From: Dimorphilus gyrociliatus
Lineage: Eukaryota > Animalia > Annelida
Direction of reading: 5' to 3'
NCBI GenBank assembly: GCA_904063045.1
Contig: CAJFCJ010000005.1
Location: 2,722,165 to 2,786,164 of the forward strand
DNA length: 64,000 nt
The stretch's first letter is position 1. Each line of letters opens with the position of its first letter. The notes under the pieces are model-generated. The model made no database searches. It was not told where the DNA came from and was given only the letters and a program-made list of their open reading frames with translations. Of the stretch, positions 1 through 64,000 are shown piece by piece. A program made the position numbers and the translations under genes.

Positions 1-8
1 TCATATAG

Positions 9-30
9 TATATATATATATATATATATA
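9..30. repeat. (TA)n microsatellite
   Basis: Direct reading; similar TA tracts near 2855-2885, 27905-27933, 28044-28067, 32853-32887. Confidence 0.9.
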
Positions 31-3000
31 TTCCTTTTACGACGGCTAATGTTGACATATTTTAGCGCATTCTCAGTTCAAACTTAAACGTCGGGTCCTG
101 TGATCCAAACGTGTTGAATAAACACAGGAAATCGGTTATAACCTTACTCGCCCAAGTTATTTCTTTCTGTTGTGTTTTTTTTCTCATTCTGTAACCTTTT
201 TTCGAAAACGTAACAACAATTCATTATCAGTATTTTGTTTTTTTTTAAGCCCAAATATGTAAGCCTATATTTTATATTATAAAGAGAGTAAAAGAGTGGG
301 AGTAATTGAACACGAATAGGCCTAAGATCATAGGGTGAACTAGAATGAATATACGTAGGTATTTTGTAATACAAAGACCCTATCACGGCCGAGTGAATGT
401 GACATAGTGGCTGGCTTTATAAAAGAGTATAACGATTCTTTCGATAAACCCCTGGACCCTCGTCCCGTGTCTCTTTTCATTCAACCTTTCATTGATTATT
501 ATTACCGTTATTACTTTTTAAAAGATTTATAAAGAAAGTGTTACTCTTTTTTTTATTTAACGTCTCACTATCCTCTTTGAACGAAAGAAAACTAAGCTCC
601 TCTTCCTTTTCGTTTTCTTTTTTTTTCTTTCTTGTTCAATTCCTATCGTTCTTTATTTATATTCTAGTACTCACGGTAGTTTGGCTATATTTACGCTGGT
701 ATCGATTAGTTCTAACGCTTCGGGTATGTAGTCCTATATGACCAATACGCTTGAACAGATGTTCCAGTTAAAGGAGTAACGAAACGTCAATAACATTGGG
801 GGGAAAGTATTGATCGGTTTTTAAAAAAAGAAAAAAAAACGCCTTGAAATTTGTATATATACAACATCTACCAGCTCCTTTCTGTTGGCTTTTTATCATC
901 GTTTATATTATTACTTTTACTCGTCTTAAATCCTTTCTCCGGGGAGATCGAAAAGCCGGGGTGATAAAAGAAGGTAGGATAAAAACGCAGGCGTTGTATA
1001 AACACGCGTACGCGCCGCTAATTGCGGAAAGTTACATAATAAGTGTGACGTCATAAGTGTCGTTGGAGCTTACCAGGGGGTAAAAAGAACTTTTTTTTAA
1101 CCGTTTCAACAGTATAAAGAGCGCGTTAGACGAAAAATAGAGGTATTATAGAGGGAAAGAGTGAGAGAAAGAATGGGAAAAGGGGGAGTAAAATTGTAAG
1201 ATTATGGACAAGAGAGAAAGAGGCACTCTTACCAGTTTCCTACTGTTTTCTTACCTGCGTAAAAATTAGAACTATACACAAAAAAAGAAATACGATTTAT
1301 ATTGAAAATGATTCAAGAATAATCATTTAAATAATAGGCTACTGTAATAAAAGAATATTTGTACATATATTTCCATATAGGTATTCGTTCAATCGAATAT
1401 TGAACAGTTAGTAAGTAGTAAATCGTAACCAAAAAAAAGTGTTCAAATCAGTATAAGCGTATATACCTGAGAGTTGAAGAGACGAAGGAGGGAGGGGGGG
1501 GAGAGGGACAAAAAAAAAAAACCGCGTTCAAAAATTTAGGTCGATGCGATCTCAGCGGGTAGCGTTCGAAACGGGGCTGCTTACAAAACACACATTCTGT
1601 ATAATTGAGGATTACTGGCTATTGTTGTATGAGCCCTAGATTTTTTTACGCTTTATATATATGTAGATATATATATATAAACTATCGGGTGTTTATAAAA
1701 TATGCGAAAGTTAAGGGGGGAAAACAAAAAAAAACAGGGTCTAAGAATTAAACTATACAGCGTAAAGGATAGGCTTTAACGGAACTGAACAACAAAGGCA
1801 ATCAACAATAAGTTATCTGTGATATCTTGTTCATTCCCCGTGTTGGGAATAGGGATAATTATGCAATAAAAAAATAGACGGTACGTTTAGCTCACATCAA
1901 ACGCTAATTAGATACGAAATTTCTCACTCTAAACATTATAATCGTTTTATGAGGCGATTTGGCTTTTTTTTAAGCCTATATATGTTATTGGAAGCAATTT
2001 CAATACATGAAACGAATAGCCGCTTCGACTACTGGTTTATCCAATCTAAATATTTGAATCGTTGCGCAATACGGATAATTACACTATCTGACTAAGGGAA
2101 AAGTAGAGTGTTTTTTCAATTTTTTTTGACATTAGACCTTTTAACGAATGAATTGTTTTTCCTACTTTACGTAATAAGTCCATTCAAACAAATTGTCTAA
2201 TTAAAGGATATTTACATAGGCGGTAGCATAGAGAAAGTTAATTAGACGGCTATTGTTAAATATATATTTATATATGTATAAAAAGACAATTAATTCTAAA
2301 CTACTCCTATGCATTAAAATTACATTCCCCTTCTCCTGGCTCTTCCCGCCCTGTCTCATTCACGACACAAGCTGTTTAAATAATCAAAATATTTTGAAAA
2401 AGAAGTCATAAATTCGATTCCAATGTAACTGAGATATTCTTGCTATTGAAGGCACTAGATTAGATTATTATCGAAAATATAAAAACACACTGCCCTATAC
2501 AAAGTTTAAAAAATTTATTTCTTTACCCTCATTACTACAACCACTATTATTTGTTCTTCTACTAAATCTTATACTTATTCAACTCATTTTTCTTCATATA
2601 TTGTTAATTGGCCAAATTTTTATCGATTAATACCAAATAATTGCATTAAACAAACGAATGAACGAATGAGAAAGACAGAGAGAGGCGGGTGGGTGGTAAG
2701 ATAGAGGAGGTGTTATCGTACTGTTACCAGTACGTAAGGTATGCAATATTAAAAGAGAGAGGTGGTTAGTTGCAAGTTTCAATAATGGTTCTAGTAGAAT
2801 AGTTGCGTGTAGGATTTTATTCAGAGAATTTTAATCTTTTAAAAGTCTTTAAATATATATATATCATATATATATATATATATATAGATTATTATTTATT
2901 AGGCCTACAATTGAGAACAATACTTTTCTAAAAAGAGATTAAAGACTATTTAGGATGGACGGTATAAATGAGCCATTACCTAATGTATAGTATTTCCCTA

Positions 3001-4846
3001 TATACGGGTAATAATCGACATGACACGCGTAAAAAAGAACTATTAAAATATATTGGGTGAAGGTTTAAATTTATATAAAAAAGCTATAAAAAAAAATCCC
3101 CCTTTCTTTCCCTTATACATTGTGAAACGTAGTAGGAAAACGACGGGTGGTCGACGGCTATTTGAATTTTTAGTTATTCCTTTTATAACAATTTAATCGG
3201 GCGTTTATAGGCGACAAACTGGGTGAAATTTCTTTTTTGTAAAGTATCTTTTTACATCAGTTTCTGAGTAGTCTTTCATACAATAAAGAATAATAAAGTC
3301 GTAAAAGATTTTGAAAATAGGCGATAGGTGTGAATAGTATGAGTATTAGCGTTAATAATTAAGTTAAATAGAGATTCTATAGTTCTACTTATAGAGTATA
3401 TTTTTATTCTCTTATATCTTTAAGAGAAGAAAAACTTAGTATAAAGAATTATAGATAATTTAATAACAAAAGTATATATATATATATATATACTAATAAT
3501 AAGTTAATAAATATTAATAAGGGTTCAAAAATTGATTAGATACAACACTGACTTTTTTGTAAGGACTTTTATTAGTTTAGTAAACTCTCGAAAACGCGCT
3601 TAAAGTTGACAGACGTGCCGATGTTGAATAGAAATTCTAGTGAATAAAAAAAATATGAAAAAACCAATTAACATTTACAATGCAAGTTTAGAATCACCAA
3701 TGTTGTTTTTAAAGGTCGGATATGTTTGTTTGTTAGTTATTAAAGTAAGCCGATCGGCATCTCTTTACCTTAGATATTACTTTTTTCTATTGTTATTATT
3801 TCTCATCATATTTTTCTTTTAAATTAGTTTAAAAAAGAGATCAAAGCAATACTTACAGAACAATAGGATATGTACCTGCCGCTGTTTCGAATTGAATAAG
3901 TACTAAACATTGCCCCGTCTTTCCCTAACTCCTCTTTTATTTATATTAATAGAAAAACGATTTTAACCCTAGGGGCTAATAGGAGTAGGGCCCTCTTATG
4001 GGAATGACAGATGGCCTCCATTCTCTTTTATGTATACCTATAAACAAATCACATCAATTTCCGGAAGTCGTATAATATTGAGCTATGTATAAATACTACA
4101 AATAATGAATTTTTAATAAATATTTATAGCAAAACACCAATTATGGTCAAATAGTAAAAAGCGTAAAAGAATAGTTTAAAATAAGACAACCTTTTGAAGG
4201 TTAGTAGCGAAAAATAGTATGCAAATAATGACAAATAGCCCAACAACAATGGTATGATGGGATTAAGAACGCCGTTCGCATTGAATACTTCCCTTTTTTG
4301 GAGACGAAAAACCCTTTTGATCAAAGTTTATTATATCACTTATTCCTATCTACACGGCTTTAATATTTTGAATACATACGCAAGCATATATTTTATTATA
4401 TAAGCAACATAGAACTATTCATTTCTTTTAATTATTCTTTAGCCATTCGAGAGTTTGATAAGAGTTCTTATCCATATAGAAAAGGCGTTTATAAATCGAT
4501 TAATCTTTATTTATCATATGCGTAATTTTTTTTTTGGTTGTATCTTCTTTGTTCAGTATATCTTTTCTTGTACCCTTAACAATCTACTTTCCCCTACTTT
4601 TACCCTAAAGGCGTTGTTAGAACGTCATTGAAGTCGCTACTGTCCGAAGGGTTTTTTTCTGTCTATTCGAGAGAAGTTCACGAGTAGATTTATAACCGAA
4701 TTTTTACTACCTCAATTACTTTAAGACCTATTCATCTTATTACGTTTATTAGCAATTAATTGAACCAAGTTGTCTATGTAATATGTAATTAACTGGGAAA
4801 TAGACGCGTAACACCTGCTCGTTTATCACGCTTTTACCTCCAACAG

Positions 4847-7800
4847 GTACGCGTCACCGTTCTGGATAGAAATGATAACGCTCCCAAATTTGAACAATAC
4901 ACCTACACGGTTGAAATTCCTGAAGACGCTAAAATCGATTACGTAGTGGCATCTTTGAAAGCGAAAGACGCCGATAGTACATCGTCTATTATTACCTACG
5001 ATCTACTAAATAATGCCGATTCGAAACTATTCAAGATAGATGAACGCGAAGGTAGAGTGTCTTTTAAATTATTCATGTAGGCTTTCATCGTTTTCCCTCT
5101 TTTCATTAGACGTTTCCTTTTCAGGCGTTATCAAATTACAAAGATCTATAGATTTCGAAACTAAGAAGGAGCATAAATTGACGGTTACTGCCTCTGATGG
5201 AAGTTTCAGCTCTTCGGCCGACGTAATAATTCGCGTTGAGGATGTAAACGATTTAACGCCTGCATTCAAGTCGAAAATCTATTCCTTTGACGTTGCCGAA
5301 CACTTTGAACCAGTTGTAAGGATTGGGCAAGTTAAAGCCGACGATGGAGATTCGGGCGTAAATGGACAAATAACCTATTCGTTTATAACTACTTATGCTC
5401 GAGACAAATTTTCGATGGACGGCGAGTCCGGATCAATTAGCTTAATCGGTAATCTAGACTACGAACAGGTAATTATCAAGCTAATCCTACCGACCACCAA
5501 CTGTTTAATTAACCTGAATCTCTGTTCCCCCATTTTCAGACGAAATTGTATATATTAGTTGTTGAGGCGAGAGATAATGGAAGAAATGTTGTACTATCGT
5601 CAACAGCATCAGTCTTTATTAACGTTTTAGACTCGAACGATAATAAACCCACATTCAATCAATCAACCTATTCAACAACTGTCAAGGAGCGTTCACAAAT
5701 CGGTCAATTCGTCCTCAACATCACGGCAACTGATGTAGATGAAGGTAATATATTAATTAACACCAATTTCCTAAATTGCAATTGAATATTGAAGTCTCCG
5801 CTCAAAGTGGATGTCATAAGGTTAATAGGAGTGTCAATGATAATTCAAAACGCCAGAATAACGCATATACAACAACCGGTTACGTTCTTTTATTTAATTT
5901 TCGCGCCTAAAAAACTTTAGCAGCTGGATGTCCTTATTTCAAACTGTGACGTCACTAGTTAGCATTGACGCCCCACTGAGAAATATTCAAGAAAATGGAA
6001 AAGAGAAGAGAACGTGCCGATTTTTAATAATAGAAAGAAAGAAAGAATGAAAAAAAAAATCTTGTAAAATGTTCGTTTGTGTACAAAACGTTTCGAATTC
6101 CTTTCTTTCAATTATACTGGTCTTGTTATAAAATTTTGTTGACAATAATATCTAACTTACTATTTTCTTTTCGTCAATAGGAGAGAATGGTGCTATAAAA
6201 TACTCTATTACCGATGGTAATGAACAAAACTGCTTTCAAATTGGCGATAACAATGGAATATTAAAGATTGCTGATGAAATTGATAGGGAAACTATTTCAG
6301 AGTTTCGCCTCATTATTACTGCAACAGATAGAACTAGTCCATTTTACACGTCTACCGCAAAAGTTATTATTAAAGTTGAGGATATTAATGATGAACCACC
6401 ATTGTTAACTATCGATAAAGAGCTTAGAGTTTCAGAGAATATGCCATCTAATACTTTAGTTGATAAGCTTACTTTTGTGGATAGAGATATCGGACCGCAT
6501 CACGTAAGGTTTTCCTTAAGGAATAATGGTGGGGGAAATTTTAAAATTGATCCCAAGATGGGAAACCTGCTAACTACAAGGAAATTAGATTACAAGAAAG
6601 CAGATAAATACGAATTATTGGTAAGAATAGAGGACGCCAATAAACCAGATTTGAAATCCGAGTCGAAAATAATCGTACGAGTAAAGGATGAAAATAACTA
6701 TACACCTTTCTTCGTTAAATCTTCTTATTCGGCTGAAATATCTGAAGCAGCCGATACGGGTACAACAATAATAAGCGTGAAGGCTAATGACGAAGATTCG
6801 GGATTAAATGGACAAGTTCGCTATTATATTACTGAGGGAGATGACGCTTCAGATTTCCTTCTAGATAGTCATTCCGGTTCATTAACTGTTAGAGATAGAT
6901 TGGATAGTGAAAGAGCTGATTTTTATAATTTAAGGGTAGTAGCTAAAGATATGGGGGAAAGATCAAAAAGCTCTACTGTTATGTTAACAGTGAAAGTGAC
7001 AAGTTCTTTCTTAGACATGCCAACAATAAAGAATTCCCCCATAAGGGCAAAAGTATTGGAAGGACCTTCTTCTGCTTCTGTCGACGTTGTTCAAGTACTG
7101 GCTTCGTATACCAGCGGTAAACCGTTGGAACAGGTACAATTTGCCCTTCAGAAAGGAGATTTAACTCTATTCGGAATTAACGAGAAAACGGGTTTAATCT
7201 ATACAAAGAAGGAATTGGATAGTGAAGAGAAGGATGAATATAAGCTTGAAGTCTTAATAATAACTGGAGGTAAGAAAAACTAATTAATTAAGTTCTTAAA
7301 TGGTGCTCAAGTCTCTTAACAAAATTGTGCATGTGTGTCTGTGTGTGTGTGTGTGTGTCTATTGTGTTTTTGAAGAATGGGGGGTAATGGGGGCGGTGGC
7401 AGTACGGCTGGGGTGCGGTAACTGAAAAATGGGTGGAGAATATTGTATCGATTGCGTAATTCGCCATGTGAACAATAACGTTAAAATAAGAAAGGAAAGA
7501 AATAGCTTGAGACAAGTTGACCAGTCACGTTCAAGCAAGCTTTTTCAATTTAACAAGGCCTTTTCACTTTATATAACGATCTTGTCTATTACGAAATATT
7601 ATAATAGATAAATGGGAAGACCATTGAATGATTATTTGAGATAAAACAGATTATGTTTTGATTATCCCATCGAAAAAAATTATCTTTATATTAATCCATT
7701 AACGGTATTTTTTTGGTAGAATGTCAATATATGTACACAGACAAACAGACAAACAGATGAAAAGCAAATGATTATAGGCCAAAAGGTCGGACAATTATTT

Positions 7801-10800
7801 AAATAAATATTATGAATGTAAAGAGAACAATCCTTTATCAGGACCGAAGACGAGGTATTCGTGAGTTAGTGACTAATAAAAAATAAATATACGTTTCACT
7901 TTGTTTATTACGAGTGTTTTTTAGTGAAGTCACATAAACCAACCAGCGGAATTCGAGAGTTAATGTTGTTTGTACAAGGCGTATTATACACGTCCAATAA
8001 CCTTCGATTTAATATTACTTTTGCTAGTTTTTCTAAACACAACTGTGTTTCAATGTTTCAAATCTATCAATCAATCTGTTTATTAGTTTATATTCTCCCC
8101 TTTTTTCGAATTATTACTGCATTCTGTTTGTTTGTTTGTTTCTTGTTTTGTTTCTGTCCGTCCCTTTATTTCTTTCCCATTCGATTATATATAAATATAT
8201 ATATATATATAGGCTTTTTCTTTTTGCTTATCACACGTTTCACCTATAGAAAGAGGGTGGAAAAAAAATAAGATTTTTTCTCTCATTTCAATTGTCTATT
8301 TTGTTATTATTATTCTCCCTTTCTTACTGATTCAATCATTATGAGTTATTTATGCCCTCTTCTTATTCTACCTGAATTTTAATTGACAAGTTTGAGTACT
8401 GTTTAAGATATTCTTCTCCATCGCAAAAGTAGGGAAAAGTCCCTCTTTTCGCATGCAAACTACTCCTTAACGAGCCGTGATGATTTTTATTCATTCCTTT
8501 TCTTCTTCTTTAAATAGCACCTGGCAAACCGACTTTAACTGGAACTGGAATTGTCGAAATTCACGTAGAGGACGCTAATGATAATGATCCGATATTCATT
8601 ACCGATTCTTATACAGCTGATGTTATTGAAAATGCACCTGGTGTAACATTTATAACTGTTCAAGCTGTCGATAAAGATTTCGGAAAAAATGGAAGGATTA
8701 CGTAAGTTAATAATTTTAATTTATAAAGATTAAAATGTAGTATTTATTCATGAATATTCATAGATATATAGTAGAGTGAATTCTATATATAGTTATTCCT
8801 TGTCTATTGCAGTTATTCGCTTAGCAACTACCAAAGAGAATTTCAAATGAACGAAGTGAATGGAGAAATATCAACTCGTATAGGCCTTGACCGAGAAGAG
8901 AAAGCTGAATATAATTTAATAGTAAAAGCTAAAGACAATGGCGACATCTACCGGATGAGCATGGCAACTGTATTGGTTCGTGTGAGAGATTTCAACGACA
9001 ATACACCAAAATTCTCGATGGGTGAAACTTTTCGCGTGAATGCCCCATTGAATGCAGGTGCGTTATAGATCGACAACGGCATACTTAAAATAACTTAACA
9101 AAATAGATCCACCTCATGTCCTTTTCTGTCTACCTCTTATCACCGCCCATTTTTCAATCTATATTTCTCTCCCCCCTTCCTCCTCATCCTCCCCCTCCTA
9201 CCTTTCTTTCATTCATTCTCTTGCGCTCTTCTTTCTGTCTATTTAGCTTTTCAATCTCTCTTTTAACTTTTACTCCAAATCGGGCGATGAAAAGACTATT
9301 CTCTCTATATAAATAGTAGTTAGTAGACGTTGATTTATTACCAGAGCCCGCATCCTTAGTTGTTGTAATATTGTAAACATTATTTGTCATGTCACCAATA
9401 GTTTGACAAGGTTATCTCATGAAGAATCATGAAGAAAAGAATTCCCTCGGCGGCTCAGTTCCTTGTCTCCTTTATTCTCTTTTATCAAAAATATAACAAA
9501 AGCATCTAAACTAATATATTACATTTATTTACTATTTGCACTATATATATATTTTTTTGTGTGTAAATAAACAGACAAACCAGCGGCTAGTCTATCAGCA
9601 TACGATGAAGATTTATACGAAAATGGAACATTACAATTCTCAATATTAGATTATAATTCAAATTTATTTAATTGTAATTCAAAAACTGGTTTAATTACTG
9701 CAAAGAGGAAAATAGATACTGGAGAATATCAATTCAAAGCCATTGTAGAGGATGCGGTATAAAAAATTTTCTTTTTCAAACCTCTATTAATATATTTAAG
9801 CAAAAGTCGTGAAATCGAACGATTGAATGACTTTATAAATAATAAAGAGATATTTCAGTAGTTTAATATTTATATATACTTTAGAGAAGGCTAAAAAAAA
9901 TAGAAAAGAATAGAAAGCTAGATAATTTCTTTTTAAATGCTATTTATTTTTTTTTTTATAAAAAAAAAAAAGAATTGTAATAATTTCTTTTCTATTCATA
10001 CGCAGGCAACCGTTAAGCGATCGACTGAGTTAATCGTAAAAGTAATTGTAAGAACACCGAATACCGCCGTACCGGACTTTTCTCCTAACACAAAGACATC
10101 GTTTAGCTTACGGGAAGACGAGGACATTGATAAAGTATTTTATACAATCAAAACCACTCAATCTAAAGGTATTTTCTACCGAATTATTGGTGGCAATTTG
10201 CAAAATATCTTCTATTTGCACCGAAATACTGGTGAACTGTCCTTAAAATGTCCCTTAAAGTCTGTTCAAATATCAAAATATCAATTATTAATTGAAATAT
10301 TTAATGAAAATGAGGGAAGAAACTGGAGAGTATTCAATATCAATATTCAAGATGTTCTCAATACTCCGCCCATGTTTGATCAATTATTATACAAGAGAAA
10401 CTTCACCGAAACACTTGTCGGTGAAGTTCTAACCGTTTCAGCAACTGATAGAGATTCGGGATTAAAGGCTAAACTCGCCTATTCGATTCAAAGTGGAAAC
10501 GTCGATAATAAATTTAGTATCGACTCGGAAGATGGTTCTCTTAGCGTTCATAGAGCGCTAGATCGGGAGAAAGTATCCTTTTATCGCCTAGTTATCGTAG
10601 CTACCGATAATGGACAACCCAAAGAAACTGGAAGTTGTACAGTTGAAATAAATGTTCAAGATGTTAACGACAATTATCCAAGATTTACCCACAATTCCCG
10701 TACAACTGTATCTGAAAATGTCGGTATAGGTTCATCAATTGTACGAATTACCGCCTCAGATCCAGATTTAGATAAACAATTACGCTATCAGTTGATCACT

Positions 10801-13800
10801 AATCCCTCAAATACTTTTGATATCGACGAAATAACTGGTATTGTAACAGTTGTTAAACCATTAGATTATCTTCAGTACCAATCCTATTTTATACGTATTT
10901 CGGTTGAGGATGGAGTCTATCAGCAAACTACAACATATCAAATTAAAGTTGAAGATACAAATAATCAATCTCCAAAATTCAAAGATGATCTTTATTCATT
11001 TAACGTTATTGAAAATTCAAAAGTTGGAACATTTGTTGGAAAAGTATCGGCAACTGATGCTGATACTAGCAATTTAAATTCAAAAGTACGCTACTCCTTT
11101 AAAACTCCGACTGAAATATTCTGGATAAATAAGACAACCGGAGAGGTTTTTACAAGAGATGAGATCGTCAGAAATGAATTAGTCGAAGAAGAAAATAATC
11201 ATGAATTAATCGTCTCCGCTTTTGATTTTGGGGAACCTGTACTCTCCGGTCAAGCTCAATTAATTATTTCAATCAAGAAAAAGAATACAAGACCACCAAC
11301 ATTTGAAAAGTCTTCTTATTCAACTGCTGTTGAAATTGACGCTAATACTGGTACTGTTATATTTAGAGTAACGGCTACTGATCAAGATGTTCCAATCGTC
11401 TATAAGAAAGTTAATGAAAATATCGATACGGATAGATTCCATCTAAATCCGTCAAATGGAGAGATAACATTAGCGTCATCAGTAAAGGATTTGATCAATA
11501 AGATATTCGTTCTAAAGATAGAAGCTTCCGATTCTGGCAATCCCGTATTAAAATCTATTTGCGACGTTTCTATTGAAGTTGTCCCTCCCAATGAAAATGC
11601 TCCCAAATTCACTGGATCGAGTAGTTTTAGAGTTGATGAAGACAAGCAAAGAGGTTTCCCATTCGGTTTGGTGAGTGCAACTGATCCAGATGGAACTAGT
11701 GTTACTTTCGAATTGGAAGGAACTGAGCTTTTCTCCATAAGCCGCAGCGGAAATTTAATTGTACTGTCGGACTTGGATTACGAAAAGAATACTTCACACA
11801 CTTTTAACGTTATTGCTACAGATACAGATCCTGTTCCCTTAAAGTCTAAAAGAACTATAACAGTTTTCATTAACGATGTAAACGATAATCCACCAATAGT
11901 TAATCCAAATCAGATAATTAAAGTTTCTGAATTAACATCACCTAATCGAATTATCCATAGATTAAACTTTACGGATTTAGACAGTGAATCCAATTCCGTA
12001 ACGGATTTCTTTTTAATTGGAGACAGTAAAGCCTTAACGATGTTTAACGTCAATCGTACAAACGGGGAAGTAAAAACAATTAAGGCTCTTGATTATGAGA
12101 AAGAAACAACGTATTCCCTTATCTTCAAAGCTACTAATCCTGGAACGTCTTTGAGTTCAACTTCTACAGTTAAATTGGAAGTACTTTCAGATAATGAATA
12201 TGCTCCAAAATTCAAAAATGAAGAATATAACTTTATAGTTAGTGAATCTGCCAAACCTGGTCACGAGTTAGGAGTTGTAGAAGCGACCGATAACGACAAA
12301 GGATTACACGGATTTATTAATTACTATCTAGTTGGCGATAGTAATGCTAAAGGTTTTACAATAGATCACAACACAGGAAAGATAACGATATCTTCATCAG
12401 TTGATAGAGAGTCATCTGCTACAATTAAATTAATAGTAATAGCGAAAAATCCTGGTCCTATAAATGAAAAACTAGTTGACTATTGTACTGTTCAAGTATC
12501 TGTAAGAGACGCAAACGATTATCCAAAATTCGTTCAGAAAATCTTCCAAGGACGTATTATGGAGAACGTCCAACCGGGAGCTTACGTTGGAAAGGTAACG
12601 GCAACTGATAATGATATAAGGCTATTGGATAGAACATTCTTGTATTCACTGGGTATTGGTGACAGCGAATCCCTATTCCAAATCGACTCAAACGATGGAA
12701 CTATTAGATCTAGGGCCACATTCAATCGAGAGCTAACGGAAAGCTATTCCATAAGAGTACTAGCAATTGATAGAGGAGTACCACCCATGACAGGCTCCGC
12801 CACCATGATTGTAACCGTTGAAGATACTAATGATGAACCGCCTTATTTCGATCCTGAATATCCTATCGGTTATGTAACGGAGAATTCTGTACCTGGTTCA
12901 GAGGTAGTTATAGATTTAAAGTTATTCACTAAAGATAAAGACTTGGATCCGAATAGAGGACCGTATATATATGAACTATTAGATCAAAAGGACAAGCTAA
13001 ACATAGACAAAGGCGTTGTCGAGACAAGGGTCAATTTAAATAGAGAGGAATTGGAATCTTTCGATGCAACAGTGAAAGTTCAAGACTCCGGAAGTGGTCA
13101 ACCACAAACATCAACATTAACGTTCAGAGTTGTGGTCAATGATGTAAACGACAATCCATCTACAGAACGTTCGGCAACCATTATTATCAATGTCTTAGAT
13201 AATGAATTCGATGGAGGTATAATTGCAGACGTTCGACCACTAGACATTGATAAAGTGGGAAATTTCCAATGCTCATCTTTAAAATCCGATTCATCAGATT
13301 TAACCCTTTTTTCAAACTGTTCACTCGTTTCTGCAAAAACCACAAACTTTAAAAGTTTAAACATCAAAGTTAACGGTAACGATAGTATACATGGTACTGT
13401 TACATCTACATTTAGCATCAATTGGAAATCGGTTAGCAATGACGCAGCAGAAAAATCACTTATCATTCAATTAGCAACACCAGCTGATGATTTCTTTAGT
13501 AGGAACTACGTAAATTTTGTCAGAGCAGTTGAAGATATAGTCGATAAAACGGGAAAATTAATTATTCTAAGTGCAAGGGATGCTAACGAAGAAGGAACGG
13601 AACTAACTCTCGCCTACCAGCTTACTTCCGGCAATTATCTATCATCTGTTCAATTTAATAACATATTGAGGAATAATAAGAGATTGTTAGAAAATAGGGT
13701 TGGTCTCGTTGTTAAACGAACCAACGCCGATCCTTGTTACGATAATCCATGTAAGAATTCGGGTGAATGCGTTTCAACAATGAAGGTCAATAAAAGGAAA

Positions 13801-16800
13801 TTGGTGACCATTCACAGCGATCGTTTGGAATTTACTAGCCCGTTTATTCATTACGTAACCAAATGTACGTGCCAGAAGGATTTTACGGGTACCTGGTGCG
13901 AGACACCTATAAACGAATGTGGGACGAACGAGTGTTCTAACGGAGGCGTTTGTTACGTGAGAACTAATAATGGTTTTCGATGCGAATGTCCGCCCAACTG
14001 GACCGGTGACAGGTGCCAGCAAGATGTTAACGAGTGTCGACCAAAGAATCCTTGCATGAACGGCGGTCAATGTTTAAATTCACAAGGATCTTATAAGTGT
14101 ATTTGTTCGGATGGATTCACCGGATCGAACTGTGAAAGTAGTTCAAATGCTTGTTCAAGTTCAACTTGCCTTAATAATGGCGTTTGTAAATACGATCAAG
14201 GGAAAACCACCTGTTCATGCCCTTATGGTAACGGCGGTAGTAATTGCGAAAGGGCTTCAAAGGGTTTTGATAAACTTTCATTTATGGAATATACATTTAC
14301 TATGGCTGGGCAGGGAAATTCGATTTCTATCGAATTAGCTACAACATATTCGCATGGTTTGCTTTTCTTCTACCCAGGAAATAGCGACGAAAATTTATTG
14401 GAATTTGTGGCGCTCGAAATTATTGATGGTCATGTTCAATTTGCCTTTGCCTTGGGTGATGGTAGCGTTAATAAATTAATGATCAATAAAAAGGTTAATG
14501 ACGGTAATTGGTACCTAATCACAGCTGTTAGAGACGCTAAGGTAAGTCTTTTCTCTCAAGTAGATTCAATTAAATAATACTCTTATTAATGATTTTGAAA
14601 AGGTGGGAACACTTCAAGTGACAAGATGTATGAAAAATGAGAAAGAATGCAGAGAATGCTTAAACGAAGATCAATCTTGTTTCACGAGAAAGACATCGAA
14701 TGGAAATTTTCAAAATTTAAGCTCAAAAACTGGAAAAATTTGGATTGGAGGAACAAGCACTCTAACATCTATATCACCTTTCAAGAATCATTTGAAAACT
14801 CACGATTTTAGCGGTTGCATACGTAGCATTATAGTCGACAACGTTGATTTGTTTAAAACGGCGCCAAAATCATCTAAAAACATTCGACCAACTTGCGGAA
14901 GGAAAGAGACCGTTATCTGTAAAGATGATTCCTGCTCCAAAAATGGAAAATGTCAAGATGTTTGGAACGATATAAGATGCGACTGTAACGAAGGTTTTAG
15001 CGGTAGTACATGCTCTGCAAAATCTAAACCGATTACCTTTGATAAAAATACCTATTTGGAATACGTTCAAACTGATAGCTATGTCAGAGATAAATTATTT
15101 GCTAGCCAATTGTTATCAAGAAAAAAGAGAGCTACATCTAACGATGGTACAGTCGCAATTAAATTTAGAACAAACGAAGACGGTAATCTACTATATAGTA
15201 AACAAGATGATAATAAATGGGCATCTTTGAGGATAGTGAATGGTAATGTTCGTTATGAAAATTCGAATACTATTATCGTTACCTTAACTAAGAAGGTAAC
15301 TGATGGAGAATGGCATACTGTTACAGTATCCTTTACTGACGGTTAGTATTGTAATTTCTTTTTTTAATATGCCCTAAGGTAGCAATAAATATGACCTACT
15401 TTTTATCTTTTTTCAATATAGATATTTCCATTAAACTAAGCGTCGATAGTGAATCGAAGACAGTTAATACTAGGACAAGTCTTGTAAAGTTATTGGATTT
15501 GAATACTGTATCAACTCTTCTAGCTGCCGCCGAAAATGATAAATCTAGAAAGGGTTTTCGAGGTTGTATTGAATCATTCTTAATTGATGGTGAAAAAACA
15601 CCATTCGAAGGGGAGAACGAACGCTTTAAAGTAACGGCAATTGGAGAGATAAGCTCGCTGAATATGAATTGCGAAGCGGTTGTTGAGACATCGTCATCTA
15701 GCGACGATAAAACACTTATTGCAGTTATTGTTATTGTTGTCTGTTTCGTCTTATTGCTAGCAGTACTGCTAATAGTATTTATCTATCGTCGCCGACTAGT
15801 GAAGAAAAGACCAGCAAGTAAGAAGGCTAATGGACAAACACCGAAGGCTAATGATAGTGGGCATAGTACACACGATTCAGGGTATGCCGATCACAATGGG
15901 GAAATACCGACAGTTGATAATAGATTCGAAGCAGAGAATACCGTAATAAGTCGTCATATTGAAGCTCAATTAGCCTCCTGCAGATATAATGAAAGAGAGG
16001 TGGCCGCTCGACCGCCAGATATTGTTGAACCTGAATTATATGGTCGAAATGGCCAGGTGAATAGAGCGTACACGCCAGCTGAAGAGAGCGCAGAGAGATA
16101 CGATTTGGACGCTGCAAGCAGTATTGCTCCATCAGAGATGGACGTTGTAGCTCATTACAAATGCTATAGAAACGGTCCAATGAAACAGCAGCGTTACAGT
16201 ACTACTCCATTGTCAATGCCATTAAGGGAGAGCCCAATAGGCCCTCCATTGAATAATCTAAGTCGACCGTCCAGTAGAACAAGTCCATTAGGAATGCCTG
16301 CTAAACGCCATATAATGCCCGATTCAATACGTTCGACGCCGCTGGGCGCACTAAATACATCTGTTGGGGAAAGGTCTAAAACAGTAACCCCAATAAGCTC
16401 CGAAGCTAGTCGAAAAAGACGATACAACCCTATTAATAATACCGAGTTTACACATTCGGATTTAGCGGCTGTAGCTCCTTCAGTAAACACAATAGACTCT
16501 AGTTCAGACGAAGCTAATGCGTCTAGCGACTCATTCACCTGCTCAGAAGTGGACGACGTTGGCTTCCGTTCATCTCAAATAACAACAAAACGACCTATGA
16601 CTAGGTTAGACGAAGAAATAGAAAGTGACGTAACGAGTGGTGGTGAAGGAGTTATGCCGATTTATCCTCAAAATACAAATTACTCAGCCTCATCTTGGTC
16701 AACTCTTTTCTCGAATGAGAATCCAGCCAGTAAACAAACAAAATTACCCCCATCGGCTCTTGACTGGGATCTATTGAATTGGGGAACTAATTTCGAAAAT

Positions 16801-17064
16801 TTTGTTGCCGTATTTAGTGATTTAGCAAGTTTACCAGAAGATCTTATGGCAAATCATAGATCAAGAACGCCTAGTAATGCTAGTAGTAACCGCCATCGGA
16901 AACGACAGCCAACACCGTCTCCAAGTGAACGAAGTAATACATCAACAACATCTAGAAGAGCGTCAACAATATCATCACGATCAACGCCGAGAAAATCACC
17001 AACAAAATGCGTTTATTCGCCAAATATTAGCTTTGATCTCAGCACTCACGAGGAATACGTTTAA
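4847..17064 (+). CDS. FAT4: Protocadherin Fat4 / Drosophila Fat orthologue, 3' part (about 18 cadherin repeats, 4 EGF, LamG, EGF, LamG, TM, cytoplasmic tail); 5' exons lie upstream of the window
   Basis: Phase-consistent GT-AG exons: 4847-5051, 5125-5468, 5540-5744, 6181-7269, 8518-8701, 8813-9057, 9575-9756, 10006-14541, 14603-15341, 15422-17064. Repeated DxNDNxP/LDYE/LDRE motifs and EGF cysteine spacing. TM LIAVIVIVVCFVLLLAVLLIVFIY. Fat4-type tail motifs YDLDAASSIAPSEMDVVAHYK, SSDSFTCSE, WDLLNWGTNFENFVAVFSDLASLPE and C-terminal EEYV. Confidence 0.95.
8939..8957 (-). promoter_or_regulatory. CTCF-like motif (exonic, FAT4)
   Basis: Minus strand reads CATCCGGTAGATGTCGCCA. Confidence 0.35.
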
Positions 17065-17494
17065 AATGAAAAAAAAGGAAGCTAAACAAACAAAATTTTC
17101 ATATAAAAAACAAACGTTGTTGATTCTTTTTGGAACTTTTTTCTTCTTTTGCTGCTCAACTGCTATTTAATTTTTGGTTTTTTTTTTAAAAAAAAAGGAA
17201 AGAGACAATGTTTTCCTCTTTTATACAAACTTTATAAAGAGATGATGTATAAAGAACGTGTAAAATAAGCCTGTGATATATACAATATATATATATATAT
17301 ACATATATATAAATATATAATAATATGTATACTGTATATGAGCAAAAAAAGAATTGTTAAGTGTTCAGTTATTAATCTGTTTGTACTAGGATTGTTAATT
17401 GTATTATATGTATAGAATTGGAATACAAACTTTTTGTTAGTGATAATATTGACTAAACAAAATTGAGAATATTTTAATGAATATCATTGGGCGA

Positions 17495-17513
17495 TAGCGA
17501 CATCTGCTGGCTA
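17495..17513 (-). promoter_or_regulatory. CTCF-like motif between the FAT4 and orphan-gene 3' ends
   Basis: Minus strand reads TAGCCAGCAGATGTCGCTA versus consensus TGGCCASYAGRKGGCRSTR. Confidence 0.55.
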
Positions 17514-17520
17514 TTAATAG

Positions 17521-17526
17521 AATAAA
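17521..17526 (+). terminator. Candidate FAT4 polyadenylation signal
   Basis: AATAAA about 460 nt after the FAT4 stop. Confidence 0.4.
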
Positions 17527-17662
17527 CATAAATATTAATATATACTGTATATAGGTGTATATGTAGTAATATACGATATATGTCTATATTATATCAATGG
17601 AATTGGTAAATAGGTGAAAGAAAACCCTATAAAATCAGTTTGTATCGTATCTTTTAACGTTA

Positions 17663-17668
17663 TTTATT
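17663..17668 (-). terminator. Candidate polyadenylation signal of the orphan gene
   Basis: AATAAA on the minus strand about 90 nt after TAG 17757-17755. Confidence 0.4.
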
Positions 17669-17754
17669 TGACAAACAAGTCGATAAACAAGAAGTTCAAT
17701 ATAAAAAATAGTTATTCGAAGAAAATATAGGCGTTAATTAATTTTGATCAAAAG

Positions 17755-19211
17755 CTAATTAACCTTGGAGCAGTCGTGTTCTAAGAGCGGAACGCTTTTA
17801 TTGCTTCTAGACGAGCTACTTCTTAACCAAAAAAGGCCATCGGACTTATTAAGATGTTCCATCTTGTTATAAAATTCTTTAAAATCGACATTTTCAGGGT
17901 CTCTTTGTTGTTTGTATAAAAAGTTATTCACTTGCTTTTCCCGATCTATTGCTGTTGGGGGGGGAGAAAAAAATAGAACAAAAAAAAGACAACTATAATA
18001 AAAGTTGCCAATATGTCAGTAAAAAAAAACACTTTTTTTGTCTTTTCCGCCTACTCTTCCTCCCCCTCCTCCTCCCTCGCCTTTTCTTTCTACTTTATTG
18101 ATTTATTGAAAAATCTATACTTTAAAAATTTTGCCTTATCTTAACAAAACAACTGATAAGATAAACAAAAATTATAGATTGAAAGAAAAAAAATAAAGTA
18201 AGGAACAGAAAGAATGTATACATACTTAGAGCTGATGGTAGGCGAACATCTGACAATGGAACATGCCTTATCTTAGGTTCTTCTACAATAGGTTTTGCTT
18301 TTATTTCGGCACTTAGAGAAGGGTTTTTTATTTGTTCTAGAGCATATTTCAAATTCATCTTTTCTCTATTTGAAGTAGATTTTCGTTTAAAACATAAACT
18401 CTTTTCCATATCTTTATATTCCGATCGAATCTTGCTGAGGAGAGTTTATTATGTCTAGTGAAAATGTTACGATACTTAATGGGGGGTGGAGGGAAGAGAA
18501 AGAAGGGGGGGAGGGAGAGAGAGAAGGAACAAGGAATGGTGAAAGGGTAGTGAGGGGCAAAGGAAAAGAGCTCGACTAAGGCCATTACTGATATCGAATA
18601 GCATAGAAATATTTTCTTCGTTGTTTAGTTATACATATAACTCAAACTAAAAATTTAATGGCAAAGTTATGAATTTCCTTCTCGAGTTACATTTAAGAAG
18701 TTATTAAAATATTACTATTACGTTTAAAAAAGAAAAAGTAGCCTATATCTTTATTTATCGCTCAGAAAATTATTAAAAGGCGTAACCAGTAAAAGAGGAA
18801 AAGCAGGAAATACTTAATATAGAAGTGTAAGGATAAGGATTAACAAATAAATAGATAGATAGAAAGCGAAGAGAGAGATAGAGAGAGAGATAGAGAAAGA
18901 CTAAATAGGTAATGAATATTAATTGTAATTAAAAAAGGAGCGTTTAGATTATTCTTAACAAAATAATAAATAAAGTAAGTAAAAGAAAGGAATTTGTACT
19001 TGTTACATCTTAATAGAATATATATACATATATATTGAAAAAGCTAAGGATAAACAGACAAATAACAGGGCAAGGTAAGTTATAAAATATGTAAAGATAG
19101 TAGAGAATTAGACATAAAATATTGTTACATTTTATGTTTATTCTTTACTTTTCAAGATATATATTTGCCATACCTGTTGTTCAATGTTCGAACAATCCTA
19201 TAATATTCCAT
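17755..19211 (-). CDS. Candidate 3-exon gene encoding a 147-aa protein of unrecognised family
   Basis: Exons 19211-19174 (ATG in gaaATGg context, in-frame TAA 4 codons upstream, donor GTATGG), 18434-18226 (acceptor ctctcctcAG, donor GTATGT) and 17951-17755 (acceptor ttttctccccccccaacAG, TAG stop). Phases 2 and 1 match; total 444 nt. AATAAA on the minus strand about 90 nt past the stop. Exons appear GC-richer than their flanks. Confidence 0.6.
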
Positions 19212-20300
19212 TTCCGTATATTAAACGACTTATCAATCTTATCTTGATACTATTTTTTAGCCGCAGAGATTGTAAATACTAATATAATATAGGCGAAATG
19301 GCCTTTTTGGCTCTGATCAATCTAACATTCCTCATTCATTATGGACTAAGATAGACGATAGTCTTTGTTTAGAACGTAAATGAATTATTGAATTCTTTTC
19401 ATAAACTAGTCGGAAATCGACTGGAGAACGTTTTTTAATTGTGTGTAGAAGGAGGTTTAAACGATTGCAAAGCATCGATCGTTCCCTTCTCTTTTCTATA
19501 AGTGTTTTCCAACCTTCTATAAACAGCAACATAATTATAGAAAAAGGGAATGACTGACCTATTTAAAAGGCTTTTTTCCACTACCTCTCTCCCATTCTCA
19601 CTTGCTCTTAATATTGCTCTCTTTTTCTAAATTCTCCTTCTCTCTTCATCTCTCTCTCTCTCTCTCCCTCTAACACTTGCTCTATTTTTTGCTATTTTTT
19701 GAGATGTTTCCAGATTCTTTTGACTTGACGCCAGAAGAGAAAGGGTGACAGAGCATTATTAATTAATTTCATTATCGATACATTCTTTTTAATGTATAGG
19801 GTTTTCGATAGACTATATTTTAATTTGATGTACATTGTGACGCATAAACTTTAGATGTAGACAAAATTTAATAAATAAGAGGAAAGTGTGTAATAAATGT
19901 AATTATTCCCGACTAAAGATGGAGCCAGTGTCTCTTCCATTTTCCTTTACTCTTTCCTCTCTCAATAATACTTGCAATAATACATTCTGGACTTTTTATG
20001 AGAGGAAAGGTTTAGTTAAAACCCACACTGAAACAGAAATGGACGTTTAACTAACAAATATACAAATCAAATAGTATAAATGATCATTTCCGGTTATATT
20101 GAATAAGGAGCTAAGGAAGAGGAAGTTGAAATATATTTACAGAACAATTGATTAACAGGTAAAGGTGAATAGATCGAAAAATCGGGAGAAAGAGTAAAGA
20201 TGATAATATATTATACCGTATACATGAATACATATATTTGCTTATTTATGTGTGAAAGAGAGCTATAGTAAAGGGGAAACTAAAAGTAAATTTTAAAGAT

Positions 20301-20306
<6 letters not shown>

Positions 20307-20333
<27 letters not shown>
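20307..20333. repeat. (GA)n microsatellite
   Basis: Direct reading. Confidence 0.9.
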
Positions 20334-20909
20334 CAAAAACAGAGAGACATCGAGATTGTAGTAAAAAAAAAAGTAAAGAGAAAACTTGGAAGAAAAGACT
20401 TTTTTTTAAAAAAAAAATATGATATTAAAAATTCTTTTCATTCTTTCTTGCCTCTTTTTTTATATACGTTAGAAAATACATAGTATGTTACTAATTAACT
20501 AATTTCTCTGTGTTTTTAAATTGATAATTATTATTAATTAACTATTTGCTTATTATTATATTTATAAGAATATTCTTAGGATTGTTAAGTTAGACAATTA
20601 TATTATAAGTTATAAATATGTATATATATTTCTGTACAAAGTATTCAAGTAGAATATCTAGCCAGGTTAGTTTCCGGTTAATGAGACTGAAAATATTTAG
20701 CAGTAAATATACTAATTAAATAAACAATACTTATATATTCATATTTATACGTTTTTTCTCATTTAAAGTACATTTATGTAAATATAAAAACGTAAATATT
20801 GTATATATTGTATACAATATTATTGTACTAATATATCTCTATATATATATTTTTAACGTACTTATGAGATTACAAAGGAACGGGTTAGGTATAGACAGTC
20901 TATAGAAAG

Positions 20910-21047
20910 AAAGATGGCGTTTAAGGAAACTTTAACAGTAGAGGGGTTTAAAATATTTTAACACTTTACTGAGTACTTTTTTCCACGAACCATTGTATAT
21001 TGAAAACTGGCCTCTTGTAGGGTGTGGCCATTGTCTAGGGGCGTAGC
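20910..21047 (+). promoter_or_regulatory. YY1-like (AAGATGGCG) and KLF/Sp boxes upstream of the KLF gene
   Basis: AAAGATGGCG 20910-20919, AGGGTGTGGC 21019-21028, GGGGCGTAGC 21038-21047. Confidence 0.45.
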
Positions 21048-21863
21048 TAATTTATTTTTGGGAGGAGATAATTTATTCTAATATCAATTGTCCGCTTCGT
21101 AAACTTGTTAATACCATAACGTATCTAAATATAAAATTCTCTCTTTGGTTTTTATATATGGACTATGTGTTTGGGACGTTTTTTATCTCCCCTTTTCTTT
21201 TATACTTTTGTGTTAAAACATTCTTTCAAGTAAAGAAAAAATCGGGCAGGCCTCAGGTTTTAAATGGTTTAGTGGGGGAAAGAAAATAGAAGTAAAGGGA
21301 GAAGCAAATATTCTTTTTAGTCTATTTCTTATTTTCTCTTTTCTTCTTCTCCTTCTTCTTCTCCTGCTTCTTTTTATTCCCTCTCTCTCTCTCTGTTACT
21401 TTCTATTTATATGTCTTTTTCTCTTTCAACTCTTTTTTCCCCACCTTTCCCTTTCCTCTACTTTTTCCACCTATCTACCTTTTAATTTAGTATACAGTAA
21501 AAGACCTCCTTCTCCTCCTTCTTCTATTTGATTTAGTTTTTCTTGCTTCTGCAAGGAGTTAGAATCTACCGAAAGTCATTGGATTTGGTGAATATTTAGA
21601 AAACACGGGGGCAGAGTTAAATATTTTATGACGTTGATGATTTTTTAATGTAATCAAATTCTTTCCATATACTTGTTGCTAATGCAATAGAAAACTTCTA
21701 TTTCTGTGTTAAATAAGCTTCCAATATGCCTTACAGATTGTAAAGATCATTTAGGGTGGAAAAAAGGAAGACAACAAACAGTCAGCACCCCGGTCAATAA
21801 CTACGCTTCTATCAGACACGCCCACAAGTAGGCCTAAACGCCTACCTATAGCCACGTTGCGGA

Positions 21864-26039
<4,176 letters not shown>

Positions 26040-26411
26040 GAGAAAACGAAATTTCCGGTGCTGTATATATTAAGAAACAAATAGCTTTAAAGAAAAATGA
26101 TTAAGCGTATGTAAGTATATATATATATATAAATTTATATATATGTATATATATTTATATATATATATATACTTGTCCTTCCGTATCTTAAAAGCATTTT
26201 TGTAAAAGAAAATAACAAAAGCAAAACAAAGTATAAGTTTATCTGCAGTAAAGTGTTACAGGAAGAAACAAATTAGAAATCAAGAATTATGAACTCAATC
26301 TCTTTCTTCTTCTTCTTCTTCATAGTAATATGATTACTTTTATTATTTTCTTTTTCATTTTTTTTGAGAAAATTCAAAATTTTATTTCTGTTATTTTTGG
26401 GTAAAAAGGTG

Positions 26412-26417
26412 AATAAA
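26412..26417 (+). terminator. Candidate KLF polyadenylation signal
   Basis: AATAAA about 370 nt after the KLF stop. Confidence 0.35.
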
Positions 26418-26925
26418 TTAATACACAGTTGTTTAGTTAAATAAATATTCAACTGCAGGTTTTTTTTACTATTAGTGATATACTAAATATACAGTATATA
26501 TAATTTTTGAATAGTATTAGACTTATAATAGCTTAGAAGGTTATAGCAACACATGTATACAAAGTAGATTGAACTGAGGTATTATTTGAAAAATTCTGTC
26601 TTTTTAAATATTTCTTTTTTAGACTCTCAGAAGTCTACAAATTCTTAGCATATTTCTCATACTTGTCTTTTTTTTTCAATTATAATTTATTATGTTTATT
26701 AATATAGGCAGGAAAGTTGTCTTTTTTAATAGACTATACATCTAGAACATAATAGGAATTGTAGAACTATATGTATTTTTTTTTATTTCATTATAAAGAG
26801 GGACTAGAACAAAGGCAAAAACTATATACAATACATAGGGATTTAAACGCTTTTTTTTTAAATATCAAAGTATAATTGTGTAGCAATTTTGTTTTTTTTC
26901 CTTCTGCTTTATTGATGCGATAATC

Positions 26926-26928
<3 letters not shown>

Positions 26929-26957
<29 letters not shown>
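26929..26957. repeat. (AG)n microsatellite
   Basis: Direct reading. Confidence 0.9.
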
Positions 26958-26961
<4 letters not shown>

Positions 26962-27132
26962 AATGAAAAAACACACGGTTAATATAAATGTGAAAAAAGT
27001 AGATGTTAGAGGACAGAAACCCAACTTAGGTTTTTCAATTTCGAAGAAAAGATTAACGGACATGAAAACGTTTGTTTAACATTCCTTTTAGATTATAAAT
27101 TGTCATTTTTGCATTAAAATTTCTATTGAACC

Positions 27133-27151
27133 CAGTGACATCTATCGGCCA
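27133..27151 (-). promoter_or_regulatory. CTCF-like motif between the KLF and STIL 3' ends
   Basis: Minus strand reads TGGCCGATAGATGTCACTG. Confidence 0.5.
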
Positions 27152-27899
27152 ATTATATTTTTCATATAAGGATTTTTTGTAGAAGGTTCAGTTTTATTTA
27201 TTTTTTTATCCCTACTCTTTTAATAAAAGAGAATAAATAATATTTCATTTCTGATAATTATTTAGTATAGTTATTTCTTAGGGAAAGATCAGTTTTTCTC
27301 TTGTTAAGAAATCATTAGATGAGCTCAGGAATCTTCTAGTAAATATATATACTGTATATAAATCTATATAGATATATACGTGTAAATCTATATATGATTT
27401 GATGACGTCTGTATCTATGTAAAGAGAAAAGAGAGAAAGAGAGAGAGAGAAAAAGAAAGAGAAAAACACATAGAATAAAAATAACCAATGTTTGAACAGC
27501 AATAAAATGCAGAAAAGCTTATTGTGCCTTTATGAAACAAAAAGAAAAAGATATTCGGTATTAGTTAAGTGCTTAAGAGTTGATTCTTTTAAGCTGAAAA
27601 TAATAATTAATATAGAAGAAAAAAGATTATAATTATTATTAAGTTTTAGATGGAGTTTTATTAATTATTTAAACTTCATTTATATATAAATTACTGTATA
27701 TATCTTTTGTTCTTTATATTGAAAGTGTTGTTAATTAATGAAAATGTTTATATTTTTTTGTTGAAAAGTTTTTGAATTGAATAATAATAAAGGAAAATGA
27801 AAAATATGATTAGCAATAGCTCTTCGTTATTCTATCTTTTTATCCATTTATCTATCCAGCTACATAACATATAAATATATACACTATACTAATATATAC

Positions 27900-27937
<38 letters not shown>

Positions 27938-28437
27938 GTTGAATACTTTTAATATGCTTTACTCATGAAAATCGTGTTGGATTTAATCCCCCAAGTAAAA
28001 TTAGAAGCATATTTATCCTACTATATAGAGAATAGAGTGTTGATATATATATATATATATATATATATTGAACATATAAAACTGTACATCTAGTATTATA
28101 TATACTGCAAACATGGCAATAGAGTAAGATAAGAGTACTGCTAATATAATAATTATATAAAAAAAGACACCATTATCTACTTAAATTTTTCTTTATGCAT
28201 ATTATATGAATATCATTGTTGTGGAAATAAACTAATCGGATGATAAGAACTTCCGTTTCCCTAAAAAATTTTTACTTTTCGCAAATTATACCATCTATAC
28301 CATCTATTATTCCATCTATATATACAGTATTTCTTTAATCTTTAAACGTTGGTAAGGAATATATCTTACAGTTGTATTTGTATTATTAAAAGAAATAAAA
28401 GATTACAAAAAGTGTTAAAACATAAAAGCATCAGATT

Positions 28438-31400
28438 TTAGATTAAACTTGGTAAAGCTTTAAGCTTTTCAATGTCTAAAAACCTAGAATCGTATTTTTT
28501 CTCATTAATTGAATTTTGTAATTGTTTCGCTGGAGTTTTTGATTGCTTATGTAAACTTTCTTTTTTATTAGGAGCTTTTTCATCTTTTTCATCAACTAAT
28601 CCATATCTTTCCATGTATTTTCTTGTTGCAAAAGACATATTATTCGATTGGAATATAGTGGGTTCAGTACATTTATTTTCGCCTTTCGAAAGGCTTGTTA
28701 AATCAGTATCATTTAAATATTTCAACGCAAGACTATCGGTATCTTCGTATTCGGATGATGGTAAAAATAATGATGTATATTGAACTTTTGGTAAAAAATT
28801 AACGTCTAAATATAATGTTCCATCGGCTGCTGGCTTAAAGCTAAAATTCTCATTATCAGGATCGAAGCAAACTCCCAAATGTTCCAATTCTTTACGGGTT
28901 TTTGCCGCAATATCGATTGTTACGTTAGAAATGGAAACTTTTTTTGGTGTCGTAGGTTGTAATTTAACGGGTGAACAGCTTCTTTCTGTACAATTATCTT
29001 TCATTCGAAAATTATCCATCTTTTCTTCATCCGACTCCGAGAAACTGCTATAATCTTCATCAAACAATTTAGACGCCCTATCATTTTTTGTTTCCTATTA
29101 GAAAAGAAAGACTTCATAAAAGATATATGATTGGAATTCAATTAATATAATTAAATTGATGAGGTATTTTACTTCAAAAGTAGGCATAATAGCTTGAAAT
29201 CCTCCTTGCTGATACATACTAACACTTTCACCTAGAACTGGACTATGATTCGATTGGCTTAATCTATTACAAAGAAACAACAAAAAAGAATACAAAGAGT
29301 ATTTTAAAAATCATTAAACACTAAATGTATTAATATTTATCTTTTACTCACTTATCGGATGTCATACTATTAAATTCAGGCATATCGATAATTCTCTCGG
29401 ATCTATTCGTTTCGTAGCTTGTGTTCTCAATTCTTATATCACCAAAAGTTGTATTATATCTATTAGCGTCGAAAGGACTATTAATTGTTTCCTCAAATCG
29501 ATTACCAGCTGGAGTATTAATACTCTTTTCTGTAATTGATGTATTTATTCCAATTGAACAAGTCTCTACTTTTTTCGCTTCCATACAATTTTGAATGGAT
29601 ACATCTCGATTAGTTTCTACTTTTCGTTGTTCATTTAATAATCTCTCTACTTGAGATCTGAGTGACTTTATTTCTTCATTCTGTCTTTTTAGTATATCTA
29701 ACCATTCGGCGGGAACTTGTTGTTGCGGTTGTTGAACTTGATTACTCGGGTAATTATCTACTTGATTAGACGAAGGAAAAGTTGTTAATTTCTCTTGAGT
29801 GTTAGGTAATTGCTGCTGATTTGGAATTGATTCATTGATATTAATCGTTTTCTTAGTTTGAATAGGTTCGGGACTTAGTTCGTCGAGTAGTGTAAGATCA
29901 GGTATATCGGATTTCATTTGAACAGGCTAGCAAATGAAAAAACGATAAAATAAGTTATCATAAAAATATATGTATTACAATAATATATACCTTATACCTA
30001 TCTCTTTCAACTGTTGGTTGAGGGAATAAAGTTTCATTTATCTTAGATCTATTAGATTGATTAAAATCATCTTCCTTTTCAATTTTCCTATTTTAGATCA
30101 ATAGACAAAGATAGTTGAAAGTTAATGCTGAATATAAATTATAATTAAACAAAGAAAACGGTATACATAACATCTTCATAATTTTTTAAGCAAGAATTGA
30201 AGAGTGCTCTCTTAGCAACGGCATTTTCCACATTATATTGAAAGGAATGAACATCAGTATTAAATTCATCTCTCTATAATTGTTTGTTTTAACAAGTAAC
30301 TTGTTATTAGAAAAGTATATTATAAATATATTAAATCTTTACCCGATTATTTTGAAGATTATCGTTAAATGTGAATAGATTAAATCCAAGAGATATATTT
30401 CTATCTATTGGTATAATATCGTACATTTGACGATTAGAATGTTCGGTTGTATAAAGCATTAAGAGAAAAGGTTCAGTAGGTGGATGAACTCTGTTTTTTA
30501 AACAAATTGTCGTTTACCAATTATAATATTGGATATGAAAATGCAAAATAGTGATTCCTTACCTATTGTCAAATTTACCATATACATATCTAGTACAGCA
30601 TGACCATACAAACGGATCCGATATATTTGATACACCACTTATCCATCTATAAAAAGAACAGAGAAAGAGAAAGAAACCTAATTATTTATTGATAAAATTT
30701 AGCTTGTTAATTACATTCCAACTATTGGTAATTTCGATACTTTGGGATCGGATTCCAAAATTAGCAAAACCTTTCTAGTTTGGTCCATAGATAAGTATCT
30801 AAATAAATTAGCAATTTTTACAAAGGTTCCATAAATTTAATACCATTAAAGATAAATGACAAGCCATGCTACAAACCCAGTTTGTGCTTCGCCTAAAACG
30901 TAACTTCTACAGTAAGGCGACGCTAAATTCTTAGCTAAAGCCGAATTAACTAAAGGAACGTTTTGAATAGGAGTAGCATTGAATTTAATGCTTGGGGCAA
31001 TCAAATCAGATTTCACTTCATAGCCATTTGATAATTGAATTGCCACTAACGATGAAAAAAAACGGCATAACGAGATCTTTTCACGGGATTCACAACGATT
31101 CCTTAATGCCTTTAAAAAATATAACAATTATATTTAATTACATAGTATTCAAATAATAAGTATAGCTAAATGAAGACAAACTTTGAAAGATTGTAAATAA
31201 TTATCATTAGAGAACGGTAATGGTCCGTTTGTAGATTGAACCTAGAAGAGGAACGTTAATCTTTTTTACATCGTTAGCCCTTAAATAGTTATTAAAATAT
31301 GTACAGTACAATTAAGGTACATCGTGTCTTGTATATGCACCAGTTTTTTCATATTACTCTCTGTTTCGTGTCTTTCTATTTCAATAGTTAGACTACCATC

Positions 31401-31776
31401 TAAAATAGATGATAATATCAAAGGAATCATGATATATTATACCTGAAATATTTAACTTTCTAATTTATTTAAATATCATTTACCATGATGTTTTTGTAGT
31501 GAACCAATTAGTATAAAATTTACTACTTTTGACTTTTCTCTCAATGATTTAATTATTGATAATGTTGATTCGTTGATATTTAAACATGGATAGCTGTAAA
31601 AAGAAACAAAATAACAATGATAATAAAGATTATATTCAGTAGATTGATAATTAGTTTTATTAATATTTCTCTTACTCTGTTGGGAAAGGAATAATTTCTA
31701 TGTTTTCTCCAATTGGTCTATGATCCCATAGTATATTTCTTACATTTGGAAATTCTAAAATTTTCCCTTTATTCAT
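28438..31776 (-). CDS. STIL: STIL (SCL/TAL1 interrupting locus; Ana2/SAS-5 family centriole assembly factor), about 13 exons
   Basis: Exons include 31776-31676, 31593-31484, 31399-31305, 31241-31182, 31109-30877, 30798-30715, 30646-30563, 30490-30343 and five more to the stop at 28438. Motifs [30 protein letters not shown], coiled coil [34 protein letters not shown]-like [24 protein letters not shown] and C-terminal [12 protein letters not shown]. Confidence 0.93.
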
Positions 31777-32340
31777 ATTTTTATTTAAATTGTTTTTTTT
31801 ATTTTATTTTTTAAAGTATAATATCTAGCTATGATCTTTTCCTTTATAGATTATTGCCCAAATATTTCTTTAATTAGTCAACTAATTAGGTATTATTAAA
31901 ATTCTAAATTGCTTTAATATCCTTTTTAAAAAGATAGAATAGTTTTATTTAAAGTTGAAATTTGACAACTTATATCAAGCCGGAAGTCAGTAAAGATTAT
32001 TTTCGTATATAATATAATTTGCGTATTTACATGATTTTATAACTTTTTGACTTATGATTCTACATAAGTCTTGTTTTTAATATAATTTGATGAGTTTTTT
32101 AAATGTACGAAATAACGTTGAAAGGTAGGTTATCGTCTTCAACCAATCAGCTCATTTGGAGCGAAAATGTGCCAATCGTGTAAACAAACGCGTTTCCATG
32201 TGGTCAATATCCTTCTGTCGATCGTCACTTTTGAAGATTACTATTCATGGGAGAAGTTCTCCAATAATTAAAAAAATATTCTCCCTTTGACTTTCATAAT
32301 TGATTCTTGATTGTGAAAATTTGAATTGTTAGCCGGTCCT
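31777..32340. promoter_or_regulatory. Bidirectional promoter region STIL/ANKAR (564 nt between ATGs)
   Basis: Head-to-head ATGs. CCAAT at 32143 and 32172, forkhead GTAAACA at 32180, ACGCGT at 32188, TTTGAA at 32230. Confidence 0.7.
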
Positions 32341-32848
32341 ATGGCTACTACAGATGATGCTACAAATACACCGGATTTACCGCTGATCGACGCTTTTCTA
32401 TCGAAACTCTCTCAATTCGATAAATATGAGCTATGTTCTCAACAATCTTCTCATTGGATGTTGTCTACCAACGACTTCAAAGTGCCAACAGAACCTCCGC
32501 TTGGTATTATTACGAGTATGATACCCATAAGTGGAAATTCGTCAGTAGTTCTCCTTCCAACCCTTGATAATTCGGAAGATGACGTTTTAGATATAAGACT
32601 AATTCATCAAATGATTAGGGAGTTAACTTTTGGAATATACGCCTTAAATTCAATGCCCGCTTGTTCCCTAGAAGCTAACTACGATCAGGTAATTAAAAAG
32701 TTTTTAAAGGGTCATTTGTTCAATGCCAATTATCTCTTGTTCACACAATGTAAATCACATATAAGGCTATTTGCATATATTTTATGGTATACACAGAGAG
32801 ATAGTTTCAAGTGTATTATCTTCAAAATCAATCAATATACTGTACAGT

Positions 32849-32892
<44 letters not shown>

Positions 32893-35800
32893 ATCTGTGT
32901 GTGTGTACTGTATGTACTTTTATATTTATAATTACAAATATTTATATATGAATATTTGCAGAGTACTCAATGCCAACTACCACCAGCTTACATAGATACC
33001 AAAGTTGGTCAACTAATGATCCATGTAGATTACATAATGAAGGTAAGCATTCAAACAAGGTTTACTCAATATATCATTCTTTTCACCCGGGGCTTTTTTA
33101 TTAAATATGCTTGCAAGGTTTGTTTAAACAAGACTATAAATTAAACAATTAAATAGAACGTACAAGTGGTTATATTTCATGCAATTTACTGAATATATTT
33201 ATTGCAAAAACATATATATATATATATATATACATTTATAGATATTTAATGTGTATTTTTTATTATATAGTCTTTGTGGCATGGAGCGTATATGCCGACA
33301 GATAAGAGAAAGGCGTTTACGGATGTTTGGAGAACAAATTTAGTAGTTAATACTTCAACTGGTAAACCAGAAACTAAAAAGCCTATAATAACTGAATTTA
33401 TAAGTGCTGGTTAGTTTATCTACATAGTTATTTATTATCCTTCCCTCACGCTCTCTTTTCTTTTCTTGCTCATTCGTTTAGTTGTTTAGTTAACTTATTT
33501 ATGAATATTATTATTGATAACAGTGCTAATTTAATATTATTATATACACCTCCTCTTGTTATTCATATAGTTTTCAAAAGAATTAATAGGCCCATTTTAT
33601 TCGGTTATAGCCGTAAGTTATAATTGTAAGAATGTTTTTTAACCAATTAGCCGCTTAATCCAATATAAACAAGATAGGTATGCATTATTATTATTACAAA
33701 GATTGAGAACTTGTAAAGGAAATAGGAATTAAAAGGAAAAAAAATCGATAAGATATCGATTGAAATGATTTTTCTCTCTATTGCTAATTAATTTTATTTC
33801 TTACTCTCTTCCTTCATCCGTAGTTCCGGTTTCCTTTTTTAAATAAAGCTAATTTTGTTTCCCTTTTTTCCTTTTTTCTCTATAATTAGGCACAATGGAT
33901 ATTACAAAAGATCCAGAGTATGCTAACGTTTATGATAATTTGAAAACTATGGATACCGATGCCGAAGAGGCAAAATTTTTTATGAACCATGTTGATGATA
34001 TGGCAATGATAATGACGATTTATCAAAGAGCTATTATACAACATAGGTAAGTAACGAAGGAATAGATAAGCACTTTTAATATTTGCCTACTATTAAATTA
34101 ATTTAATTAATTTATTCGCTAGAAACTTATTTCTAATCGATGCCGATTGGATCGTATCTTCAAATATAAGGACTATTGATGAAAAAGTAGATAAAAACGC
34201 TTATGAACGTCTACATAATAGATTACAATTACATGAACTTATAATCAACGAATACTTGTCTCAAAAGAAGGAAACAGCTTTTAACCTGCAAGTAAGTGGA
34301 TAATTTAGAATGACACTTGTATTTTATTTATTGTAAACTAATATATCTTTATTCGTTAAATAGATGATGAAATTAATTAGTTTTCTAGTCCCGTGGCTAG
34401 TCGGTATGAAAAAACGTATGAAAATACCTAATCTTAAAACTTTTCTACCAAATTTAAAGGGTAAGCTATAGCCTATTCTTCTCTCGTAGTCTCATTAACG
34501 ACTTTAAGACAATAGATTGAACAAAAAGCTAGTAAATATTTTACTATCCTTTCTTCAAATCGTTAATAATCTTATTAATATTTAAAGCGACTGAGTGTAA
34601 ATATAGAGTGGGAATGAGGGGAAGAAAGAAAGGGGCGGTGGGAAAGAATATTTGATCTAAAACCGTTAAATATATTGATCATTTATCGATTGCGTTGTAA
34701 AATAAATCTTCTATATAACCTCATTAGTGATTTCGTCTTTTTTTCCATAAATACAAAATAATCACATGTTATTTATAAATACAGTAGATTTATTTTTTCT
34801 ATATATAAAAATAAATAGATTATTCTTGTTTTAATGTTTCTGTTTATGATTTAGGCGATGAAGTTAGAACAGAAAGGGAACTTCCACCTTTAATTCAATC
34901 TCCTGACTTTAAGTGTAAGAATTTCATGTTCGGACCCGAAAGATATTTTCATCTTCATGGATGCATACAATTCGATCATGAAACGCCTTCTTGCGGAGAA
35001 GTTCCGGAAGAACTCGCTGCAAGACATGATGAAATTCTGGAACAAACTATTGCGAGAGATAGCAGTTGGTTGGATCCTAATACTAAACCTCCACAGGATA
35101 ACGTCTATCCCGCTGAAATAGTTACCATTAATGGGAAAAGATACCACGCAATTGCCATTCAATTTGAAACCTATTATCATCAACAGCCGCAAAAGTTTGT
35201 TTATATAATATAATAATTACTATATAATTGAATAAAATAAATCCAATTTAATCTTGTAGACCTCCTTGGGTATGTACGATGAGTGAAAGAATAGGCCAAA
35301 TGCGACTAAAGACTATGACTGAACACGACGTACACGACGTATTTAGAAAACATTTTGGAACTAAGGTAAAACAGACGAAGTGTATCATAAATATAGATCT
35401 CATAATCTACCTCGTTCTATTTACTTTTTGTCAACAGAAAGCTATAAACTATAAAAATCAATTACTAGGCCTATCAGCCGCAGCTAGGAGGGGATTAGTA
35501 GCAACTTTTAATACTTTAGCAAGAAAATGCCCCCCATCAAGACTTGGTAAACAAGATGATAACGGACTATCTTTGTTACATCATGCAGCAATGAATAATA
35601 GACCCCACGTAATAGCTCAACTTATCCTTCACAGTATGGATGTGAATGTACGAAAGAGTAACAATATACAAATTTCTGGTGAGTATTGAAATCTCTGTAA
35701 AAGTAATATTTGATTTTTTTTAAAAAAAAAAAAGAGGTGGTTTTTATTTTCTTTTTAAGAACTTTGCAGTGAAAAAATCTATGATTCTTTTTTTATTATA

Positions 35801-38800
35801 ACCCTCTCCCTCAAAAAGAAAACAATAACAACAACAATAACAAACATTTTTGTTTTTATACATATTTTTTATTATTAATATTGTTTTACAAAAAACTTTT
35901 ACTTAATTAATAATTATTCTGATATTTTAATCATCTGCAGACGAAACAGGTATTCTTTAAATTAAAATTGAAAGAAAAATCATTTACACTCCTTTTTATA
36001 TACAATATCACAATTTTGATATAAACAATATTGGCAGACAAACAAAACAAACTAAAATCAAATAGCAATAGTCATATACCTTCTGATTTCAATCATCATG
36101 TTTTTTTTTCATTTTTCTTTCCATTTTTCCTCTTTATCTTCCTCTGTCTACTTATCTCTCTCTCTCTGTCTCTCTCTATCTCTCTATTGAATGAATAATG
36201 TTTCTCATAGGCTATACAAAATTTTTAAGATACATAAAAAGCAGACATTTTCTCTTGAATGCAGTTCAATAGTTCATTTAACATAAAAGCATGACGAATA
36301 TTAGTTTCAAATTTGAAGTAAATCTCACTTGATTATTGAAATAATCTTTCCCTGATTTTATCACTCCAACAAAATGGCAAAACTTTAAAAATTAATTGTA
36401 ACAAGACGTTTCAATTGTAGTTGAAAATTGCATCTATTACAGTACTTTATTTTTTATTGACCATATCTGTTTATTCGTTTATTTATTATGCATGTGACAT
36501 GTTTAATAGGTGGTTACACAAAAACTGGTATGTATTACATAAAAATTAAAACGAAATAAGACAATCAATATTCAAAATTAATTTATTCATAAATAAAATA
36601 ATGAATATTCATACGAAAAAATAACTTTGTCTTTTTCTGGCTTAATTTTTATGTCAAAAAAACTCAAAAAAAACAAAAAAAACGAAGCAATCGAAACTTT
36701 TTTTTTTATCAAAACAATAAAAAACAAAAAGCAATCTATACATTTTCCTTTTTCAATATATTCTATAATTTGCATTTTTTTAATTATATTCATTATTATT
36801 TTAATTAGCTAATTAAAAAAAGAATTTATTCATTGTTTTTAATATTCATATTTGTAGTAAATGTGTATTTATTTATAAAATTTCTATGTAATATTCTTTT
36901 ATTTTGTTTTTTTTTTTTCAATTTTTTTTCTCTTCAGTTTTTGTACCCAGTTCCAAAAGAACGGGTATGATACTTGCACATTTTACTAGGCTTAATAAAA
37001 ACAAAAAGAGAGAGAATCAGATATTCATTAATTTACAGCTTTTTGGATTAATTATTTCGCATATGTATATATGAAACTTATGCTAATTATTGTTATCGAA
37101 CACTAACAAATAGCTTAATTTATATCCATATGCATGAGATATAAAAATAGTAAGAAAACTTTTTAAGCATGTATATACTAATAAATATGTACTGTATATA
37201 CATAGTACATAGTTAAAGCACACTCTGTTTGAATATATGTATCTATACATATGACACATGTTTCCAATCATCTATAAGCATACTGTATATGTACATTATA
37301 TATCTATATATGATTTTATCACGCTATGAAAAATTATACTTCACGCCATAAATTGATTTTATTATTATAATTCTTTTTCTTATCTTTTTTATTATTATTT
37401 TATTCAAACTCAAACGATTTTAATACTTACACAATGTTCTATTTTTTTCCCTTTCTTTAATTTAAAACATATAGGACCAACGGCATTACATCTTGCTGCT
37501 CGTTGCGGTTCATTCGAAGCTGCAACTTGCTTAGTAAGTTAAGTTAAAAAAATTTTAATAATTATTGAATAAATACCAATTCTATTTGATTTAGGTTGCT
37601 AATTATGCTAATTTATTGGCGACTGATCAAGATGGTTGGGTTCCTGCTCATTATGCAGCATTCTACGATAATGTACCAATTTTAAAACTATTAATTGGTA
37701 AGGAAAGTGCACTTTTAGAATTTCAAACCAAAGACGAGTAAGTAATAAATGAAAACTAGTAAAACTATAAGATTTATTATAATGACTACAATTTTTTATC
37801 AACTACTTAAAAGTATTCGATCTACACCTCTACTTTTGGCTGCAAGCTCTGGAGCTTTGGAAGCTTTAAAGTGCTTATTGGATTTAGGAGCCTACGTTCA
37901 AAGAAAAGATGACATGGTTAATTTAGTTTATTAAAATAGTCTTTATAAAATTTCTTTATGTCTTTTACAAATCGTTTTCTTTTTTAGAATAATAACGTAA
38001 TAGAAGTTGCAGCAATGAGGTTTCATACAAATGTCTTAGAGTTTTTTATTGATTGGGACCACCCTGAAGTTCCAGTTTGGGAAATTATCGTTGGTATGCT
38101 GAAAGGGGATGACCTAGCTAGAAAAGATAGCGCTGTTAAATGTATTGATGTACTTGCTATTTCGAGAGAGGATAATTGGAAAGAGATATTAAACGCCGGT
38201 GGAGTTCCGGCAGTTGTCTCCCTACTATATCTTAACGACGAACGCATTCAGGCCGTCGCAGTTGCAGTTCTTTGCAGTATTTCTCAGCATCAAGATGTAC
38301 GACTAGCTCTATGTCAAACTAATGCTGGGCCAATCCTTATACAACTACTATCATCTCCAAACGATGATATACAAGCTCGAGCATCTATAGTCGTAGCCGA
38401 TATGGCTTGTATAGAAGGTCAACAAGAATTACTCTCTTCACAAGGTGCCATTTCTCCACTTGTCAATTTACTAGATTCAGAGGTTAAAGAGCAATTGAAA
38501 TACTTTTTAAATAAGATATATTTTACATGAAATGTCTGCAGATTGAAGATGTACTCGTCTATGCTGTAAATGCTATAAAAATGATGTCACAGGGATGTCC
38601 AGATATTCAGACAGAAGCCGCTAAAGGTGGAGTTATTGAACCTTTAGTAGAATTTCTCTCAATTCATTCAGGTAAGTGAAAGATTAAACATGGATTAAAT
38701 TTTATATAAATATTTATTCGTAAATTTTATGGACATTGTGTAAAACAGAAAAACTTCAAGCTTCGGCATCATCTGCTATAGCCGCTGTATCAGGCGGTCA

Positions 38801-41013
38801 TAAAGATAATCAAGATACTTTGATAAAAGAAGGAGTTGTAAAGTATGCCTACAAATTATTTTTGCAAAGTTGACATATATTTATCGGATTAAAATGTTTG
38901 CTTATATAAAAAACAGACCACTCATAAAGTTGATTAAAGGTCACCAAGTCACGGCACAAGTTCAGGCAGCTTGCGCATTAGAAGCTCTTTGTGATGGCAA
39001 TTCCTCTGCTCAATTAGCTTTTATGGAAGAAGATGGTCCGAAAGCTTTACTTAAGCTTTTTAAAGTAAAACCTTCAACTTTAGGATAGAATATAATAATT
39101 AATAAATTCCATCTATTTGTATAGTATTGGTCGGTTCAAGTAAGGGAGCAGGGTGCTTGTGCACTTTGGTCTTTAGCGGGTGATAAAAAGAAGCAACAAA
39201 AAGAAATAGCAAATCATATTGGTCTTCACAGATTAATTGAAATGCTGTTAGCTACATCAGAAAAGTTGCAGTATGTAGGTTGCATGGCTATGAATGCCCT
39301 TGGATACGAAGATATGGAGGAACAAAACAAGATAGTTAAACAAGATGGAATAGGTCCCTTAGTTCGTCTCCTTAGATCTCCAAAAACTTCTGAAAGAGTA
39401 TTATTAATAGTAATTCAACTAATTGGAACTTTATGCATAGGTAATATTTTTTCCCTTTTGACGAAACTCTATAATAACATTATGTTTGACTTGCTCTTTT
39501 TACTTTTCACCTATAGGAGTGGCTCACAGAAACAATAAGGTCTCACAGAAGAGAATGTCAGAAGAGAATTCAATACCTAGTTTAGTACAGTTAATCATTT
39601 CACCTCCAAACGATGACATAAAGGTAGAAGCCGCTTGCACTTTAGCTTGCGTAGTCCTTGGTAATAGCAGTAACCAGCAACTTCTTAAAATGGAAGAGAC
39701 TTTTGACATCAGTTACGTACTAGAGCTCTTATATTCGCCTATTGACAGAATTCGATTAAGAGCCGGCTTCGCCCTCTCTCTTTTCGCCTTTAATAATACT
39801 ACACAGCAATATGCTGTAAAGGAGGCGGGAGGATTAGAATATTCATTCTTCAGATCCTTCCTTAAATCCGAAGATGATCTAGAAAAATGTAATTCCGCCT
39901 TTCAAATGGTTGTCTTATCAAGAGTGGTGAATGACAGAGATCAGGTATCACTTACTGCAGAAGGTATTTCAATGTTAGTCGAAGTTTTGAAATCAAAAAA
40001 TGATTCAACGGTTAGCGAAGCGGCCAGCTTAATTGCCAGCGTCGCTCACACGAGAACAGGTATTCCTGATGCTCTCGTTACAGTTGGAGTAATGGATGTA
40101 CTTATATCAAAAATAAATAGGGAAAGTGATGACTATTCAAGAAATGAACATTTAAGATTTATGTGCGCAACAGCCCTCGGTTATATGACATTTCATAGGC
40201 CGGCAATGAGAATTTTATTAACTGCATGTAGATCAACACCCAAATTGTTTGAATCATATGTCGAAAATTTGGGTAAGGACTTTAAAGCATCTCAAGAATT
40301 TTTTGAAGAATTTGAACGATGTAAAGCCGTTGGAATGCCTTGCTTAAGGTTAGTTATATTTATTGAATTGTATTATTTTTCCTCTTTAATTTCTATACTA
40401 ATAATATTCAATATATTAATAGCTTAGAAAAGTATGGTGGTCCACCTATATTGGGAAAAAAGAATGTTCCAAGTAAGTACAGTTATATTTTTATAATCTA
40501 TTTTTAATTTAGTTTTTAACAATGTAGTTTTGAATCAAAACAATATTAAGATTCAAAATATAACTTGTATGAAACACATGCAGAGAACAAAACATCTGTT
40601 TTTAAGAAATAAGGTGAATTCAATTCACTTGAACACTTTTTTAATTACTATATACTTATAACGCATAGACAGTAAAATTTGTATATTTAATACATCGCAC
40701 AAATGTTACCTTTTTCACTGAATGGTACTTAAAACAAGCATGAAAATTTTTTCTTTAACGTATATGTTTGATTCTAAATCTATATTTTCTTATAGTGAAA
40801 CGACCATTGACAACTCAAACACGGAAGGCAACGGCATCAAGACCCATTCGTGTGACATCAGCACCACCTAGAAGTCTTAGAACGGCTTCAAATGTAACGA
40901 GTATGACTGTTTCCCGACCACCTACTTCTGGAAATACCTCTAGAATTACTATTGATGAAAATCCATCAAAGTCCGTATTCAAAAGTAGACTCAGTGCTTG
41001 GGGAAGTCGATAA
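32341..41013 (+). CDS. ANKAR: Ankyrin and armadillo repeat-containing protein (multi-exon)
   Basis: First exons 32341-32688, 32962-33042, 33271-33409 give SLEANYDQSTQCQLPPAYIDTKVGQLMIHVDYIMKSLWHGAYMP, as I recall from the ANKAR N-terminus. Ankyrin repeats (GLSLLHHAAMNN, GPTALHLAARCG, GWVPAHYAA, STPLLLAASSG) and armadillo repeats (GGVPAVVSLL, GAISPLVNLL, GIGPLVRLL) follow. Last exon 40796-41013. Confidence 0.92.
35941..35949 (+). CDS. ANKAR: Candidate 9-nt ANKAR microexon (phase 1-1)
   Basis: tcatctgcAG|ACGAAACAG|GTATTC, preceded by about 120 nt with no AG. Confidence 0.5.
36510..36527 (+). CDS. ANKAR: Candidate 18-nt ANKAR microexon (phase 1-1)
   Basis: gtttaatAG|GTGGTTACACAAAAACTG|GTATGT; TGCATG at 36489-36494; about 65 nt AG-free upstream. 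Confidence 0.62.
36938..36964 (+). CDS. ANKAR: Candidate 27-nt ANKAR microexon (phase 1-1)
   Basis: Long poly-T/pyrimidine tract, ctcttcAG|TTTTTGTACCCAGTTCCAAAAGAACGG|GTATGA; TGCATG downstream at 37131-37136. Confidence 0.62.
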
Positions 41014-41593
41014 ACATCGTTTCGTTTTTTTCTTTTTAGTTTGGTCTTTTTTTGCTCAATTAGTCTCGCTATATACTTTTTTACTGTCCGTCCATAATTT
41101 TATTTGTATACTGTTTACAAAAATTATGTTTTTTTGCATACGTCCTGAATTGAGTTTACAAAAGAAAATTTTTTTAATAATTCAAACAATTTATTTACTG
41201 CGGGATTAAACAAAAATTAATCTGTATTTTTATTTACCGCAGATATTTTTCAAAAGAGAGTGGAACTCTTAAGGTGCCTTTATCTTTCTATATATAAAGT
41301 ATATATATATATATATATATATATACAGTATATAAAAAAGTCTAATTCACACAGATATAAAGAACAAGAATACTATTTTTTTTCTCAAATTTAACTTTAA
41401 TAAACAGATAAAATACATTTCTATTTGGCTATGAAACAGTTAAAAAAAACAAAATAAGTTGGAAATAAAGTTCTTTTTTTTAAGTACAAACTCTTTTTAT
41501 CTTCAGAATAAATTCGCATGACTCTTTTTTGGGTTAATGTGAGAAAACAAGAAAAAAAATATACTATAATACAGATAGAGTTGAGAATAGTAA

Positions 41594-43076
41594 CTAGTCC
41601 ATACAGGTTTCAGAATCTTGACTATCACCGTCAAATTGAGAGTTCCTAGACGTGCAAATGAAAGTATTTTAGTTTATAAATTACAAATGACTACTTTTTT
41701 AATGAATGATTAAAATTACCTTGATCTCCAGGTTGTGGTTGCTTTAAATGCACGTAATCTAGCTTCAATATCAGCTATCTCATTCCTATTTATCTTCTCC
41801 TGATGTTTAACAAGTTTGCGGAGTTCTGTTTTTTGTTGTTGTCGATATGAATGATATAGTAAATTGGGAATTAGCAAAAGAATACCAACTTTTTATTTGT
41901 TCAATAACTTTTGTCATCGTCTCTTGTGGTACATCGTGCAAAAGAATGGTTAAAACGTATCTATTTGTTTAAAATAACAGATAAAAATGTTTGTATAAAG
42001 ACTAATATTATATATAACGATAAGCAACAACTTACTCATCAAGATTATGTCCTTCCCTATGAACACTATGTAAAACTGCAGCAAGAGCAATCTGTCAAAA
42101 GATATTTATTATATTAGTATTGCGTATCGAGGGTATAATGGGTAGAGTAGAACTATAAAACCTGAGACGGAGAATATAGTAAAAATACATCAGTATGAAG
42201 AGAACGATCTATAAATTCTAAGGCGATCTTTTGAACTCTCTCAAAATTAAATTTAACATCTTTACAACGAGTCTGCAATCGAGATGTAAATGCTATTAAT
42301 GAGTTGTTAATACTAATTGACATAGCTGTCTATGAGAACTTACTCTGATATCTAATAAGAATCCATCTACAGCTTTATATGGTTTATATATTGTAAGATG
42401 ATAGTGCAATTTTAACATTACTAAAAGCTCATTGTCTCTTACAATTTTTTCACACGCTTCTTTCGGCATGAGCTTACAATACGACGAAAAATTTTGAATT
42501 GAAACGTAATATTCTTCAACTTTACATGCTAGAAATATGCAGGTAATCCTGAAAAATTGGGAAAATTATGAGTTAAAAAAGGGTTTCACTTGTGAAGTTA
42601 TACTTTGACTTACATTATATCTTCAGGATTATATTCCATGATAGAATTATGTAGAAAAAATCTTTTAAAGTAGATCATTGATGTAGCCTGTAGTAGTATT
42701 ATGAAAAAAGAGAACATTTATAAATTATATTTTCCTTAAGTTTGCCAGATCTTACAATAACAAATGAAGGTAACGGTGTAGGGAAAGACATGCAAAATTT
42801 CTTAATTTCGTATTCGTAGGCTAGACTTAGCTTATATTCTTGATGAGGTGTCAACAAGTATCTAGCTTCTTCTTCCTGTTTATGGTATACAATTTAAGGA
42901 ATAATGACTTTGAGAAACAATTTAAAATAGCGATAAAAAATTGAATGACTTACGGATAATTGTTTTATGCCTATTTTATTGATAAATTCAGAATTCGCTT
43001 CATTTCTTAAGTTCCTTACTTCGTCAATAGAAGGAAATATCCAAAATTTCCTTTGGGTACTGGTTGAGAACAGCAT
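41594..43076 (-). CDS. CCNH: Cyclin H (CAK/TFIIH subunit), multi-exon
   Basis: Spliced translation MLFSTSTQRKFWIF...[38 protein letters not shown]...LHYHLTIYKPYKAVDGFLLDIR...TDVFLLYSPSQIALAAVL matches cyclin H. Stop TAG at 41596-41594. Confidence 0.93.
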
Positions 43077-43551
43077 GTTTATGTATTATCTTTTTCTTAT
43101 CAAGCAGAAAATGAGAATAGTCAAGGTTTTACAATAATATACTGAACAAATAAAAACCAAAAACGAGTCAGAAAGTGTGTTTAAAGTTTTCGTTAGAGTT
43201 GACTTCTGCTCGACACAATTTAAACTAATTCTGAATCCGTATTTCGGTTTTTATAACTCCCCGGCTTACAGAAGTCCGAAAAACCGGAAGTGTAGTAATA
43301 TTCATTTTCCCATGAAAAACAAAATAAACTTGTGTTTAGATATTAGAATTTTAATTTTTGAATACTTTTAAGAGTAAAGATAAATATATTAAATTTTTTG
43401 CGATTTATTTAAATACGAAAATAACTTTGATCACATGACTTCATCGCCATGTAAAGCGACGTGCTGGTAGCAAATTTTCAAGTAATTTCGTCAACATTTC
43501 TGCTCTATTTTAACAGACATCCCTTCTGCATCAGATTAAGTTGTATACAAA
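43077..43551. promoter_or_regulatory. Bidirectional promoter region CCNH/AP3D1 (475 nt between ATGs)
   Basis: Head-to-head ATGs. ETS ACCGGAAGTG at 43283-43292; M-box/CLEAR-like GATCACATGAC at 43429-43439. Confidence 0.7.
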
Positions 43552-45887
43552 ATGGCTTTGACCTTAAAAAAGGTCAAAGGAACTCTGGAAAGAGTGTTAG
43601 ACAAAAATTTACAAGATCTCGTTCGTGGCATAAGGAATCATAAGGAAAATGAGGTGACAATTTTTTTCTTCGTTTAAGTCCATTTCTATCGTATGACAGT
43701 AGTCAAGGATGGAATAGAGTAGCAATTATTGTACTCTTGCGGCAATCGATTGCTTTTGTGACAGAATTTAATGTTAATCCAATATTATAGAGCAAATATA
43801 TCGCGGAGTGTATAGACGAAATCAAACAAGAATTAAAACATGACAACATCTCTGTTAAAGCAAATGCAATTACAAAGTTGACCTATGTAAGTGTGTTTAC
43901 GTAAAGAATTAATGAGAGATGCTAATCGATAAAATATCATCTTTCCAGTTACAAATGCTAGGCTATGATATAAACTGGGCTGCTTTTCATGTAATTGAAG
44001 TAATGAGCTCAACCAAGTTCACATTTAAAAGAGCTGGATATTTGGCGGCTGCACAGTCTTTCAACGATGGTACGGACGTTTTAATGTTGACAACAAATTT
44101 GATTCGGAAAGACCTTAGTAGTTCAAATATGTACGATGCAGCTGTTGCATTGAACGGACTATCTTGCTTTGTAACACCTGACTTAGCAAGAGATTTAGCT
44201 AGTGATATTAGTACTTTGGTACGTACTCAAAGCACTGTTCTTTTTTCGTCATATTACAGAATTATATACATTTTAATCGACAAATCTAGATGACATCAAC
44301 TAAACCTTATTTAAGGAAGAAAGCAGTCTTGATAATGTATAAAATCTTTCTGAAGTATCCTGATTCTCTTCGACCAGCATTTCCTAGATTAAAAGAGAAG
44401 TTAGAGGATCCTGATCAAGGTTAATTTTGTAAAAATTCTTCCCATGACTTATTTAAAGTATTTTACATTCATTAATATAAATTATTAACAGGCGTACAAT
44501 CCGCTGCTGTAAATGTGATATGCGAGTTGGCCCGTAAGAACCCGAAAAATTATTTATCATTGGCTCCGCTCTTCTTTAAACTTATGACAAGTTCGACAAA
44601 TAACTGGGTTCTTATAAAAATTATTAAATTGGTTAGTATTAATTCTTTTATTCGAAGTGAATTTATTCATATTTATATTCTCACTAAATAAAGTTTGGAG
44701 CCTTAACGCCGCTAGAACCTAGACTAGGAAAGAAGTTAATTGAACCGCTAACGAATCTAATTCACAGGTAAATATATAGATTATTTTAAATGAAAATTTT
44801 TGAATATTATTAATCAAAATCGTTTAAACAGTACATCAGCTATGTCTCTATTGTATGAGTGTATCAATACGGTTATAGCTGGTAAGTAAACTATTTATAT
44901 TGTTTTTGAAAAATCTCCTAGTTGAAGGGAGTAAAGGCGAATGAGAGATTTTTTGTCATAAAAAATGAAAAGGACAAATAGATTCGTGCAAAATTTAAAA
45001 GCCATGCTAAGCTAAGCGCAAATCGATTTTTTTTTAAAAAACACTCAAAAATTTCCTTTATATTGATAATATATACTCCTTAATAAGTTTCCAAGATAAG
45101 TTACTCTTTTTACTTAAACTACTTCTTTCTTTACTTTAAAAATGTTAATTACTCTTAATACTATTATTATTTCCTTATCTTTTGTTTCTTATAAAGATAA
45201 TCTTTTTAAGAGCCTTGAAATGGTTGTTATTCTATTTAATAATAATCTATTTCTTCTAGATAATTATACCAAATATATTGCAATACATAAGTGCTACTTA
45301 TAATTTTTAATTACCTTAATTAAGTGCCTTTAATTTTATTATTCTTTACACTTTCCCTGAAGTTAATATAAAAAATTTTTTGTATTGCTTTTGTTGTTTA
45401 ATCACTTTATCACCAACTTATTTAACTATTATATATATTAGCTAAGTCTCATTTTTCTATTTTTGTAAACAAATTGTCAATATTTTGTAGTTTTTTTCCT
45501 TTTTATTAAACTCTAAAAGACTCCATAGAAAAAAAAGTAAAAAAGCTTAAACTATACAAAAATTTCCAACCTCTTTTTTCTTTTAATATATAAAATTAGA
45601 TCACGTTTTTTATGTGGTGTACTTGAATTGCCCCAATTTTCTAGACAATTTTCTTAGACCTGAAGAGAACACAGAATGTCTACGAGCTGATTATAGAAAT
45701 TACTTCTTTTTCTTATTTGTAGTAACTTTTTTTATTATATATATATTGTTATTTATATCAATAATTTTAACTCTTTCTCTCTTTTTTTTTAATTGATTGT
45801 GTTGTAAACATAATGGAGGAGTTGGAGGAATTTAAATTTCTTGACTTATTTCTTTTAAGCGTATTGCATGAAGATTAAAAACATTTT

Positions 45888-45930
<43 letters not shown>

Positions 45931-48900
45931 AAATCTTTAATAGAATAAGAATTTTCTATTTTTCTTTGCATGAGAACTTTTTTTTTCATCATGATGAAAA
46001 AAAGGCGCGAAATCTAATAATAAATATTTTATTATTATTATTATTATTATTATTTACCTTTAAACGTATTTTATATTATTAATTTTAACTCCTTTATTGG
46101 TATAACAAAAAAAGATATTTAAAAGTATATAATTAATTAAGTTTAAATAATTTTTATTTTGGCAATTAACTATTAAAGAATATTTTTTTAGTTGTTTTTC
46201 TTTTAAGAACAACATATATTTGGGATATGGATATTATATTTTAATTTCTCAATAGTTGTTTATTAAGTAGAATTATTTGTTTTATGGTGTTTATTTTGTT
46301 CATTTCTGACGCTGTGTTCTCTTCTCCACCATGCTTTGCCTTCGAACGAATGCTCTGTGTGACGCCACCTGCCTTCTCGTCTTCGAACCATTCACAGTGC
46401 TTATTTCTATATCTTCAGGCATCCCAAATCATTCTGCATCAATCCAGGTAAGATAAAATAGTTCAGGTGATGGTAATATCAATTGATTTTAATGTCGAAG
46501 CGTTTTACACTAATATAAAATAGCCAACTAACTATATGTTTGTATAGATTTATACATGCCATATACGGCTTTTTATGTTTATCTAACTTTTGTAATGTAG
46601 AAATGATGCTTAATGAAAATGAAATTTTCTTAATTCGAGTGATTAATTATGGGATTTGAATTTGTTTTGTAAAAGTGAATATTATTTATTACAGTTGTGT
46701 GTTCAAAAATTACGAATTTTAATAGAAGATTCTGATCAGAACTGTGAGTAAAATTAAACGATATTCAGTGTATACTTGTCAATTTGCCATTAATATTTTC
46801 TTCAAATTTTCTTTTATATAGTAAAATATCTGGGACTATTAGCTATGTCTAAAATTTTGAAAACTCATCCCAAGTCAGTTCAATCTCATAAGGACTTAGT
46901 CCTACAATGTTTGGATGATAGGGACGAATCTATACGGTTAAGAGCGTTAGATCTCCTTTATGGAATGGTATGTAATAATCTAATTTAATCCTTTTTCTGT
47001 TACTTTTGTTCCGTTATATATCTAATTGAAAATTTTTTATATGAATAGGTAAATAAGAAAAATTTAATGGAGATCGTAAAAAAATTGATGATTCATATGG
47101 ATCGCGCCGAGGGATCATACTATAGGGACGAACTTTTATCTAAAATTATTCATATTTGCTCTCAAGGAAATTATCAGCATGTTACAAACTTCCAATGGTA
47201 AAATTTTTACACTCTTAAATAACCGTTTAACAGTATCAAATATAGATATATCACCTACTTGTTACAAATGATATTTAATTTTTCAGGTACGTTACCATTC
47301 TAGTAGAGTTAACAAGGATTGAGGGTACAAGACACGGAAATTTAATATCCTCTCAAATGCTCGATGTTGCAATAAGGGTTTCTGCTATTAGAGAATTTGC
47401 TGTGTCACAAATGAAAAATTTATTAGAAAATGCACATATATTTGCAAATAACTGTCAAAGGAATGGAATTTGCGAAGTTCTGTCGGCGGCTGCGTGGATT
47501 TGTGGTGAATTTTCCGAGTAAGAAGTGTTACCTATTTTATCTCTTAAACTTAGCTTTTATCAATTAAAAAGAGTTATATTCAACTTTTTATCTCCCCTAC
47601 TTATGATAAAAGTAATCCACTTTTCTTTTTAGTTATATCGAAGACATTCCAGCTACAATTGAGACTATGTTAAAGCCAAAAGTCACAATACTACCTGGCC
47701 ATATTCAGAGTATGTTTGTTCAAAACATTCTAAAATTATTCGCAAGATCGGTTGATAAAGAATCTGGAGATCCGGAAGAAATTTCAAAGCTGATTGAAAT
47801 ACTATTAGAAAAATTACCATTATTTATTCAAAGTTCAGATTTAGAAGTTCAAGAAAGAGTATGATGATTTATTAATTATTCTATGTTTCTTGAAAAGAAC
47901 TATATTATAATTTTTCTCACAGGCCTGCTCATCCATACAATTATTAAAATATCTACAAAAAATTCATAACAAGAACGTTGATATAGGACCTGAAATATCT
48001 GTACTATTTTCTGGAACTTTAAATCCTGTTGCTCCAAAGGCTCAGAAGAAAGTACCAGTTCCCGATGGGTAAATAATTTATAGAATAATGTAATAATTCA
48101 AATAATTTACCCTTTTTAATCAACTAGTTTAAATTTGGATAAGTGGATAAATGAACCGATTTCGTCCTCATCGGAAGACGATGAAGAGTGCAAAAAGCCT
48201 GCAACATTCTTTTCTTCCTCTATTGAAGCAACCTTTCCTTCTAAGAAAAAAATGCCAGAACCAACTGAAGAAGAATTAGCTCGTAGAAGAGAAGAAAGAT
48301 TACAAGAGCAAGAAAATAATCCATATTATTTAGCGGGTTCAACGAAATCACCAAAGGTAATTGTCATCTTGGGGTAGCTATATAAGCCATTTTTTTATTT
48401 GCCTTGTAGAAAATTATAAAGAGATGGGTATGTTTACTATTGTTTTGGTTATCTTTCTTAAGTTAATCACACACAAAAAACAAACAAAAAGAACAATTTA
48501 TATACATATATAATTGAACAAATATATATTATATAAATTGATCACTTATCTCTAGAAGTAATGATGCAAAAGAAGAATTTTATTGTTGTTTACTATTTTG
48601 ATGAGAGAAAAATGTCGTGCTCTATTTTTTTCCCAGTGTATTTTATCTTTAACTATTTTTGTCTCTCTTTGTCTCTTCTCCTTACCTATTGAGAAGAGAT
48701 TTATTTAAAATGTTTTTAATTTTACTTCAAACTAAATTCAATTTTTTTTCATTCATTTCTTCTCTTTTATAGAAGAAAACATCAATGCCAATGTCACAAA
48801 GTACCGATGATATTCCAGTTGCTGCTATTGAGCTAGATGTGCCGTTGCAAATTTCTTCGTCGAAAAGTCTCTTCAGTAAATATTATTTAAGCCATTGTAT

Positions 48901-51654
48901 ACGATACTTTAATGTAATAAACTATTCCTTTTCTTTCTATTTTCTTTCTAGATATAAAATCCAGCGACAAATATTTAATAGAAGCTCGAGAAGAAGAACG
49001 TCGAGCTATAGAAAAGAAAAATAAGAAACGATTGTCCAAAAAGAGTAAAAAGAAGAAAAATCATTACTCGGATGAGGAAATCGAACCATCGGTTCAACAT
49101 TCTGTTAACGTTGCTTTTGATATGCCAGAAGTATGAAACATTTTGCCTATTGTTACTCTGCTATATTTTTATTCTTATACAAACTATTCTTAGGGCGCTA
49201 CCTTATCTGATGAAGATGCTGCAGATAACAAAGCTGTTGACGATCCTCATCGAATGCTTGACATTAATTTAGATGAGTAAGTTTACGTTACTTTTCTATA
49301 TAAACATTTCTAACATTTCTCTTCAATCTATGATAGACCACTAAAAGAGAACGAAGTTCTACCAGTTCGTCGCCACCGTATTGTTGACAGTATACCTAAT
49401 GATTCGGCTGATATTCCTGATGGAAAGAAGAAGAAAAAGAAGAAAAAATCCAAAGCAGAATCTGATAAACCTGCAAAAACTGAGAAAAAGAAGAAGAAGA
49501 AGAAAAAATCTGCATCTACAGAAAGTAATTTGCTAGTCGAAGAAGATGTAACAATTGATATACAAAATCATGAAAGTATTCCCTGCGAAGAAGAAACTTT
49601 AAGCTTGCCGACACAAGGAAACAAACCGAAAGATGACCTAATAACCTCAAAGATAGATGACCAGGTAAATAAAATAACTATATCTACTCAGTATTACGTC
49701 CAATATCAAATTTAGACAGACTAATTTTAAAATATTAATGCTATTTATAAAATTGCTATGAAATAATAGCTTTTGAAAATAATAGGATACTCTCTTGCAA
49801 CTACAAGTTTTATGAAAAAATTTTTTTATTCATGTTTTTGCCCTAGTTGTTGGCAACCAATCGTGAAACTTATTTTAAGCCTATTCCTTTTTACTATAAC
49901 ACTCTGAAATTATAATAGGCACATCTCAATTTTCTATTAGAAATTAGTATACATTTTTTAACATTTGAGATCTTAAAATTAGTTAATATCAAATTAACTA
50001 GTCAATAGTCTATCAATGTGTAGAATTGTGCAGAGATTTAGCATAAAGTATGGACTGGTACGTTAGGGTCCAGATCTGAAAAGTGTTCAGTAATTTAATC
50101 ACCTTATTACAGAGGGGGAAAATTTAGAAATATTAGTGTTTTGAAATGAGGTTATCTAAATTTGGTACTATCCACTGTCATTTAACGAGTACTGTATTTT
50201 TAAATCTATACTATATAGTGTACATTTATACAAAAAATTTGTTGTACATACACACGCTGGTATATAACTTAATCAATATATTTTTTTAATATTCTAGAAC
50301 GATATGAACTTTTGGTTATCCAATGATAACGAACAAGAAGTCAAGCCAGCGGAGCAGAATTACACGGAAACTATTGAGGTTACTAAAAAGTCTGAAAAAC
50401 CCAAGAAGAAGAAAAAAGATGAAAAAAAGAAGAAAAGAAGAAAACAAAGTGATTATGAAATAGCTGATGGAATCACAACTCCATCAATGGAAAGGTATAT
50501 GAATATACTATTAATATAATATTTATAACATTTATGACTATAATTTGTCTGTAGAGTTGAATTTTTGAGCCCTAAACCACCATCTGACGTTTTGCTAGTG
50601 GCTAGTAACGATTTAATTAAAATTGTAAGTGTCTTTACAACAATAGCTAATCTTTATGAAATAGTAACAATTCTTTTTGTTACGTATTTACAAATCAACT
50701 AGTATATGGGAACAAAGGTTAATAGGCAAAGCAATAGTGTTAGCGCAAAGTTATTACTACAAAATTCGTCCGAGCGAACAACATTTAAGGATATGGAATT
50801 TACAGTTATCGATACTACTAACATTAAATTGCTCAGAGAGGTGAGTTTCAATATTATAATTTACTGAAATACAATATTCGCCTTAAAACTAATCACACTA
50901 TTATTTGGATCAGCCTTCTAACGGAAATCACGAAGGGATTAAATTTCCCTTCGTTCTCCAACCTCTCTCGGAAAGGGAAGCTTTTGTTAACTTTTCAATC
51001 AGCAACGTAGTAAAACCTCAGAAACTGAAAGGAAGTCTTTCATACATTACTAAGGTATTTATATTGCTTTATGTACTCTATGTGTACACTAATATAAAAT
51101 TTAATTTTTTAATAGTCTTCGGAAGGTTCTTCATTAGAAAAGTTAGATTTCAAGTTGAAATTTGATTGCTCAATGTTACTTATACCTGGAAACATCGATA
51201 GGTTTGTCTTTCACAAGCAAAATATAACAATATGGTATTAATATCAATGCTTTTTAATAATTAAACAGCGCTGCATTCTCAAATATATTAGCTTCTACTG
51301 ATTCAATGGTTAAACATTCTTCCGAATGTTCAAGTAAAAAAAGCGATTTTAACCAAATTTTAAAAGATATATGTTTGAGAGCAAGATTTTCCATTGTTGA
51401 AAAAATCGATGCAACAGCCTCATTATATGCTACTTCTATGGAGGGACATCATGTGTGCTTATTAATTAAACAAATGGTAAAAAAAATGCAAATTTTATAC
51501 AACTATTCCTAAACAAAATTTATATTCAACACATAACATTTACTTTTACCTTTTGCAGGGAAACTCCTCGCTAGTGATTGATGGAAAATCAAACGATTCC
51601 TCTTTAATTTCAAATGTCGTTTCCGAAATATGTTCAATTGTATCTCAAATGTGA
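43552..51654 (+). CDS. AP3D1: AP-3 complex subunit delta, multi-exon
   Basis: N-terminus MALTLKKVKGTLERVLDKNLQDLVRGIRNHKENE; LQMLGYDINWAAFHVIEVMSS; LNPVAPKAQKKVPVPDGLNLDKWINEP; lysine-rich hinge; ear domain ending GNSSLVIDGKSNDSSLISNVVSEICSIVSQM*. Confidence 0.96.
45893..45924. repeat. (CT)n microsatellite in an AP3D1 intron
   Basis: Direct reading. Confidence 0.9.
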
Positions 51655-52192
51655 TCGTTGTAAAAAAAAAAGAAAAAAAAACACTAAAACCTAAACAAAA
51701 AAAAGACAAAAATTTAATATGGAATCCTTTTATGTTCTCATTTGTTTTAAGCATTATAAAAACAAATATCTGCTATTCAGGATACCAAAATGATATTTAT
51801 TATGCATAAAGGAAAAATATATCTAAAATAATGAGAAAATTCATCTTATCTAGCTGACTAAGGAATTTAAAAAAAAAATTATGTCAAAATTTTGAAGGCA
51901 ATGATTTTTTTTTGTTGTGCTATATCTTCATTCTTTTCTCTTCTTAATATTAGGCAAAGAAAATACTTTACATTTTGAGTTTCATTGCTATAACGGGACC
52001 ATTAATTTCATATTTTATTGATCTGAATAAAATGTTTCAAACTATTTAACGTACAAAAGTGAAATTTTCTTTTTACTTTACTCTTTATCTAATAATACTT
52101 AAAGAATAAAAAATTCTTATTTAACACTGGTTTATTCTTTAATTAAAGTAAGAAAACTTCCTATGATACATATAAATGAAAAACAATAGTCA

Positions 52193-52687
52193 TTATTGGA
52201 AGGTAGAGTCGTTATTTGATAATAAACTTGCTAACGCATTCTCAGTAGCTTGTTGCTGTAATTGTTGTTGCTGTTGTTGCTGCTGATGCTGTTGTTGAGA
52301 AATTACGCTGCGCTACAGAAAAGTCGTTAGCAATAATTAAATATATGTTTAATTTACCTGTATCACAATAGGTCTTTGATTGAGTTGAGGTTGTTGAGGC
52401 TGCTGTGGTTGTTGAGGTTGTTGGCTGAACCTTATTTGCGTACCAGATATAGCTCCTTGATTAACTAAATTAAAAAATAGTGTTCTAATAAGCGTATCAC
52501 ATTGAAAAACTAAATATTTATACAGATTGAAAACTTACACATTGTTTGATTTTGACCTGATGCAGCAGCAATCTGAATTATGTAAAAAAGAAAATATTAT
52601 CATTATCTGAATTAACAAGTAAATTCTATAACTTACCGCTTGTCCTTGATGTTGCTGAACCATTGCTCCAACCATTTGTCGAGGTCC

Positions 52688-52724
<37 letters not shown>

Positions 52725-53565
52725 GGACCACTATTCATTTGCTTATGTTGACTTATATAACTTTTTAAAGAGTTTACAAACAAGGTCTGATCTTGTGGAA
52801 TACAACCTGTAAATGTATTTTTTTGAGCATTGAACATCAACGTGATTATCTTTAATTCGCGTGAACCGGGGAAATGTATACATCCTCTCATATGACTCAT
52901 AAGTTGATTTTTCAAGTTAGTAAGGCTGTTTGGGTCAACGTTATTGAAAAAAAGATAAACAATAGAACACTTTGTCTTCCAAGCTTGCAACAGTGGGTTT
53001 AATACAGTTCCTGGCAATAGTTGCATATTTAATGTACCAGGCCATTTCGATGTATCCCATATAAAATCATTACTCGCTTTAACCATTTGACACGATAAAC
53101 TATGAGTCACTCTTTGGCCCTCATTAGTTTTCGACTTTTCCATCCAATCGATAGTACCCCGCCAAACAGTTCTTTCCAGTAGCTGAGCCGCACCGGCTTG
53201 GGAAGTAAGTCTTGGATTTGACATTACCGGTTGTTGTTCTTGTTGACGGCCAGTATCTGAAGGTTCTGTTTTTATTGTTGATACTATAGTTGAATTTGGA
53301 TGGGACTGAGATAAGTGCACTGTGCCTTGTGAAAGTGGATTTTGAAGGTTGGGCAACGGCGGAGGCTGCTGATGCTGCTGAAGCCGTTGGTTCTGGAGTT
53401 GGTGTTGATGCTGCTGTTGTTGCTGCTGCTGTTGATGTTGTTGTTGTGTCTGTTGTTGCTGCTGCTGCGGCTGATGATGGAGATGCTGCTGCTGCGGCTG
53501 TTGTTGCTGCTGCTGTTGTTGTTGTTGCTGCTGCTGTTGTTGCTGCTGTTGTTGTTGTTGCTGCT

Positions 53566-53615
<50 letters not shown>

Positions 53616-54490
53616 GGTTGTGGCTGTAATATATCATCGTCATCTTCAGAAATTATATCATGCTCGGGCAGACTGAACCCGTTAAGAAGAATTTGATGGT
53701 TTAATTGAACAGCGTATTTTCTAGCTTCTACTTGTTCTTGATTGACATATTCAAAAACTTTTGTATATAAAGGCGATGATATTGTAGAAAATACAGATAA
53801 TTTAATGTTTTCGTCAACTAATAATTTGCCCACTTGTGCTAATGTGTCATTTCCATTTAATAACGTTTCAACAGGTTTTGATGCGGTAAACAATAAAATA
53901 TATTTAGCTGTTTGTTTCTTTGAAAATAATTGAATTGCTGACGTTAGAGTCCTCCTCAATGGGAAGTAACTTTCAGCAACAAAATTCGAAACGTGTCTAA
54001 AACGTAAAAAAGTAATCTATATATATATATTCATACATATGGTTATTATTACGTTGGCATATTCAAATTCTATTTAAAAATATACTCACGATTCTATTAG
54101 AGTATCCACAAATTGAACAAAGTCTACTGAATTGTTTATTGATGGCGACATCACATCAAAATAATCAGGAGAGTACGTGCACAAGCATACTCTAGTTTCG
54201 TAAAGTTGAGGTTGCTATTTTCATTTCAAAAGAATTATATTTTTAAGAAATTAGGATTAGGGAAATAGATTTTGTTTACCTCAGATGAATCAGCACCGAG
54301 TCCACTAATTACCCTTTAAAACAAAAAATTACAATATTAATTAAAAATTGATAATATATAGATTTAAATAAAACCTTAATGATGGTATTAAATAGCTGTT
54401 TTTTATATCTTCCCATTCTTCACATACGCAGCTGTCCAAAATAACCAAAACCGATTTCCTTTCCTCGATTCTATTATCAAATTTTGACAT
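52193..54490 (-). CDS. MED25: Mediator subunit 25 (vWA domain, poly-Q linker, ACID/PTOV1 domain, Q-rich tail)
   Basis: ACID domain VWRGTIDWMEK...SLSCQMV...KWPGTLNMQLLP...GCIHFP...IITLMFNAQKNTFTGCIPQDQTLFVNSLKSYISQHK. Divergent vWA exons start at ATG 54490; large exon 53996-52637; three small 3' exons to TAA at 52195-52193. Confidence 0.9.
52688..52723 (-). repeat. Coding pure (CAA)12 repeat in MED25
   Basis: (TTG)12 on the + strand, read as Q12 after the ACID domain. Confidence 0.92.
53498..53614 (-). repeat. Coding CAG/CAA repeat: 39 consecutive Gln in MED25
   Basis: 117 nt of CTG/TTG triplets on + between two Pro codons (53615-53617 and 53495-53497). Confidence 0.92.
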
Positions 54491-54672
54491 GTTAGAGGGT
54501 TGAAGACATTCAGTTGAACAAGAAATCTCTATAAATGATTGCCTAGCACTGATCTTGCAAACAACTACAAAGCACCCACAGTCGCTGATATTTTCCCGGA
54601 AACATACAACCGGAAATTTCCTTGTTTGGTATTCTCGAATTTATATAATTAATTACCTTGATAATTTCAAAA
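54491..54672. promoter_or_regulatory. Bidirectional promoter region MED25/FICD
   Basis: Head-to-head ATGs 182 nt apart. TTCCCGGAA at 54593-54601 and ACCGGAAAT at 54609-54617. Confidence 0.65.
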
Positions 54673-56340
54673 ATGGAAAATTTATTATTTATAAACAGTA
54701 TTTATTCATTTTTGTATAAATACGAAAATAACTTTTTGTCTGCTGCCAATGTTGTCAACGTTGTTCCCTATGTTGTTATTATGAGAAGAGCTCTTTTAAC
54801 CGTTGGTAGTAACGTCCGACCCTTATTGTGTTCATTCTTAATAGTGCTCCTACATAAGTTACTTGAATCTGCGTATTCTTACTTCAGTGATTATTACTCA
54901 GCAGTTATATTTACGGATATTCATAAAAACTACGTAGAAGAAACTGCTCTGGGCTGGCCACTAGAGAACGATTTCAGTGGCTTTCTCAGTAAATATATAC
55001 CATCACAGCCTATTATAGCGAGTTTTAATTCAAACCCTGAAGATTATGCCATTGGAAGAATCTCCGAAGACGTTAGCCAAGAAGCATTACAAACTATTAG
55101 AATCGCTTCTCAATTAGCTGAGAAAGGAAAAGGAGAGAGAGCCTCTAAGCTATTCGAGCATGCTGTTTCTTTAGATAGTCATCAGCCTGAGGTATTGAAT
55201 GAATATGGAGTTTTTTTGGAGAGAAATAAAAATGATATTATCAGGGCAGAACATATGTATTGTAAAGCGTTACAGTATAACTCCAGTCATGAAGCTGCAA
55301 TAGCAAATAGGAGAAGGGCTTCGCCTATTGTTGCTAAACTAGATAAAGCAATGTTTCAAAGAATAAAAAGAAAAAAAGAAGTTCTTCTTAAAGCATTAAA
55401 TAAAAAAGATAACATTGTAGTTTTACAAAAAGCTCATCACGAACTCTTTCTACAACATATACATCATACTGCAGCTTTAGAAGGCAATACATTTAGTATA
55501 GATCAAGCTCGAGTCCTAATGGAAACTGGTAGGGCAATTGGGGGTAAAAGTGTTGCAGAACATAACGAATTACTAGGACTTGCTGAAGCTCTGTTGTATA
55601 TTAATTCTACCCTATTGAAGAAAATAGGAAATTTCAACGTACAAGACTTGCTAGATTTACATCAACATATTATGGGTCACGTTGATCCTAGAACGGCTGG
55701 TCAGATACGTAATAAACAAGTATTTGTATCAAAGCATATACCTCCGAAAACAAAGCTCGTACCTGCCCTATTAGAGGATCTTGTTCAATGGATAAATAAT
55801 AATCTAAGATCAGGAATGCCAGATATTAAACTTTCTGCCTTAATCCATTATAAATTAGTTTATATACACCCATTTTTGGACGGCAATGGTCGAACAGCAA
55901 GACTCTTAATGAACTCCATTCTTCTAGGTTCTGGATATCCTATTGTAAATATAGGATTAAATGACAAGCATGAATATTATACGTTATTACAAGCTGCCAA
56001 CGACGGTGATGCTCGACCGTTTATACGCTTTATAGGCAGATGTACTGAAAGAACACTCAACGATCTTCTGTGGTTGATATCGGATGAAGTAAAAAGACCT
56101 TTGGCTCGTTCTCTTATTGATAGTCGTGAAGAAAGAAGTATTCAGGAAAGAAAAGATGACAAGGATAAAATAAGAGAATTACTTTTAGAGCCTGACGATG
56201 ACAAGCGATTTCAAAATTTCAGAGAAGGCAAAGAACACTATACAGATTTAGAACTTTTAGGGAAAACTCTAGGAACAACACCAAAGTATGAAGAAACAAT
56301 AAATTTATCGGAAGTTAAAGACGATCGTGTAAGAGGATAA
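54673..56340 (+). CDS. FICD: Fic-domain protein adenylyltransferase (HYPE/FICD), single coding exon
   Basis: Hydrophobic N-terminal segment, TPR pair (ERASKLFEHAVSLDSHQPEVLNEYG), inhibitory helix HTAALEGN and catalytic HPFLDGNGRTAR. Start could be ATG 54673 or ATG 54781. Confidence 0.95.
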   Translation: MENLLFINSIYSFLYKYENNFLSAANVVNVVPYVVIMRRALLTVGSNVRPLLCSFLIVLLHKLLESAYSYFSDYYSAVIFTDIHKNYVEETALGWPLENDFSGFLSKYIPSQPIIASFNSNPEDYAIGRISEDVSQEALQTIRIASQLAEKGKGERASKLFEHAVSLDSHQPEVLNEYGVFLERNKNDIIRAEHMYCKALQYNSSHEAAIANRRRASPIVAKLDKAMFQRIKRKKEVLLKALNKKDNIVVLQKAHHELFLQHIHHTAALEGNTFSIDQARVLMETGRAIGGKSVAEHNELLGLAEALLYINSTLLKKIGNFNVQDLLDLHQHIMGHVDPRTAGQIRNKQVFVSKHIPPKTKLVPALLEDLVQWINNNLRSGMPDIKLSALIHYKLVYIHPFLDGNGRTARLLMNSILLGSGYPIVNIGLNDKHEYYTLLQAANDGDARPFIRFIGRCTERTLNDLLWLISDEVKRPLARSLIDSREERSIQERKDDKDKIRELLLEPDDDKRFQNFREGKEHYTDLELLGKTLGTTPKYEETINLSEVKDDRVRG

Positions 56341-57046
56341 GTTCCTTCTCAAACCTATAAGGAAAGTGTAAAAATAATATGAAATATTCTTTCATCCTTT
56401 ATCTGTCTTTCTAAGCAACTCTTATCTATACCAATTTCATATATCACATCTATATCTACATATATATATATATATATTTCTCTATCTCTCCCTTGCTCAT
56501 TCTGTGTATGATTATTTTCAACCAACTTTCACTTGCACATTTTTAACTATTGTGCCATCAATTATTCTCTACACAAAGATTCTCATACTCTACTCTTATT
56601 TTATATAAGAGAATGTAAACGGCATGGTTCAAACAAGAAACGAAGAGAGATAGAGATGTACTAGGAAATTTAAGCTGCAGATTATATTATCACAATTATC
56701 TTAATATTTATTCTTTTTGTAATCAATCAATATGGAGATTTCATGTAATTTATAATTATTTAATTGATAATTTTAAACATAAATATGATGTGTGCCATTT
56801 AATTTTATTGTTTCGTTTGTTTATTTATTATTTTTTGATTTATTCGTAAAAAAATGCTTTATAATATTACTATATAATGGCTTTATTGTAAATAAATTAA
56901 GAGAGTTTTCCCTCTCCTTTATTTCTGAATAAAAAGATATATAGTATTAGAATATTAACTTTGAAAATATAATTATTATATTTAGACGACTTATGTATTA
57001 TTCGATTGTATTTGTACTGTAAATAAGAGATTCTTTATTTGTTCTT

Positions 57047-57065
57047 GAGCCGGTAGATGTCCTTC
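57047..57065 (+). promoter_or_regulatory. CTCF-like motif upstream of HS6ST
   Basis: GAGCCGGTAGATGTCCTTC (weaker 3' end). Confidence 0.3.
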
Positions 57066-57176
57066 TCTGGAAATCTTCTTTGCAGAAGTTTACAAACATT
57101 AAGCAGACGACGGTCTGAGTCAAAGAGAGATGCAGTTTCTCTTTCAGCGTCGTTTTAACGTCAACTTTCTCAAACA

Positions 57177-60100
57177 ATGACTTTTCGTGGAGGGAAATGG
57201 AAGATATATAAATTAGTGATAGTTTTCTTTATATTTACGACTTTTTGTCTTTTCGCTGTCTATCTATTGCAAAATAAACCAGCAAGTTTTGATCTAACTG
57301 CAGAATTTAGCAATGAAGACACATCGAGACAGTTTAAAATTTTGCAAAACAACGAGTTCGTTCTTGTGTTTGTACATATTCAAAAAACAGGTGGTAGCTA
57401 TTTTGGTAGACAGCTAGTCAAGAGTTTAGATATGAAAAAGCCATGCAAATGTAAATCAGGGAGAAAAAGATGCAATTGTACGAGAGATGGAAAAATTTGG
57501 TTATTTAGTAGATATTCTACTGGTTGGGCATGTGGTTTACATGCTGATTGGACAGAATTACATGAATGTGTCAATGAAAAGATGAATAAGATCGAGAAAG
57601 ACGTGAGAAAAAGAAGGTAAATTTATTGTTTTTATTTTATTCATAAGGAAACTTGAGAAGCTAAGCCCTTCAACGAATAGAATGAAAGAATTTCCTATTC
57701 TGGGTGGAGTTTTATTCTCAACTTCCTAAGTTACCAAGTCCATTCTTTCCTCGTAAACTGAAACTCATTGCTCTCTAATCGTTGCCTATTCTACTAATTT
57801 CGAATGAGTAATCCTTATCCGTATATAAATAAGGGAGAAAACATTTTATATAAAAAATCCCAAAATCATATAGGATATGCGTTTGCATAATACATTTTAT
57901 TTGGACGGTTAGAGATCACTAATGGACAAGTAAGTCTTTCTGTACATTGACAAACGAGATTTTCAAATATATATAAATGTAGTTTTTAGGTAAGACATTC
58001 TTTTTGCTTTGTCTAATATAAAAACAATCTGGTTTTAGAGTATTTTCGCAATCTTTCATCAGTATTCAATAGAGAAGGATAGAATTAGAAAGGCGAAGAC
58101 GAGGGAAGGGGGGCTAGGAGGGCGGAAAAGTAAAAAGAAATCTCAATTAAAACAAATTACTCTATAGTCTAAGGACAATAAGAGTAAAATCAATATGTTG
58201 ATTGAAAAAAGTACAAGAAAGAAGTAATTACAATAGGAAAACTACTACTATAAACTTTACTATCTGTTAACAGGAAGAAAAAAGTATATATATATATCTT
58301 CAATATTTATTAATGTTAATGTAAAAAAAACCATATACAGCAAATATAATTATTTAATAAAAACATACTTTAAGTAACAAAATATTTCATATTCTTTTAT
58401 GATTAGTGTCGGGTTAATAATACTGTTTTGTAGTGTTATTCTATATGCTAATTCAATCATTACATTATATCTATATACATATATTTAATAACATTAACAA
58501 TTAAATAGAAAAAAAAATCAATGATATATCAAAGCTGCAGAAAAGATATACAAACCCAAATATATATAGACTCTACATATTGAAACAAAAGACTTTTTGA
58601 CGTACTAAAATTTGTTTGTCCTTATAAAAAGATAGACATTAGTTTATTCATTCATTTTATTTGTCTGCTTTTTTTTTCTTAGACCCCTAATTATCCTTAA
58701 ATGTTTACAAATCTGCTAAGAAAATCAAAAGTTCAACAGTTCAACATAGGTTTAATTAGAAACACCAACAGGACTCCTTTTTTTTTTATCTCTTATCCAA
58801 CTGTAAAGTACTTTTTGCCCTCTTTGCACCCTTTTGCAAAAATATTTTCAGATTACAAGCTCATTAATCATTTTTCCCTTGCTAGCCTTTACGCTATACC
58901 TGCCATTATATCGTCCTAAGTAACAATTTTCCTTTTTATATTCTGTAGGAATTAATAATCAACTTTCTTTGATGAAAATCCAAGTAATTGAAAGTAATTT
59001 ATTATAAGGCAAGGGGAGAACATAGCTATAGTTTCATGTATCAATTTTTTCTACCTGATAAATAATATTAGAAGTATTCAACTGTAACTACTGCAATACA
59101 ATTATTCCAGTTGGCAGGCTAAACTCTATAGGGACATAGGAACTATCAAAGTACAGCCTAAATTCGTACAAGCGTGAGAATAGCAGTATATTTTAAAAAT
59201 TATTCGTTCGCTAACTAAATTGCGAAGGAATGAGAGTGTTCTATATAATCATTGACATTTTCATAACAGAACACTTATCTAATGCTTACGTTATATTAGA
59301 TTAGTAAATATCATAATACAATCTTATGTAATTATTTAGCTATTCTTGCAATATCTAACAAAGTATTTGATTGAATACGAATTTTTTTTCGTTATACACT
59401 ATTATCTTATTTTTTTATAAATCTTTTCCTTTCCCTCTAACTGATACCAGAGTTGAGTTAAAATGGACCGTCCAACCGATAAATAAACACCCTGGTATCT
59501 GTGTATATTTATATTGTCCCGCACTACTGCAAATGACAATTGCAGTAAGTGTGTAATTGATTAAAAAAACCTGGAATAAGTACGATTAATGCAATCTTGA
59601 GAGTATCAGACGAAATATATAACCTAAGAGAAATAAACAAGAGAGAAAAGTAATAAATAAACAAATAGTGATATTCATATTTAAGATTTTCATAATAATT
59701 TTTATACTTAATATTACAATAAATAATTAATTTTAGGAATTTCGTATGTTTGTATTTATATATAATTTTTCATAGAGCAGATTATTTGTAAATATAAATA
59801 CACGTGCATATACAAAATATCGTTTGTATATGTACAGTAGATAGATAGTATATGCTAACGGTATAGTATTTAGTATGGCCATTTTATAAGAACGATAAAA
59901 AAAAAAGAGGGGGAGGGGGAATAGAATGCACACTACCAGAAAATTCAATATCCTGAAGATACAACTGGGAATTGTCAATTGATATTCCGTATAGTTAAAC
60001 GAAGCATTTCAAAGGGACGAACATTCCGAAATCGAATATCCCACTAAATAGTCTAAGAGGACTAAAAAGTAGGTGAAAGAAAGTTTTATAAAAGAATTTA

Positions 60101-63100
60101 CCAGGAGACCTTCACGGGGTTGTACTTTTCATTTTAGTAGTGGAAGAGAAAGAATCAGAAAAATTATACGCTTAGTTTGTTTGTCATTCTATCAACTTCA
60201 TTTGTTTATTGATTTATTTATTATTTCTACCATTTTTTTTATAAACATCTTGGGGAATTGACAACCGCAACTAATTCGCTGGTGCAAAGTTAATTCGATT
60301 CGAACAATAGATCGAACTACGCGATAATAAAGTAACGCTTGTATAGCGTTTGTCTAGTTTGTCACGATCGGTTTTTTGGACAGGCTTAGTCGTTAATTAT
60401 GCAAACGTCGAATACTTAAACGAATCGCGTTAAGGAGTGAATGCGATTTTGGTAAAGGCCTATATAAAACGCCTTTAAGCATTGGGAATACTTTATTCAA
60501 CCTTTTTACTTATACTCCTCGACCCTAGCAATTTTTATTGCAATTTTTATCTTATACAGTAAATGCTGTGTGAGCTAACAGTATTTTTTTTACTAATCGA
60601 AATATGCTTAATTTAATATTTTCATAAAATTTTTGTGGCCTATAGTTTTATTCCGCAAAAAGGAATAAGTTCTCTAGGGAGTATGTAGATGATAATGTAA
60701 TCAAACAGCAACAAGCTTTCAGTAGTGATATTTCATCCCACTTTTTTCGGGCAAGAAAACCCGAAGGACGTTATCGATCTATCAAATTTGTAATAATTTT
60801 TCAAAGACATATTGAATTGCTAGAAAGAAAAATGAATGAAAGGAAAACTTTATTAATTATTAATATAAAATCGATTAATGGAACAATAATCTGATTCTTT
60901 GTTCTCTGATAATAAATATTATGTAACAATATCAATAGAGATTTTCTTATTTATTGTCTTTTCCTCTTTTCATCTATTTTTTCAGTATCTATCGTTAATC
61001 TGCATATATCTAATTAAGGATCATTACGGCTGTTTTTTCCGTTTAATTAAATGCTCCTAACTTAGTCATTTCTGTTCAAAAGGACAACGAAAGTGCATTA
61101 GTTGTGGGTTTTTTGTGATGGAGATCAAATATTGAGCTTAATAATGTATATCATAAGAGACTTATATTCGGTTGCCTTTCTATATATAGCTATATAGACA
61201 TGTATGTTTGTAATGTGCTTGTAATATTACTTACAATATATACGGATCTTTTAAACTTTTGGAAAATCGCTAAGAAAGCTATCACTTTGTCGCCCATTTA
61301 ATAACGGTGTTACTATCAAAAGTACCATACGATATACTACCATAAGATGTAGTAAAGTGGGATAAGAAAAATTGGATGAGAAAAAAAAGCACCTCGATTG
61401 AGCTAGACCATTAATATCTACTGCTATCTCTAGAGGAATATTAAGATAAATTCTTTTCCTCCTACAAGATTTCCCTTAGTAAATACATAAATAAGTACTA
61501 TAGGGTAGAGAAAACTTATTGACCTCTTTCTCTCTCTTTATCTTTTTACATTATTAATTGTTTAATTATTATACTTTTCCCGTCATTTTACAATCGTTAA
61601 CGATTAAACAACAAGAAGAATATGTAACAACCCTACATTCCGTGTCTCTTCATTTAGAGCTGCTAAAAGATATATATCACGAAAGATTCCCGTTGGATGT
61701 GAACTTTTCTCGCCTGTTTCGGATAGATAACCATCAATTTTTCTTTTAATCCCCCGGCGAAGCTTTTCCAGAGGTTTTAAAAATTTACAAGCCTTATTGC
61801 TCTGTAAGGAGTCTACTTGTAATAAATGCCTTCTTAGTGTTACTACTTTCATCGATATTCTATTAATTAGGTTGATAAAAGTCCAATATGTCAACAAAAT
61901 AAGAGTGTATAAAAGATATTTTTTAATGCCTTATAGACTAAGGGCTGAAAGTATCTCCGATAGGGATCGGATAAATATAGTAAGGGAAATGTTTCAGGGC
62001 GTCTCCGATCGATTGATATACTGTTGTATCGGACTTTGTCGCGTCAGTTGATATAACAAGCGAAACATGATTTTATTGTCACCCGAAACCAAAATTTTAA
62101 GGTCGTATGAAACAGTAAATAGTCTCTTAAAAATGAATAGACGGTTGATGAAGAGAAATCACCCGTATTTCCTGTTATTATATTTCTATATCACAACCGA
62201 GTAAAATGAATAAAATACTGTGTTCGCACAGAATATTAAATATTCTACCGGATTTACGGTTATACACGATATATAATAGATTTTAATTAAGCCTACCAAT
62301 TACGTTAAGCAAGGAATTATAGTATCCCACATATCTATTATATTTCCTTTTTCGTTTTCCTCAACAGTTACCTATATATTACAAACGTTAGAGATCCGCT
62401 TAAAAGGTATCTTAGTGAATGGAAACATACCCAGAGAGGGGCAACTTGGAAAGATTCGTCACTTTTATGCGATGGAAGAGAATATAAAGATTTCATTCAA
62501 AAATGCTATGAAGGTAAAGTAAAAGGCGATTGTCTAAATTTTCTTTCTTGTTATTTCTCTTTGTTTTTTTTTCTTTTCTTACATTCGATTCACAATAATT
62601 ATGATGCTAAGGAAATTGCCCTTTAAGCAAGCCATATTAGCACGAGACATTAATTAGAGATGACTGTTTAGAATAACTACTAAGAGGCCTTACAACTGTA
62701 AAAGCATATGTTTCTTAGTTCCTTTACTGTCTGGCGCATTACAGCAGTTTTTATCGTTTTTTATTATCTTTTCTTTTACAACAATTTATAAAATTCTCCT
62801 TTATTATAAATAATTGAACTTAATTCTATTTATCGCAATATATCATATTCCGACTTGCCAATGATAATTGTCAAATTACTTCTACTTTTCAGTAACGCCA
62901 TCTTCTTCATTATTAAATATGAGTATTTTTTTTTATATACACAGGGGAAAATTGGATGGGAGTAGGTTTAGAAGAATTCTACTCATGTTCGTACAATTTG
63001 GCGAATAATAGACAAACAAGAATGCTGGCAAATTTGTCCTTAATTAACTGCTACAATTCAAAATTACCGAAAAGCGAAATAGATAATATACTATTAGAAT

Positions 63101-63570
63101 CAGCTAAGAAGAACTTACGAGCAATGGCTTACTTCGGACTAACTGAATATCAAATAGAATCTCAATTTCTTTTTGAAAGGACATTTAACGTTAAGTTTTT
63201 GGTGAATTTTCTTACTATAAATAACAGTAGAGCGGATAGGGCTGAAATATCGTCTAAGGACTTAGAGGCAATACACGAAGCCAATGAATTAGACTTTAAA
63301 TTATATGATTATGCCAAAGAACTATTCTTTAAGAGATTCAATCAAATTAAAAAAGATTATTTTATGAAAACTGGTTTAAAATTTAAACCTATTAAAAGTA
63401 TTATAAATAATACAATTCTCGAAGAGATGTTAAATGATTATGGCTCTGATGAAGATGATGTAAATGCAAAAAAGAAAAATGCTCTCTCATTATTAAAGCA
63501 AATGAAAAGACATTTAAAAGTTGATAAGCATATTAAGAAAAAATTGAAGAACTTCCAAGAAACTGATTAG
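57177..63570 (+). CDS. HS6ST: Heparan-sulfate 6-O-sulfotransferase, 403 aa
   Basis: Exons 57177-57616, 62368-62513, 62945-63570 (1212 nt, in frame). Type II TM; 5'-PSB HIQKTGGS; WLFSRYSTGWACGLHADWTEL; RDPLKRYLSEWKH...RGATWK; NLANNRQTRMLA. Confidence 0.93.
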
Positions 63571-63927
63571 TAAAAGTTTATTTAACTTCCTTTATGGTTC
63601 ATTTTCCTGTTTTAGACGATAAAAGGAAGTATTTAAGATATTTTAAATGGAAACCAAAATGATCCATTGTTTTTATTTCGTTAAAGTTTTGTCTCTTTTT
63701 CCGATTAATGTTTTTTTTGCTTTTCCTTTTTTTTAATATTATATAGTTTTTTTTTATTTAATTTGTTATATCTCAAATACAGATTTTTTACAATTCTTTT
63801 TAATAAAAATATATATATGTGTATACTATCTTTGAAAACTTGAATAAGTCTTTCTATTAATCTTCTTTTCCCTCTCCTCCTCCATCTCCTTTATTGGTAA
63901 CGTTCTTTCTTAAGAATCCTATGATTT

Positions 63928-63949
63928 ATGTCTCGGAGTGGCGCTGCAG
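63928..63949 (+). other. Possible first coding exon of a downstream gene (MSRSGAA|G)
   Basis: ATG followed by a GC-rich patch and a CAG|GTAATG donor at the window edge; no downstream exon is visible. Confidence 0.2.
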
Positions 63950-64000
63950 GTAATGTCAAGGTCGATTTAAAATTAGTTTTTATCACTTTTAAACATGTTT

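What the first reader, a model, noticed from the sequence alone, without database searches (positions are those of the whole stretch)
35679..37474. Three frame-preserving microexons (9, 18, 27 nt) that would edit an ankyrin-repeat loop of ANKAR
Seen: ANKAR's longest intron (1796 nt, phase 1; most neighbours are 60-100 nt) contains three AG|exon|GT units at 35941-35949, 36510-36527 and 36938-36964. All are multiples of 3 and stop-free, and each follows a 65-120 nt AG-free pyrimidine-rich stretch. Each ends in a Thr codon plus G (ACA G, ACT G, ACG G), and the upstream exon ends TCT G, so any combination rebuilds S/T-G-P-T-A-L-H at the start of the next ankyrin repeat. Full inclusion adds 18 aa (DETGGYTKTVFVPSSKRT). 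TGC lies just upstream of two acceptors, and TGCATG occurs at 36489 and 37131. Established: UGC-dependent SRRM3/4 (eMIC) and UGCAUG-binding Rbfox proteins control neural microexons in bilaterians, and ankyrin beta-hairpin loops form the ligand-binding surface. Inference: up to 8 combinatorial ANKAR isoforms with tuned binding loops, in a gene whose function is poorly understood.
Basis: partly seen in the sequence, partly recalled or inferred. Interest (0 to 1): 0.82.

Follow-up and report, generated by a model that had tools for sequence, protein, structure and literature searches.

The report
Hidden tiny exons in worm ANKAR
The long intron of the ANKAR gene of the miniature worm Dimorphilus gyrociliatus holds three tiny exon-like units at exactly the spot where ANKAR genes from flatworms and oysters to mammals carry optional small exons that lengthen one ankyrin finger loop. 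One of the three is shown to be spliced in RNA; the other two are plausible but unproven.

Summary
The gene is D. gyrociliatus ANKAR (published model DgyrCDS3724), and that model joins 35678 directly to 37475 with no microexon.

**RNA evidence.**
- One RNA run shows the 35678 donor spliced to the acceptor of the first unit (35941).
- The same contig then runs unspliced to 36537.
- A second contig runs unspliced from about 36889 through the third unit into the next exon.
- So only the m1 acceptor is proven. No donor use, and no splicing of m2 or m3, is seen.

**Comparative evidence.**
- In more than 60 ANKAR proteins, this junction (…RRNNILST|GPTALH…) is the site of isoform-specific inserts.
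- Macrostomum has a genomic 18-nt phase-1 microexon ending Thr+G.
- Oyster, scallop, clam, mussel, acorn worm and carnivore records show several cassettes, some used in combination.
- Many cassettes end in Thr+Gly, as all three candidates do.
- An AlphaFold model puts the flatworm insert at the tip of the loop between ankyrin repeats 1 and 2.
- Sequence similarity of the cassettes is weak. Only m2 (GGYTKT against snail AYTKTF) stands out.

**Regulation.** Control by SRRM or Rbfox is untested. GCATG is enriched here, UGC is not.

**Verdict.** This is probably a real but only partly proven member of a known kind. The scan has noted many other microexon candidates in this genome, none in ANKAR.

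The parts
32341..41013 (+). ANKAR gene of Dimorphilus gyrociliatus (published model DgyrCDS3724, 1410 aa)
   Evidence: P0272 maps at 95-100% identity to window exons from 32341 to 41010. Pfam finds Ank in the exon 35438-35677 and Arm in later exons.
35438..35678 (+). Upstream exon (E_up). It encodes ankyrin repeat 1 and ends ...NNIQIS plus 1 base (G), with donor GTGAGT.
   Evidence: Exon borders come from spliced RNA contig 1. Orthologous exons end ...NNILST plus G in the same phase.
35679..35940 (+). 262-nt intron removed in RNA (35678 donor joined to 35941 acceptor)
   Evidence: Joint 35677->35940 (cut +1), GT..AG, in a 2460-nt contig of run X1 with 242 letters on the shorter side.
35941..35949 (+). 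m1, candidate 9-nt microexon (DET). Acceptor proven, donor CAG|GTATTC not seen in use.
   Evidence: Acceptor use. If the donor is not used, the frame stops after DETGIL (TAA at 35959-35961). It passes the splice filter and ends ACA G.
36510..36527 (+). m2, candidate 18-nt microexon (GGYTKT), donor CTG|GTATGT
   Evidence: The donor ranks 2nd of 59 GT sites; the acceptor is weak. It is the best match of all intron units to cassettes of other ANKARs (snail AYTKTF, P=0.04). It has the same length and phase as the Macrostomum microexon. No spliced RNA is seen.
36938..36964 (+). m3, candidate 27-nt microexon (VFVPSSKRT), with a strong pyrimidine tract and donor CGG|GTATGA
   Evidence: Pyrimidine content is 0.90 in the 40 nt upstream. 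The donor ranks 4th of 59 and the acceptor about 5th of 52. It passes the strict filter. It ends ..KRT+G like the oyster ..RKAT+G, flatworm ..NRT+G and gar ..RERT+G cassettes, but the similarity is not above shuffles. RNA contig 2 runs unspliced through it.
37475..37533 (+). Downstream exon (E_down). It starts with GA, which completes the Gly codon, then PTALHLAARCGS (start of ankyrin repeat 2).
   Evidence: The donor at 37533 is used in RNA. GPTALH is conserved in all orthologues.
36489..36494 (+). TGCATG, 16-21 nt upstream of m2
   Evidence: GCATG occurs 4 times in the intron (36289, 36490, 37132, 37167) against 0.5 expected, P about 0.003.
37131..37136 (+). TGCATG, 167 nt downstream of the m3 donor

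Best explanation
The 1.8-kb intron of D. gyrociliatus ANKAR contains optional cassette microexons. They insert 3, 6 and/or 9 residues, each ending in Thr followed by the conserved Gly, at the tip of the beta-hairpin finger between ankyrin repeats 1 and 2.

This is the local version of an old feature of the gene. The same junction, in the same phase, carries optional small exons across Bilateria.

**Shown.**
- The sequence units exist as described.
- The m1 acceptor is used in RNA.
- The hotspot exists in other animals.
- The insert lies at the finger tip.

**Inferred.**
- The m1 donor is used, and m2 and m3 are spliced.
- Different combinations give loops of different length and charge, and so different partner binding.
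- The roughly 410-560-nt sub-introns are slowly or poorly removed in a species whose splicing is tuned to about 66-nt introns. That would explain the unspliced contigs.
For: 1. RNA: contig 1 of run X1 joins 35678 to 35941.
2. The only way to keep the conserved downstream ANK+ARM frame after that junction is to use the GT at 35950. Otherwise a stop follows after six codons.
3. The Macrostomum lignano genome has an 18-nt phase-1 microexon, ttttag|GCGAAAGGAATAGAACCG|GTGAGA. It lies inside the orthologous 3.6-kb intron, ends ACC G, and is present in some gene models and absent from others.
4. Isoform census:
   - oyster has 5-6 junction variants;
   - Argopecten shows none, A, B and A+B;
   - Ptychodera shows none, AYSL, and AYSL+GKETPVCPPK;
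   - Mya has 5 variants, including a 5-aa cassette;
   - carnivores show plus or minus 12 aa;
   - about a third of the cassettes end in Thr+Gly.
5. The orthologous intron is unusually long in other short-intron species too: Capitella about 4.07 kb against a median of 57 bp.
6. The Thr+G pattern occurs three times against 0.07 expected. A simple splice filter that picks only the true microexon in Macrostomum picks m1 and m3 here.
7. An AF2 model (pLDDT 90) puts the flatworm insert at the low-confidence tip of the inter-repeat loop.
8. Intron retention rises with intron length in this species (PMC7854359).
Against: - No RNA contig shows the m1 donor, or either splice site of m2 or m3, in use.
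- Both contigs run unspliced through these sites without a break. This suggests that in that sample spliced forms were absent or a minority (my reading of how Logan contigs behave is inference).
- Only one run was available, and only as contigs.
- The published model joins 35678 to 37475 directly.
- Peptide similarity to foreign cassettes is not significant for m1 and m3.
- The m2 acceptor is weak.
- The sequence statistics are post hoc. Against the window background they are modest: 3 observed against 0.4-1.4.
Confidence: 0.6

Rival explanations
1. Only the 35941 acceptor is real, and it gives an unproductive or truncating transcript. Splicing 35678 to 35941 and then reading on gives ...ISDETGIL-stop, which is either a poison or alternative last exon or a short N-terminal protein. 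m2 and m3 are chance AG...GT pairs. Full-length ANKAR comes from the direct 35678-37475 junction, as in the published model.
For: - Contig 1 runs unspliced from 35941 to 36537 after the junction.
- A stop lies at 35959.
- The published model uses the direct junction.
- A Macrostomum model (P0057) likewise ends inside this intron.
- m1 and m3 show no significant peptide similarity to known cassettes.
- The intron holds 23 stop-free AG|3n|GT units by chance.
Against: - No contig with the direct junction was laid, and contig 1 does not break at 35678.
- Three Thr+G-ending units, and no others, are unlikely by chance.
- Real cassettes sit at this junction in many animals.
- The published pipeline (AUGUSTUS, BLAT/GMAP, EVM) is of a kind that often misses exons of 9-27 nt (my own knowledge).
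Confidence: 0.25
2. The intron is long for other reasons: an internal promoter or enhancer, a transcript end and a new start (two transcription units), or an intron-hosted small RNA. The exon-like units are then by-products.
For: - The two contigs differ twofold in depth (153 against 326). They leave 36538-36888 uncovered. Contig 2 begins inside the intron.
- 944 intronic ATAC peaks lie in unusually long introns of this genome (PMC7854359).
- A weak C/D-box-like element lies at 36283-36361.
Against: - A transcript starting near 36889 has no in-frame ATG before E_down and many upstream ATGs.
- The uncovered stretch is extremely AT-rich and partly masked as repeat.
- ANKAR is one gene in all relatives, and the published model spans the intron.
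- The snoRNA-like hit is far below the family threshold (20 bits against 65, E=0.37).
- None of this explains the Thr+G units or the conserved hotspot.
Confidence: 0.1
3. All three units are constitutive exons that the annotation missed. They would always be included and would not form a regulated system.
For: - The E_up donor pairs with the m1 acceptor in the only contig across it, with no break at 35678.
- An earlier follow-up in this scan reported real tiny exons missing from the published SOWAH model in this genome (not tested here).
Against: - The contigs run unspliced through m2 and m3.
- In every well-annotated relative the cassettes at this junction are optional.
- The published transcript-informed model skips them.
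Confidence: 0.05

Closest known systems
Optional cassette exons at the ankyrin repeat 1/2 junction of ANKAR in other animals
   Same: They share the junction (...RRNNILST | GPTALH...) and phase 1. They are small and frame-preserving, several sit in one long intron, some are used in combination, and many end in Thr followed by the conserved Gly. Examples from RefSeq and GenBank isoforms:
- Macrostomum lignano: 18-nt microexon GERNRT.
- Magallana gigas: VLKKSSMYQ and GERESSRKAT.
- Argopecten: A, B and A+B.
- Ptychodera: AYSL with or without GKETPVCPPK.
- Mya: VMITN.
- Carnivores: a 12-aa cassette.

   Different: The D. gyrociliatus units are shorter (9, 18 and 27 nt). They are absent from the published model. 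Their peptide similarity to the foreign cassettes is only weak, with m2 GGYTKT against snail AYTKTF the best at P=0.04. Only one of the six splice sites is seen in RNA.
eMIC (Srrm234/SRRM4)-dependent neural microexons of bilaterians
   Same: The size range (3-27 nt) matches. They preserve the frame and lie in a surface loop of an interaction domain. UGC lies close to two of the three acceptors. An earlier follow-up in this scan reported an Srrm234 gene with an eMIC domain in this genome (not tested here).
   Different: There are no tissue data and no test of dependence. UGC is not enriched in the intron (9 against 13.8 expected). m3 has a strong pyrimidine tract and no UGC. From my own knowledge, ANKAR is not a known neural gene.
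Rbfox-regulated exons with flanking (U)GCAUG
   Same: GCATG occurs 4 times and TGCATG twice in the intron, against 0.5 and 0.25 expected. One lies just upstream of m2 and two lie downstream of m3.
   Different: The orthologous introns of Capitella, Macrostomum and Biomphalaria show no such enrichment. There are no binding or expression data.

Membership tests
Real cassette exon (spliced on both sides) | Acceptor used in RNA | tested here: inconclusive
   m1: yes, the joint 35678->35941 is seen. m2 and m3: not seen; contigs run unspliced across 36509/36510 and 36937/36938. Contigs can hide minority forms.
Real cassette exon (spliced on both sides) | Donor used in RNA | tested here: not met
   No joint starts at 35949, 36527 or 36964 in the one run available, which is held as contigs only. 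This shows that spliced forms were not seen, not that they are absent.
Real cassette exon (spliced on both sides) | Frame kept, no stop, in any combination | tested here: met
   The lengths are 9, 18 and 27 nt. The units are stop-free in phase 1. Each ends in G, which rebuilds the Gly codon with the GA of E_down.
Real cassette exon (spliced on both sides) | Conserved in relatives | tested here: inconclusive
   Position, phase and the Thr+Gly ending are shared with cassettes of many animals. Sequence similarity is significant only for m2. No DNA of a close relative could be read: P0001, at 97% identity, has no DNA available.
ANKAR (ankyrin and armadillo repeat-containing protein) | N-terminal ANKAR-specific region, then ankyrin repeats, then armadillo repeats; orthology to named ANKAR proteins | tested here: met
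   Pfam finds Ank and Arm in the exons. The N-terminal exon finds full-length ANKAR proteins of gar, shark, crinoid and others. The published model P0272 is listed among ANKAR orthologues.
eMIC/SRRM-dependent microexon | Length 3-27 nt and frame-preserving | tested here: met
   The units are 9, 18 and 27 nt.
eMIC/SRRM-dependent microexon | UGC motif shortly upstream of the 3' splice site | tested here: inconclusive
   m1 has cTGCag directly at the site. m2 has TGC 19-21 nt upstream. m3 has none. TGC is not enriched in the intron.
eMIC/SRRM-dependent microexon | Neural or tissue-specific inclusion that depends on the eMIC protein | not testable with these tools
   Only one run, kept as contigs, was available.
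Rbfox-regulated exon | (U)GCAUG in the flanking intron, conserved | tested here: inconclusive
   It is enriched in D. gyrociliatus (P about 0.003) but not in the orthologous introns of three other species.

The most novel reading that the evidence does not exclude
The finger between ankyrin repeats 1 and 2 of ANKAR is an ancient, bilaterian-wide programmable loop. Its length and charge are set by combinatorial use of cassette microexons, with a recurrent Thr-Gly ending. D. gyrociliatus keeps a minimal 9/18/27-nt version under tissue-specific (eMIC and/or Rbfox type) control. This would give a first functional handle on a gene of unknown function.
Probability: 0.2. Interest if true: 0.65.

Novelty: new member of a known kind. 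Interest (0 to 1): 0.5.

Why it matters
ANKAR is conserved from cnidarians to mammals, yet I found no functional study of it.

If the microexons are real, two things follow. The published worm gene model is incomplete. And the one place that evolution keeps variable by splicing, the first ankyrin finger, is marked as the likely partner-binding site. That gives a concrete target for binding and knock-down experiments.

It would also add a compact case of several microexons in one intron, in a genome where long introns are rare. This makes it a convenient model for how tiny exons are recognised.

Tried and rejected
- **Splice-site matrix.** A PWM built from only 10 RNA-supported introns was too noisy for acceptors; real sites scored from -9 to +10. 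I used it only for ranks.
- **Short-intron finder.** An automatic finder meant to enlarge the training set gave mostly false pairs inside long exons, and I dropped it.
- **Search with the E_up exon.** It found one 97%-identical relative (P0001), but its DNA could not be fetched. The other two hits (L001, L002) carry the mollusc-type NNILST ending and look like more distant lophotrochozoans, probably molluscs. In L001 a shared GTACCCA after an acceptor at the contig end looked like m3, but it is in another frame and within chance.
- **Single-sequence structure prediction.** It failed (pLDDT 44). The alignment-based run succeeded.
- **Trans-splicing.** I rejected it as an explanation for the start of contig 2. 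The 45 unlaid letters fit the masked 48-nt T-run, and the species has no spliced leader.
- **Rfam.** It found nothing above threshold in the intron.
- **Literature.** Searches found nothing on ANKAR splicing.
- **Joined spliced protein.** I neither built nor searched the joined D. gyrociliatus protein, with or without the units.
Full report
**What is there.**

- The exon ending at 35678 (…AAT ATA CAA ATT TCT G|GTGAGT) is followed by a 1796-nt phase-1 intron.
- The next exon starts at 37475 (atag|GA CCA ACG GCA TTA CAT).
- Inside the intron lie three AG|exon|GT units:

| Unit | Coordinates | Length | Peptide | Ends |
|---|---|---|---|---|
| m1 | 35941-35949 | 9 nt | DET | ACA G |
| m2 | 36510-36527 | 18 nt | GGYTKT | ACT G |
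| m3 | 36938-36964 | 27 nt | VFVPSSKRT | ACG G |

- Chaining the RNA-supported exons shows that both the direct junction and any combination of the units keep the frame.
- Neighbouring introns seen in RNA are 59-77 nt long.

**Which gene and organism.**

- Pfam finds an ankyrin repeat in the upstream exon and armadillo repeats in later exons.
- The N-terminal exon retrieves full-length proteins named ANKAR in gar, horn shark, a crinoid and others.
- Earlier notes of this scan name the genome as Dimorphilus gyrociliatus. I confirmed this: the published protein DgyrCDS3724 (P0272, 1410 aa) maps at 95-100% identity to window exons from 32341 to 41010.
- That model reads …NNIQIS-GPTALH…. It joins 35678 directly to 37475 and contains none of the three units.
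- The model was built with AUGUSTUS, exonerate, PASA (BLAT/GMAP) and EVM. From my own knowledge, tools of that kind commonly miss exons of this size.

**Chance.**

- The intron is AT-rich (G 8.9%). It holds 23 stop-free AG|3n|GT units in the right phase, so such a unit alone means little.
- The AG-free stretches upstream of the three acceptors are long but not the longest: ranks 4, 9 and 6 of 52.
- With a small position matrix, the donors of m2 and m3 rank 2nd and 4th of 59 GT sites, and m1 ranks 9th. The acceptors of m1 and m3 rank near the top, while that of m2 scores poorly. The matrix is noisy.
- I applied a simple filter: pyrimidine-rich upstream, last base G, donor consensus.
  - In the Macrostomum intron it picks only the true microexon.
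  - In Biomphalaria it picks the true cassette plus one other unit.
  - Here it picks m1 and m3, and m2 as well when the pyrimidine threshold is relaxed.
  - That is 3 units against 0.23 in dinucleotide shuffles, but against 0.8-1.4 per 1796 nt in the window at large.
- The most telling feature is the ending. Stop-free units that end in a Thr codon plus G before GT occur exactly three times in the intron, and they are the three candidates. Shuffles give a mean of 0.07 and P(>=3)=0.003. The window background is 0.4-1.1.
- These tests were framed after the units had been seen, so I treat them as moderate support only.

**RNA.**

Only one public run held the locus, and it is kept as assembled contigs. 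Its contigs are spliced at eleven GT..AG introns, so it is RNA.
- Contig 1 (2460 nt) joins 35678 to 35941, so the m1 acceptor is really used. It then continues colinear with the genome through the m1 donor, through m2 and 10 nt beyond, and ends at 36537.
- Contig 2 (3192 nt) begins in the masked T-run at about 36889. It runs unspliced through m3 and through the 37475 acceptor, and is then spliced normally to 40353.
- No contig shows the direct 35678-37475 junction.
- Nothing covers 36538-36888, which is extremely AT-rich.
- If the m1 donor is not used, the frame stops after DETGIL (TAA at 35959). A productive mRNA that starts with the observed junction therefore needs the GT at 35950.
- Since the contigs do not break at the candidate sites, spliced forms were probably a minority or absent in that sample. 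That reading rests on how such contigs are built, and it is inference.
- The genome paper reports a median intron of 66 bp, more retention for longer introns, and no trans-splicing (PMC7854359). Sub-introns of roughly 410-560 nt would fit the retained class.

**Relatives.**

- **Shared exon ending.** Searching the upstream exon found three genomic fragments. In two more distant ones the exon ends …NNILST plus G, in the same phase.
- **Macrostomum lignano.**
  - GenBank models read …ILST-GERNRT-GPTALH…, while WormBase models lack GERNRT.
  - In the genome, the six residues are an 18-nt exon, ttttag|GCGAAAGGAATAGAACCG|GTGAGA. It lies in the middle of the orthologous 3.6-kb intron, in phase 1, and ends ACC G.
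- **Census of more than 60 ANKAR proteins and isoforms**. This junction carries a wide variety of isoform-specific inserts:

| Animal | Variants at the junction |
|---|---|
| Magallana gigas | none; VLKKSSMYQ; GERESSRKAT; a 39-aa cassette; a variant ending …LLDIC |
| Argopecten | none; cassette A; cassette B; A+B |
| Mya | none; VMITN; two longer cassettes, alone or joined |
| Ptychodera | none; AYSL; AYSL+GKETPVCPPK |
| Mytilus | none; GEMEEKAT; a longer cassette |
| Littorina | none; two different cassettes |
| Carnivores and marsupials | with or without a 12-14-aa cassette |
| Gar, shad, frog, lizards | inserts ending …ERT, …EGT or …EET |

- **Thr+Gly ending.** Roughly a third of the cassettes end in Thr before the conserved Gly.
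- **Long orthologous intron.** In Capitella it is about 4.07 kb, although that species has a median intron of 57 bp.
- **Biomphalaria.** A paralogue has a single 96-nt cassette that begins AYTKTF.

**Are the worm units homologous to these cassettes?**

I compared every stop-free unit of the intron with a library of 35 foreign cassette peptides.
- m2 gave the best score of all units (YTKT shared with the snail cassette, P=0.04 against shuffles).
- m1 and m3 were no better than shuffles.
- What is shared is therefore position, phase, size class and the Thr+Gly ending, not sequence. The cassettes evolve fast.

**Where the insert sits.**

- An AlphaFold model of the Macrostomum segment, built with a 38-sequence alignment, has mean pLDDT 90.
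- GERNRT falls at model residues 83-88. This is the low-confidence tip of the 25-residue loop between the second helix of ankyrin repeat 1 (59-67) and the first helix of repeat 2 (93-100). Bridging contacts lie at residues 75 and 92.
The role of ankyrin fingers in binding is established knowledge; it is not shown for ANKAR.

**Regulation.**

- GCATG occurs four times in the intron (36289, 36490, 37132, 37167) against 0.5 expected, and TGCATG twice against 0.25.
- The orthologous introns of Capitella, Macrostomum and Biomphalaria show no such excess.
- TGC is not enriched (9 against 13.8). It does abut the m1 acceptor and lies 19-21 nt before m2.
- Earlier follow-ups of this scan report an Srrm234 gene with an eMIC domain in this genome. 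I did not test that.
- Tissue-specific or factor-dependent inclusion remains a hypothesis.

**Verdict.**

  - This is very probably the worm's version of an old, widespread set of optional small exons in the first ankyrin finger of ANKAR.
  - One acceptor is proven and the annotation lacks them.
  - Splicing of m2 and m3, combinatorial use, and SRRM/Rbfox control are not shown.
- My estimates are about 0.7 that m1 is a productive microexon, about 0.5-0.55 each for m2 and m3, and about 0.3 that all three are used in combination.
- In kind it is a new member of a known class. The cross-phylum hotspot is visible in database isoforms but, as far as my searches went, it is not described in the literature.

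**Limits.**

- There was one RNA run, as contigs only, and no close relative's DNA.

Noticed in passing
window 36283-36361 (+): A C/D-box snoRNA-like element sits inside the intron. The layout is ATAAAA-GC-ATGACGA (box C-like) ... TGATTA ... CTGA (box D) -TTTTAT, with a perfect 6-bp terminal stem. Rfam gives only a weak hit to ceN30 (20 bits against a threshold of 65, E=0.37). Its folding energy is no better than shuffles.
   Followed up: partly
window 36095-36318 (+): A roughly 95-nt CT-rich tract is followed by the second-longest AG-free stretch of the intron (139 nt) and an acceptor-like ttctcatag|GCTATACAAAA. With the preceding G this reads GYTK, 10 of 12 bases like the start of m2. A strong donor-like GAA|GTAAAT lies at 36318. 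The 107-nt unit would break the frame and contains a stop, so it could be a degenerate copy of m2 or a poison exon. The RNA contig runs through it unspliced.
   Followed up: partly
window 36538-36888 (+): There is no RNA contig coverage between the end of contig 1 (36537, 10 nt past the m2 donor) and the start of contig 2 (about 36889). Contig depths differ twofold (153 against 326). This could be AT-rich dropout or separate transcript ends and starts.
   Followed up: no
L004 1-473 and 501-35044 (Biomphalaria glabrata): Two ANKAR paralogues lie in tandem. One (P0078) has no insert at the junction. The other (P0102) has a constitutively modelled 96-nt cassette, so there the variants are fixed in duplicate genes rather than in isoforms.
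   Followed up: partly
L005 5796-5831 (Capitella teleta): The JGI model places a 36-nt exon (GTHRLQLCQVRS) in the middle of the orthologous 4-kb intron. It has no similarity to other cassettes, and I found no support for it.
   Followed up: no
window 43540-45000 (+): The next gene downstream encodes an AP-3 delta-like adaptin, judged by eye from open frames only.
   Followed up: no
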